Below are positions 1 through 64,000 of a DNA stretch of 64,000 bases, piece after piece. The DNA lies in assembly GCA_048772705.1 (NCBI GenBank), contig JBLWGC010000173.1, positions 186,001 to 250,000 of the forward strand, given 5' to 3'. The notes under the pieces are model-generated. The model saw only the letters and a list, made by a program, of their open reading frames with translations. It was not told where the DNA came from and did no database searches. Source of the DNA: Leidyana gryllorum EB-2025a. Lineage: Eukaryota; Protista; Apicomplexa. The position numbers were made by a program, and so were the translations under genes. Every line of letters starts with the position of its first letter. Position 1 is the stretch's first letter.

Positions 1-29
1 ATCTGCTGAACCTCCTTCTATTACCCCTA

Positions 30-392
30 TTGTACGTGCTGGCTGATAGCACTGAACGAGAACCACCGTACCGAGTCAACCCACTGCAGCATTTTCTAGC
101 CCGAGACCGGAACCTCGCTCCTGCTTCATCAAGTCGGAACGATTTTGACCCTTTCCAGCCGCCAGAGCTCGAAGGCGCGAGACAGAAATTGACCAGCGGC
201 TCAGACTCCGATGAGGAGGGCCCAGACTTTTGGGACGTAGTCGCCTGGTTAGGAACGCAGTTAGGCAAGGCCATTAGAGTGTTGTTCAACGGCCTCTGCC
301 GACTCGCCAAAGCCGTCTATGTGGGCGTCGTCTACGGCTGGCACGAAGCGGGAGACTCCGCTGCAGAAGCCGCCAAGACACTCCGCCTCTGA
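30..392 (+). CDS. 3' part of a hypothetical protein (probably begins upstream of the window)
   Basis: Open frame from the window edge with an acidic patch and an amphipathic C-terminal helix; converges on the lectin gene; no family motif recognised. Confidence 0.4.
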   Translation: MYVLADSTEREPPYRVNPLQHFLARDRNLAPASSSRNDFDPFQPPELEGARQKLTSGSDSDEEGPDFWDVVAWLGTQLGKAIRVLFNGLCRLAKAVYVGVVYGWHEAGDSAAEAAKTLRL

Positions 393-505
393 TGAGCTTT
401 GTTCATGCATATGACAAAGAGGTGCAGCAGGTCCCACCACGACCGCCAACCGAATCGCACACCCAAAAAGCCACCGTTCAATCGATAATTGCAAACAAGA
501 GATCT

Positions 506-2328
506 TCACAGAATGTGCTTCTTCTCCATGTCCTTCATCCGCTTGAAGAGGCAGAACCCAATCCCCAGGAACTGACCATAGTAGATAATCGATATCACAC
601 CATCGGCTTTAAAAACGAAAACACTCACCAGTGCGCCCAATGCAAGCATTAGATGAAGAGCCCGTCTTTCGGACTGCAGAACGCTGGAGTGTAACTCGGC
701 AGCACTCTGCTTTAATTCTTCGACATTATGATCGGCCAACTTGCCGTGTCTGCCATAGCACACACGTGTGTGTCATTCTGTGGAGACACTCGAGACTTAC
801 AATTCTTCCAGTTTGTCAGAGTTGTCTTTGCTAGACTTGAAGACAAGACTCTGGATTTGGTCGAGCGCCTCTCGTAGTCTTTCTTCGTTAGCTCCACGTG
901 TCAAATAAGTGTGCAACACGTCCAGCCGATCAGTCAAGACTCTGTTGTGCTGTTGCAAGCGACTGATCTCTGCCAACAAGTGATCTTGTCGGGGAATCAT
1001 ATGCTTCAACATGGCCTCGGAGAGAATGCGAATCTGAGTGTTCGGCTCAAGAGTGTCGTCATACACGATGTGCTCCAAAATTGACTGCGCAGGATTGAAA
1101 GTGGCAGCTTTCTGCAATTTGGCCGGGTGTCATCTTTAGGGTCTTTTCGCTTGTTTGGCTTACCCAATACAGATCCTCGCTAGTGACTTCAAAACGGTTC
1201 ACCAATATGCGATCACCGTAGTTGGTGCCACTTTGAATCTGAGTACACACGAATTTCGAGTGATGAGTGCGGGGAGTGAGGTTGCTCACCGAAGTTTCTC
1301 CCTTGGCGATGCGGGTGTTGGATGCTGTGATACCCAGGAATGCAGGTTGCGGCAGAGTGCGGTTTTCGTCGAGTTTGATCTGAAAATATTCGGTGTACAG
1401 CCAGTCAGCCAGTGACGTTCCTGGATGCTTACGTGGTAGGCAAGTCGCCACTCCTTGTCAGCTGGGGATTTAACGGATGCCTTGACGAATTCCGGAGTAA
1501 CTACAATATGAACTTGCATGGCTCCACGACCATTCCGGTAATTATAATAGATTCCATCAGAGGAAGGGACCTCCTTCGTAATGTCAAGAGAGCGTGTTCC
1601 GTTGTTAACGGCGGCGGAAATACTGGGCCGCACGTTGTTTGCGCGGTCGTTGGTGGAGAAGAACATGCCTAAGCCGGTATACCACGGCTTGTAATTGAAT
1701 AAGTTCCAGACGTCACCATGGGGGGGACGAAGGAACACACCGTAGTCTCGTTCGTCGACGAGCCATAGGGCGAAGCCATCACTGGTTCGGGCCTCAGGCG
1801 GTCCACGCACGTCAATGTCCATGTCAATTTCAAAAGTATCGCTGTGAATGGGAAGGTGATGCCACGCGGAGCCCTGATGCCCTGTCTGCTCGTCAATCAA
1901 AAGGAGTCCAGCGGGGGTGAACTGCGAACTACCTCCCAAGACCCAGTTGGAGAGGTGCGCATCTGCACACAAGGCCGTGCGTGACCACCTATGTTGCGAG
2001 TACTCACTTGTTCGGATAGGGTCGGAGAAGGAGTAGACCGGTGCCTCGTACTTCTGTGTGAAGAAATGAATGTTGGAGCAGAGTTGGTCGAGGCCGAGCG
2101 CGCACACAGATGGGGGGTGTCTGCCTGTGTGTGTTTGTGTTAGGGGCTCACCTTTGGGTTGACATTAGTGGGTTGCACGGCTGCAGGAGCGACTGGTGGT
2201 TGTGGATGGGGTGGCTGCGGTTGTTGATTGGCGCCAGCTAGTTGAGTGATGGGAACCTGGGCAACAGCTTGGGATACGTCGCTGGCCATAGCCGCCGAGA
2301 GAATGAGGCCAGCAATGGTGGACCGCAT
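506..2328 (-). CDS. ERGIC-53/Emp47/VIP36-like L-type lectin cargo receptor (multi-exon)
   Basis: Signal peptide MRSTIAGLILSAAMA, legume-lectin motifs (SDGFALW, GLGMFFSTN, YNYRN, FLGITAS), coiled-coil stalk, C-terminal TM and dilysine tail KKHIL; exons joined by GT-AG introns. Confidence 0.85.
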
Positions 2329-2503
2329 CCTGGTGGGTTTTATATGTAAACTAGAGAGTGGGGTACCGGAAGGATGGAACCTTTTTGCAGCCTTCCCACC
2401 CAAATCAGAGATTAAACCCCACACACACCAGCTGTCTCTGACTGTTCTGCCAAACACTGGAGAGACTGAACTGATGATTGACTAACAGTGCTGAACTCGA
2501 TTC

Positions 2504-3460
2504 CTAAGCTGTAGCACTGGTTTCCTCGCTCGCCTTGTCACACATCATGCCTTTGGCGCACTGCGGCTGGGCCAAAGGACGGCCAATGGCGAATGTGGCA
2601 GTAAGGGAATAGTGAAAGTCCACTGGTTTGCCTTGATAAGTTGGGCCGGCAGAGTCACCCTTGGCAGAGACTGCCATTCTCTCCAATACGGGAGACACAA
2701 AAGTATCGCGATTCTCTTCGACTTTCAGCACCGGGCCGAGCGATCGTCCGTAGGAGGCGAGGATCTGCTCGGCTTTGCGCTGGGTGTCCATGACGGCGAG
2801 TTCGCGGGCTTTCTCCAGAGCCGACTGAGGGTCTTTGACTTGAAGATCGATGTTGCGTACGTCCGTTAAATCGTCAAACTCCAAGAGTTTGTCTACCAGT
2901 GTATCCAGATGTTCCAAATCCCATATTGAGAATCGCAGTTCCTGGCTCGCCTCATACCCTTCTAACTGACGCGTTCCGTCAGAGTTCCATTTGTAGTTCT
3001 TGTTGACTCGATATCTCTCTGGTTTGATACTCAGGACCTGTTCACCGAGTCCTAATGCATTTTGCACTCGGCCCAACTTGTCATGTAGCATATCCTTCGC
3101 CGTCAAGGGGCGGTCTGCTACTTGAGATACACTCACAGACACAACCGCAGAGTCAGGGTGAGCTGTCACAGCCCCCTCTCCAGTGACTGTCACTGTCCGG
3201 GGTGGACCGGGAGGTCCCATTGGGTGGGGCCCAAACGGGGGACGGTGGCCCTCGTGATCGAACATGTCGTGGAAGTGGTGGTGTCGATGAGGCGGGAGGC
3301 CTTTGGGGCCTCCTCCTTCATGATGGTGCCACCAGTGATCGGCCTCGCCGTCCTCAAAACGTCCGGGGTGCGGGTGAGCCTCCTGTGAGGGCTGAAGATT
3401 GTTGTCCTGCTGGGCCGCAATAGCGAGCCCGACGAGAATGAAATGGTGACACAACTTCAT
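2504..3460 (-). CDS. Secreted SIMPL/DUF541 (BP26-like) protein with His/Pro-rich N-terminus
   Basis: Signal peptide; RTVTVTGEGAVTAHPDSAVVSVSV, GYEASQEL, ARELAVMDTQRKAEQIL..GRSLGPVLKVEE match the SIMPL domain; intronless. Confidence 0.8.
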   Translation of the reverse strand: MKLCHHFILVGLAIAAQQDNNLQPSQEAHPHPGRFEDGEADHWWHHHEGGGPKGLPPHRHHHFHDMFDHEGHRPPFGPHPMGPPGPPRTVTVTGEGAVTAHPDSAVVSVSVSQVADRPLTAKDMLHDKLGRVQNALGLGEQVLSIKPERYRVNKNYKWNSDGTRQLEGYEASQELRFSIWDLEHLDTLVDKLLEFDDLTDVRNIDLQVKDPQSALEKARELAVMDTQRKAEQILASYGRSLGPVLKVEENRDTFVSPVLERMAVSAKGDSAGPTYQGKPVDFHYSLTATFAIGRPLAQPQCAKGMMCDKASEETSATA

Positions 3461-3629
3461 GTCTGTGGACGGTATGTATTTTAGCGGGTTAGGGGGGGGT
3501 GATCACAACTTTGACGTAGCAGCGCAATCTTATGACGGATGAGACTCGCTTCATTGTCGTCGGTCTGTCCCTATACTGCGTGGTCTAACTGTGCGCTCGC
3601 TATGTGTGGAACTCGGCTGCTGGCAGCAT

Positions 3630-6496
<2,867 letters not shown>

Positions 6497-6612
6497 CTAC
6501 ACAAGAATCTAGTCACATCCTGGGCTCCCACACAAAAAGTACTGGTGCCAAACCCGCCACCCCTTTGCCAGCGTCAAGTGTCGACTTTCTGCTTTATAGT
6601 TCCTCTTTCAGT

Positions 6613-8112
6613 TCATGCGTTAAGGCGTCTAACAGCCATTGGAAAATCAAATATGTGCTTAGGATCATACAGATTGGCGACTTGCTTCAAATGGTCGAGA
6701 TTGGTCCCATGGTACGCCCATCCAGCCTTCTTTAATCGTGGATCTATGAGATTAATATAACTGCCATTCCCAACATATGGCTCAACTGCCGCCGTCCAGG
6801 TGTCTTCGAGCCATGCCACCTGTTCCTCGGTCAGTGTCGAGTTAGATTGGATCGTCAATTCCACCAGCAGCGAGATATTGCGATTATAAATGGCAGACGG
6901 AAAGATATCTGTCTCTGTCTGCATCGCGCCTCCCACCAGTTCAAAGTTCGCAACGACCATTGTGTCCTCAGGTACATTCTCGGGCGCCATGGCTAACAGC
7001 AATGCACTCCCTATCTTGTCGTTAAATGGAACTCCACTCGGCAAAAAGGCCGTCTTAACGAAAGCGTTGGTCGCCTCTTCTTGATAAGTGGGTTGAAAGT
7101 CAAAGTCCAGTAAGGAGTCGTTGCTGGACGCATAGAGGGGTGAAGTTATCTCTTTCCAGACATTGTACACGGTATCTTCCGTGACCTGCACGGTGTGAGA
7201 GGGTAGAATGGCAGCAAAGTCACTGGTGTACTTCTCAAGCTCATCGCCGGAACACAGACAGGCAATGTTGGCAATCAAACCCGTGGAGGTGACCGCTAAG
7301 TAACCACCCACGCTGTCAGGCTGCTTCATAGACAGCTCGGCGAACGCTGGCAAGATCTCTGCGAGCTGATCAGTCGGGAGCACACAAGCGCGGAGTGAAG
7401 CTCGCTGAGTAGCATCATGAGTTCTGAAACCGTACTCCGTGGCAACGGCATAGTTTCCACCACCTCCTCCCCTCATTGCCCAGAATAGATCGCTGTAGCG
7501 AGTGGGAGAAGCTTCAACGACGGTACCATCAGCCAAGACCGCCTGAATCGAGATAATATCGTCTGAAGCATATCCATATTTCCGAGAGAATACTCCTTGA
7601 CCTCCACCGAGTATGTAACCACCAATTCCAACAGTCGGCCCCGAAGCTGGTAGGATGAACACATCAGCTTGGGCCACTAGTTGCTCCATCACTCGACCGA
7701 CTCTGTTTCCGGCCCCAACATAAGCATTTTTGGTGGTGTTGTCAATCTCAATCTGATTGAGCCAAGCTATATCCAGAAGCATTCCGTAGTTTTGTCCACG
7801 ACTGAATCCACCATATGAGTGGCCCCCGCTTCTCGCAGTTGTGACCACTCCATATTCGTTAGCACACGCGAGTGCACGGGAGACACCGGTCACATTGACA
7901 GGGCGCCAGTAGATGATTGGAGCTGATTCATACTCGCGATTGAAGACGTGGGTGTAGTTCGAGAATTCCTCTTGCCAGTACCAGGTGGCAAAGCCTAGAG
8001 GAGCGGCTATGGTATCTAGACAGGCTTTGAAGTTCAGCAAGTCATGGGTCCATTGTTGGGGTTGAGCGGTGACAGTGGAGAGGATTAATAAACCGAGTAT
8101 GAGAGGTAGCAT
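6613..8112 (-). CDS. Secreted FAD-linked oxidoreductase, berberine-bridge-enzyme-like (VAO/PCMH family)
   Basis: Signal peptide, ARSGGHSY FAD-attachment motif, VGIGGYILGGGQG..SRKYG, DLFWAMRGGGGGNY, C-terminal YINLID..YHGTNLDHLKQVANLYDPKHIF; intronless. Confidence 0.9.
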   Translation of the reverse strand: MLPLILGLLILSTVTAQPQQWTHDLLNFKACLDTIAAPLGFATWYWQEEFSNYTHVFNREYESAPIIYWRPVNVTGVSRALACANEYGVVTTARSGGHSYGGFSRGQNYGMLLDIAWLNQIEIDNTTKNAYVGAGNRVGRVMEQLVAQADVFILPASGPTVGIGGYILGGGQGVFSRKYGYASDDIISIQAVLADGTVVEASPTRYSDLFWAMRGGGGGNYAVATEYGFRTHDATQRASLRACVLPTDQLAEILPAFAELSMKQPDSVGGYLAVTSTGLIANIACLCSGDELEKYTSDFAAILPSHTVQVTEDTVYNVWKEITSPLYASSNDSLLDFDFQPTYQEEATNAFVKTAFLPSGVPFNDKIGSALLLAMAPENVPEDTMVVANFELVGGAMQTETDIFPSAIYNRNISLLVELTIQSNSTLTEEQVAWLEDTWTAAVEPYVGNGSYINLIDPRLKKAGWAYHGTNLDHLKQVANLYDPKHIFDFPMAVRRLNA

Positions 8113-8132
8113 ACTATCTAAATGATGAAGTT

Positions 8133-9764
8133 TTATCCGCCTTTGTTTGTGATTAGCTCTTGTACTGCGTCGTCTGCTGACTGCGGCTGCTGTGCCTGGA
8201 TTTGTGGTTGGGGTTCCTCCATTTGCTGATGCTGCTCTGTTGTGGTAAGTCCCCCTTCTGCGGCAGCCGTACTTCCTGCAGTAGGCTGTGGCTGCTGCTG
8301 TTGCTCATCGGTTGACGTTTGAGTATCAACAGTGCACAGACTGTTGTTTCGAAAGGTTCCGGTGAAAGCATTGTATCGACTATGCAGCGTTTCCGTACTC
8401 CTTTCTTTGGGATGCACGTAATTACATTGCCAGTTTAGGCAATTAACACCTGCGGGTGGACGGATTGTTGCGGTACAGTCCTTGGAGGCGAGCCACCTAC
8501 CGTATTTGCACGGAACCTCTGGATGAATATAGAAACACTCCATGCCATAAGGGCATCGGGGCCAGTTCATGCACTGCATGGGGAATTGAAAGATGGAGGT
8601 CGGTTACGGATCCACACACACTTACCATTTCTGATGGGTGTATATAACGGCAGTCGTCACCGAAAGGGCACTGTGGGTATCGGGCACACCTTTTCTTGAT
8701 CTGCAGTTCGATGTTTACGGGAGGTCGAATAGTCAGTTTGCTTCTCACCTTGCGCGGAGGCACGTTAATGCCCATCTCCGTAGCCTGGTTGATTGGCACG
8801 GGGACCAATTGCATCGCCACACCTGTGGCTGGGTCAACATATACCGACTGGGGCTTTCCTGGAAAGCCTTCAGGTGTGGTGCCTTGGGGCGGTCTAATGC
8901 CTCCGGCGTAAGCTGCAGGAGGAGGCGGCGGTGGATAGGGTTGTTGTGGCGATGGCGCGGGGTTGCCGGAGTAGGCAGCTGTTGTTTGCGACGGAGACTG
9001 CCGTTGCTCCGCATCGGCTGCATTCGCGGACCCGCCTTCCAAAGACTCCTCCAAGCGCTGCCTACGTCCGCGCTGGGGCTCGTAAGTTCGTACCGGACGC
9101 GAGGCGTCCAGATAACGCCCTCCGCCGTAGGGTGAAGCTCTCCGTCTTCCTCCGCGAGGCGGTGTAGGTTTGGACGCCTCTTCAGCTGTGCTCTGTAGTA
9201 GTGGCTGGGGTGACAACCGCCTTCCTTCGTACCGTACCCTCCGGGGCGCGGCTTCATTGGGCGGAGGCGCCTGAGACGGCTCTCCTGATGTTGCCTGACG
9301 CACAGCCATATTCAGTATGCGTCTGGACCCCACAGGGTCAGTACTCGAAATCTGCTGAGCCTCTGCCATGTCTCCACCAGAGGGCGCAGGTTTGGAAGGT
9401 CTACTGGTGTCCTCCATTCGCGGAGTTTCTTGCTCAGGCAACTCTCGATTTATTATAGGGCCAACCGTTTCGATGAGCCATTCAACAAATGTCTCAGTCT
9501 GCAGTGTTTTAGATAGTCAGACCGGCAGCGCGTACTTTCCCTCACCTCCTGTCCCAGGAACTCCTGTAACTCTCCACAAACATGGTCACGTGTGGTTCGG
9601 GGCCGTGTTATCATATGCCAAATATATTCAGTCAGGATCTCTACTCCTTCTTCCCCCAGCATTGACGCCAGCCGCTCGGTTATAGCGGCCTGACATCTTC
9701 GACTTGTTTCGTCTGACAAAGCAGGATTCTGCTGATTGGTCAAAGCATCAGGTGCTTCGGACAT
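8133..9764 (-). CDS. Nab2/ZC3H14-like poly(A)-RNA-binding protein (PWI-like N-terminus, tandem CCCH zinc fingers)
   Basis: N-terminal LTEYIWHMI..ELQEFLG; C-terminal CARYPQCPFGDDCRYIHP, CMNWPRCPYGMECFYIHP, PCKYG..CLNWQCNYVHP; GT-AG introns. Confidence 0.8.
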
Positions 9765-9910
9765 CAGGCACCACAAACGGCCAAAATTTACGACAACCAC
9801 TCATCGCAACATAGTACTCTTTTCCTGGTCCCCTTGGGTATGACCAAGAGGAAAAGGCACACGCGTGTGTTCTACGCGATCAGCGCTTTGATACAATTCA
9901 GATCAACAGA

Positions 9911-10483
9911 ATGCGTTTCCTAACTGTGTTTTGCCTCGTCCTTTCGGTTGCTGAGGGTCGCAAACATGCACGACGGGCCCCAGTAGAGCCCGCGGACCCT
10001 CTTGTTCTCCGCATCCCCAGCCCTTATCAGAGGGTTGCCAAGCGCCGTCAGCTGGAGGAAGCACCTCCTCTGCCTTATCCTCCCGCCACTCTCTTCGGTC
10101 AAGCCAACGGCGAGAGAGCCGCTCGCTCCAGCGCATTCGCTCATTCCATTGCCAACGGCGAAATCTCGACTTTTATTCCTCCGGAATTGATGACCGAATG
10201 GCTCGCCAAGAGGACTGGCGGCTACGCCGGCGGTGGGGTGCAGTTCTCAGTGCAACCGTCCGGCATCGCTAGTAGAGCCCCTCAGCGCTACGAGCTTCCC
10301 CAGCGCTATGAACCCGCCCAGCGCTATGAAGTTCCTCGGCTGCGTGCGTTCACCGCTGATCACGATGAGATGGCCTGGACGCCTGCCGCCCCTCGTCGGG
10401 TGGACAACATTGTTTTACAACACATGTTGGGTGCTATCCGCGAAGGTGATTTCTCGGAGCTTCTGGTGGATGAGAGCCAATGA
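9911..10483 (+). CDS. Hypothetical secreted protein
   Basis: 190-aa ORF with a clear signal peptide MRFLTVFCLVLSVAEG and a 3x QRYE repeat. Confidence 0.6.
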   Translation: MRFLTVFCLVLSVAEGRKHARRAPVEPADPLVLRIPSPYQRVAKRRQLEEAPPLPYPPATLFGQANGERAARSSAFAHSIANGEISTFIPPELMTEWLAKRTGGYAGGGVQFSVQPSGIASRAPQRYELPQRYEPAQRYEVPRLRAFTADHDEMAWTPAAPRRVDNIVLQHMLGAIREGDFSELLVDESQ

Positions 10484-10599
10484 GCTTCATGCCACGCGAG
10501 ATCGTTTGTCCTCACAGGTTAATTTTTAGTTGGACATATGTGTATACAATATTATTAAAGCGTGTAATGAGTGGGTGTCCCAAGCTTCCCGATCGATCC

Positions 10600-11034
10600 T
10601 CATAGAGCCACAGCGGCTCCATCAGCGCCCTCTTCCTGATTCCCAGCATTGCCCAATCCTCCTTCTTCGCCTGCCCCAACCTCTTCTTGGTCTGGAGTGG
10701 AGAAGAGGCGAGGTATGCCGCCTACTCCTGGGAGAGTCGGCAACATCGGCAGGCCGGGCAAAGGTAAGGAGGGCAGAGAGCTGGCTGGTGGGAGCAGTTT
10801 AGCGATAGTTTCGAGGAAACCTCCGCCCCCGCCTTCAGTATTGATGAATCTGCGCCCAAACATAAGTTGGGAAAAGTCATTGAGAAGACTGAAGAAGAGT
10901 GGTTCTGAGGTCGTTGTCGTGAACATCATTGGCGGTGGGGTGAGAGGTGAAAATGATGGTCGAGCGGCAATATTGGGTGTACCCGAACATTGGCTCAAGA
11001 ACACCAATATACTTGAAACCAGAAAGTGTGTCAT
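10600..11034 (-). CDS. Hypothetical small secreted Pro/Gly-rich protein
   Basis: Internal ATG gives signal-peptide-like MTHFLVSSILVFLSQCSG followed by low-complexity sequence. Confidence 0.45.
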   Translation of the reverse strand: MTHFLVSSILVFLSQCSGTPNIAARPSFSPLTPPPMMFTTTTSEPLFFSLLNDFSQLMFGRRFINTEGGGGGFLETIAKLLPPASSLPSLPLPGLPMLPTLPGVGGIPRLFSTPDQEEVGAGEEGGLGNAGNQEEGADGAAVAL

Positions 11035-11204
11035 GCCAGTTGGAATGAGGGGGGAATTAGATGAGCGATGGTTAGTGGTTCTTCGGCTGATGTCAAGACC
11101 GGTAGCAATGACAGCAGAGTCGTCAGCGTTAAGACGAATAGATCCATTCCAATGTGGAACGCTAACCGGTTTCTTGACCGGTCTGTGTGTGGGACACACA
11201 ACTT

Positions 11205-14200
11205 TCACCAGTCGTCGAGTGTTAATCGAGCAATGGTATTATTCGCCATATCATTGACTTCCTTCTTAATCTTCGTTCTTCTGTAAAATATGGGACAATC
11301 TCGACTCGTACAGATGACATCCTGATGTAAGGACTCCTGGCATCTTTGACACTGCACCCACAGCTGGTGGAACTCCTTTTCGTGGGCTTTGAACTCCGCC
11401 ATCTTTTGTAATGTCACTTCTCTCTCTTTGTCCTTCGCACAGTGCTCACAGAACGCCCCAGCCTTTATCACTCCGCGGCATCCAAGACATCTCAACTTGG
11501 CTGTCACAAACTTTGACAGCGCTCCTGTGGTCGAAGTCACAACTTTCCGTTGTCGTGTGTGCTCTCCCGAGAATAAACTATCTATATTGCCCTTCTCAAT
11601 GGGCTCGAAGATCCTAAACAGCATGAGTCACACCTCCTGCGCTCAGTACACAAGAGTTACCGTTGCAGTGGATTCTTGATACTATCTAGGTAGAAATCCA
11701 CGTCGATTGGAATATTGTTCTCGAGGGCATAGAGGGGGTCCTCAGCTCTCTCATACTGCGCTTGACCCCGAGCTCCCGCAACAATCACATAGTAAACTCT
11801 GTCTCCGATCTGTGGGGCCGTCGCCGGATCTGCACACACACACACACACACACACACTCAGTTACCCAACACAACACACCCACCTCTTTTGCGCAGCTTC
11901 TTCACCAACTCCACATGGGCCAGCTTGGCTGCATAGTCCTCTTTGCCCAGACTCTTGGATAAGACTAAATACGACATATCAATCTTATTCATCAACAGGT
12001 CTTGGATCCTCTGTTTGGTCATTGCTCGAGCCCCTGCCACATCCCGTCTGACCAACAATGCTTTCAACGCGTCGTCCACCATCGTTTGGACCAAAAGACA
12101 AAAGTCTCTTCTCACAGTCTGATATTGACACCAACAGCGATAAACCCAACACCAAACACCGCATCTCCTCTCACCTCTATCCCTTTACAATCAATCTTGG
12201 CGTACTTTTCGGGATTGGTCCACATCAGCGCCGCGTACCGCTTCTTATTCATCAACAGGAATGGGAAGTAAACCTTCTCGAACTCCAAAGCAATGGGTTT
12301 GTGAAACTTATCCGACACAAACGCCGCCGCCTCTTTACCCAATGCCATTGTCTCCCCGACGTCTGTTGTCCCAAACTTCACCATGACACTATCGGTATCA
12401 CCATACACAACGACTGCGTCATGTTCGTAGCCGTTCTCTTTCCGGTAACGCTCTTCCACTTGCTGTCGCAGCGTCATCTCACCCTCACCACACAAAACTC
12501 ACATTCTTAGTGAAGTCAATCATGGATCGGCCATAGGCAGTGATCGACTCTGAGACTGCCAGACACGGAAGCTGACCTGTCGCTGCCGCTCCGGTGTATC
12601 CGTACACACTGTTTGCCGAGATTTTCAACGCCAGCTGACGCCCATCCAGCACCATTTTCAGTAACGGATCCTTGGCTTGACCCATCTCCTTCTTCGCCTT
12701 CTTTCTGGCAGCCAAGAGGTCGGCCAGAACGATGGGCAACACTCCCTTCCGAATGTGTGGCTTCACAAAGGTTTTGTGAGCCGGCGTACGGAATACGTCC
12801 TCTTCGGTCAATCCGGCAGCCGCAATGTTGTTGTCAGGTACCAACGTCGTATAACACAGATTGTGAGCAATCATGATAGAAGGATACAAACTGGCAAAAT
12901 CCAGAGTTGCAATCGGAATGTCATAGTAATCTTTCATTGGCTCCAACACTGTGGCTCCCTCGTATGCCACATCACGCGTGTCGCCTCCCTGAACTCGCAG
13001 AGCCGGCATAAAGTACTTTAGATCCCGACACTTTCGGACCAGCTGACTCTGTACTTTGATCTGTTGCCCTCGCGTCAGCAGTAACGGCATCGGAACGCCC
13101 GTAACTCTGGCCATTTCAATGTAGTTGAACAAGAAACACAGCGCCTCAATGATTCGGATCACCAGCCAACTATCCTTCAGACAGTAAACCGCAATGCGCT
13201 TCCGTGTCTCGGCATTGCCTCGCTGCAAGTCACCAATCTGTGAGTAGTGCACGTCTTCTTTCGTTTCCTTCAAAAAGTGACTCGCCACAGCATTCAAACT
13301 GTACGATTTAAGCTTGTAGTCTCGACGCACCATCTCCAGAGCGTCGAACTGAACCCGGCCCTCAATGTCTACAATTCGAGAACCTCATTACGGGAGTACC
13401 CCCATTGTGTTGGCTCACTGATGTCTTTGTTCTCATGTGTGCCGAGCGCTCTGGTTGACAGTGTGGCGTCGCGAATTCGTGTCTCTACATTGATGATCCT
13501 CCCCAGATTCCGGAAATTGGGAATGTCCAACACTTGCGATCGTACAACCAAATAGTTCAGGTCAAAGTTGATGAAATTATATCCCGTCAAGATATCAGGG
13601 TCTGTGAAGATTACCAGTTCCCTCCAAGCACTCAACATAGCGCGCTCGTCCGCAAATGACAGGACAGTTGCTCCCGCGATCGACGCACACGTGTCCAAGG
13701 TATAGACAAGTTTCGCAATGGGTTGTTCGCGACCCGGTGTCGTCAATATACTCGATATTTGGATGATAGGATCCTTTTCGGGGACCGGAAATCCCTCAGA
13801 TGCAACCGTAACGCATTCGATATCTGCGCGAACGGGAGACACACGTTGTCAGCACACACTCGAACATAGGACAATCCCTTACCCAATGCTAGAACACGCA
13901 GGTTTCGCGGGATCGCTGCGTACTCATCAATACACTCAATCGCGCTAACGTCCGACCAGTATACGTCGAGTTCCAACTGGCATCTTGTAGCGCGATGAAG
14001 ATCGTTCACACTACTCGTAGCTTGCACGGGAACTATTAACCACAATGATTGCGGGCGCTACAGCAGATCCGGAGACTTACTCCGGAGACATCCGCACCCA
14101 ACGACCTGAGTGTCAATCATCCAACGGAGAGGGTAAGAAAGATTAGCCTCGTAGGGTTGGGTGGGGACGGCATATCCATCAACATTAATGCCGTTTTCAA

Positions 14201-14923
14201 TGGCTGTGCGTACAGTGGGCACGAGGCGTGCACTTGCTACGGCGATCTTGAAGAACTTTTGGGGTTTGTCTCGTCTGAATTCCATGAGACCCTCGCCATC
14301 GACTAGTTCAACGCTAATGAGCTTCTTGGGTGTGTCCTTGCTGAAACTCAAGTTGCTTTCCAGATAGTTCTGCAGCTTCTGACAGCAGTTGGGCACTTTT
14401 TCGAAGCCGATTGGGCATTCAGCGAGCAGATAAGGGAAGAAGCCCCATATTCTGAGAGCCACAGATGTCCCGTGTGTGAGACTGATGCCGAAGACCTGCA
14501 AGTGGGGTAGTAGAGGACAGCGAGTGACATATGGTTGCTCACTTGGATCACTGGGATGACTTGGTTCAAGACGAGATTACTTTTCGTTCTGAACCAGGAG
14601 GGTTGGTGATCGGGAGGACAGAGAGGGTCAACGACATCAACGACGAAGAGTTCGAGGAGTTGTTCGTTGGCTGGTGGAGGCGGGCGAGTCCACTGGCGAT
14701 AAGTTTGGCGTAGTTGAGCGATTTGACCTGAATCATAGAAGGAAGCTGGAGGGGCGTCAGACTGTTGTTTGGAAGCCTTTTTGCGGCCTGCGACGGAGGA
14801 AGAAGCTTTGAGGAACGGTGCGACAGCGTCGGGATGTGGTTTGAAGTCTATATCAGGATGAACATGAGCTATTGTTGTAGGTTTGACATATTGGGTGGTG
14901 GTGTGATAGGTGGCTGACTCCAT
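11205..14923 (-). CDS. POLD1: DNA polymerase delta catalytic subunit (multi-exon)
   Basis: Exo [72 protein letters not shown]-terminal CysA/CysB ([15 protein letters not shown]); start approximate. Confidence 0.97.
11833..11858. repeat. (CA)n microsatellite in a POLD1 intron
   Basis: cacaca run seen directly. Confidence 0.9.
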
Positions 14924-15344
14924 ATGCAATTATTTGTATATTAAGTTGCTCTTAGAGCGGGGTGATACAACGTTGATGAAAAAGATGTCCAGTGCCCTGA
15001 TTTGAGCTGCTATGTTCGGCCCCATATCCTATTTGATGGCGGGTGTGTAGGGTGTGTGGAGGAGAGGGTTGCGACTCGTCAGACGGCGGAGCATTCATTG
15101 TCCTATCGACGAACACACTCGCCAACACACATCACAGAACCTCCGCTCCAGATTGAGCCGGTACCTTTGAAAGGGGAGAAACGATGTGGGCGCCGCGGTT
15201 CCCTTATTTGCCGGCCAGATCGCTGGTTTCCGCAAATCCAACACAGCAATGATCGCAGAGTGTCGACCGATCCCGCCAGGAGGGCGGTAACCCTCAAAAC
15301 GATCGAAACTATTGGAAGCTGTCTCACATCCAATGCGTGTTAGA

Positions 15345-16925
15345 TTAAAGGCGTCTACAAGTACGATCCTCGAGAATGCCTTGGTAGAATCCAGAACCAT
15401 TCACATTGAGACGGGCGGCGGGTGCCGACGGCGGAGGCGAATGCACTGATAGAGGTTGTGGAGGAGGGGGGGATACAACGGAAGTATTGCCACCCGCGTT
15501 TTCAATTCGGCCTTTCCGGCGCGAGCGTCTTTTGGCCTTAGGGTGGCTGTAGTGGCAGAAGACGCACTTCAATCCATTTTGGCAGCCTTGACGGCCACTG
15601 TTAAAGATACAGTTCCGGCATGATTCTGATGGACAACCGACATCAACCGCGAGTTGGAATGGAGGAGGGGGAAGGATAAGAATTACAATCAACGACAGCT
15701 GGGGGACCACCACAACATCCAACAACTGGGATTGGGGCTCCACTCGCCGACTTAACGTCGTCATGAAGGACTTACGAGACCAGTGGAGTATCGAGCCCAC
15801 TGACAGAATCTCATTATCAGGGCCCCTAGGCAAGATCTCCATTAGAGCGGGGGGGATGGAGTCAACCGCATTTCCGGATTGATCCAACTGCAGTCTCAGA
15901 GCTTCCAATAGCGAAGACAACTTAGCCTCGCGCTGCGGCGTTCCCGATTTGGCACCGTCTTCACTAGAACCTAAGGAGTCCGTCCCCCCTCTAGGCACTT
16001 CATTGGGCGTCCAAGCACCATTTACATGCCTCCTCGGCGTGTCTGTTTCTTCGTGACATACACCTGAGGGCGTCTGTAGGGGCCTAGATTGCCGTGCCTG
16101 GTCGAAGACCTCAGTAAAACTATATAGGCTTGTATCATCGGAGCATGTTTGCAGGCGACTCAATAGGCCAGAACGTCGGTGGTTGGGCCAGGCTGCAAAA
16201 TAAGGCATACGTGCAGACACAGAAGCATCCACACAAGTGTCAGCACGCAGTCAGTGGTTACTCAGATGAAGGTGCAATCCTGAATCAACACGCGATAACA
16301 GCCCATCTCGGAAAGCTGCTTCCGGTCACCTCACACAAATTCTGATTCGCACAAGTCGGATTTCGTGCTTACTTTCCAGTGAAGAATTCGGTGGAGCCGT
16401 ATTCCAAAAGTCGCTGGCTGCCAGAGAAAGATCCGACGAACCTGTGGAACAGTTGTTTAGCCAGAATGCCTCTTCAAAAAAGGGCTTTTGCAGTGTGTGT
16501 GGTGTGTGTGATGGGTAAGTCAACGTCAGATCAACCGGCGACAGATAATCTGTCCTTGTGAGCTGGTCAAATAGACAGCCGCGGTCAGGCAACGGTTGAG
16601 ACAGACACCCAGTGGTATGTGCTTGTGAGTGTGAAGTGAATGTGTGAAGTTGCGGTAGTGAAAGAGGTTGCAAAAGTGAATGTGTTAGTGAATGTGCTTG
16701 AGCAGGCTCGTTACCGTGTGCAAGCCCGACGAAGGGGGACGTTGCCCCTCCGGTCGAATTCAGTCTGGATATTAACGACGAAGCCACTGCCGAAATGATG
16801 GCCGCATCTAGGACATCGGTGTCTTTCCCCGTCTCTCCAAAAGTTGCAGCTCTGTTGATCCCAACGGAAGAATTGATGACAGGATTGGGCAGCGTGATGG
16901 CACGATTTGGTGATTTCGGGTCCAT
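15345..16925 (-). CDS. Low-complexity protein with an alveolate-type CCCH zinc finger (multi-exon)
   Basis: LSVGSILH (intron) CRNCIFNSGRQGCQNGLKCVFCHYSH followed by a basic tail; joining to the upstream ORF starting MDPKSP is inferred. Confidence 0.6.
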
Positions 16926-17147
16926 GCTTGGTTCAGGAAAGAAAATACGTATAGACGACCGCTGCAGATTTGGCCAAGAAGAACCGTCTGACCTCGCCGC
17001 CCGTCCACGCACTTGTCGAAATCGACGGTCACGGCAGCGGAGATATGATTGAGATGATCAGAAAAAAAACAAGGTCACCCCGCAACCCTCCTCTCCTCCG
17101 TACCGAAGCCGCATGTGCGGCGCCAGATGCAATGAGAATAAGCTCCG

Positions 17148-18305
17148 ATGGATAATTTGACCTGGCTAATATGGAAGCTTTGGCTTGCCATCAAACACTT
17201 CCTCTACTGGCTTTACACGCCGGCTCCCCAACAAGACGAGTGCATCAACCACTGGACTGTCATCGCCTGTTCCTTCTTTCCTTGTGACTGCCGACATTGC
17301 CGCCTTATGGCCAGCTTGGACAGGATCCGTAGCCGGACAGATCTGTCCATGCGCCCACCTGACATGACTAAAAGCCGTACCTACACCAGTCTGCATCTCG
17401 AGCGTCTATGTGCCAACTCTGATTTTCTGCTCGGCATTCCCCGCACAGCCGATCCTCATAGTCTCTTCCAACTGAGTCCTGCCTGTAAGCCCACACGGAT
17501 ACTGTGATCTGACTGAAATGTTTGGTATATGTCCCAAGGCTCTACGCATCCGAATTGGCGAAATCGATCGACGCGATTCGGTGGCACATATCAGAGCTTT
17601 CTGAGTTCCGTGCGAGTCGTGGAGTACCAGCCGGGCAAAGGTCCCCCCCCGTTACTCCCAATAAGTATTCCCATCAATGCCCTTCAAAAAATGGCTCAGG
17701 TTGATGCATGTCGAGATCTGTTGGCTGGTCGCCGGATGCATCGCTCTTTCGAGGGCGCCGTCCGTACTGCTGATTGGCACCCTTCCCAGACCATCTCGGA
17801 AATTGACCCGGGAGAAGGCTCTCCAAGCGTCACCAGAGATAGTCACGAGTCGGAGACACGGTCTCGCAAACGGCGCTTGTCACATCGAAGGCGAAACTCG
17901 GAAGACTCCAGTAGTCACCGCTACACAAGTGTCTTAATGTCTGTCGCTTTGGCGAAAGAACGAGGTGACATCAAACCGCGGAGGTACAATTGGAGGGGCC
18001 GGAAGCCACCCATGCAACCCGGCACCACCCTAGAACTAATGCGTAAGCGAGAAAGGTTCCTACCGGACACAAACACACACACACACACACATTTATATAC
18101 ATATATACACACACACACACACACACCGCTGATGAATGTAATACCACCACCACCACCACCGCCACCTGTTGAGCTCCGACCAATCACCCCACCGTCTTAC
18201 CGCCAACCTTTTCTGTTCCCTCCCTCTGACAGTGGGTTTTTGACTGGGCAGACGTCATGCGTGAAGGAGATCAAGATAATGCCTATCGCCGAATCGCTCA
18301 ACTGA
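17148..18305 (+). CDS. Hypothetical exons, possibly the 5' part of the downstream transporter gene
   Basis: Successive + ORFs; I could not resolve an in-phase splice into 18233, so linkage is uncertain. Confidence 0.4.
18068..18125. repeat. Compound (CA)n/(TA)n microsatellite
   Basis: Seen directly. Confidence 0.9.
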
Positions 18306-21300
18306 TTCCGGCCGAGATATCGGCGTTGGTGGAGCGATCGGAGTTGGATGAAGTTATATTGCCCCATAAGCAGCTTCCTACGGGCGGGCAGTTGACAGAG
18401 TCGTCAAGAACTATGCGGGCTGGATCGGGCGGTGATTTGAACAGCAAGGCCGGTCGCGCTGCCAAACAACGGCGGCGAGCGTCGCATCTTTTTACGACTG
18501 GTCTATGGTCTCGTATGCCCTCTCCCAGCCGTGACCATATGCGTTTCACCAATCTCGCTGGGATTCGGTCAATGGAAGTCACTCCTGTGGAGGAGTGCGA
18601 CGAAGAAGAGGCGGAGGACGAGGATGACACCAACAATGCCGACGACGAGGATGAGGACGACGAAGCAGAGGAGCGACACCTAGTCAGAGAACGGTTAAGC
18701 AGACAACTGGGCTTACGGAGAAGTTTGGAGGATGCGGACTTTCGAAGGAGTCTGCGTGCGCTTCCGGGTTATTCTCCGAACGTGGTGCCCGGGAATGCGG
18801 TCGAGGAAGAGCCACCGTCCAGTACTGATGCGTCCATGTCGAGCTCCAGACAGGAATTGGGTGATCTTTCCGAAGTGCGTCTCCAAGTAGGATATGCTCA
18901 AGAGGGAGCTGGCCATGTTATCATTCCCATCAAATCCTGTTCTGGCTCCGGTGGCAGCTACTTGGCGTCATCAACACTTCGGAGCTTGAGGCCCAATAGT
19001 CTCAATTTGTTTACAGACGAAGAGTCTCCTACTTGGCAGACCACAAGACGCTCCTTGGGCTTGAGTGATGGTCTATCGAGTACAGTCAATGCGGATCGCC
19101 GGTCAAGCATCACGAGCTCCTTCCGACCCGCCGATCCGCTCCCTCTGAGATATAACGAGTCGGTCGCGCTGACCATCTCAACGAGTGCGGATTACCGGCA
19201 AGAAACTCTCTCTTTCCGTGCCTCCGAAGTGCACAGAGGTCCACAGAACATACGTCCCCCGTGGACGCCTGAGCTGGGGAACTTTTCTGAGCGCGACAGT
19301 GGCACAGAGGAACCGTCAGTCTGTTCACCGGCAGCCACAAAAGGGCGCCGATCTCATCATCACACTAATGACCTTCATTTGCGGCATCATAGTATGTGTA
19401 ACACGGATGATCAAGTACCACCCCAACCAACACTCCCGCCACCTCCCAAAGAGGAACAACACGCACCGAGGAAGCCACCTGGGGAGCCCTACAGGTCCAG
19501 AAGGCATTACTGGGCGAAATCGCGGGTTCATTTTGTTCTCTCCTATTTTGTCATAAACAACAATCTGACTCGACTCATTCTGTAAGTGAGCCCCACCGAT
19601 CGATCTATTTCGATTTTTAACTTTGAATACTTTGAGCGGCTCTGTGACTCCCACGCTTCAGATTACCACTCGCCCTCTATCGTCACGGAGGCGTCGCTTT
19701 CGTCTGCATTTATTGTCTTCTACATTTACTTATCGGTGCCCCTCTAATTGCCCTGCATCTCTCGATGTCCCAGGTATGACTTGATCGAGATTTATCGGGC
19801 CGCGCGCATTTCTTGGTCGATTTCAGATTCTGCAGGTTGGCTTCGTCGAGGCGATGAACGGACTGCATAAACGATTGCGCCCATTCACTATTTTTCTCTT
19901 GTTGGTGCAGCCCATCTGCAGAGAAGCATTTGAGATAAGTGCGTGCCAAGCTGATTCAGTCCTCCTAATGGAAACTCTAACGCAGCGCAGACGTCCTGTT
20001 TGACCTCGTTGTGTCCATCAGAGGCTCGGGAGGCGCCCAAGCGCAGCTCGTTCCCGAAGAATGCTATGACATATGTCTACATGCCGTCCTAAATGACGAC
20101 TCTTGTACTTTTGTTGAAAATATCTGGCAGTCCGATGCTCTCCGATCGCTGCGAGATAAATGCCAGACCCACCAAATGGGGTGGTGTCAAGTCCAATTAC
20201 AACAAGAGGACAATCTCCTCCACGAGGAAGACGTTCTCGCCCCACAAGACATCAAACTTCGCCGCAAACTCTGTAGGATACTCGAGCCCGAAGTTTTCTG
20301 TCGTGGGGAAGAAGGATCGGGTGTCAACTGCGCGACAGATTTCGTTGCCATCGTGAGTCGTAATTCGGCCAACGACATACACTCACACTTCCATTCCTCG
20401 CCCCCCTCCAATGACGATCGGTGACTGACGTCCCGTGGCGGCCCTGTGGCGCGACATACCATCAACAATCCGCAGGGGAAAGGGATCGCGCATTGGCATC
20501 AGGAGATGAGCACCAAGACTCAGTGGTTCGCATTCGCGCTCATGTTGATCGTTCGCCAAGTCGGTGTCATCATCGCCCGTGAAAAGGGACGGGCTCCCCG
20601 CCCACTGCAGGATGGCCTGAACCGTAAGCACCCAGACTTCTCACCCATCACGATGCTCTGTACCCAGTCAAAGCAGCCGTGCTGAGTGTGACGCTGATCC
20701 TCTATTGCATATTGACTTGTCTGCACTCGGATCTGTCTCAAGTGTCGCAGGGCATGCAAAACGTCTGTGAGAATCACTCGTGTCACCTAATGTGTGTCTT
20801 AGTACAGGGCGCAAATTGGCACCTCTTCCTCGACGTCCAGAGTTACAAGCGGGCCGGCTTGTTGGTACTCTCGTCCCTCTCGGCAACCTTTCCAGTCGTC
20901 GGAACACTGGGTGCTTCCAATGGGTAAACAACCTTTCTCTCCCACGTTGATACATCCTCCACCACGATAGACCACAGTCTCGAGTAACCCTTCTGGCACT
21001 GGGGACGTCTTTGGCTGACATCATCCAAGTCGCTGTTGCGTAGTGAGTATCCCTTCGACACCGATGGTGTCGATCCGCCATTCTTCAGCTTCTTTTTTGC
21101 TGCAATGGGGACGCGGTACGCTCTTATACGGGCGCAAGAGATGTTGGCACATCCTTCGAGACTAGACCCGCTTCCCTACGACATAGAGCTGGCCAGAACA
21201 TGGCCGATCGCCTTCCCATTCTGGAAATTCGGGGTGGTAAGACTGTCCTCTGATTGATTGTGGCCCATCAGTGCTTCTCAGCTGTGTGTGTGGACCTTCA

Positions 21301-23746
21301 TTGCCGTGGCTGCTGCTCTGAGCTTCTGGCATCTCACATATGTCATGGAGATTATGGTGGGCCAACTGCGAGTAGCCAGGGGGACACATCGACTCTCACA
21401 CATCGCCCTCGCCACCATCGTGAGCAGTATTATGATCGGCTCTTCGGTGCTGTTCAGAATGGATTTTGCTGTAAGATCTGACAGTTCACTAATGTTCCAA
21501 AGCACACACGTGTGTCCTCGACAGAATCGGCATATCACCGAAATGTTCGGCGCTTGGGGGATAGTAGGGCGGACAGTGACAGCTTTCTATATCCTAGCAG
21601 TGAGTGACGCGGTAACATAATGTTGCACTGCAAGACGCGTCAGATCTGCACACTTCCTCAATGGAGGGCGTCCGCCAAATATGTTGGGCATAGTACCGCC
21701 ATTTGGTACATCCTTGCTCTTCCAATTTCGTCGGCCGCAATGTTGGCTGACTTTGATGGGCCGCACCTAATCACCACTCACCCACTGCGCTGGACTCACA
21801 TCAGTCTGTTTCTCATTGCACAATCGATAGCAGTGGCTGGGATGTGCGGTAAGCTATGGGATCATGACTTTTTCAGATCTGATTGTCTTTCTGGTGGTCA
21901 GTGTGGGCGATCTACAGGTTCAGTCGGCACAGCAGACGGACATCAAAGAGGGAACTTCAAGATTTGGGAACAATTTACAGCTTGAATTTTCTACAACAAT
22001 CTCGATCTGGTGCGACGATCTTACCAGTCTCGTAAGTCACCTGCGTCACTTTTGGGCAATTTGTTACTGTTATGCACAGGTTCGGTGCTCGAACGCTGTC
22101 ACCTGGGTACTTATCGGCTCCTGATGGAGTGTCGGAGCCGACAATTCGGTCTGAGGTGTCAGCCATCGGGTCCATTCCCGCCATCCCCGAGCCTCCAGCA
22201 CCTCCTTTGCCACGAGGGGCTACGCATTTGAGATTCACGTTGCCAGAGCCTTCCTCGTCGTCTGTGGAAAGTGCCCAATCTGTTGCAAGAGAGGTGTTGC
22301 CAGCTACCAGACGCGATGAGCTGTCTCTGGGGACTCGCGAGGTGTCGTTTGGAGGGGTGACGTTACGAGAAGTGTCCATCGCATCGACTGAGAAGACTTT
22401 TGCGTCAGTTACGACACCTTCAACCAAAGCTCTGTCGATCAGAAGCAGAGCGACACAAATGATAGCAACTGGAGCGGTGAGTAGTGGGGGTGGCGGTTTT
22501 TGTCAGAGTCATATTGCAGCCGGCGGTGTTATTACCGATCCAGATGGCGTTGTTGGGTGGTTTGAATGTATTACGGATATCGCTCAAGACGATTGTCGAA
22601 GCGGATTTGGATTCGACAAATCCTATGCGGTTGCTGTTGCCATCGAAGTCCTTTGTGAGAGAGTTGAACTCTCAAGCTCGAACGCGTCGGACGCCTTCCG
22701 AACCGAGCCGAGCCAATGTGTCCATCTCCGAAGCTCCCATTGGAGGTAGCCAATCCTCTCGTCGTCTTCGGCAGTCAGCTGAGCGGAGCGGAGGGGGGCT
22801 GGATTCGACTACGACCACTGGAGAGTTCCGACAGGCGTCTGGAACTGCGTATACTCGTGCATCTGCGCGACGGCAGACAAGTTTGTACACTCGAACTCCG
22901 AATATTAGCTATACGGCACGGGCGCGGCGGGTTTTACGGCACAGTCAGGGAAGGTCGGGTTCATCGAGCAGTTCCCGAGCGAGTGACGGCGTTGGATCTG
23001 AGGACGGGCATAATAGTGATGAGTCGACTACTACCGATTCTTCCAACACACATTTGCGACGTCTATCTGAGAAGAGTTTGCGTTGTCCCAACCCTAATTT
23101 GTTCTCAGACCCGTTTACACACTTTGATTGGCCGGCCACCAGCGCCCAATTGAGTTCTGCGTTGAATAATGATCGGCCGGTGTATACAACGGCCAAGAAT
23201 TTCTCCTTGTCGTATGTGGCTATGTGGTGGATGCGATTACTGTTGCCACCGGTGGTTGCGGCTCTCTCCCTACCGGAGATAATGTTCGCCGTTTACAGCC
23301 AATTTAACCCGGAAGCGACCCTTGTTGAATATACCGGGATCGGCGAACACTGGTTTCTGGATAAGTGGTTGGTGACAGAGCCGCGGTCTCTGAGCAGTAA
23401 GTGGTGTAATGTGATGTTCAACGTCAAAAGTTGATTCGAGGTCTGAGTCGGATCATGGCGGGGTCACTGATTATTGGAGTGATCTGTTTGGTGGTGTTTC
23501 CCAGAGTGAGCAGCGCGGGCGCGGGGGTGGGGCGAAGAATGGTGCTAACTTAACTACGGAATTAATTTTCAGGTACTATCGGTGTTCCTCAGTTCGAATC
23601 GGCGGACGTTCGCCGTGGTCACATCGGTGCGAGAACGTGTGCCTGTGCAGCCTCCAACCAATTCTGTTATGTTTTCGAGTTTGAGGCGCCTCGATCACGC
23701 AGAGGCAGTGCGAGTGCGGGGCGCTCTGCCCTCCGTCGCAGGTTAG
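18257..23746 (+). CDS. Highly divergent SLC6/neurotransmitter:sodium symporter (NSS)-like transporter with long low-complexity N-terminus and loops (many exons)
   Basis: Spliced translation gives RHYWAKSRVHFVLSYF (TM1 region), LPLALYRHGGVAFVCIYCLLHLLIGAPLIALHLSMSQ (cf. NSS FPY..Y.NGGGAF...Y......G.PL...E...GQ), GLHKRLRPF, GANWHLFLDVQSYKRAGLLVLSSLS (TM6), SQLCVWTFIAVAAALSFWHLTYVMEIM (TM8), WWMRLLLPP and a final TM; stop TAG 23744-23746. Confidence 0.7.
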
Positions 23747-23805
23747 CTCTCTCTTTTATCTTTTCCGATCCATGATCGATTATTCAATGAGAACAATCGG
23801 CACTA

Positions 23806-25176
23806 TTATTGACGCTCCTTCTCTGGTGAAGGTGAGGCCTCATCTTCTGCTTCTGGCTCTGCTTCTTGTTTTTGTTGCTGCTGCTGTTGGTGGTGATTAG
23901 ACGACGACGAGGTCTCCTCATGCAGGTGGTGGCCGGAGTGAGTGTCATTATTAGCATTATTAGCGTGGGCCGTCTGAGTAGCAGGAGCCATCAACTCGCA
24001 ATGTATACTGTCGCCAATCTCGAAACCGTACGACACCAAATGTCGCCGGTCCAATGCACTCTGATATGAACTGCTCAGCACGCCCAACTCGGTCGTTCGG
24101 GCCACATCTAAATTGTGAAATGTGATCACTCACGCAAACAGACACTCACTGCGTCGGGTCTCGTGAACCACGAGCTTCAGCTTTAACTTGGCTGTTGGGG
24201 CCCGAGCTTCGGGCACCACATCCTTCACTAAGTTCACAACCTCTCGCAAACTGGAGTCCTTCCACGCGTATACATGAACTTCGTCTGGCGTCGGGTCATC
24301 GCCTTGGTCAGGGAGAGTAACAAATACTGGAAGGAGAAACGGACAGGTCCCTCGCCGGTTGACTGTCGGCACCGAGGTCCCACGTCGAGGGTTGTGGTGG
24401 ACTCCCTTTCGTTCGTCTCGGGCCCCCAAAGGCTTCCTCTGCGCCGGAGACACAACTCTGCGCAGTCGGCGGGCGGGGGGATCCATCATTGTCGACCCGG
24501 TAGTCGCTGGGCGCTTAATTCCCCGTCGACCGCTGCTGTTGTAAGGAGAAGGCGACTTTGGCATAGCTGGCCCTCCTCGACGATTGCCGTACGCCGCTGG
24601 GGAGGCCACAGGGGAATCTCGCGGCGACCTTCTTCGCTGCCGCTCGTCCACGGGCCCCGGCGAGTGGTACCGCCGCCGTAGCGGCGGAGACCGTTGCGGA
24701 CGGGGACGCGGCGAAACCATTCTCCGTCTGCCGCCTGGTCCTCCGCTCCTCGGCGGGGGCGACGCATTCCGTCGCCGCAACGTTTCAGCCGGCGGAGAAC
24801 GCCTTCTTCCGCCGCCATCCTCTCCGAGGGGAGGTGATTTGCCTCGACGGACACACGGCGAGTGACCTCTCCGCATTGCTGGAGACCTCATCCGAGGCGG
24901 TCTATCGTTCGGAAACCGCCGACCAGCCGGAGACATACCCCTACGGGGTGAATGTGGCTCGGGAGGGGGTCGTCTTCTCCTGTCATCACGCGTTGGTCGA
25001 AACGGTGAATCATTGTATTGCCGTCGGCTGCCTTCGAACGGAGAATCGGGTGGTGAGTAGTGACGATGTCGCGATGCACGCCCGTTCCAGTGATTGCTGT
25101 GAGGAGAGGAGTAACGTCTGTGGGGGGAGGGGGACCGACCGCCGCGTGGGGACGGGGTAGAGGAGGGGGAACGCAT
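23806..25176 (-). CDS. SAP18: SAP18 domain protein with a long Arg/Ser/Pro-rich N-terminal extension
   Basis: VNRRGTCPFLLPVF..EVHVYAWKDSSLREVVNLVKDV.PEAR, then ELGVL..D..L...GFEIGDSI in exon 2. Confidence 0.85.
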
Positions 25177-25223
25177 CTTCGGCAAAAAATTCGCCTTTAT
25201 GGCATACTAAGCATCGTCAATCC

Positions 25224-26279
25224 ATGGCTGACCATCGGGTCAAGACATTATTGTTGGGAGACTCTGCTGTCGGCAAAACATGCCTACTTTGCCGTATATC
25301 TGAAAACCAGTTTGACAAGAGACATATGCCCACCATTGGAATTGATTTCAGGTACTCTGCTTCAAGAACTCGAGTCACAAACGACCCCCCACAGAGTGAA
25401 AACATTTCCAGTGGACGGGAATATGGTGAAGCTACAGATTTGGGACACTGCCGGCCAAGAGCGGTTCCACTATATTACTCGTTGTAGGGCTGCAATATCT
25501 TATGGATCCAATGTACTATTTCCTGTTTGTCTAAATAGCATATTATCGCGGAGCGATGGCTATCATTCTCGTATTCGATGTATCTAATCGGCTTAGTTTC
25601 CAGAGTGAGCACTGTCATTGCTGTGTAATTAGAAGCGGTCGTACCCTATTGCCGCCTTGCACAATAATTGTTACTCGCGCTTGTGTGGCCAGCAGCACCT
25701 CAAACGGGGCCTTATCCTTGTCATCGTCCGTGTCATCGTCCGTGTTATCGTCGTGTTTCCTCAGATATTAATAAGTGGTTAGAACAAATTAACTTGCACG
25801 GGGGTGGGTGCCATGCCTCTGTCGGCCCGGACACTTGTGATAATTGCATTGCAGAGCAGCACGTGACCAAGTTGATTGTCGGAAACAAAAACGACATGCC
25901 GGACACACGGGTGAGTGGCCTAGCCCATCCCTCCTCGGCTGTGTTGGAATAAATCAGTTCGCCCCGTAATTGCGCGGCAGTCCCAATGACACATTCTGCT
26001 TTGCTCGCCCCGCTCGGATCGATCGTTAATCAATCTCAATTACAGCGGGAAGTCACATATGAAGAGGCCGAACTCATGGCAGCAACGCACGGGATCAGTT
26101 ACATGGAAACGAGTGCGCTCACAGGTCAAGGCGTGACGGCCGCATTCGAAGCTGTGGCCCGCGAAGTGCTCAAAGTTTTAGTCAAAGCGGGCAAGCGGCC
26201 CCCACGACAGGGATATAAAGTTCAATTGTCCATCAATGATGTATTCGAAATGACCCCCAGAAAGTGGAAATGCTGCTGA
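25224..26279 (+). CDS. Rab GTPase, Rab8/Sec4/Rab1-like (multi-exon)
   Basis: GDSAVGKT, PTIGIDF, LQIWDTAGQERF, YYRGAM, GNKND, ETSA, C-terminal CC prenylation motif. Confidence 0.93.
25720..25757. repeat. ~12-bp tandem repeat (tgtcatcgtccg, about 3 copies) in a Rab intron
   Basis: Seen directly. Confidence 0.75.
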
Positions 26280-26332
26280 CAGACAAGGACGCACCTTGCT
26301 TACAAACAGCGCAGTGCTAGGAGAAGACAGTC

Positions 26333-28093
26333 ATGGAGTTCGGCAGCTATGCCGACGGTACCAATCTATACCTGGACACATCAGTGACCGCAGATTCCTT
26401 CTATGGCAGTGCAGGGGAGATCCAAGCTGTTGGAAGTGTGGATTGTAGCGGTTTGCCAACGTCCACTCCCTCGACCTCAGTTGGCATGTCTTTCATGGAA
26501 TCACTAGAAGCTGCGTTTCGTCAAGAGGGTCAATCATTGCTACCCGAAGAACCAACGAATGATTGGACAAATGGCGGGGCCGGTTTCGATATATACCAGT
26601 CACTCTTTTATGGTCAAGCGTTACCAGCACTTCCAGCGCCTGATGAAGTTTCAACCCCACCTACTGAGGTTGTAAAGCGGAAGGTAATTGGCGAATGTGT
26701 CTTACCATTTGACACAATGTTCCAATCTTCTCAGCCTCCTCGCAAACAAGGTGCCACCCGTCGCCGCCGTGAGGAGCCTCTGACAGATTATGATACTGTC
26801 GCTCAGCCAGTGACCCTTCAAGAAATTGACTACTGGGGTCTCCTTGAAGGCATCCCCAAAAAGGATGCCGAGGCCCCGCCAACTCCTCCTGTGAACCCGG
26901 ACCATTGTCGTGAGTCTCACCCCCCTCCCGCAGTGTGTGTATATAATTAACCCTCTTTTTGCAGCTGTGTGTCTGGCCCTGATTGGTCGAGGGTACGATC
27001 TACGACTGGGCGAGGCAGGACGGGCCCGGCTCAAGAAGGAGATCAGTCAGCGATTGAAGGACTCGGCAGAGCTGCGTGATATGTAAGTTGAGCACACATG
27101 GGGCGTGGGGAAAGGGATCTTGAGGAGCGGGCGACTGCCCTCACACATTTCAGTTTGTCAAACACACACCACTTGCTGCAGTTGTGTCACCAAAGTTTGC
27201 CGCCTGAAGAACGCTAACGTTTGGCAACTCATCCAGATGGCTGAGATCACAGGCTGTCTTGGACTGGTAAGACCGACCACTGGTCGCAAATGCTAACAAC
27301 TCTGTCATCTTAGGCTTTGAGAATCTCTGGTGCCTACTGGAAGGATTACAATCGGAAGCAAGGGAATGCAGCGGGCCCCAGTGGTGTTTGTCGCAAGACA
27401 CGTGTTCGCCGTGCCCTAGAGGACCCTCCAGAACCCCAGGACACTGGACTTGACCAGCACGAATTAGAGTTCTCCGACTCGCTCGAAGGCTCTCCTGCCC
27501 GCCAGCAGGAGAATCTGTGCCCGGAAAACAGTCAGCCGTCTGGTGCTGGTGGTCGCGGGAGCCCTCGAAAGCGTCGCTCGCGGTCTTCTGACACCGCGTG
27601 GCGTCCCAAAACTTCCCGTCTTCGCACGTCACAACTCCCGCGCCAACGTGAACGTCGCCGTAGCGTCGAGGAAGATGACGAACTCTTACGCCGCGTAATG
27701 CTTGAAAGTCTTGCGGACGCCTACCCCACAACCCCGTCTGCAGACCAATCTAACGTCGTCGAGGCCGCTCACGCCGCCCCAGATAGACTCTCACCAATTA
27801 CAATGACAAAGACCCCTCGCAATCGCAAAAAGGAGGAGATCTTCTCGATCCCTCCCATGATCAAGCAGGAACAGCTTCCTACTATCTCGACCACGGCCTC
27901 CGCCTCGACTAGTTTCCCGAAACGCCGTCGAAGTGGTGCTACTTCTCATTCAACAGGGTCTATCAAGAAACTCTCAGGCAAACGCCTTCAAGCTTGGGAA
28001 GAGAAGGATCCTTCTCACAGAAGAACATACACGGTGAGTCTGGGCGAATACTGCCTCACTATGTGTTGTGAGACGTCATGGCGGGTCGCCTGA
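26333..28093 (+). CDS. Hypothetical multi-exon protein with a central helical domain and a UIM-like motif
   Basis: Consecutive + exons; EEDDELLRRVMLESLAD resembles a ubiquitin-interacting motif; 3' end uncertain. Confidence 0.5.
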
Positions 28094-29428
28094 TAGTCAA
28101 TTTTTTCATGTATCGCTTTGCGCACAATTGTTTGACGTGACTTTCGTACATTTGGCCAAAAGCCATATGCTACTTTGATTTCAAATGGGTCTCTTGATGA
28201 CCGCTGGCGCAACATCACTTCAAAGGGAACTTCGAGAGAAGCGAAGCCCTTAGCCCGGAAGTCTGTCCATCCATCATGTAGTCATCTCCACGCCAACTTT
28301 TCCGTAACCCAGTCACCACCCACCATACATTTCTAGTCTGCTTGCAAACTAGCCTACACACACGTGTGCAACACGAATCGCAATCCGGTTGCTGCAGACA
28401 AACTTCCCAGTAGACATAACATCACGACATTGTATTCTCTAAAAACCTTTTTTTAATATCATAGTTCGATTCGTCACTCCATCGCTTATCACCATCTCGC
28501 CTTTTACTAGATGGTGCAGTGGAGGGACACATACGACTATTGTCTTTTTGGAGGGTCTCTGACCTGACATAGCCTCCGACTACGGAGAGGGCGGCGGCAT
28601 CATTCGAGCAGAAGACGGGAGATTCCAGCACCCCCCACTCGAGCCAAGACCAGACGCTACTATCTGGCCCTGATGTCTGATTGTTATGAGGACTACTAAA
28701 GGAAGGAACTATGAGAAACCGGAACTGAGGGTGCAAGTGTTCGTTATTGTTTGGAGTATAATAAAAGGGTGTAACATTCCCGCGTTCGATTAATCTTGGA
28801 GGTCGAGACGAGTCCGGTGTCTTTTGCGTGATGGCGTTCTGGGGTTTCTCCCCTTGTAGGTGAAGGGTCGGCCTATCAGAATGATTTGTTTGGGAGTTTG
28901 TGAGGATTTCGGGGTGTATGTTTCCTCTATTAATGTTTGTTCACGCGAAAGAGGTCCAGTGCAGTGTAATCATATTTATACACCGTTCCCGCGTCCGGTG
29001 TTGACGGGAGCGAGGGAATCCTGGTCTACTGCAATGTATGAGTACTCATCTGTGACTTGTATAGTCATTTCCATTGGATTCGTGATTGGTACTGGTCCAC
29101 TCCGCAGCGTTTGAATTCTTTCTAAGAATTCCTCAATCTCCTATGGGAGTGTTCGATGAGATGGGAGATCGAATTTGTTCGGTACTTCGGGATCCCCCTG
29201 CGGCCCAGTCCGAATGATCGATTCTTCCTCTATCTCCGTTGTTTTCTTTCCAGTGGCGTCTGTTTGGGTAGTATAAAGGACCGTCTCTTGTGAAGTGTCA
29301 ATGATCTCCTCTAACGGATCTATTCTGTTCTGTTGGGAGCCGCGAGTACTGGCTGTATCTATTGCCTCCCTACGGTCAGTCCTTCTTCGATGAAGTCTGA
29401 CCTTATGATCATTGGCATTGGTCCATTC

Positions 29429-29665
29429 AGTTTGATGAATCTTTGCCATTTAGATCTATTGTTTCTGCCGATGAGGATTTGATATTCCTTATCAGAGTTG
29501 ATGATTCTCCGTTTGCGAGTTCTATCGCACATCGTCCTCCTTCTGTAAGGATAAGTCCCGGTTCCTGCCCAAGAAATTCTTTAGCAGTCTCCACTGTTAC
29601 GTATGAATGCGATGCTCTTGTGCCGTATAAGGCCTGAATCTTAAATTTCCCAATTCGTACGTAGT
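29429..29665 (-). pseudogene. Decayed retroviral-type aspartic protease
   Basis: YVRIGKFKIQALYGTRASHSYV...IELANGE; GGC-ACA-AGA is two single-base changes from the catalytic D-T-G (GAC-ACA-GGA). Confidence 0.7.
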
Positions 29666-30037
29666 GGGAGGTGGATTAGCCGTCTGGTTGCGTCGGGCAG
29701 CCTGCCGGGTCACAGAACCGGGTATCGGTGCAACCTCAGGCGTCTGGTCGTCTTCCTCGTGCCGGCGACGCTGATTCCTGAGGGAGGTCGTAAGACCTTA
29801 CTCGGCCCGAGGCGCGGTTTTCGGTGGCATCTTAGTTTGGTGAGTGAGTCAGTCGGTTAGTTCACAGTCGCTACCCGCCTGTCCCTATCTTTCTCTAAGA
29901 ATGCTACGGTTCTAATTGTCGTCAGGTCCTGTCTCAGCAGCAGTGTGTCTGTTGTTGCAAAGACAACCCAGCAAAACGGGTCCATTCAATCTATGGAGGC
30001 ACATTCATCTCGGGCGTGTCTCGTCTGTGGTTTCTGG

Positions 30038-30745
30038 CTAGGACAGATCACGCAATTTTTGGTCGCTCGCCTTGCCTTGGGCTCCCTTTGGTCTGCCTCC
30101 TAACCGTTTCCAGCATTCCTCCCACTGGTGTCCCGGCTTTTTGCAGTAACTGCATACCGGTTTCTTGTCCTTGGACGGGGCTGCAGCCAGGGCTGAGATC
30201 CTGGCCTCCTCGGCGCCCTCTCTCTCTTCTGCCACCGTTATCAGTTCGTTTAAACTCATTTTGTGGACTCTGTGCCCCAAACGGTGACTGATGTGGCGAG
30301 GGAGGAAGCCGAGTAGGATGACTTTGGCCATCCCTTCTGGAATCCTAGCTGACGGGGGCAGGCACTGTCGCACGGCTGCACGATGTAATCCGTCTTTGAA
30401 GGTCATCGTGCGAGCTCTGGCTTGCCTTACGCTCTTCGCAGGCCCCCGCGCAGCTTCCAGCTGGGCTTGCAGTAGGTATGACTCTACTGTCCCTTCTCCG
30501 GGAAACCACAGTCCCATGAGCTGGTCTGCGACCTGCTCATAGCCTCCATCCAAGTCGTCCAGGTCTCTTTTCCTCCACATGGGGAGATGGGAACGGAGGT
30601 ATTGGAGCCTCATCTCCTCCGAGATGAGCCCCTTCGCCGACATGTGTTGCTCTAGTTGAGTCAACCACACGTCGGTCTCCAACGCCTCTGCTTCTGATGA
30701 CAGGTGTGGAAGGCCAGAGTCCCCAATGACAGCAGTTGTCGCCAT
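30038..30745 (-). CDS. Retrotransposon Gag-like protein with a CCHC zinc knuckle
   Basis: 235-aa uninterrupted frame; W...LE..M capsid-like start, ILLGFLP, CSYCKKPGHQWEEC. Confidence 0.85.
   Translation of the reverse strand: MATTAVIGDSGLPHLSSEAEALETDVWLTQLEQHMSAKGLISEEMRLQYLRSHLPMWRKRDLDDLDGGYEQVADQLMGLWFPGEGTVESYLLQAQLEAARGPAKSVRQARARTMTFKDGLHRAAVRQCLPPSARIPEGMAKVILLGFLPRHISHRLGHRVHKMSLNELITVAEEREGAEEARISALAAAPSKDKKPVCSYCKKPGHQWEECWKRLGGRPKGAQGKASDQKLRDLS
30732..30744 (-). promoter_or_regulatory. Putative primer-binding site complementary to a tRNA-Ser 3' end
   Basis: Minus strand TCAACA|TGGCGACAACTGC; the + strand GCAGTTGTCGCCA equals the 3' end of yeast-type tRNA-Ser(IGA) as I recall it. 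Confidence 0.7.
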
Positions 30746-30997
30746 GTTGACTGGTTCAAAGCGAGGATGACTAAGCTGACTGTGAGGCTGCCGGGATCGG
30801 GGTGCAATGTGTGTTCGTCTTGATAACATAACAAGAACACCAAATGACACCGGGGTGTGGCGATGCTCAACCCAAAAGAAAGCCTACCCAGTGTGGAAGC
30901 CGTGCAGCCTGCGGCTTCCACCAACCCGGTTCAACCGAAATGAATGGTACCGAACAATCGGTGCCACCGGACTGCCCATCTGCTTTCAGTGTACTGG

Positions 30998-31045
30998 GGT
31001 TATATCATTGACATACACCAGTACTCCATCCAGCAGTTGTCACCA
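30998..31045 (-). pseudogene. Second PBS copy abutting a reverse-transcriptase YxDD-like remnant
   Basis: TCAACA|TGGTGACAACTGCTG repeats the 30730-30750 sequence (20/21 nt) and runs into QLLDGVLVYVNDI. Confidence 0.5.
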
Positions 31046-31810
31046 TGTTGATCGACGAGAGAGCTGAGATGTATACCAACTAAGCGGTGCTGATGGAACC
31101 ATTGCTCCTTCGTGTGGTTGCATTGCGGTGTAAGAGTAAAGTATGCAACAAACTGCATCATTCAAGGACAGACGTCGGTATATGGCCCCAGAGGCGTCTA
31201 GAAGACCCTAATGCTGGCGGGTAGCGCCACCAGGAGGCACGCCAAAGGCGGTCGCTGGACAATATACCGCTCAGTCCTTTACTAAAAATGTCTGGAACGG
31301 CGCAATACTTTAGATGACGAGGGTTGCTTAATGAAGCAGAACGTGCGTTGTCGACGATTCTTATGGGGAAGTGCCGTGTAACTGACTGATTGAATTAGCG
31401 CGAAATGACAACCTCGCCTGGTGGATCGGTCGCCGACCCGACGGCGTACGCCGCCCCAGCGATCTTCACGACCGCAGGCGTGATTCCCCCAAGCCCAGCT
31501 AGTTCTGCCCGTGCCCGACTCGGGGGTTTAGGTTAGCTTCCATTGTCTGCCCGATTAGAGAGAGCATTGTGCTGCGCGTGTGACGATAACTGACTGAGTA
31601 CTCGCGCTCGGCAGTAAGGTCGCTGTCGCGTTCACGGGCTCCCCCTGTTGAAGTTCGAAATTTATGATACTGCTGTTTGCCCGAGTGTACTCATCTCCTC
31701 GACGGCGCGCGCGCGCGTTGGGCAGAAGGGGGCCATTTGGGGTCCGTGGACACCAATGGTACGAAGGGCCCGTTCTAATGGGTTTGTGATCATTATTGCT
31801 GTGTGGTCGA

Positions 31811-32546
31811 TCAGCTTTTGCAGTAAGGTATGATGCAGCTGTTCCAATGAAGTGCAGTCCTTAACGATACACAGCTCTGTCGGCTCAGTCTACAGCGCGG
31901 AAAGACGAGCTGTGCTGATGTGCTCATATTTGGGCACTTGATGTCAAGACTTCGTCGCAGTCCGCGGCACCATCGGTCAAGCGTACGTATGGAACGGAAA
32001 TCGAGTCCCAGCGCAGAGTACTCAGGCTCCCCTGTAGTACATCGGTGAGGGGGCACTGGGGATTGCCGCCTTCTCTGCCGACTGGTGCGGAGACATTTCC
32101 GGGACGGCGGGGGGTGGAAGCGGTGGTCCAGCCTCGTGTGCCGCCAGCCGTTGATTCATCTCACTCTCCCAGTCATTCTGTCGCTGGGAGAGCTGTTGGG
32201 ATAATTCCTCACAATGTTGGGATAATTGTTCAGAAAGTTGTTTGAAGAGCTGTTGCATCTCCCGTTTCAAGTCTTGACGGAGATCTTGGATCAGCTCAGA
32301 GAGTGTGCGACCTTCTGGTGCTTCCCTCACCGTGTAGTATTGTTCATCCTGTGATCCGACAGAGGTGTTGTCGTCATAATCAAAGCTGTCGTGAGAGTCA
32401 CAGTCACGGGACCGAACGTCGCCGGTCTCAGTCGGCCTTGGGACCCCACCCGCGTCGACTTGCCTCCTTCCTTCGCCTCCGACCAGCCGAACAGGTTTGC
32501 GTCCGCGCGTCGATGTCACTCGAAACTTCTTTCCTTTCGTCGCCAT
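31811..32546 (-). pseudogene. Frameshifted Gag-like ORF (coiled-coil N-terminus) of another retroelement
   Basis: Starts at GTGACA|TGGCGACGA; heptad Q/L-rich helix, then continues in another frame (TLDRWCRGLRRSL). Confidence 0.5.
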
Positions 32547-33040
32547 GTCACCGAGAAGGGTGGTGAGTTGTGTGGGTGTTGAGCTCTCTCATGTCTACTG
32601 GGAGACGCCCTCTCCCGTCTGCTGCGGGTCTGGATGTGGGAGGAATGTCACTCACAGCCCGGCCGGCCCAGTCAGTCGACCGGCATGTCGAAGTGCATCG
32701 AGTATTCCAACAACGAGCTGAGATCCGAGAGACAGCGTCTACGGAAGCCCTGTGAACCCGATGATGGCTCTTTGGATATTTGCTGTCGTAGACGTTGAGA
32801 ACAGAATCACCCATATGGCCCGCCGCACCCAACCCAATAAAGTCGAATGTTAGGGAGACCAACAGCAACGTGAATCTACAAAAGGCCCATCCGCAGCTTG
32901 TAGCAGATCTCCGAGCGGCGTGACCACCTCGTTTATGCCTTCGATTCTCAATAGTAATCGCTTCTCACTCAGACTCCGAGGCCGGGAGCTCTCCACAGCT
33001 TCACAACGCTCTCGACTCAACCAGACGACCACTGGTGTGC

Positions 33041-33125
33041 AGCAATTACTGCACTTAGCGGCGCAATTACTGCACTTAGCGGAGCAATGACTGCACTGAG
33101 CGGAGCACTTACTGCACTTAAGCGG
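33041..33125. repeat. 21-bp tandem repeat, about 4 copies (gcaattactgcacttagcggc)
   Basis: Seen directly. Confidence 0.9.
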
Positions 33126-33473
33126 ACCCGTCGTGAATCGATTCACCCATGGATTGCCGGCATTGGTGAGATTCTTTATCCACGTCTGCTCGAGTCTTCA
33201 GCCCGTCTACCCTCACCAATGGCCAGGATCTCCTCCCTTGGCCGGACATCCATTGTTGTTTCCACGGCGAGCTGCCTGTGTCATTGCCGGCACTTTGCAG
33301 CGTCGTCAGGCGTCGGAACTCCCGTTGGCGGACGGTTCTTACCCATCTCACGTCAGCATAGAGATAGTTTGTCTGTATGTGGGATGTGGGATGTGTGATT
33401 TGAAGGGAGTTATGTGTTCTGATGTGGGAGTCTACGACAGGGGAGACAGAGACGGAAGCTAAATTCGTTACGG

Positions 33474-34314
33474 TTGTACTGGTCGCAAATGCGTTGGATC
33501 AAGCCATTGTGGCGGGGAGGAGTTATTACCTTTATGTTCGAGACAATCTTTGGTTACACATGGCTCCAGTACAACTCGCTTCAAGAGAATGCCCCGGTCG
33601 GGACCGAAGCGATAATTGAGAAGGTATTTGACATTATCGCGATTTTCCTGACGATCACTGTCAGCCGGATGTGAGTTGGATGGTGATCTGATCGAAACTA
33701 AGCGCTCTGTAGTGTAGTCAAGTTGATCTTTTCTCGCCGCAATCGATGCGATACCGAGGCCAGCGTGCAATTCATTCGCGAGGAAATCGGAAGAGTCAGG
33801 GCGCTGGTGCAAAGACTCGATCAGGAGACTGCGGCAGTGGAGAGGATGCGGAATGCGGCGGCGGCGGCGGCAAATGCGGCTGCGAATATGGCTAATACTG
33901 CTGCGGGACCGAGTGCATCGCAAAACTCTGCGGCTCCGAGTGCCTCTGCCGTGGCATCGACATCGACAACGGCGACTGCAGCAGCAGCGACAACGGCAAC
34001 CGAAGCTGCTGCGGCGCCGACAACAACGACTGCAGGATCGGCTGCCGCGGCAGCGACAACGGCAACTGAAGCTTCGACAACAACTGAAGCTGCGGCACCA
34101 ACAATGGCGACTGCAGCCTCGGCTGCGTCGACTCCCCCAGCGAGTGCATCGAGATCTTCTTATGCAGCACCGTTTGCAGAACAGCCAAAGATCAGACCGG
34201 GGGGAAGTGACGCCCAAACAGCTGGAAGCGTGGGAGAAGGAGGATAATTTTGGCTTAAGAAGCTTGTGCCTTTCTCCATGGATATCTATGCTGACCGTGT
34301 TCGGCGGAGGCTGA
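33474..34314 (+). CDS. Hypothetical protein with Ala/Thr-rich mucin-like repeats (possibly frameshifted)
   Basis: Hydrophobic exon 33474-33674, coiled coil, then ATTATEAAA-type repeats; G6 run at 34199-34204 where the frame may switch. Confidence 0.4.
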
Positions 34315-34724
34315 ATCTGGCTTAGCCGATGATGGGCTACAAACGACAGCTGTACACCTGACACACATTGTGGGCGAACATTGGTGCGGCGAGCGATGCT
34401 CAGGCACCCGAAGTGCTCATTGGATGATAGGTAGATTTTTTATAACCTACTGCAAATGTAGTTGTCTGTGCGTCCAATTGACCCCCATCAAGACGGCGCT
34501 GGCCTTCCGTGACGAGGACACTCGTGGGCATCGGACGTGTCGTGACGTTGTCCCCAGGTGTCTCGTGACTCTGTCGGCGCCCCACAATTCGTTTGAGCGA
34601 CTGTTGGCAAATGTTCTGCAGCTGTGTGGCTGTGGGAGCTCATCCGGCGGCACGTCTGAGGGTAAGGGTGTGGTGCATCCTCGGAAGACATCTTTGCATG
34701 GGGAGAGATTGTTGACAGTACCCA

Positions 34725-35645
34725 ATGCCTCGTGCAGTGAACAAACGGATACCCCCTTTACCCTCCAAGTATCATTGGCTCATATTTAATGGCAAAGCAG
34801 TTCGCAATTCGTGGTACTATGTGTCGAAATTCAGGCTCGCACGGGTGATATTGGGGATACGATGTTCGGGCGTCTTGGATCGCTTGTTCCAGACGACGTT
34901 TCGAGAGTTCCCGACCAACGAGACTGCTCTCATTGGTCGAATGCTGAGTGACGGCAGAACGCTGATTCTCTGCTGTGACTGGGAGACGGCCAGATGGTCT
35001 CCAGCGGCGCTGCGTATGGCTTTCTTTGCCATCTCCATCTCAAACACCATCTTGGTGGGTGAATGGAACATCAACAGCAATATGGCACACCACCTCTTCG
35101 ATCGGAAGAACGATTGGCAATACGTATCCCTCCCTAAGAAGAGACTGATGACTGTGCCATCCATCTTGGAGCTCGAAAAGAGACCCAAAGTACCAGCTGA
35201 GCATAGTGTGCACGCTTCGGCCTTCGTGCACGAGGTCCAGCGTATACTCCCACAAGTCGAAGTCGAGTCCAACAACTCTGCAGTCAGCAACACTCGCTTG
35301 CGCAGATGGATGGAGACGTCGGAATGGGATCCACTTTTGATCCGTCTGCGTGAATTGTGAGTACATCGGGAGGCCTTGAGCTCCATTTCTCCTTTTTCCT
35401 TCAGCGTTGAGAGGCCGCCTCGGTGGGGAATGTTTGAGCAGACCATCAGTATCCGCGCGAATCGAAGGGTAATCTGCCGTGCTGTGTCCTTCTGGACGAA
35501 GCTGATGCGAAACGCGTGTTTGGCTCAAGGATGGCATCCCGACATATCGCTGCTTGTCGAACTCCTCCCACGGAGATTCAATAGTCGTACGTCGTTCGCT
35601 TTCTTCCCCAAAGAGATAATCGCTCGCTCTCTTCTCAGCCACTGA
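34725..35645 (+). CDS. Hypothetical protein (2 exons)
   Basis: 211-aa ORF ending at a GTGAGT donor, a pyrimidine-rich acceptor at about 35404, then a second exon. Confidence 0.55.
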
Positions 35646-35685
35646 CGAACGCCCTGTCGATGACGATTACTTTGTCCAAGAGGAG

Positions 35686-36636
35686 ATGACGCCTCAGGCG
35701 ATCCCCGATGACTTTTGCACTCCTCCGCCTCCAGGTGGTCTGGAATACCCGAGTCAAGAGTTCCTCAGCGCTCCAGAGTACGACGATGATGCGTCAGGTG
35801 ATGAGAAGGGCTCCAAACGGGAGAAAGAGCGACGGAGTTCTCTACCGGTGCCGTTACATCCGCGAGACGGTAATGAGGAAAAAGGGAGTCGGCCTGAGTT
35901 CGAAGTCCGGGTCCAAAATGCGTCGCGTTTACAAAGCGTCCAGGAGCCCCTGTCGGCTGCCCTCACAGCCAAAGGATATTTGTCAGAGCCCTTACCGTCC
36001 TTCAATTTAGACCCGAGTGCAGTGGAGTCGTCAGCATCGCGGGGAGGGGCGGATCTGTCAAGTTTGGCCGCACCATCGTCAATGCACAGTGCCATGCGTA
36101 GTGTGTCGAGCGATTCGCGTAAGCATCATCGGCCGTCAGGTGGGGTACAGGGCTCGGGGGCAGGAGAGGAGGGGACTCCTCGGCCCGAAGGGTTGGTGGG
36201 AGGCGAGAGCGAGGGTAGCACGGCTCTGGGGCGAACCATTTCCGATCGTTTCCAGTGGGGTCCGGACTTTATAGATGTTAGCAGTCCTCTGGCCAGCATG
36301 GTGCCTTGGATCATCAATTTTCCACAGAAAGCGGCAGGAGATGAGGGGAGGGGAAAGGGCAAAGATAAACGACAGCGAGCGCGGAGCCAAGATGCTGTGC
36401 AGATGCCTCCGCAGAGAATATTTGACCAGTTGGCATTGGAGTCTCGAAGTGGGCTGGACAGTGTGCAACGGATGTTGAGATATTATCGCGCGACTGAAGC
36501 TCTGCCAGAAGGGCGACGTAAGGTTGAGGCGCGAAAGGATATATTGCGGAGATTACATCTACTATATGAGCCCTTGCAGAACATTTTGAGCCAAATGGGT
36601 CAACTTGAAAGAGAGTTACATCACACTACAGTCTGA
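35686..36636 (+). CDS. Hypothetical protein, disordered with a C-terminal helical/coiled-coil segment
   Basis: 316-aa ATG-initiated ORF. Confidence 0.55.
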   Translation: MTPQAIPDDFCTPPPPGGLEYPSQEFLSAPEYDDDASGDEKGSKREKERRSSLPVPLHPRDGNEEKGSRPEFEVRVQNASRLQSVQEPLSAALTAKGYLSEPLPSFNLDPSAVESSASRGGADLSSLAAPSSMHSAMRSVSSDSRKHHRPSGGVQGSGAGEEGTPRPEGLVGGESEGSTALGRTISDRFQWGPDFIDVSSPLASMVPWIINFPQKAAGDEGRGKGKDKRQRARSQDAVQMPPQRIFDQLALESRSGLDSVQRMLRYYRATEALPEGRRKVEARKDILRRLHLLYEPLQNILSQMGQLERELHHTTV

Positions 36637-36744
36637 TCGGCGAACTGTTTATATTTGTGAGCGGCGGGGGGTGCCGCAAACTCGGGCACAGCACCCAGCT
36701 GCAGGCAATAAGGGCTGTGGTTCAGATGGAAAATTGAGCAACGG

Positions 36745-37323
36745 TCACACCTGACAACATGAGGGATCCAGATCTGACAGTCTAGTGCTGTTAGGCAAAG
36801 CAGCGGCGTCAGTAGTCTCGGTCTTCATGCATCGACAGTAGCTGGAAGGACTTGTGTTGGCAAGGGGTTGAACAATCTCGCTGTCACCTGGTGGTGGCGA
36901 GGCTGAGGCATGGGTGTTGCTCTTTGACGAGAGACGCGCGCCGAAGAGAGCATATCCGCATGCGAGGCCGGCCATACAAACCAGGAAGATTCCAACATTG
37001 AATGTCATAACCACCAACATCAACGCATAGTCCCAAGAGTAGCTACAAAAAGCTGATAGAGCGCGAATTGCACTGGCGACATATATGTTCTTCCCTTGAA
37101 TTAATCCCGATCTCTCAATTTTGCCTCGTAATACTTTCAAATAAATGGCCAGAATCCCCGCACAAAATATCGCAATGAGACTCCCAGCATAAGCACCACG
37201 AGTCTTTGTTGCCCAGCCAGAGAACAATATCGTCGCCTGGTAACTGTTCACAAACGACATTTGCATCCCCATCATCATACTATGATCGTGATCACCTTCT
37301 GCATGGTCGTGATCTCCGTCCAT
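36745..37323 (-). CDS. Ctr-family high-affinity copper transporter
   Basis: His/Met-rich N-terminus (HDHSMMMGMQMSF), ILFSGW, DYALMLVVMTFN (MxxxM), GLACG, C-terminal CC. Confidence 0.95.
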   Translation of the reverse strand: MDGDHDHAEGDHDHSMMMGMQMSFVNSYQATILFSGWATKTRGAYAGSLIAIFCAGILAIYLKVLRGKIERSGLIQGKNIYVASAIRALSAFCSYSWDYALMLVVMTFNVGIFLVCMAGLACGYALFGARLSSKSNTHASASPPPGDSEIVQPLANTSPSSYCRCMKTETTDAAALPNSTRLSDLDPSCCQV

Positions 37324-37348
37324 TCTCCAAACAGATTTTTACCAGAAA

Positions 37349-37939
37349 ATGTCCTCACCGCCAATCTGCTCCCAACAAAGCACCAAATCCGAAACTTGGA
37401 TTGGATTCTACGGTTTTGTTTCCTGGATTGCCTCCTTTGTTGTCTACGGTAAGGAACTGCCCATCCACGAGAGAAAAGGAGGAGAGTTGCCCGCAACGGT
37501 AACTGGTCTTCAACCCAAAATTGAATATCACCACACACAGGTACCTACTTAATATGGGCATTTGCGGCCGACTCCTGGCTGGAGCGGATGGGCATAACTC
37601 ACTATCCTAACAAGTATTGGGCTCCCACTATTCCGCTATTCTTCATGGTTTGCACATTTGCCTATGCTTTCATGGTCCACTTCTCCTCCCTTCTCCAAGT
37701 ACCAGACATACGGTCACCGGATTATATAGTAGGTGAGAGGCCCTTCTCTACAATGTACTAAGTGGTCCATACAATACACAATCATCATCGCAGACCCATT
37801 CACTCGATATCACAAACCACGAGGGGAAAGTGCCGAAGGCGCTCTACCTAGACCTGCCGACATACCCCTCAATGTGGTCAACCAGTTTCTCTACAGAACC
37901 AACACCCCGGCGGCGGGAGGAAGGCCCAGTCTGGACTAG
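37349..37939 (+). CDS. PIGP: GPI-GlcNAc transferase subunit P (PIG-P/Gpi19), 3 exons
   Basis: Spliced translation FYGFVSWIASFVVY-GTYLIWAFAADSWLERMGITHYPNKYWAPTIP...DPF...DIPLNVVNQFLY; middle exon is absent from the ORF track. Confidence 0.9.
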
Positions 37940-37967
37940 ATAGCTAAGCTAACCAAACCCAAACCTC

Positions 37968-40261
37968 TCAATCACCCTCTTGGGTGTCAGACTCCGAGTC
38001 AGACGAGCCCGCGTCGATGTTACCTGATTTCAAAACAGTCTCCAAGTCTGCACACACGTGCGACTTACCAATCATCTGCTGAATAAGCGACGGCTGGTCG
38101 TCCAAGGCCAAGTCGTCAGGATGCACAAACACCTTCCGATTCACCTCGGATTCGAGCTTGGCTGGAGGGCAAGGGGATGAATCCGCCACCTAATCAATCA
38201 CAAAAACTTACCGGTGAACTCGGCCATGGCCGCAGTGTCGGCACCAAAGTAGGAATCACAATGACCGCGGATGTGCAGTTTCCGGAGTCCGGGCTCGCGA
38301 ACTGGGAACTGTACTTCTAACTCAAACTCCCGCTCGGGCGACTTCGAGGTCTGGAAATTCAACAACTGACCGTTGCGGGTATCAGTCACAAAGAAGAACC
38401 ACTCTTCGTGCTTAGTCTTGGGATAATACGGCGCATGAATCTCCCCTTGCGCTTCATCCGCCTGCAGCAGTGACAGGTTTGAGGTGGCACTCAAGTGCGT
38501 TGCTTCCCGACTGACCTTGAGATGTTTCCGCTCACATTTGATGGTGCAGGTGGCAATGTCGCCTGCGCAGATCTCTGCCTCGTCAGGAGTGGCCACGGAG
38601 ACTGTGAGATGCATATCGGGAACTTGATGGAGCAGCTCCTCGAGGTCGTGCTGAGCGAAGTTCGATTTGAACCAACGGAAGAGAAGGCAGTGAAACTTAC
38701 GATCTGGTCTGGAGTGAAACCAGCCAAGGCCTTCGCTTTGTGGTCGAGGGCTCCCTTGAGATATCCCCGAAGTAACGCCATCTTGTTCTGGATGCTGTTG
38801 GGAGGCACTTCAGTCTGAATGGTTTTGCAGTTCTGCTCGGTAACATGAGGCAATTGTAGCAGTGGACTCTTGTCCACGTCAAGAGCCTGCAGGAGAGCCC
38901 TGCGGAGTCCCAGGACGGCATTGATGGTGGTGTGCCAGTTGTTGAGCACAGCAATATCAATCATGCTCTTTGTCATCGGAATAGCTTGCCTACATTATCA
39001 GGTTCGGGTGTGAAAGCGGGGAGAGAGAGAGTCATGGGCTTACTGCAAGATGGTGTTGAGATCGGCTTTGAGATTGGCGGAGAGATGGTCTGTTTGCCTC
39101 TGCATATGTGCGAAGATGAGCATCATATTCTTCCTGACGCTTGCCAGCTTGGGCGCTCCAAGCACTTTGGGGTCGGGCATCTTGATTTTATCAGTCAACA
39201 CCGCCAAATCCGCTTCATCAGTGGGCCGCATTGGCATTGAGCGACACTCTGAACTAGAAGCAATCAGCACCACAAGCTGATGAGGCATAATATTCTCCTT
39301 CATGAATCCAGCAAAGTAGCGGACAGTGTCAACCTTCAGTCCACTGGGCGAATATTCGCGGATCCTTTGATAGTAAGAAATGAACAACGCCGGGACAACG
39401 ATGAGAAGGAATATACAAAACACCGCCATTATGAAGATTTGAGAATTCTCTCCGATCAAGAAGCTCGGGAGACCAATCCCTACTTTCATCATACCCGGGC
39501 CGTCAGGATTGCCATACTTCTCAAAGTTCTTGCGAGCATTCTGCAGGCAAAGGGGTAATTGGGTGTCCACAGGGTGAATGGGAGCGGCAACGGGGGGCAA
39601 TGAAGGGGCAATGAAGGGACAATGAAGAGGCAACGGGGGGCAATGAAGGGGCAATGAATTTGAATCGAATCAGAGGCAGAATTCATATCAGAAGGATACC
39701 CACCTCATCGGTGAGCGTATGGTACGCTTTGGCAATGAGTAAGAATTTGGCTGCCGAGGCGGGGTCATTCTTGTTCTTGTCTGGATGGTACTTGAGAGAC
39801 ATCGTTCTGAAGGCTTTCTTGATCTGTTTCTCGGTGGCCTCCATAGATATCTGGAGAACGTCGTACGGATCAAAGGAGGCCATTGTCTTCATTGCAGTGA
39901 GTGATGTGAAGCATAAGTACAGGAACAGGGCCCATCCACAGATGAGGGTGAGACCGAGAGGCAGGTTGGCCTTCACTCTCGCCCACAGCGGCGTCTCACG
40001 TGCCATCCTGTCTCGTTTGGCGGCGCACAGGGAACAGCCACATTTATGGAGCTTCGCGCCTGACGGGGCACAGACAGGTCTGCTGGAGTGGCCACTGGTG
40101 CCTGGAACATCAGCCTTGAGGACTCGATTGCGCACAAACCACACAGTGGTTGGTGCCAAAGTTACGAAGAGCGCTGTGGAGGCAAAGTAGTAGAAGGCTC
40201 CATCATCATACTCTAAGACAGACTGTTTATCCTCCTTGGTGAAAGTCTCCTTGAACGACAT
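37968..40261 (-). CDS. SEC63: Translocon subunit Sec63 (J domain plus Sec63 domain), multi-exon
   Basis: LEYDDGAFYYF, FDPYDVLQI, KYHPDKN, EKYGNPDGP, IGLPSF, LLQLPH, HAPYYP..KHEEW, CDSYFGAD. Confidence 0.95.
39591..39658. repeat. ~11-bp tandem repeat (ggggcaatgaa) in a Sec63 intron
   Basis: Seen directly, about 6 imperfect copies. Confidence 0.85.
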
Positions 40262-40431
40262 CTAGGAGGACAACACCACCAAAAGAAAACGTCCCAAACT
40301 AACTACGTATGGGTGACTTTAGCACTTGGGGCTTTAGCAAGCGTCAATGACCAGCTGAGGGTGTTGAGTCCCACATTGACCGTTTTCTGGGCTTTTTGAG
40401 ATGTCTGTGGGTGCTGCATGTAGGGCAGGCA

Positions 40432-42548
40432 ATGCATCGAATAAAAGGGGTCAAGGACAAAGTTCTCCATTCTGTACATGCGCCCCGCCCTCGCTTCCTC
40501 GGAAGAAGAAGGACATCAGTTCCCGAGAAACCCGCAGAGCAGTCCGAGGAGAATGTCTTGGCTAACGAATGGCTCAAGATTGATTCCACTACTTCGGCCT
40601 CCACGGCCTCGGCATTGCAGCGGAAAAAAACTCACTCAGTCGACCTTCGTCGCCGCAGTCAATGGCTGACTGCTACAGAGTTAGAGCGGCTCGCCGACAG
40701 TCTCAGCATGGAGGATCTCTTGGCTGAGGTGCCTCGCGACTGTGACCCCGTGACATGTGATCTCATGGAGTCCATAGTGCAGACCCACGAAGATCTGCAG
40801 CTGGCACGCACTCAGCTCAATCTCTTGTGCACCCCCAACCCTACGCTCATGAGCATCTTGGATTCCTCCTCCACACGCCTTACAGTCTCCATAATCTCGC
40901 TATTGCTAATTATAGGCAATACGTACTGGACTCATTACCCCTCGGCCACGCTAGCGCTCACGGTTGCCTTAGTGCTATACATAAATGTTCGCCCGCCAGC
41001 CACCGAGTTCTTGCCCTTAGTACTAGAAGGTATAGAGAAGGGTGTTGAACACGTTGAAAATGCTACGGGCAAGCTGACGACTATTCTCGCCGCCCACGAA
41101 GGCAAAAGTCCGGCTCGCCTCATCTCCTCACCCACTCTGGTTGAGAAAGAAGAACTCGTTGTGCAGGCCAGTCCCAGGAGACTACATCTCACCAACCTCT
41201 TCTTCACCAACTCGGGAGCATTCCATCTGCACGAGGAGGCCACCATAGCCGATTATTTAGAGCTGATAGCCTCCATCGAAGCTCCGGGCCGCCCTCCCAA
41301 AATGGACACACGGGATTGGCCACTCAGATCAACTTACTTCCGATTCAGCATGTCCGACTCGTCCAAAAGTGAGCTTGTTGAACGCTTGACCGCGTGCCTC
41401 ACAGGTGAGTGAGCAAGACAGCGGTGTGTTCTCGGACATAATCAACTACGTTTCACAGAACGAGGGGTTGCCAAAGAAGACTATTCCAAACGACGCTGCG
41501 TCGAGTTCCTCGATCTCATGCGGTCTGTTGCTATCTACTATAATCCCGCTGCCCTCTTGTTCAATTCCTACCTGGTGGAGCCCAGGCATCAACGAGTACA
41601 GGCCTTCTACGACTTTGAGACCAGCCTGTTCAAAGGTCGGCTCATATGTCGTGCGGCCGGGTTCGACCACATCCCAACCTCAGCCAAGACAGTCGCGCTC
41701 TTTTTCCATGGCAAACGCAGAGTTATGCAATTTGTGTGCCAAGGAGTGCTCAAAGAGGATGTGTGTGCCCGGTCACTGCTAACCGGACAAATCTTCCGAA
41801 AGCCCTTGAAGCTCCCCCCCGCACTCCTCGTCCGGATGGCTATGATGTTTATGCGAAGTTTCAATAGTGTACAAGCCGACGACATCACCTCAACAACACA
41901 TCCCTACTTTATATCTCCTTTCATCACCTCCTGCCAGACTGTGCATGTTGCCGATCCCAAAAAGGGTCAAACGGCTCCTGACATTTCTCAACCAACGGAT
42001 ATAATAGAAGACTGTACAGCTCTGGGAGGCGATCTGGACGGGCCAATCGGATTGGATGGACGGCTGCGTCGCAAGTTCTTCAGCAATCTGGAGAACCTGA
42101 AGTAAGTTGGAGCTCTTGGTCCGCTTGATTTGATTGCGTTTACCAGCCGAACGATCTTACGCAAAAATCTCGTCTATACGTTCGAGTCCTACCAGGTAAG
42201 CCAAATTGCGCGAGGGTTTTGTAGTGTCGGTGCGAGACACACCACACACACCCACGTGCGCGCAGCACCTGACACAGATCAATAATGATTGCTATGCAGC
42301 ACCAATTCAGGTTTGACAACTTCCAGTTCGACCTGGGAGTACGAACAATGGACATTAATAATTATCTGAATGACCAGCCCGTGGAAGTTAGCTGTTTCTT
42401 AGACGACAAGCTTGGAAAGCGTTTCTTCGGCGTCGATCGGAAGAGGGCTGGCAATGAATTGGGGGACGGAGACGTTCCCACTAATTATCTATGGAGGCTG
42501 GAGATTTTCAGTCGCCGGGCAGTTGAGAATCAAGCGGCGATGAGCTGA
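40432..42548 (+). CDS. DUF1769-like domain protein with an N-terminal TM hairpin (multi-exon)
   Basis: FETSLFKGRL, FFHGKRRVMQFVCQG, GQIFRKPLKLPP, PYFISPF, RRKFF, YTFE, YLNDQP. Confidence 0.65.
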
Positions 42549-43843
42549 TGAACGGTGGAGATCCCAGCCGAAATGTGTTTGACCGCTCCATTGACCAGCA
42601 AGCAGAGCAGCCAGAGAGTCAGGGCATACATGAGGCTATGCTGACCGTTGGCAGTAGGTTGCTTGCCGAAGACTGGTTGCCATACCAAGGGAAAGTGGAA
42701 AAGGAACCCGAGAAAGTTAGTCAGGCCGGGGGCGACCCGATGGACGAATCGATTCTCAAACAGCCTGAATAAGAGACCTTTCATGCACTGGGGCCTAACG
42801 ACGCCGTCCCACATCCATCTAAGCCTCTCACGCACTTCCTTCCGCTCGGCGCTTTCGCTTTTATCAACGACCTTAACGAAAACATCCTGCTCATCACCAT
42901 CGCTTGCTGGAGGAACGGCGGTCAGCGGTAGAGGGGCAGCAATTGGTGTCATGGCGGATAGATAAAAGCCATAGATGGTGGTGACGAGGAGTGGGGAAAT
43001 ACCGACCGTTCGCCAGAGCCACTGAGCATTCCAATTGTCCTTGTACCTTCGGGGGCCATGTGATTGGATCAACAGATATATGAAGAATGTGACGTCGGAT
43101 AGATGACGACAGAGCACTCGTCTGTAGTCAAAAATATAGGGTCTGACGACATTGCCGTCCAGTGTGAAGGGAGCGTTGATCAAGGCTCGGGCGAGCCAGA
43201 ATCCAAATGTGTACTGCAGAGCTCGAGGCAGGGGATGGAAAGACCACCCGCTGAACTCTTCAGCATAGCTATGGAGAGCACCGCAAAGCAACAAACATGT
43301 TGTTACCAGACCCACTCCAGTCCATACTAATCGACTTGTATACTTTCCAAGCCATGCGACCACTGGACCTCGTACTAAAGGGTGTACCAACCACAGCCAC
43401 ACAAGTTGGCACACGAACCAGTGGACCGGGTTTGGATTCCAAACTATGCGATTCTTGTCGAATCGTTCAAGAAATGGTAATGTGGCAGTGAAGACGTATT
43501 TTAGTAGATACCGACCCGCTCCTGCTCTGATGGGGAAAATACGGTAGGCGATGTATGCAGTGGCCCATGTCAGCAGTACAATCTTGATACACCGATGTCG
43601 TACGAAGGTCCAGTAGAATCGCCAGAAAGAGACAAAGCCTCCCGATGCACTCGCAGTCCGAATACTGAGACTCAACTCCGTAGTTAGACCGGTCAAAATG
43701 AAGAAGATACCCGAATCGCCATTACGAACTAATCGATCATGAGCTTCTGAGGTCTTGAGACAATGAAAGGCTATAACCCAGGCATGGGCCATCAGCCGAA
43801 GTCCATCCAGGCATGGCACTCGCGGGGCAGCAACTGTGGACAT
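42530..43843 (-). CDS. Acyltransferase family 3 (OafA-like) integral membrane O-acyltransferase
   Basis: LDGLRLMAHAWVIAFH, GIFFILTG, RHRCIKI, HWFV, about 10 TM segments; intronless. Confidence 0.8.
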   Translation of the reverse strand: MSTVAAPRVPCLDGLRLMAHAWVIAFHCLKTSEAHDRLVRNGDSGIFFILTGLTTELSLSIRTASASGGFVSFWRFYWTFVRHRCIKIVLLTWATAYIAYRIFPIRAGAGRYLLKYVFTATLPFLERFDKNRIVWNPNPVHWFVCQLVWLWLVHPLVRGPVVAWLGKYTSRLVWTGVGLVTTCLLLCGALHSYAEEFSGWSFHPLPRALQYTFGFWLARALINAPFTLDGNVVRPYIFDYRRVLCRHLSDVTFFIYLLIQSHGPRRYKDNWNAQWLWRTVGISPLLVTTIYGFYLSAMTPIAAPLPLTAVPPASDGDEQDVFVKVVDKSESAERKEVRERLRWMWDGVVRPQCMKGLLFRLFENRFVHRVAPGLTNFLGFLFHFPLVWQPVFGKQPTANGQHSLMYALTLWLLCLLVNGAVKHISAGISTVHQLIAA

Positions 43844-43859
43844 CTACCAAAAAAAGCAC

Positions 43860-46800
43860 ATGACCTCCCCAACGACTTTCCCCTCCTTGGAGTTACTGGC
43901 TGTTCGCAATGTGCAGCTGGAGACCTATATGTCTCGACGGTTACTGCCCAATATAGATCCCACTCACTCGCCGTTGACCAAGAAAGCCTTATGGCACGTT
44001 CCTGTGATCCGTATATTCGGTCCCTCCATAATTATACGGGTGTCGACTGACCCCAATCGGGCCATTTTGACTTCACCAGGAGGCCCTGGAGAATCCAAGC
44101 CGCCCTTTGAGCGCGGCCCGGAGGTCTTAGTCCATGTCCACTCTGTGCTGCCGTACTTTTATATATCGGTGCCGTCCACACTCCTCTCAAGACTGCCATC
44201 ACACTTGTGTGCGAGGTGCGATGGCGATGCCTTTCTTGATGTGGGTCGCTCTGCTGCTACTGCGAATGCTAATCGAGGCGTATCAGCGGCACCGTGTTGT
44301 CAATTCTGTCTCGATATCGTACATCGTCTCGAGCAGCGCTTGTCGACCGAAGACCGATATCTGCGAAGCAATCGAAAAATGCTGGATCAACCTCAGCAAT
44401 ACGCGTTGATATATGACGTCCAGCTGGTCGCTCGGAAGAGCGTATACGGCTTCCAATCTGCCCCCTCGCTGTTCATCAAAATCACCTGTGTCCGCCCTCA
44501 AGACAATGCAATCGTGGGGAGCATTGTCAAGTTTGGCAATATCTTCAACGCACCGGCTCAGCCTTTCGAGTTACATATACCATATCCGGTGCAGTTTATG
44601 GCCGACTATGATGTCTCGGGACCTGACTTCTTCTTCTTTGTTCCAGAAGATGTCAAAGTACGCAATCCGTACGAGAAGCAGTCTCACCTCCCCAAGCTTG
44701 TCGAGTTTGACTTGATGGCCTCCCAATTTCTGTCTCAACAGGCGGACTCGGGGACCAGACGACAGCCGAGAAAAGACGTCGTGGAATCCATCGTCGTTAT
44801 GGACGACGGCAAAATTGACTTTCCGGACGACAACATGATGTCAGATGACGAGCGGACCCCTTGGCCTCAACTCTTTGAGCAACGCTTTCCGTGGGATTTC
44901 TCGACTGTGGGGGCGCCGGCACCCACAGTCTCACTCCTGAACCTGTGGGTTGTAGGTATCTGGTCACTCTCACACCTCCACTTTGCTCTCAAATAGGCTG
45001 AACGAGAACGCCGTATTCGATATCAAATCTCGGGCCGAACCCCGCTCAAGGATCCCGACACATACCTGAGCACAAAGTTTGACACTGAAAAGTAAGAATC
45101 TCAACGCAAGCAACACTCACAATGTGCACAGATCAAACGTTGTCTTGGCTTCTCAAATTCCGCAATATGCGATCGACCAAGTCGAAGAGCTCCAAGAGTT
45201 TGTACGCCGGTCAGAGGCAGTGAAGAAGGACGAGCCAATCCTAGACAAGTTTGAACTGTCTCGTCTAAAGAAAGAGAAAGGGGCCATGTCGTCCCAACCC
45301 TTGACAGAAGAAGCTCTTCGCAGGAAGCGCAGAGCCTCTGAGACTGGTGATCGCACACAAGCCACAGACGACAATAAGGGTCCCACTAAACTACCTCGTC
45401 GGGAAGCTCGCCTGGCCGGTTATGTTGTGTGCCCTTTCTGGAGCAATGCAGAGGACCTGGAAATGAATACGATTTACCGTCACATACCCGATTGGTCTTT
45501 GACTAGGCGGGTAGGGCCTCCGGGACCCCCCATTTCGATCGCATCGTGTTGTCCGGGATGTACTCTGGATACTTGCGGCGAGACTGGCGTGCGAACTCTC
45601 ACCTTTGCTTCGGAGAGTCTCGCTGTCCGTAACCCGCACCTCTGCCTGCACGACTGCGCTTTCTTTCAAAAAGATCCCTTGGACAACTTGCTGGGTCAAC
45701 GGACGCCTGTTGAAGGCCCCCACCGTACCTTTGTCTTCGCGCGGAGACCTCCGGACCTTCATGTTGTTATCGCCGAAGCCAAGGAGGCTAAACTCAAGCT
45801 CGAGGAGGCGCAACGTAACAAAGTCGCCACTGTTGTGAAACCCATGCTGGATTCCTATGGCCGATTAGTCTACAGCGCTGCGCCCGAGACGGCTGCGAAC
45901 ACCCAGCAGAGTCATCCCCCACCTCAGACCCAATCGTCGGTCTATGATTCTCCCACCATCAGGATAATGGGAGAGAGTGATGAGCCTATCTCTATCTCAC
46001 TAGCGGACGAACTCAGTGCCCTCAAGTCGGCGAGGTCAAGTCGGTCCTCATCCACGCCGTCGTCAGTAACAGCTCACTCTCCTCCCCCGCAAAGCGCTCG
46101 AAAAGGCTGGTGGAAAGAAAGCGCGGGCACCATGATGTCGAAGGTGAAGGCCATAGTAGCTGGACACCTCCCTCCTCATCTGCGCGGCGTCTTGGGCCGC
46201 ATATTATTCATGGAATGTTTATTGGACTTAAGTGTCGGTGACGCTCGCAAGGCCGGCAGTGCAGTCAATGCTCTGAGAAGCATTGGACAGCTGTATCGAG
46301 AGAAGGGTATTGCAGAAGCGGACGCTATCTCTGCTGTCGTCCTTGGCTGGGTCGAGGCGACCATCGTCAAGACTGAGGCACCAGACAAGATACACTACGG
46401 CGTGCTCTTCGTGGACGCAGGCGAGGCTGATAATGCCGGAGTCCTGGTAGCTGACCTCTTCGGCACTCGTCCTGCCCGTGGAGACCCTCTTTTCACTGAA
46501 GCATTCGCCTCAGAAAACGAGCTACTCCTACGCGTGTGCCACCTGATCGACCAGATCGATCCAATAATGCTCGCAGCATGGGACATTCGTCAGGCATCTG
46601 TTGGCTATTTCATGAAACGACTGGCAGTTGTTATGGGAACTCCTGATGCTATGGGATGGCTGTCGCGGATCCGCAAAGAAGGTGTACCCGGTCCCCCTAT
46701 AGCGACTTCCGGTCAATTGGCCCCGACTGCCACCGTCGGGGCCACAGGGGAGCAGAAACGGGCTATGCAAGCTCTCACATCCAGTACGTATCATTCATAG

Positions 46801-49800
46801 CACATCAAATTCCTCATTCATGTCCTCTTTCAGAGATCGTACAGATTGATGGCAGATTGATGCTGAATGGCTGGCGAATCTTCAAGGGGGAGGTTCGTGT
46901 AGCGAACTTCAGTTTCCACAATATTGTGAAACATGTGACGAAGATCGTATTACCCAAATATGACCCCTTGACACTTCATGTCTGGTGGCACACACGTGTG
47001 AAGGGTCGATATCCGTACCGTCAAAATTGCATTACGTATTTAATAAACGTTATAGAAGCGTTCCAAGCGACTATGGCACAGCTCGACACGATATCGAAGT
47101 CCTGCAATATGGCGCAAGTGTTTGGGCTGGAGTGGTCCAGTACCTTCTTTCGGGGTTCTCAGTTCTTTGTTGAGGCGCTGTTATGTCGGGCGAGTCGACG
47201 TCTGGGGCTCTTACTCTTGACGGCCTCCAAAAAGCAAGTTTTTGAACAAGACGCTTTGGAAGCGATACCAATGGTTCTTGAACCACAATCATGTTTCTTC
47301 TTTTCACCTGTCATCGTGGTGGATTATCAGAGTTTATATCCCAGTTTGGTAATTGGTCATAATCTGTGTTACTCGACTTGTCTGGGGAAGTATCATCGCC
47401 TGAAAGCTGCAGTACAGGAGGCCATCGGGAAATGCAAGAAGCAATGTCCAAAGTGCGATAAAGCTCCGATTGTATGTACCAGTTGTCAACACAAGGAGAC
47501 GATCAACATCAAAATGGGTGTTCATGAGCTCCAGCTCAAATTGTCAGACTTTGCCGATCTTCCGCATGTTCGGCCCGATGGAGTCAGCGTTCGGACCAGC
47601 CATTTGCTCCATGTCACTCCAAATGGATCAGTATTCGTAACGGACAAAGTCAAGAGAGGTCTCCTTCCTTCTCTACTCGAGAAAATTCTCCAATCTCGGA
47701 TAATGCTCAAAGGGTCTCAGAAGCTTTACAAAGGCAAATCCGACAGTATCCAACAGACACTAAACCATCAGCAATTCTCGCTGAAGTTCGTGGCCAACGT
47801 TACGTAAGTGATCGATCATATGCGACACCAGATCACTCTTTGTAGTTACGGATATACCGGAGCGTCATTCAGTGGGCGGATGCCGTGCGGGGAAGTCGCG
47901 GATGCGATCGTTTCCCTCGCTCGTCATACACTACAGAGCACCATTGAGATGATCGAGAAAACCGACTTGTAAGTAAGGGCCGCCGTCTCTGAAAGATGCT
48001 TTGATTTCCAGCGGGCGAAAAGTAGAAGTTGTATATGGCGACACCGACTCGATTTTTATCCACGTTCCAGATGGGTCAATGGAAGAAGCTTTCCGTATCG
48101 GAGAACAGATAGTTGGAGACGCGACCCGTCGAACTGTGCGACCAATGGAGCTCAAGTTGGAGAAGGTGTATCAAACCTGCTGTCTCCAAACCAAGAAGAG
48201 GTATACAGGACAGGCATTCGAGTCACTGCAGGACTGGTTGAAGGCCAACCCCGGAACGAAAGAAGGCGACAACGCGGTCCAAGCACTGCCGATGCATCTG
48301 AGAGCTGCAGAATACAGACGCGGCGGTTTCTTTGACTCTAAGGGTATTGAGACCATCCGCCGAGACCAATGCCCCCTGGTCCAGAAAACGACCGCTCGCT
48401 TCATACAAAGCATCTTCCACCATAGCAACTTCTCCTTGGTAAGATATTTGGTAGCACACACACGTGTGTGCATTCTTATGCTACTCTATCTACGCAGCTA
48501 CGCAATACCTTCAATATTACAATAGCCGATATGACAAGTGCTGTCAGCCCAGAGCCAATCACCTCCATACCCAAACTACCTCCGCCTTTCCCACCGATTG
48601 ACCGGTCTCGTATGTTGCCTCCGGCGCTGACCAAATCTGCCAACTTTATGACTTTGGGCGACTTTATATTTGCCAAGGATGTCAAATTGGGGCAATATGC
48701 GTGGAATCGTGGCGGGGCCGCTCACACTCTCCCCCCACAAGCTGCTGTGGCGCTATGGATCACGGAGCTCCAAAATGATTATGTGCAAGCTCGACGCGGC
48801 CCTCACGAGCCCGTGAACCCATTGCCGGTGGAAGACTCGCTTGTGGGCGACGAAGATGAAGTGGACGGGTCGTTGGTGAACGGCGCTGAGACATCTGGCG
48901 AGAACGACAGTGTGGCGGTGTTCGATCAGCACGAACAGGTCGCCTTCTTTGTGGCCACGGGGCAAACGGGAATGCGGATCAATGATCGAGCAGTGACTTC
49001 GTACCGAGTGATAGCCCATCCGCCCAGATTATTGAGTGAGGTGGTGAACCCGGTGGTGCAATGGACATTGTTGCAACTGTGGAAGAGGGCTGTAGGCCAG
49101 TACCCGATTAGTGTTCATCTGGATTACTACACGAATAAGCAGGTTTGTCAAGTGATCCGTCGTTTGGCCGTTTTGCTTCCGGCGTCGAGTGGAGACATAT
49201 TGAAAGGGTTACCGTTTGAGAGATGGGTGAATAGTCTGGCGCGTACAGATGTGCCAGGGCCAGTGTCTCCCTCACTGCCTCGCGGGCAGTTGACTAGTGA
49301 CAACGATGCTGTTGTGAGTCGATTTCGAGGGATAGAGACGGATCGGGCATTGGACGAAGTGATGCCACCACCATTGAGCAGTGAGATGGAGGCTGCAGGA
49401 GCGGTTGAAAGCGAGGAGGAGGACGAGTTGCCTGACTTGGATATGATATTGCCTGATCCGATTGACGATCCAAGTAGCCCTGAGAATCGGTTCAAAGCCC
49501 CCGTGGGTCCACTCGCTGGTGCCCGGACACTGGAACAGTTTATGCGGAGAGGGCCCCACCAACAGGGTGGGTCGACCAGCAAAGCACAGCATGTCGGGGA
49601 TGATGCCGACCGGCTGTGTCGGCTGTGTCGTGGTAGATTGTCAGTTTACGAGATGCATAAAGAGCCGAAATCACAGTTACAATACAGCTGGATGTTACGA
49701 AAGCGAGTGTTGAATTCCTGCAGCCGTAATGTGGGGGTCGAGGAGGAGAAAGCTGAGCAGTCGAGTATGGATGGAGTGTGTCAAGCGTGTCAGCAATGTG

Positions 49801-50006
49801 CTGCGTCCGCGCACTTGGAGGAAATGCGAACTTTGCGAGCTATTGAGTACGGCATGCTGGCTGCACGGCGGGTGTGCTTAGATTGCACCCGAGGGGGTCT
49901 CATTGAAGTAGATAATTGTCGTGATGCTCTGCACTGTCCAGTATATTTCAGACGACATGCATTCCAACAAAAATGGGATTTGTGGCAAGCACGGCTTGAT
50001 CAATGA
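43860..50006 (+). CDS. REV3: DNA polymerase zeta catalytic subunit (multi-exon)
   Basis: VPVIRIFG, HVHSVLPYFY, FELHIPY..QFMADY, RGSQFFVEALL, DYQSLYPS, KFVANVTYGYTGASFSGRMPC, YGDTDSIF, KGIETIRRD, C-terminal Cys clusters. Confidence 0.95.
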
Positions 50007-50175
50007 AGGCAAAGTAATTTCACTCTACCACTGCCAAGTCCCTATCCAATCTAACAGGTCTCCTTTCTCTTGCGATAAAGACCGTTGGGGTGCTTGCTTT
50101 GGTCGTTGTAAGGTCTCTGAGGACCGTTTCGCGGCAGTACCGTCTTTCATTTCTAACTGCACAAGTAACATCTTG

Positions 50176-53100
50176 TCAGTGGTGCTCTCTTACCGTATAT
50201 CTGGAGAGGCCCGAGGGCGATAACGCGCCACCGTCCGACTCGAGGTGTTCAGTGCTAACTTGAGGTGTTAATAAACCCTCGGCTTCCAGCAGCTGCTTGA
50301 CCTCCTGTAACATGTCTTCGTCCGACACCTGAGCCACCAGACTCTTGAGAGTGCCAGTGTCCGGGGCCCGTCCTTCGCTTGCGCTTTTCTTCATCGAAGT
50401 CCTCAGCCGCGATGCTTCTGCCCGAATGAGATCCGCTATCCGTCCCTGCTGCTTCCGTCGTTTCATCGAGGGTGACCAGATCAGTGTTGGCGTCTCTCGA
50501 CCGCCTCCTGCCACGCTGCTCTCGGGCAGCTCTGAGGATGGAGGCGTTGCAGCCGTCAATTTCTTCAAGCTCGCTGACGAGGACGAGTTGCGCAGAATTG
50601 ATTTGGGTGGGGGTTTTGTCAAATCAGAGGGTTCCCGTACTGCTGCTTTCTTTGCGAATTCCGCAACATTGTCCTGCAGATCCTGCTCGGTAAAGGAAAC
50701 CGACGCAGGTCCCTTCTTCAGACTCGGCTTGGCAATTGGAACCTTTGTGGGTACCGGTCCTGGGCTGGGGGCATACTCGCCCCGCAATATCGCGTCGGCC
50801 TTTGGGGTTATGTCATCGGGCGTAGGTGTGGTCACCCCAAGACTACTGCTCTTCTCATGGGAGGTCGACTTGGCTGACTCAAAATCTTTGGGAGAAGGGG
50901 CCTGTGGACTGCTGAAGACATCTTGTGATGCCGATCTCTGAGCCTCAGTGCTCTTCCGTAAGACATCGACTAACCGCGACCCTCCCGGCGACCGGGCCCC
51001 CAATAATGCTTTCGTCACACCGCCCGCTCTCTTTTGAAAGGCTTTGGACGCAGGGCTCGCTGCTGATGGATTGGTGACTCCTGCGAGTCCCGTCACTGAA
51101 CTGGATGGGCTACCGCCGCTGCTGGCATTATCTACCGTCTCCTCTGCTGGTTTCTTCCCCAAAAGCTGTTTCTTGGGTACCAAGAAGCTTCCCCCTGGAC
51201 CGACATCTGACTGGATCGACGACGCCGAATCCAACTCCACCTTCTTCAGTGGAACCGGAAACTTCTTTGGCTGAGGAAGCTGTGGAAGGTCAACGAGATC
51301 ATCGCCCACTTCCTCCCCCGGCAGCGACTCGCCTCGTATCGGAGGCATCGCTTGCATGTCTTGAATCGAACCTCTCTTCTCTCCAATAGACTCAGGAGAC
51401 TTGCTGGAGGGCGCCGGCTTCTTTGACAAAAAGGGTCCTTTCTGGAATCCCTTGGCCGGAGGTCTCTCGACGTCCTCGCCTGCGCTCGAGGGCGGAGGCG
51501 TGGGAGCATCGGGAGTGGGAGCCGCAGGTGGAGAGCTTTTCTTTTTCGGAAGTACTGGTGCCTTCTTGGGTAGTATTGGAGCCTTCTTTGTCGCTGGCGT
51601 ACTGTCTGTCACGCTGGAAGGAGGCGGAGTCGGTGGGGGAGACGCCGTTGTTGTCTCTGCTCTCGGTGGAGAGCCACCAGACGCCTTAGAAGTCGGGATT
51701 GAAGCTTTCTGGATTATCACCTCGGGGGCGTTCTCCATTGAGGGCGCCAGAGACGAGTCTGTGTTTGTGTTCGTATTCGGACCGCTTTCTAACGCCTGTA
51801 CCTTCTTAGGCACAGGCGGCTTCTTCATCGGAGGGACCTTCTTCTCACTCACTGACTCCTTCACTTTCATAGCTGGGGGTGATTGCTTCTTGATCTCTTC
51901 AGTGTCGTTCTTTGCTGCAGGAGGGGGACTGGATGCTTGGGGTGGGGAGGACTCTTGCTGCACTGCCTCTTCCGAGTCGCCGGCTTTCGCCGGAGGCCCT
52001 TTCTTTGGGGGCAGAGGTCCCTTCTTGGGCAGAATCGGCGCCTTCTTCCCGCCGCCTATTTCTTCGACCTTCGGACCAGTCTCCGCTATGGGTTCTACTT
52101 CGGACTTCTTCGGTGGCGGTGGCGGTTTCTTGAGGACAGACGGGGCCTCTTTGGGAGGAGAGTCAACGGCACTCCCCTCGGCTGGGGACTCGGCTGCTTT
52201 CTTTGGTGGCGGTGGCGGTTTCTTGAGGACAGACGGGGCCTCTTTGGGAGATTCGCCGACGGCACTCCCCTCGGCTGGGGACTCGGCTGCTTTCTTCGGT
52301 GGCGGTGGAGGCGGTTTCTTGAGGACAGAGGGGGCCTCTTTGACAGATCCAGCCCTAACGTCATCACCCTGAGGCTCAGTCGATTTCTTCGGCGGTGGAG
52401 GCGGTTTCTTGAGGGCAGAGGGGGCCTCTTTGGGAGATTCGCCGACGCTCGTGTCATCCGGTGAGATTGGAGCCTTCTTGGCTGGGAGTGGCGGCTTCTT
52501 GAGTATCGCTGGACCCGTCTTGGCGGCTTCCGTCTCCTTTGTGGCCGGCGGACCGCTCTCGGCGGTTGCTTTGGATGAGAGAGGAGACGGCGGCTTCTTC
52601 ATCACAGGAGGTGCTGGGCGGTCTCCGACATCACTCTCGTCGGCTGACAAGTCAGTTCCCTCAAATTCAATTGATTTCCGCACACTCAGAGACGGAGCTT
52701 TCTTGGTGGTGGGGGGTCCCTCACCAGCCTTCTTGGCGGGCAGCGGTGGCTTCTTCATCCCAGGGACTTTCTTTGCTTCTCCTGCATCCTCTGCCTGAAC
52801 ACTGGCGGACTCAACTGGAGACGGTGATCCCTTTGGCTCTTCAGATTGCGCCTCTGTATCGGGCGCGACACTCTTCTTGGGCGGCGGTGGCGGAGGCTTC
52901 TTCGAGACTGTCGGAGGTTCCACTTTGCTCACTTCACTCCCGGTGTCTGTCACTGTCGCTGTCGCTGTCTTCTTTGGAGGTGGCGGAGGGGCTTTCTTGG
53001 TGAGGGGTGGAGAGTCATCTGCTGCGAGTGGGTCACTGGCCTCTCCTCCTTGCTGTTTGCTGGTTGGTGGTGAGGGTGTCGGTTTCTTTGGCACAGCGGG

Positions 53101-56100
53101 TGTTGGCTCGGGTTGTGAGTCGGCAGCAGTTTCGGCCCCTTTCTTCAAAGGAGGTGGAGGCGGTTTCTTTAAACCCACACCGGTCTGTTCGACTCCAGTC
53201 TTCTTGGATGGGGGGGAAGGTTTCATCGGCATGTCGGGCTCTTTGTCGGATGACACATCGGATGCAGTCTCGGTGACGGTCATTTTGGCCAGAGGTCCTT
53301 TCTTGAGGGGAGGAGATGGCTTCTTAGGGGCGTCTCCTCCGTCATCAGCGACCTTTTTGCTCATCACAGTGGGTGTGACTTTCTTGGGTACTGCTTTTGG
53401 AGGCCGATCTGAGTCAGAGTCCACGTCGCTCGTTATCGCAGAGGAGGTCTGGCTGGGAGTGAGAGCCGCTTTGCCCATAGCCATCTTCCCTTTGGGAGGT
53501 GGCGGTGGTTTGGAAGGGAGTTCTTTGCTCCGTGGTGGTGGAGCTTCGATCTCTTCCTCCGGAGGTGGACTCACAGAGACCATTGTGCCACTCTTGGAGC
53601 GGGCGGCCTCTCTGGTCATCTTGGTGGCAGTGGGCACTTTGGGTCCCAGGAGACGCGCCAATTCCGCCACTCGATCAGCCATATTGTTGGAGGGTCCATC
53701 CTTCTGTGAAGGCATTGTCATCTTCGGTTTGGACACCCCCTGAGCTGCTGGCGAGGCTCCTGTTCTGATTTCGAGACTCTTGTGTGTCCCCGGGAGCGGC
53801 CGAGAAGGTGGCGATGTTTGTCCACCTGAGGAAAGAGAAATCGGTGATTGTAAAGGCGATTGGGGCAGTAATGTGCGATAATTGGGCCCCAACTCCTCCT
53901 CTGTTGTCATTCTTAACGGAGACGGAGTGGGACAGAACATTCGAGATGCAAGCTGCTCAGTACCTGTCTTTGGTGGGGGTTTGGGACTTTCTTCCCTGCT
54001 GGATGAGGGCGTCAGATCTCGCCGGTGGAGATTCTTCACACTCGCGACTCCCGGAGGAAACCTCTCTCTGCTGCCACTCACAGTTCCAGCCGTGAAGGCT
54101 TGGACTGGAGTGCCGAGAGGGGCATCATACTCGACGTCCAGCGGATCGCGGGGCATAATGTCCCATGGTTTCCTCCGCTTGGGAGACTTTGGCGTAGACG
54201 GGTGACTGGCGGCTTCCTGCTCCGCCAACTGTTGTGCACGTACCTTCGACTTGAGCGGACCCATAGCCGAGGCTCCACTCGACTGACGCGATACAGTGGA
54301 AGACTTGGGGCCAACGCGATCATTGCCAGCCTCGCCAGCCCTCATCTTAGCTTTGCGCTGTCTGATCATATTGAGGAGCTGAGGGCTGTCGAAGTCTTTC
54401 GCGTCGTCGACGAGGGCATCGACTAAGGCAATGACCCGTCCACTCGCTTGGTGTGCATCTTGATCACGATCGCGGCTCTCGGCACCCGGACGTCCCTTCT
54501 CAGCCTTAGACTTCATCAGGACCAGCAGATCTTCGACGCTGTCTTTTGTCAACCCGAGTTCCAACAGCTCGTCTTTGATGATAGCATAATGCTCTTGCCG
54601 CTTGCCGCGTGGGCCATACAATAAGAAATCTGCCCAACTCTCTCCATTTCCAGGATACCCTCTGTCTCGTCTGGCGACCAATTTGTTCCACTGCTCATCG
54701 CGTTTGTGCGTAGAGATCTCGGCAGTCGACTGCCGCCGTGTCTCCTTCTCTTCACGAGCCTTCTTCAACGTCTCCGCCATATCAGCCGACATTAGAGGAT
54801 ACATCTCGAATGGTACCTTCCCACCAGACGCTGACGACACCGGATCGATCGAATACTCGCCTTCCATTGTGTACACTTTGCTCTTCTTGGACGACGAACC
54901 GCTGTCTCGCTTGTCCTTCGAGGACGATCCGCTGTCTCGTTTGTCTTTAGATCGACTGATCGCCGTCTTGGCGCGCTCTCTATCACGTCGACTCGGAGTC
55001 GGCGACCTGTGTCTCTCCTTCTCCTTCTCCTTCTCTTTGCCGCGACGGGTGGGAGTCGGCGACTTGTCCTTCTCATGTCGCTTCGACTTGGAATGAGACG
55101 CCACCTTCGACTCCACCGTGGGCGAACGGCTCCCACCACGAGGCGACGGAGACCGAGACGACGATCGCACCTTCTTGGGAGAGGCCATCTCACTGCCGCT
55201 GCGCGATTGCCGTTCCGAAGATCGGGATCCCTTTCCCTGTTTCCGTACTCGGATATCGTCATATTTGTCCCGTTTCGAATCGTATGTAATTCTTTCCGGC
55301 ATCGAACGCATCGCACGCGTCGGGGGCACAGGAGACGAAAGCAGAACCGGTTGGGCTGTCGCGCGACGGCCTGTCGCCCGACTCCCCGGACCCAAAGGAC
55401 TGCGAGTGCCTTCACGACTCCGTGAGGGTGAGAGCGACGCCCGAGACTTGGTGCTCTCCTGCACTGTTGGGGGACTCATTGTCGGGCTTTGACCCTCTTT
55501 GCTTCGGGAACGTTTCTTCACCTCTCCGGGAGCACTCCCGCCTCTCCGAAGGCGTACATCGGTGTCATCAGCATCCTCACGGCGGCCCGCCATCTCCTCC
55601 TCATGACCTCGAAGAACGGTGGGATAAGTGCCCAGCCGGTCCACAGCCGCCGGAGTAGCAGACTTGCCTTGAGATCGCGTCCACGCATCTCGGATCCGTT
55701 TCAACGTCTCAGTTCCCTCCTTACTTTTCTTAAAACTCTCACTCGGTTTGGGAGGGGATGGCTGGACCTGACTAGGAGAAAGAGACTTCTCTCGTTGTGG
55801 AGGCGGCTGCGCTTCCCGACTTGGGCCTCGAGAGACCCTTGCTGGCGAGGAGGTCTTCTGAGGGGAGGGAGTTTTGGCTGGGCTGGAAGCGTTCTCGCGT
55901 CCTGCGGTGACTGTAGAGGGCGACCCCTGTGTCGATTTGCTCTGGGGTCCGGCGGGGGACGTTGATCGTGATCGACCCAGTTGGGCGGGTTTTGACGGGG
56001 ATCCCTTGGAAGGAGGAGGAGAAGGCGCCGTGGGGCGCTCGGGACTCTCCTGAGGGGCAACTGGTGCTGCTGGTTCTGGTGGAGGCTGCTGCTCTGAAGG

Positions 56101-56904
56101 TGGCTGAGTTTGTGGCTGTTGAGGAACTGGAATTTGCTGCGTTGAGGTGTCCACTGGGGCCTCAGCTTTGCTGTGCATTTGGTTAGGAGGAGAGGAGGGT
56201 TGTGCCGCATTCGGGGGAGGAGCCGGAGGCAAAGAGATTGGAGGCTGCATTTGGGCAAGATGGGAAGGGCCGGCTACTGTTGGTGGCTGGGGGGGAAGTG
56301 GGTTGTGCTGAGCTAAGAGATCATGGGGGTCACTGCCTGCGCCAATGCCATAGACCTCATCAGCATACGATACGTGGGATCCTCTGGCATTAGGGCGTGT
56401 TGAATGTACAAAAGGAGCAGCGAAGACTTCGTCAGTGTGACCGTCCTGCACTTGACGCATGGCTGGGTGCACAGAGGCAGGGACAGGGCCAGATATACCG
56501 AACCCGAAGCTGTATCGAGACATAGGCGGCGGTGGCTCGCGATCCCCGACGAGATGTTTGCCCAGACGGGAGTGGTGACGTGGAGGGAGCAGTCGATCGC
56601 GTTCGGCTTCTTCCCAATCTTGCTTTTTATGTTCTCCTGGGATCATTGGATGGCCTTCCATTGGGGACTGGAAGCTCTCTTTCTGCCATATTCGTTTCCG
56701 TGGGCCTGGTTGGCGCACCCTGACGACAGCTTGCAAAGGGCCTATGGCTTCATATTGGCACCGGAACGAACGACGCTCCCTCATGGGAGCCGGATGGCCA
56801 AATAACAGGCCTAACCGCCTGGTGAGGTTTGAAGGGGGGATCCGTGGCCGGATGAAGTGCCTAGGACGGGGAGATTTGGTGCGTTTTTCCCATACTGCTG
56901 TCAT
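50176..56904 (-). CDS. Giant intronless Pro/Lys/Ser-rich protein with KKPPPPPKK repeats
   Basis: About 2240-aa uninterrupted frame; first in-frame ATG at 56904; function unknown. Confidence 0.8.
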   Translation of the reverse strand: MTAVWEKRTKSPRPRHFIRPRIPPSNLTRRLGLLFGHPAPMRERRSFRCQYEAIGPLQAVVRVRQPGPRKRIWQKESFQSPMEGHPMIPGEHKKQDWEEAERDRLLPPRHHSRLGKHLVGDREPPPPMSRYSFGFGISGPVPASVHPAMRQVQDGHTDEVFAAPFVHSTRPNARGSHVSYADEVYGIGAGSDPHDLLAQHNPLPPQPPTVAGPSHLAQMQPPISLPPAPPPNAAQPSSPPNQMHSKAEAPVDTSTQQIPVPQQPQTQPPSEQQPPPEPAAPVAPQESPERPTAPSPPPSKGSPSKPAQLGRSRSTSPAGPQSKSTQGSPSTVTAGRENASSPAKTPSPQKTSSPARVSRGPSREAQPPPQREKSLSPSQVQPSPPKPSESFKKSKEGTETLKRIRDAWTRSQGKSATPAAVDRLGTYPTVLRGHEEEMAGRREDADDTDVRLRRGGSAPGEVKKRSRSKEGQSPTMSPPTVQESTKSRASLSPSRSREGTRSPLGPGSRATGRRATAQPVLLSSPVPPTRAMRSMPERITYDSKRDKYDDIRVRKQGKGSRSSERQSRSGSEMASPKKVRSSSRSPSPRGGSRSPTVESKVASHSKSKRHEKDKSPTPTRRGKEKEKEKERHRSPTPSRRDRERAKTAISRSKDKRDSGSSSKDKRDSGSSSKKSKVYTMEGEYSIDPVSSASGGKVPFEMYPLMSADMAETLKKAREEKETRRQSTAEISTHKRDEQWNKLVARRDRGYPGNGESWADFLLYGPRGKRQEHYAIIKDELLELGLTKDSVEDLLVLMKSKAEKGRPGAESRDRDQDAHQASGRVIALVDALVDDAKDFDSPQLLNMIRQRKAKMRAGEAGNDRVGPKSSTVSRQSSGASAMGPLKSKVRAQQLAEQEAASHPSTPKSPKRRKPWDIMPRDPLDVEYDAPLGTPVQAFTAGTVSGSRERFPPGVASVKNLHRRDLTPSSSREESPKPPPKTGTEQLASRMFCPTPSPLRMTTEEELGPNYRTLLPQSPLQSPISLSSGGQTSPPSRPLPGTHKSLEIRTGASPAAQGVSKPKMTMPSQKDGPSNNMADRVAELARLLGPKVPTATKMTREAARSKSGTMVSVSPPPEEEIEAPPPRSKELPSKPPPPPKGKMAMGKAALTPSQTSSAITSDVDSDSDRPPKAVPKKVTPTVMSKKVADDGGDAPKKPSPPLKKGPLAKMTVTETASDVSSDKEPDMPMKPSPPSKKTGVEQTGVGLKKPPPPPLKKGAETAADSQPEPTPAVPKKPTPSPPTSKQQGGEASDPLAADDSPPLTKKAPPPPPKKTATATVTDTGSEVSKVEPPTVSKKPPPPPPKKSVAPDTEAQSEEPKGSPSPVESASVQAEDAGEAKKVPGMKKPPLPAKKAGEGPPTTKKAPSLSVRKSIEFEGTDLSADESDVGDRPAPPVMKKPPSPLSSKATAESGPPATKETEAAKTGPAILKKPPLPAKKAPISPDDTSVGESPKEAPSALKKPPPPPKKSTEPQGDDVRAGSVKEAPSVLKKPPPPPPKKAAESPAEGSAVGESPKEAPSVLKKPPPPPKKAAESPAEGSAVDSPPKEAPSVLKKPPPPPKKSEVEPIAETGPKVEEIGGGKKAPILPKKGPLPPKKGPPAKAGDSEEAVQQESSPPQASSPPPAAKNDTEEIKKQSPPAMKVKESVSEKKVPPMKKPPVPKKVQALESGPNTNTNTDSSLAPSMENAPEVIIQKASIPTSKASGGSPPRAETTTASPPPTPPPSSVTDSTPATKKAPILPKKAPVLPKKKSSPPAAPTPDAPTPPPSSAGEDVERPPAKGFQKGPFLSKKPAPSSKSPESIGEKRGSIQDMQAMPPIRGESLPGEEVGDDLVDLPQLPQPKKFPVPLKKVELDSASSIQSDVGPGGSFLVPKKQLLGKKPAEETVDNASSGGSPSSSVTGLAGVTNPSAASPASKAFQKRAGGVTKALLGARSPGGSRLVDVLRKSTEAQRSASQDVFSSPQAPSPKDFESAKSTSHEKSSSLGVTTPTPDDITPKADAILRGEYAPSPGPVPTKVPIAKPSLKKGPASVSFTEQDLQDNVAEFAKKAAVREPSDLTKPPPKSILRNSSSSASLKKLTAATPPSSELPESSVAGGGRETPTLIWSPSMKRRKQQGRIADLIRAEASRLRTSMKKSASEGRAPDTGTLKSLVAQVSDEDMLQEVKQLLEAEGLLTPQVSTEHLESDGGALSPSGLSRYTVREHH
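52100..52450. repeat. ~90-bp coding tandem repeat, about 4 copies (KEAPSVLKKPPPPPKKAAESPAEGSAV)
   Basis: Near-identical DNA units seen directly. Confidence 0.9.
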
Positions 56905-56941
56905 GTTCACTCGGCATGCAGGACGATGCACGGCACGTAAT

Positions 56942-58180
56942 CTAGGCCAGACCAGCTCGTCTCATCGCCTGTAGCATACATTCGCCAATCTCAGCTGGAC
57001 TACGAGCCACCACAGCACCTGCGGCCTCCATGGCCTTAATCTTGCCAGCTGCAGTGCCCCGGTTGCCCGACACAATAGCGCCAGCGTGACCTGAGAGGGT
57101 GTACCACGAATTTAGACCTGAAACCCTCACCCATACGGCGGCCCGGAGGAGCAGAACTGCCAGCAATGAAGGAAACCACGGGTTTCTTGCCTCGGTTGTA
57201 TTCTGCGCATCGGGATATCAGGGAGGTAATGTGATGGAGTAGACATACCCTTCAACCACTCGGCAGCTTCTTCTTCTCCTTCGCCGCCGATCTCGCCAAT
57301 GAGAATGATGCCTAAAGTCGTTCGGATTAATGGGCTTCGGCAGTATGAGCGAGCGCACCTTTAGTTTCATCATCTTCCATGAAGTTCTTGAGCACGTCAA
57401 TGAAAGTTGTACCATTGAAGGGGTCACCGCCGATTCCCACAACAGTGCTTTGTCCCAGACCTCGCTGTGTACAATCAGTTATTTGAGTTAGTTGGACGCT
57501 TATGGAGCGCCTTACGGATGAAGTTTGAGCGACCGCCTCGTAAGTTAGAGTACCAGAGCGACTGACAATGCCAATAGGGCCCTGTTTGTGGATATGTCCG
57601 GGCATGATACCGATCTTGCATTCGTCCGGCTTGATGACACCAGGACAGTTGGGACCAATTAAGGTGGTCTTTGACTGTTGACTGAGAATCCGCTTAACTC
57701 GGACCATATCCAATGCGGGAATGCCCTCTGTGATACACACAACGAGAGGCAGTTCAGCTTCCACACACTCAAGGATTGATTTGCTAGCAAAAGGGGGTGG
57801 AACAAAGATCATTGAGGCTTCGCAACCAGTTTCGCGCATAGCCTGGCAACACTTGCATTTGTTCGCCGCGCCCACTCTTACCTCCTGTACATTCTTGAAA
57901 ACCGGCAAGGAGTCTTTTCCATTCGGTGATCTCCACAGGGAACCAGCTTTGGCAGGGTTGACTCCGCCCACCATTTTGGTGCCGTAACTCAAGCAACCGT
58001 CAGTGTGGTAGGAGCCCTAACAGCGACCATTACGGAAAGGGCCCCGAACGGACTTACATGTTTGCCCGTGATTCCTTGACAAATGACTTTAGTATTCTTG
58101 TCTACATACACCTTCATTTCACGTTGAGCCACAGCGGCCTTGAAAGGAGTTGAAAGGGCATTGCTGTACCGAGAGAGCAT
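56942..58180 (-). CDS. SUCLG1: Succinyl-CoA ligase alpha subunit, mitochondrial (7 exons)
   Basis: Presequence-like N-terminus, [60 protein letters not shown]. Confidence 0.97.
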
Positions 58181-58183
58181 AGT

Positions 58184-59182
58184 TCAAAAGTCTTTGAGGG
58201 GAGTGGTGGGCTCGAAAATAAGAACCCGAGAAAACAGTACCTGTGCTTCGCGACTATGTCCCGAATAAGGAGCCGCCGTATCCGCACAAGAGTCATCTTC
58301 AGTCTGTAACTCTGTTGTTTCATTATCGTTGTTGTCTGAGGGATCTGGATCCTCTGGCGATCGAAGTGTGTCGGGCGACTCTGTCCACCGTTGTAACACG
58401 TGATTGATGGCAAAGCATTCACGCACTTGCCAAGCTAGGCGAAAATGAACAGCTAGTCGCGGTACCTCAAGTGGTGCGTGCTTTTGAGCTCGGAGTCGGC
58501 GAGCTGACGGTCTGAAAAATGGATATTCCTTCGATCTACCACTCTCACTATGTAACTCACATCATCACGTTTTCACAATCTGTATAAGGCACACTTTGCT
58601 CGTCACAGTATGCCTTGATGAGCTGAGTGCATTCATTCGCAGTATTTGGCCGACATATCAGAGTGATCTCCTTTTCTTTGTTCCGAGGGCCCTGCGCAGG
58701 CTGCTCAAACCATTCTTTTTCGTCCCACAATGTGCTCCGGAGGATCAATGTCAAGTTGGAACGTGGGTCGGCCGCTAGAGCTGTCATGTAAGAGAGGAAA
58801 GCGAACGCTTGGTAGCACACCAAAGACCCAACTTCATCTATGCACAAAAGGCTGCACAACTGGAAACACGGCGAGACACACAGTACTTACATATGTGGAC
58901 ATCCGGGCGTCCTGTCGGTTCCCAGAAGCGAGTGGACGGTACTGATCATGGTATGAACGGAAACATTGGCATCGGAGAATATCTGCTCAAACCCTATCGA
59001 ATAAACAACCGCCATTCCAGCCAACGTCCTACCTGAGCATAAATGCATTCGTACAGAGAGTAAACTGACTCATTGGAGTATACCACTTTGGCCGACACAC
59101 ACACTGGTAACAGATGATGATTGAGACGCTGATGAAGATATTTGGTCAGACTGTCAAGACACAGGTTCTGAGATGACGTCAT
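58184..59182 (-). CDS. Hypothetical multi-exon protein
   Basis: Exons join in frame through GT-AG introns (..IYAQ|GFEQIF..PTY|LCSLLCIDEVG..); last exon and stop uncertain. Confidence 0.5.
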
Positions 59183-59284
59183 CACTCTACTGTCAACATT
59201 TTACCTACTAAAGGGCTAACGGCAAGTCGATTGCATGAAAAACCCTGATAAGTCTCGTATTTCCGCACACGAGCATGCGCTAGA

Positions 59285-61518
59285 ATGTTGCACCTGGGAG
59301 ATGCCTTCGGATTCTCGGATCTTCGAAATGAAGGGGATAGTCCGGCTATCGACTTGCGCTGCCCTTACCCCACCCTTGTAGACCTTCGTCACCCCTCACT
59401 CCAATTCCGACCTGTTGACATAGCTGCCACTGTTCGTGCAACCGCTGTGAGTTTGTGTGTGTCCGTCTCATATCAGATCCGTTTGCTTCAGAATGAGATC
59501 TATCAGGTCTTCGAGCGTCATCTTCGCAATCCCTCTACACTATCTGTTGTACAAAAGTGTATTGCAGTGGTCATGCCAGATCGATGTGATATGATCTTCA
59601 CCATGTTGGCTATCGCAGGACTGAGTGATATCGCTTGTCCTCTGGACGTGCATCTCAGTGCATATGAATACAAGTATCTGATGTCTCATATGCGTTGTAC
59701 TCTGCTTATCGTCGGTTCTGAGGGATCAGTGGGAGCCGAACGTGCGGCAAAACAGCTCGGCATCCCATGTGCGCGCTTCAGATGGCACCATCCGGCGGCT
59801 ATGGGAGGCGAACCAAAACTGCCGCAGCCCACATTGTCCATTGACGGAGCCCACTCCGACGGCCCAGCACCCAATCATCCAGATTTAGTCATTAGTCCTA
59901 AGGAGTTTGAGGTTTGCTGCAAGTACTACACAGCGGGATACACTGGGAAGCCAAAATTAGTCGCACTGACGCACCGCAATGTGGTTCTTTCTCTCGCCAA
60001 CATGCAGAAGACGTATGCTTGGAGTAGCTACACGGGCGAGAACTGTGACATTGACGATCTGGACGCCGGATTGTCCATCACCCCGTTATCACTGATGCAC
60101 GGGTTGATTGCTGGCTGCTTGAGTCCATTGGCCGCGCAAACCCGGGTGATCATTCCTGCAGACGGCTTCCGGCCGGATAAAGTGTGGGATGAAGTTGTTG
60201 CCAACAACATCACTTGGCTCAGCATGACTCCGACAATGCTGAAAACCCTTTTAGATGCACCCCCCACCGAGAATTCGGCCGCGCCCTCTCCTGGGCAGTC
60301 CCCCGTGACCATTAGTGTCGCAGGAGAGTCCGAATCGCAAGCCGGAGGCACCGAAGACGCTAAGAGTACAGATGCGAAATCTATCTTTATCACCCCTCAC
60401 ACAGTCCTCCCCAAACACCGGCTCAAGTTTATCCGTGTCACGTCACAACCGTTGGACTCCAGCACAATTGACTTGGCAGCAACAGTATTCAACACTGTCA
60501 TCCTTCAAGCCTACTGTCTCACCGAGGCGGCACATCAGGTCTGCTCCAACGGCTATCCCACTCTCCTCACTCGGAAAGCCGATTCGGTGGGCAAGCCCAC
60601 AGGTACTGAGGTCTGTGTTTTGGACGCCAATCATAATGTATGCCCAATTGATGTGGCTGGAGAAATATGGATCCGAGGTTACAATGTCATTGAGCAGTAT
60701 GAGGATCTGAGGCCCGGAGATGACACCAAAGAATTCATATCCCACAATCACATCAACTGGAAAGCGTGCGGAGACAAACAGCCCTCATATTGTTCAGCGG
60801 CCTTCGACCTTGCCTTGGGGGTCCACAGATCTTTTAGCAGCAGTTTGACAAATATCAACCCAGCCACCATCCCCCAGGCGGGACGGATGTCGCGACATCG
60901 GATATCTGTGGATGATCTCCCCCCGGAACTCCGACCCCCGGCCGATAAGGCACCTCGCACTCGCTCTTCCAACACCACGCGGGGACTATTGCGATTCGCC
61001 AGCGCGTTAGAACCGTATGTCGATAGCGACTTCCCTCACAGGACTGAGCCCCTAATCTCCCCCCTTCCTCTCCAAATCGAGTGGTTCCGAACTGGCGACA
61101 CGGGACGGATGGATAGTGAAGGATATCTGTTCGTCATAGGGAGAAACACTGAGGTGATCAACAGGTGAGATCTGTGATGTTGAAAGAACAATCCGAAACT
61201 TAATGTCTCAGAGGTGGAGCCAAAGTTTCACCCCACGAAATAGAGCAGGTGTTCAATGACTTCCCAGAGATCAAAGAATGCGCAGCATTCGGTGTCCAAG
61301 ACAAGAGAATGGGCGAGGAAATTCATTTAGCCGTCGTCCTGGAGGAGGGGAAAGAGTTGAACAGCGAGATCACGCGTTTGTGGTGTGAGCGATCACGGGA
61401 CCGTCTTGCCTTCTACAAGGTTCCCACGGACATTCATGCCGTGAAAGCTTTACCACGAGACACTGCCGGAAGAATACATCGAGAAACGCTGCAACATCAA
61501 GTGCTCCCGCATTTTTGA
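59285..61518 (+). CDS. ANL-family acyl-CoA synthetase, oxalyl-CoA ligase (AAE3/Pcs60)-like, divergent
   Basis: YTAGYTGKPKLVALTHRN, MHGLIAG.LSPL, QAYCLTEAAHQVCSN, SVGKP, WFRTGD, INR|GGAKVSPHEIE, FYKVP. Confidence 0.85.
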
Positions 61519-62346
61519 GCCCGATTCTCATCATTGGGTGTCCAATCCCACAATCTTCTCAAAGGCAGTTTCTCATCATCAGTCCTCGTGAGAAGCGGTT
61601 CAACAGCTGCATAGACCTTTCGCTCAATCTCTGCAATACTTCCGCTGGCATCAATCACAACCCATCGAGCCACATCGCCAGTTGCTTCACGGAGCTCATG
61701 TTGAAGCGCTTCAAACGTGTCTTGGACTTTGTTTTGAATCTCTGCCTTTTCGTATACCTCTGCGAACCCATCACCATTTTATCAACCGTTGAGCACAAAC
61801 GTTACCTCCTCCACCCTCTGTAGTTTCAGAACGGTGCAGCATCTGTTGGGGATCACCCTTTAGCTGAATGATAATGTCCGGCGCTGTCAGCCCGTCATCC
61901 GGCTTCGCACACCAGTCTTTGTCGAAACCCTGGACCACCTCTGTGTTGACTTATCAGGAGGCAAGCCGGGCTCACCAGTGCAGCACGCGAATAAACAACA
62001 CCACTTATCGCGAATCGATCGCACACCACGTGTGTTCCGCTGAGCAGCAGATTCCGGATTCGTTCATTCCATTCCCAGCGGTTGGCAGAGAAGAGCAGAT
62101 GGGCGGCATGAGTATCACAACCCCCTTCTTGCTTCAAATATGCATCCAATTGACGTCCGATGACAGTAGTTCGGTCTACAGATTCGTGCCGAATCACACC
62201 ACACACATGTTCAATTTACCAGGAAATCTAATATGTTTGACTAGATTTTGCTGATCCTCAAGCTTTGCAGCTAAGATTTTGCTTTGAGTGGTCTTGCCAC
62301 ATCGGTCAATACCCTCAAAAAGGATGAATAGCCCTCTCTTGGTCAT
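61497..62346 (-). CDS. TMPK: Thymidylate (dTMP) kinase, eukaryotic type (multi-exon)
   Basis: MTKRGLFILFEGIDRCGKTTQ, IRFP|DRTTVIG, HLLFSANRWE, VVCDRF..SGVVYS, GLTAPD, EVYEK, WVVIDAS; stop TGA at 61499-61497. Confidence 0.95.
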
Positions 62347-62381
62347 AACGGGTCACTTTTTTTTTTCTGTCATTGTGCAGG

Positions 62382-63956
62382 ATGGAAGGCCGGTTGGTGG
62401 AAGAGGGATTGACATTCGATGATGTGCTCATGGTTCCGGCCTACTCGGAAGTGCTTCCGAGCGACGCGGACTTGAGCACTCATTTGACAGCCCAAATCCA
62501 CCTGAAAGCCCCAATCCTGTCTGCGGCCATGGATACCGTCACTGAACACGCGATGGCAATCGCTATCGCCAAAGAAGGAGGTCTCGGTTTCATTCACAAG
62601 AACATGAGCATTGCAGAGCAAGCCGCAGAAGTACGGAAAGTGAAGAGGTACGAGGCTGGAGTCGTTTCGGACCCCGTTCGCATTCCTCCGACTATGATGC
62701 TTGGTGACATTAGGAAGCTAGCAGAGCACCACGGGTTCTCGAGCTTCCCTGTGGTCGACCCCTCTACCCGCAAGGTGTTGGGAATCGTCACAGGCCGAGA
62801 CATTAAGTACGAAAGCAATGATACTTTACGGGCTGAAGACATCATGACTGGCGGCGACCGTTTGGTCACAGTGAAACGTTCTTCAACTCGTCCGTCTACT
62901 GCGGCGGCTTTGACCAGCGGGCGTCGCGAGTCTGCTCCCGAAGTAACGCACAATGATTCCCCCATGTCGCCCACCATCGCCCTGAGCCGTGGCGAGGTGA
63001 AGGCCATCATGGCACGCAATCGCGTGGAGAAGATTGTAGTGGTGGATGAAGAGAACCGATTGGAGGGTTTGATTACCCACCAAGATTTCATTAAGGCTGA
63101 GAGTGAGCCCAATGCTTGTCGCGACGCAGAAGGTTGCCTCCGCGTGGGTGCCGCCGTAGGCTGTGGCCCGGACACGTTGGAGCGTGTTTCTGCTTTGGTG
63201 GAGGCGCGAGTGGATGTGATTGTTGTGGACAGCTCGCATGGGCATTCCCAGGGCGTTTTGAATACCGTCCGGAAAGTGCGTCAAGCATTCCCAGATCTGC
63301 CGATCATTGGAGGCAACGTGTGCACAGCCGAAGGAGCTCGTGCTTTGGTGGAAGCTGGTGCTGACGGCGTGAAGGTCGGGATCGGCCCGGGCTCAATTTG
63401 CACAACTCGCGTGGTGACGGGTTGCGGTTATCCGCAGCTGAGCGCGATAGTTAATGCCCGAACGGGTGTTGAAGGGCAATTCGGAAGACGTATCCCTATA
63501 ATAGCGGATGGAGGTCTACGGTACAGTGGTGACATTGCAAAGGCTTTGGCAGCCGGTGCGGACTGCGTGATGATGGGGTCCATGCTGGCCGGGACTGAGG
63601 AAGCTCCTGGCGTTACTGAGCTCTTTGAAGGCCGGGCTTACAAGAGCTACCGTGGTATGGGTTCGGCGGCTGCAATGGCCAAAGGATCTGCGGACCGGTA
63701 CTTCCAGAGTGGCAAGAAGAAGTTCGTCCCAGAAGGAGTTGAGGGGCGTGTAGCGTACAAGGGTCTGGTAAAAGAGACCGTCAGTATGCAGTTGGGAGGA
63801 GTTCGGGCTTGTATGGGTCTGACTGGTTGCAGGACGATCGAAGACTTGCATGAAAAAGTCAAGTTCGTGAAAGTAAGCACTAATGGTGTGCTGGAGTCGC
63901 ACCCTCACAACATTATTATGACCAAGGAGCCCCCTAATTACAGTCGCCGCACTTGA
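62382..63956 (+). CDS. guaB: Inosine-5'-monophosphate dehydrogenase, bacterial type with CBS domains
   Basis: [75 protein letters not shown]; intronless. Confidence 0.97.
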
Positions 63957-64000
63957 GCCGTTTTTGGTTGATAGAAAATTTATTATATCTAAACAATGGC

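Follow-up and report, generated by a model that had tools for sequence, protein, structure and literature searches.

Poly(dA:dT) Tracts in Ultra-Short Head-to-Head Spacers of a Gregarine Genome: Candidate Shared Bidirectional Promoters

Introduction

Four pairs of divergent genes in a gregarine apicomplexan have their start codons only 16 to 47 bp apart, and each of the four spacers carries a homopolymeric A/T tract. This architecture is real, extends over the whole genome and is conserved in relatives; its general kind is known from other organisms and is newly seen here in a gregarine. The explanation that we favour, with about even confidence, is that a poly(dA:dT) tract of 5–10 bp makes each spacer the core of a bidirectional promoter serving both genes and giving rise to very short leaders. 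An AG dinucleotide that precedes the start codons of these genes, and that had suggested a splice acceptor, is a coincidence of the region and not a processing signal. Gregarines are a large early-branching group next to Cryptosporidium, and we know of no publication on gregarine promoters or transcript ends.

Genome, Start Set and Controls

The assembly comprises 15.5 Mb in 237 contigs. The window, that is, the whole 64,000-nt stretch of DNA analysed here, is G000:C173:186001-250000. The genome has a GC content of about 52% and is densely packed with genes that contain short introns. The apparent placement of the organism among the gregarine apicomplexans agrees with its best IMP dehydrogenase (IMPDH) matches, a Logan contig (61% identity) and a 'Gregarina sp.' transcriptome protein (62%). 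A search for sequencing runs with window positions 36500-46400 listed no run, and no contig was retrieved by exact-protein look-ups with IMPDH, Ctr, acyl-CoA synthetase and the EukProt Gregarina IMPDH.

The statistics on start codons were obtained from 260 kb of one contig (C173), together with pattern counts and 30 small loci. For each of the non-redundant starts (n = 100), the longest ORF was taken, with a minimum of 150 aa, and its first ATG was used if no more than 35 codons upstream were open; the set is ORF-based and includes some false starts. Gene calling by codon usage was too weak at 52% GC and missed the acyltransferase, and longest-ORF starts were used instead. Automatic intron calling, based on GTRAG donors and open frames, gave results too noisy for an acceptor matrix; the comparison of acceptors is based on the hand-checked introns of the Rab gene only.

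For the genome-wide counts, a reversed-pattern control was used; since ATG outnumbers GTA 1.6-fold, this control is biased, and the resulting ratios are rough. These counts are also inflated because of two repeats: a dispersed one with CATCGCATTTTTTTGTTCTCAACATCGTATG, present in at least 25 copies on many contigs (e.g., G000:C5:38344-38374, C13:20968-20998, and C81:64675-64705), and a tandem satellite containing CATGTTTAACACTTTTTTGCCACATG (C23/C25/C26/C31). At the start of C173 there is, in addition, a direct duplication of about 2.67 kb (G000:C173:466-5180, L002) with two identical ORF pairs of 245 and 405 aa.

The Head-to-Head Spacers

The initial annotation of this DNA had described four head-to-head spacers, each with a homopolymer run that, on the strand where it reads as T, is followed by an AG 0–3 nt before the ATG. 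On re-reading, the coordinates and sequences of the spacers of 16, 25, 35, and 47 bp are exactly as it gave them (Table 1), an A or T run of at least five nucleotides is present in each, and as plain sequence the AGs lie where they had been placed. The T-rich stretch and TAG reported ahead of the Sec63 ATG are also present.

Table 1. Head-to-head spacers and flanking genes in the window (positions within the window)
Feature	Position	Strand	Description
Spacer acyltransferase/REV3	43844..43859	.	16 bp; cat-CTACCAAAAAAAGCAC-ATG; A7 tract 43849-43855
Acyltransferase-like membrane protein, 437 aa	42530..43843	-	ATG 43843; in-frame TAG directly before ATG
REV3 (DNA polymerase zeta), first open stretch	43860..44996	+	ATG 43860; REV3_N from residue 13
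Spacer Ctr/PIG-P	37324..37348	.	25 bp; cat-TCTCCAAACAGATTTTTACCAGAAA-ATG; T5 tract 37336-37340
Ctr copper transporter, 192 aa	36745..37323	-	Pfam Ctr from residue 22, E 5e-20
PIG-P-like exon 1	37349..37448	+	then GTAAGG donor at 37449
Spacer TMPK/IMPDH	62347..62381	.	35 bp; cat-AACGGGTCAC-T10-CTGTCATTGTGCAGG-ATG; T10 tract 62357-62366
Thymidylate kinase (TMPK) exon 1	62206..62346	-	ATG 62346; Pfam Thymidylate_kin from residue 10
IMP dehydrogenase, 524 aa, single exon	62382..63956	+	Pfam IMPDH residues 9-509, E 5e-155
Spacer SAP18/Rab	25177..25223	.	47 bp; A6 tract 25184-25189
SAP18-domain protein	24130..25176	-	SAP18 domain residues 272-341
Rab GTPase exon 1	25224..25351	+	Ras domain from residue 7; intron 1 GTACTC to CACAG
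Sec63-like first exon	39683..40261	-	DnaJ domain residues 131-186; T-rich stretch + TAG before ATG

Spacers of this size would be ordinary if the true start codons were located further downstream, an alternative that the initial annotation had itself raised. It does not apply, since most of the eight flanking genes have real start codons: six of them are backed by domain positions and orthologue alignments, while those of PIG-P and SAP18 are only likely. The acyltransferase-like protein, which gave no Pfam match, aligns from M1 with an orthologue on another Logan contig (L024), with a conserved block from about residue 8. The first open stretch of REV3 also contains POL3_N, and its N-terminus aligns with the REV3 of a relative. 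PIG-P exon 1 alone gave no Pfam match; its identity is that of the initial annotation, and its start codon is likely to be correct, judging from our own reading of a first hydrophobic segment. The SAP18 start codon is plausible and the least certain of the eight. About 270 aa precede the SAP18 domain, forming an N-terminal extension that is rich in Arg, Ser, and Pro and resembles an RS domain.

Elsewhere on C173, further ultra-short head-to-head spacers of 11, 45, and 64 bp are found. The 11-bp spacer separates an RWD/IMPACT-like gene (domain from residue 5) from a zinc-knuckle gene, and the 45-bp spacer has ERCC1 (domain from residue 18) on one side. Divergent genes with validated start codons are thus arranged around one short common spacer.

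The Poly(dA:dT) Tract at Gene Starts

An A or T run of at least five nucleotides occurs within positions -60 to -1 of 34 of the 100 starts, compared with 5.7% of random 60-mers. This represents an approximately six-fold enrichment directly upstream of start codons, where TTTTT and AAAAA are the most enriched 5-mers. Such a tract is present in each of the contig's seven head-to-head spacers that do not exceed 64 bp. The run usually ends 0–17 nt from the ATG, with a median of about 10–13 nt in either orientation; it lies tight beside the ATG, and no spread over the upstream 100–200 nt was seen. Over the whole genome, the pattern CAT-N(0-20)-T7+-N(0-20)-ATG has 346 raw matches against 56 for the reversed control, part of them contributed by the dispersed repeat. 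A long ORF starts from one or both flanking ATGs in 19 of the 21 unique CAT..T7+..ATG loci that were fetched.

The initial annotation had spoken of a T run. The homopolymer run itself is real, but it is strand-symmetric and not specific for T. T runs and A runs each precede 18 starts and both peak in the -20 to -1 bin; among starts without a close divergent partner the numbers are 12 and 11, respectively. Genome-wide, T6..ATG has 2280 matches and A6..ATG has 2100, and the one-sided loci among the fetched CAT..T7+..ATG sites are divided into five with the ORF on the T-sense side and five on the A-sense side. No significant directionality was detected when TTTTTG was compared with CAAAAA (11 vs. 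6). The tract is therefore both enriched at gene starts and symmetric, and since the polypyrimidine tract used in splicing must be T on the sense strand, it is not a tract of that type. Only about one third of the starts carry it, which means that it cannot be the sole start signal. No second motif was detected beside the homopolymer run upstream of starts, and E2F-like sites (TTTSSCGC) show no enrichment ahead of starts on C173.

Conservation in Relatives

Two Logan contigs of other organisms, L023 and L024, were used for comparison. The TMPK/IMPDH and REV3/acyltransferase pairs stay head-to-head in these relatives, at protein identities of 61% for IMPDH and 64–67% for the acyltransferase, and the gene order acyl-CoA synthetase, TMPK, IMPDH is the same in L023 as in the window. 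In L023 the TMPK/IMPDH spacer (L023:5956-6000) measures 45 bp and has A7 and A6 on the sense strand of IMPDH, opposite to the T10 of the window; no AG is found near the TMPK ATG of L023. The REV3/acyltransferase spacer of L024 measures 21 bp and has a T8 tract, oriented as in the window, with an AG 1 nt before the ATG. The gene caller had taken a downstream ATG for the L024 acyltransferase, and the alignment gives the true start. The tract is hence retained in the orthologous spacers of two out of two relatives and flipped in one (TMPK/IMPDH). As judged from these alignments, the tract and the tight arrangement are conserved, while the orientation and the AG are not consistently so. A search for homologues of Ctr found none, and the comparison covers the TMPK/IMPDH and REV3/acyltransferase pairs. 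Next to the A7 tract of the L023 TMPK/IMPDH spacer there is an E2F-like site, TTTCGCGCG.

AG Dinucleotides and the Splicing Explanations

Two of the three explanations put forward by the initial annotation, namely 5′-UTR introns and spliced-leader trans-splicing, take the T run and the AG as an acceptor. The premise that both share fails on four counts: the AG is not enriched, it is not replicated, the tract is A as often as T, and the confirmed acceptors of the Rab gene look different. An AG ends 0–3 nt before the ATG in 27 of the 100 ORF-defined starts (260 kb of C173), and it does so before 27% of 2,145 internal ATGs used as a control (29% of the 931 in-frame and 25% of the 1,214 out-of-frame ones); as more than a chance motif, the T run with AG is not sustained. 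No AG excess appears at any position from 0 to 29 upstream of the 100 starts, and the start context is weak (A 34% and G 25% at -3). In the cleanest subset, the tract-bearing starts, 8 of 28 follow the AG rule. For T-run starts, the rule is followed by four of six inside the window vs. one of ten on the rest of the contig. By our own tally it is also followed by about 10 of the 41 non-repeat CAT..T6..ATG sites listed genome-wide, and it has no replication outside the window as a general rule. Of the 12 fetched loci whose T-sense side holds a long ORF, five have the AG by eye, which is not significant. Since the AG is at chance level in all wider sets, its presence in four spacers out of four is attributed to a local fluctuation together with a post-hoc choice of strand. 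The acceptor-like AG should not be taken as evidence for trans-splicing or for widespread 5′-UTR introns.

There might still be 5′-UTR introns in some of the named genes, with a pre-mRNA that begins inside the neighbour and splices onto the AG just ahead of the ATG. Introns are plentiful in this genome (five within 1 kb in the Rab gene), and at three of the five acceptor-like sites, pyrimidines lead up to a final CAG or TAG. The acyltransferase has a perfect GTGAGT on its own strand 124 nt upstream of the ATG, defining an intron of about 124 nt that would end in T7-GGTAG, and its L024 orthologue combines tract and AG as described above. However, GTGAGT occurs 0.36 times per kb and strand, and isolated matches are therefore expected. 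A GTRAG donor is absent within 400 nt upstream of SAP18, IMPDH, PIG-P, and the L024 acyltransferase. The five introns of Rab (about 44–140 nt, with donors that are GTRAG-like or weaker, such as GTACTC and GTAGGG) provide the confirmed acceptors of the window; these consist of mixed C/T tracts and YAG (CAG or TAG), and none has a homopolymer T run. As acceptor contexts, the AAG of SAP18 and the acyltransferase site, with its GG at -4/-5, are poor. The strand flip of the TMPK/IMPDH tract in the orthologue and the chance level of the AG, both overall and in tract-bearing starts, also argue against these introns. Nothing requires them, and we regard them as improbable.

Trans-splicing of a spliced leader (SL) to the AG would be, to our knowledge, the first case in an apicomplexan. 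Dinoflagellates and perkinsids, which are sister alveolate lineages, are known to use the process, and through it a gene with hardly any room upstream could still receive a capped leader. An SL system places an acceptor upstream of most coding regions, but gene starts in general have no acceptor signature here: the AG frequency is that of internal ATGs, and a T run is on the sense strand at only 16–18% of the starts, with an A run as often. The search for an SL RNA gene that the initial annotation had proposed was carried out for leaders of the DinoSL/Perkinsus type, and no SL gene of this type was found in the 15.5-Mb assembly. The 21-nt consensus has one match in 15.5 Mb, which contains three mismatches, is single-copy and is followed by TGAAGT with no GT donor; one match of this quality is close to the chance expectation. 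The only Rfam hit in the window is a U5 snRNA. In Cryptosporidium there is no spliced leader (10.1101/2025.01.17.633476), and no paper was found that reports one in gregarines. On this evidence, trans-splicing is very improbable.

Transcription Starts and 5′ Leaders

The third explanation of the initial annotation, a minimal bidirectional AT-rich initiator or promoter, fits everything that was measured and is favoured over the two splicing explanations; its near-leaderless part is our inference. Poly(dA:dT) tracts are well known to exclude nucleosomes. The rigid tract in the spacer would keep the spot nucleosome-free, RNA polymerase II would initiate in both directions at or next to it, and the resulting 5′ leaders would be very short, up to roughly 25 nt. 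In that case, the remainder of each core promoter would fall within the opening codons of the gene on the other side. Very short leaders find weak, indirect support in the upstream ATGs, whose depletion is confined to positions -10 to -1 and which are at background frequency from -11 to -60 (a comparison of low power, with about 15 expected per 10-nt bin), and in the closeness of the tract end to the ATG (0–17 nt). A uORF of three codons between the A6 tract and the Rab ATG speaks against this explanation.

A less probable alternative, which we consider rather unlikely, keeps the tract as a nucleosome-excluding shared promoter and moves the transcription starts tens to hundreds of nucleotides into the coding region of the neighbour, giving overlapping, unspliced 5′ UTRs. 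Cryptosporidium, the closest relative studied in depth, favours this variant: strand-specific RNA-seq of C. parvum has revealed UTRs that extensively overlap the genes beside them, regardless of strand, and polycistrons that are not trans-spliced, with no spliced leader (10.1101/2025.01.17.633476). The same-strand gaps between stop and ATG on C173 are often below 100 bp (2, 21, 31, 36, 39, 42, and others); some of them are exon–exon gaps within one gene, while the 39 bp between IMPDH and GMP synthase is a true gap between genes. Therefore, overlap of transcripts or co-transcription is unavoidable somewhere, and the 39-bp gap in particular calls for an internal promoter in the upstream gene or for co-transcription. 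Moreover, some tracts abut the ATG at distance 0, so that at least those must be transcribed. Against the overlapping leaders stands the background level of upstream ATGs from -11 to -60, with seven ATGs within 150 nt of the SAP18 start and, for the acyltransferase, one at -18, so that a long leader would contain many false starts. The position of the tract, tight beside the ATG instead of spread through the upstream 100–200 nt, also disagrees with them.

The upstream ATG of the acyltransferase has a particular origin. The start codon of REV3 is part of a CATG palindrome (window 43844-43861, minus strand), and an acyltransferase transcript that began inside REV3 would therefore carry an upstream ATG at -18. 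This ATG opens a uORF of five codons whose stop is the TAG abutting the main ATG. An analogous upstream ATG of the acyltransferase is found in L024 (L024:3601-3628).

The shared tract promoter with short leaders can also be formulated for the genome as a whole. A large share of the genes, including head-to-head pairs on the order of at least 100, would be fired bidirectionally from single tracts of 5–10 bp, with leaders of about 0–25 nt. Such genes would follow a mode of initiation and translation like that of Giardia and the microsporidia, undescribed in Apicomplexa. We hold this broader proposal tentatively, at somewhat below even confidence. If the tract model holds, it offers a simple rule to find true start codons and to annotate gregarine genomes, and it would show that an apicomplexan under extreme compaction has arrived where the microsporidia and Giardia did.

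Comparison with Known Systems

Two parallels come from outside the Apicomplexa. In the microsporidian Encephalitozoon cuniculi, 5′ UTRs are shorter than 7 nt, and the S16/L13 genes are head-to-head around a 35-bp spacer with one shared A/T signal (PMC2803860). The gregarine resembles it in having an A/T-rich signal within about 20 nt of the ATG, a head-to-head pair about 35 bp apart on one signal (TMPK/IMPDH), almost no Kozak bias, and a very compact genome in which overlap of transcripts is unavoidable. On the other hand, the signal of E. cuniculi is AAATTT-like and followed by a CCC/GGG motif, whereas that of the gregarine is a plain homopolymer run; the leader lengths were measured in E. 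cuniculi and are deduced for the gregarine. Giardia lamblia has AT-rich bidirectional promoters and leaders of 3–25 nt (PMC1885649). In both organisms an AT-rich element, degenerate in Giardia, adjoins the ATG; the action in both directions and the short leaders of Giardia would have their counterparts in the gregarine. Giardia differs in having two AT-rich patches about 30 bp apart and almost no introns, and it belongs to a distant lineage; the gregarine genome, at about 52% GC, contains many introns, and each spacer has only one short tract.

Within the Apicomplexa, Plasmodium and Cryptosporidium have an excess of long poly dA.dT tracts beside their ORFs (PMC4194402). In Plasmodium, poly dA is found within 10–20 bp of the ORF; poly dT occupies a nucleosome-depleted region, immediately ahead of the predicted start sites, as in Dictyostelium (PMC4194402). 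The genomes of that analysis, which covered organisms other than gregarines, are AT-rich and, in Plasmodium, have long intergenic regions; the gregarine tract, in contrast, belongs to a GC-balanced genome and lies between start codons only 11–64 bp apart. C. parvum is equally short of intergenic space, and no spliced leader has been found in it either. Its transcript overlap is known from RNA data, while the gregarine architecture is known here from the DNA sequence alone.

Additional Observations in the Window

A U5 spliceosomal snRNA gene is present at window positions 28463-28570 on the plus strand (Rfam RF00020, 48 bits, full length).

The IMPDH (guaB) of the window is of proteobacterial type, 57–58% identical to the enzymes of Photobacterium and similar bacteria. 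GMP synthase (guaA) follows on the same strand after 39 bp (63957-63995), the pair running from window 62382-64000 into L021:1-1621. This GMP synthase matches bacterial structures (5tw7 and 1gpm; 540–553 bits) better than those of Plasmodium (411) and human (256), and the relative keeps the order guaB-guaA (L023:6001-8514). The same order is that of the bacterial guaBA operon. Judging by these similarities, IMPDH and GMP synthase look like the product of a horizontal transfer of the whole operon, its genes kept as neighbours.
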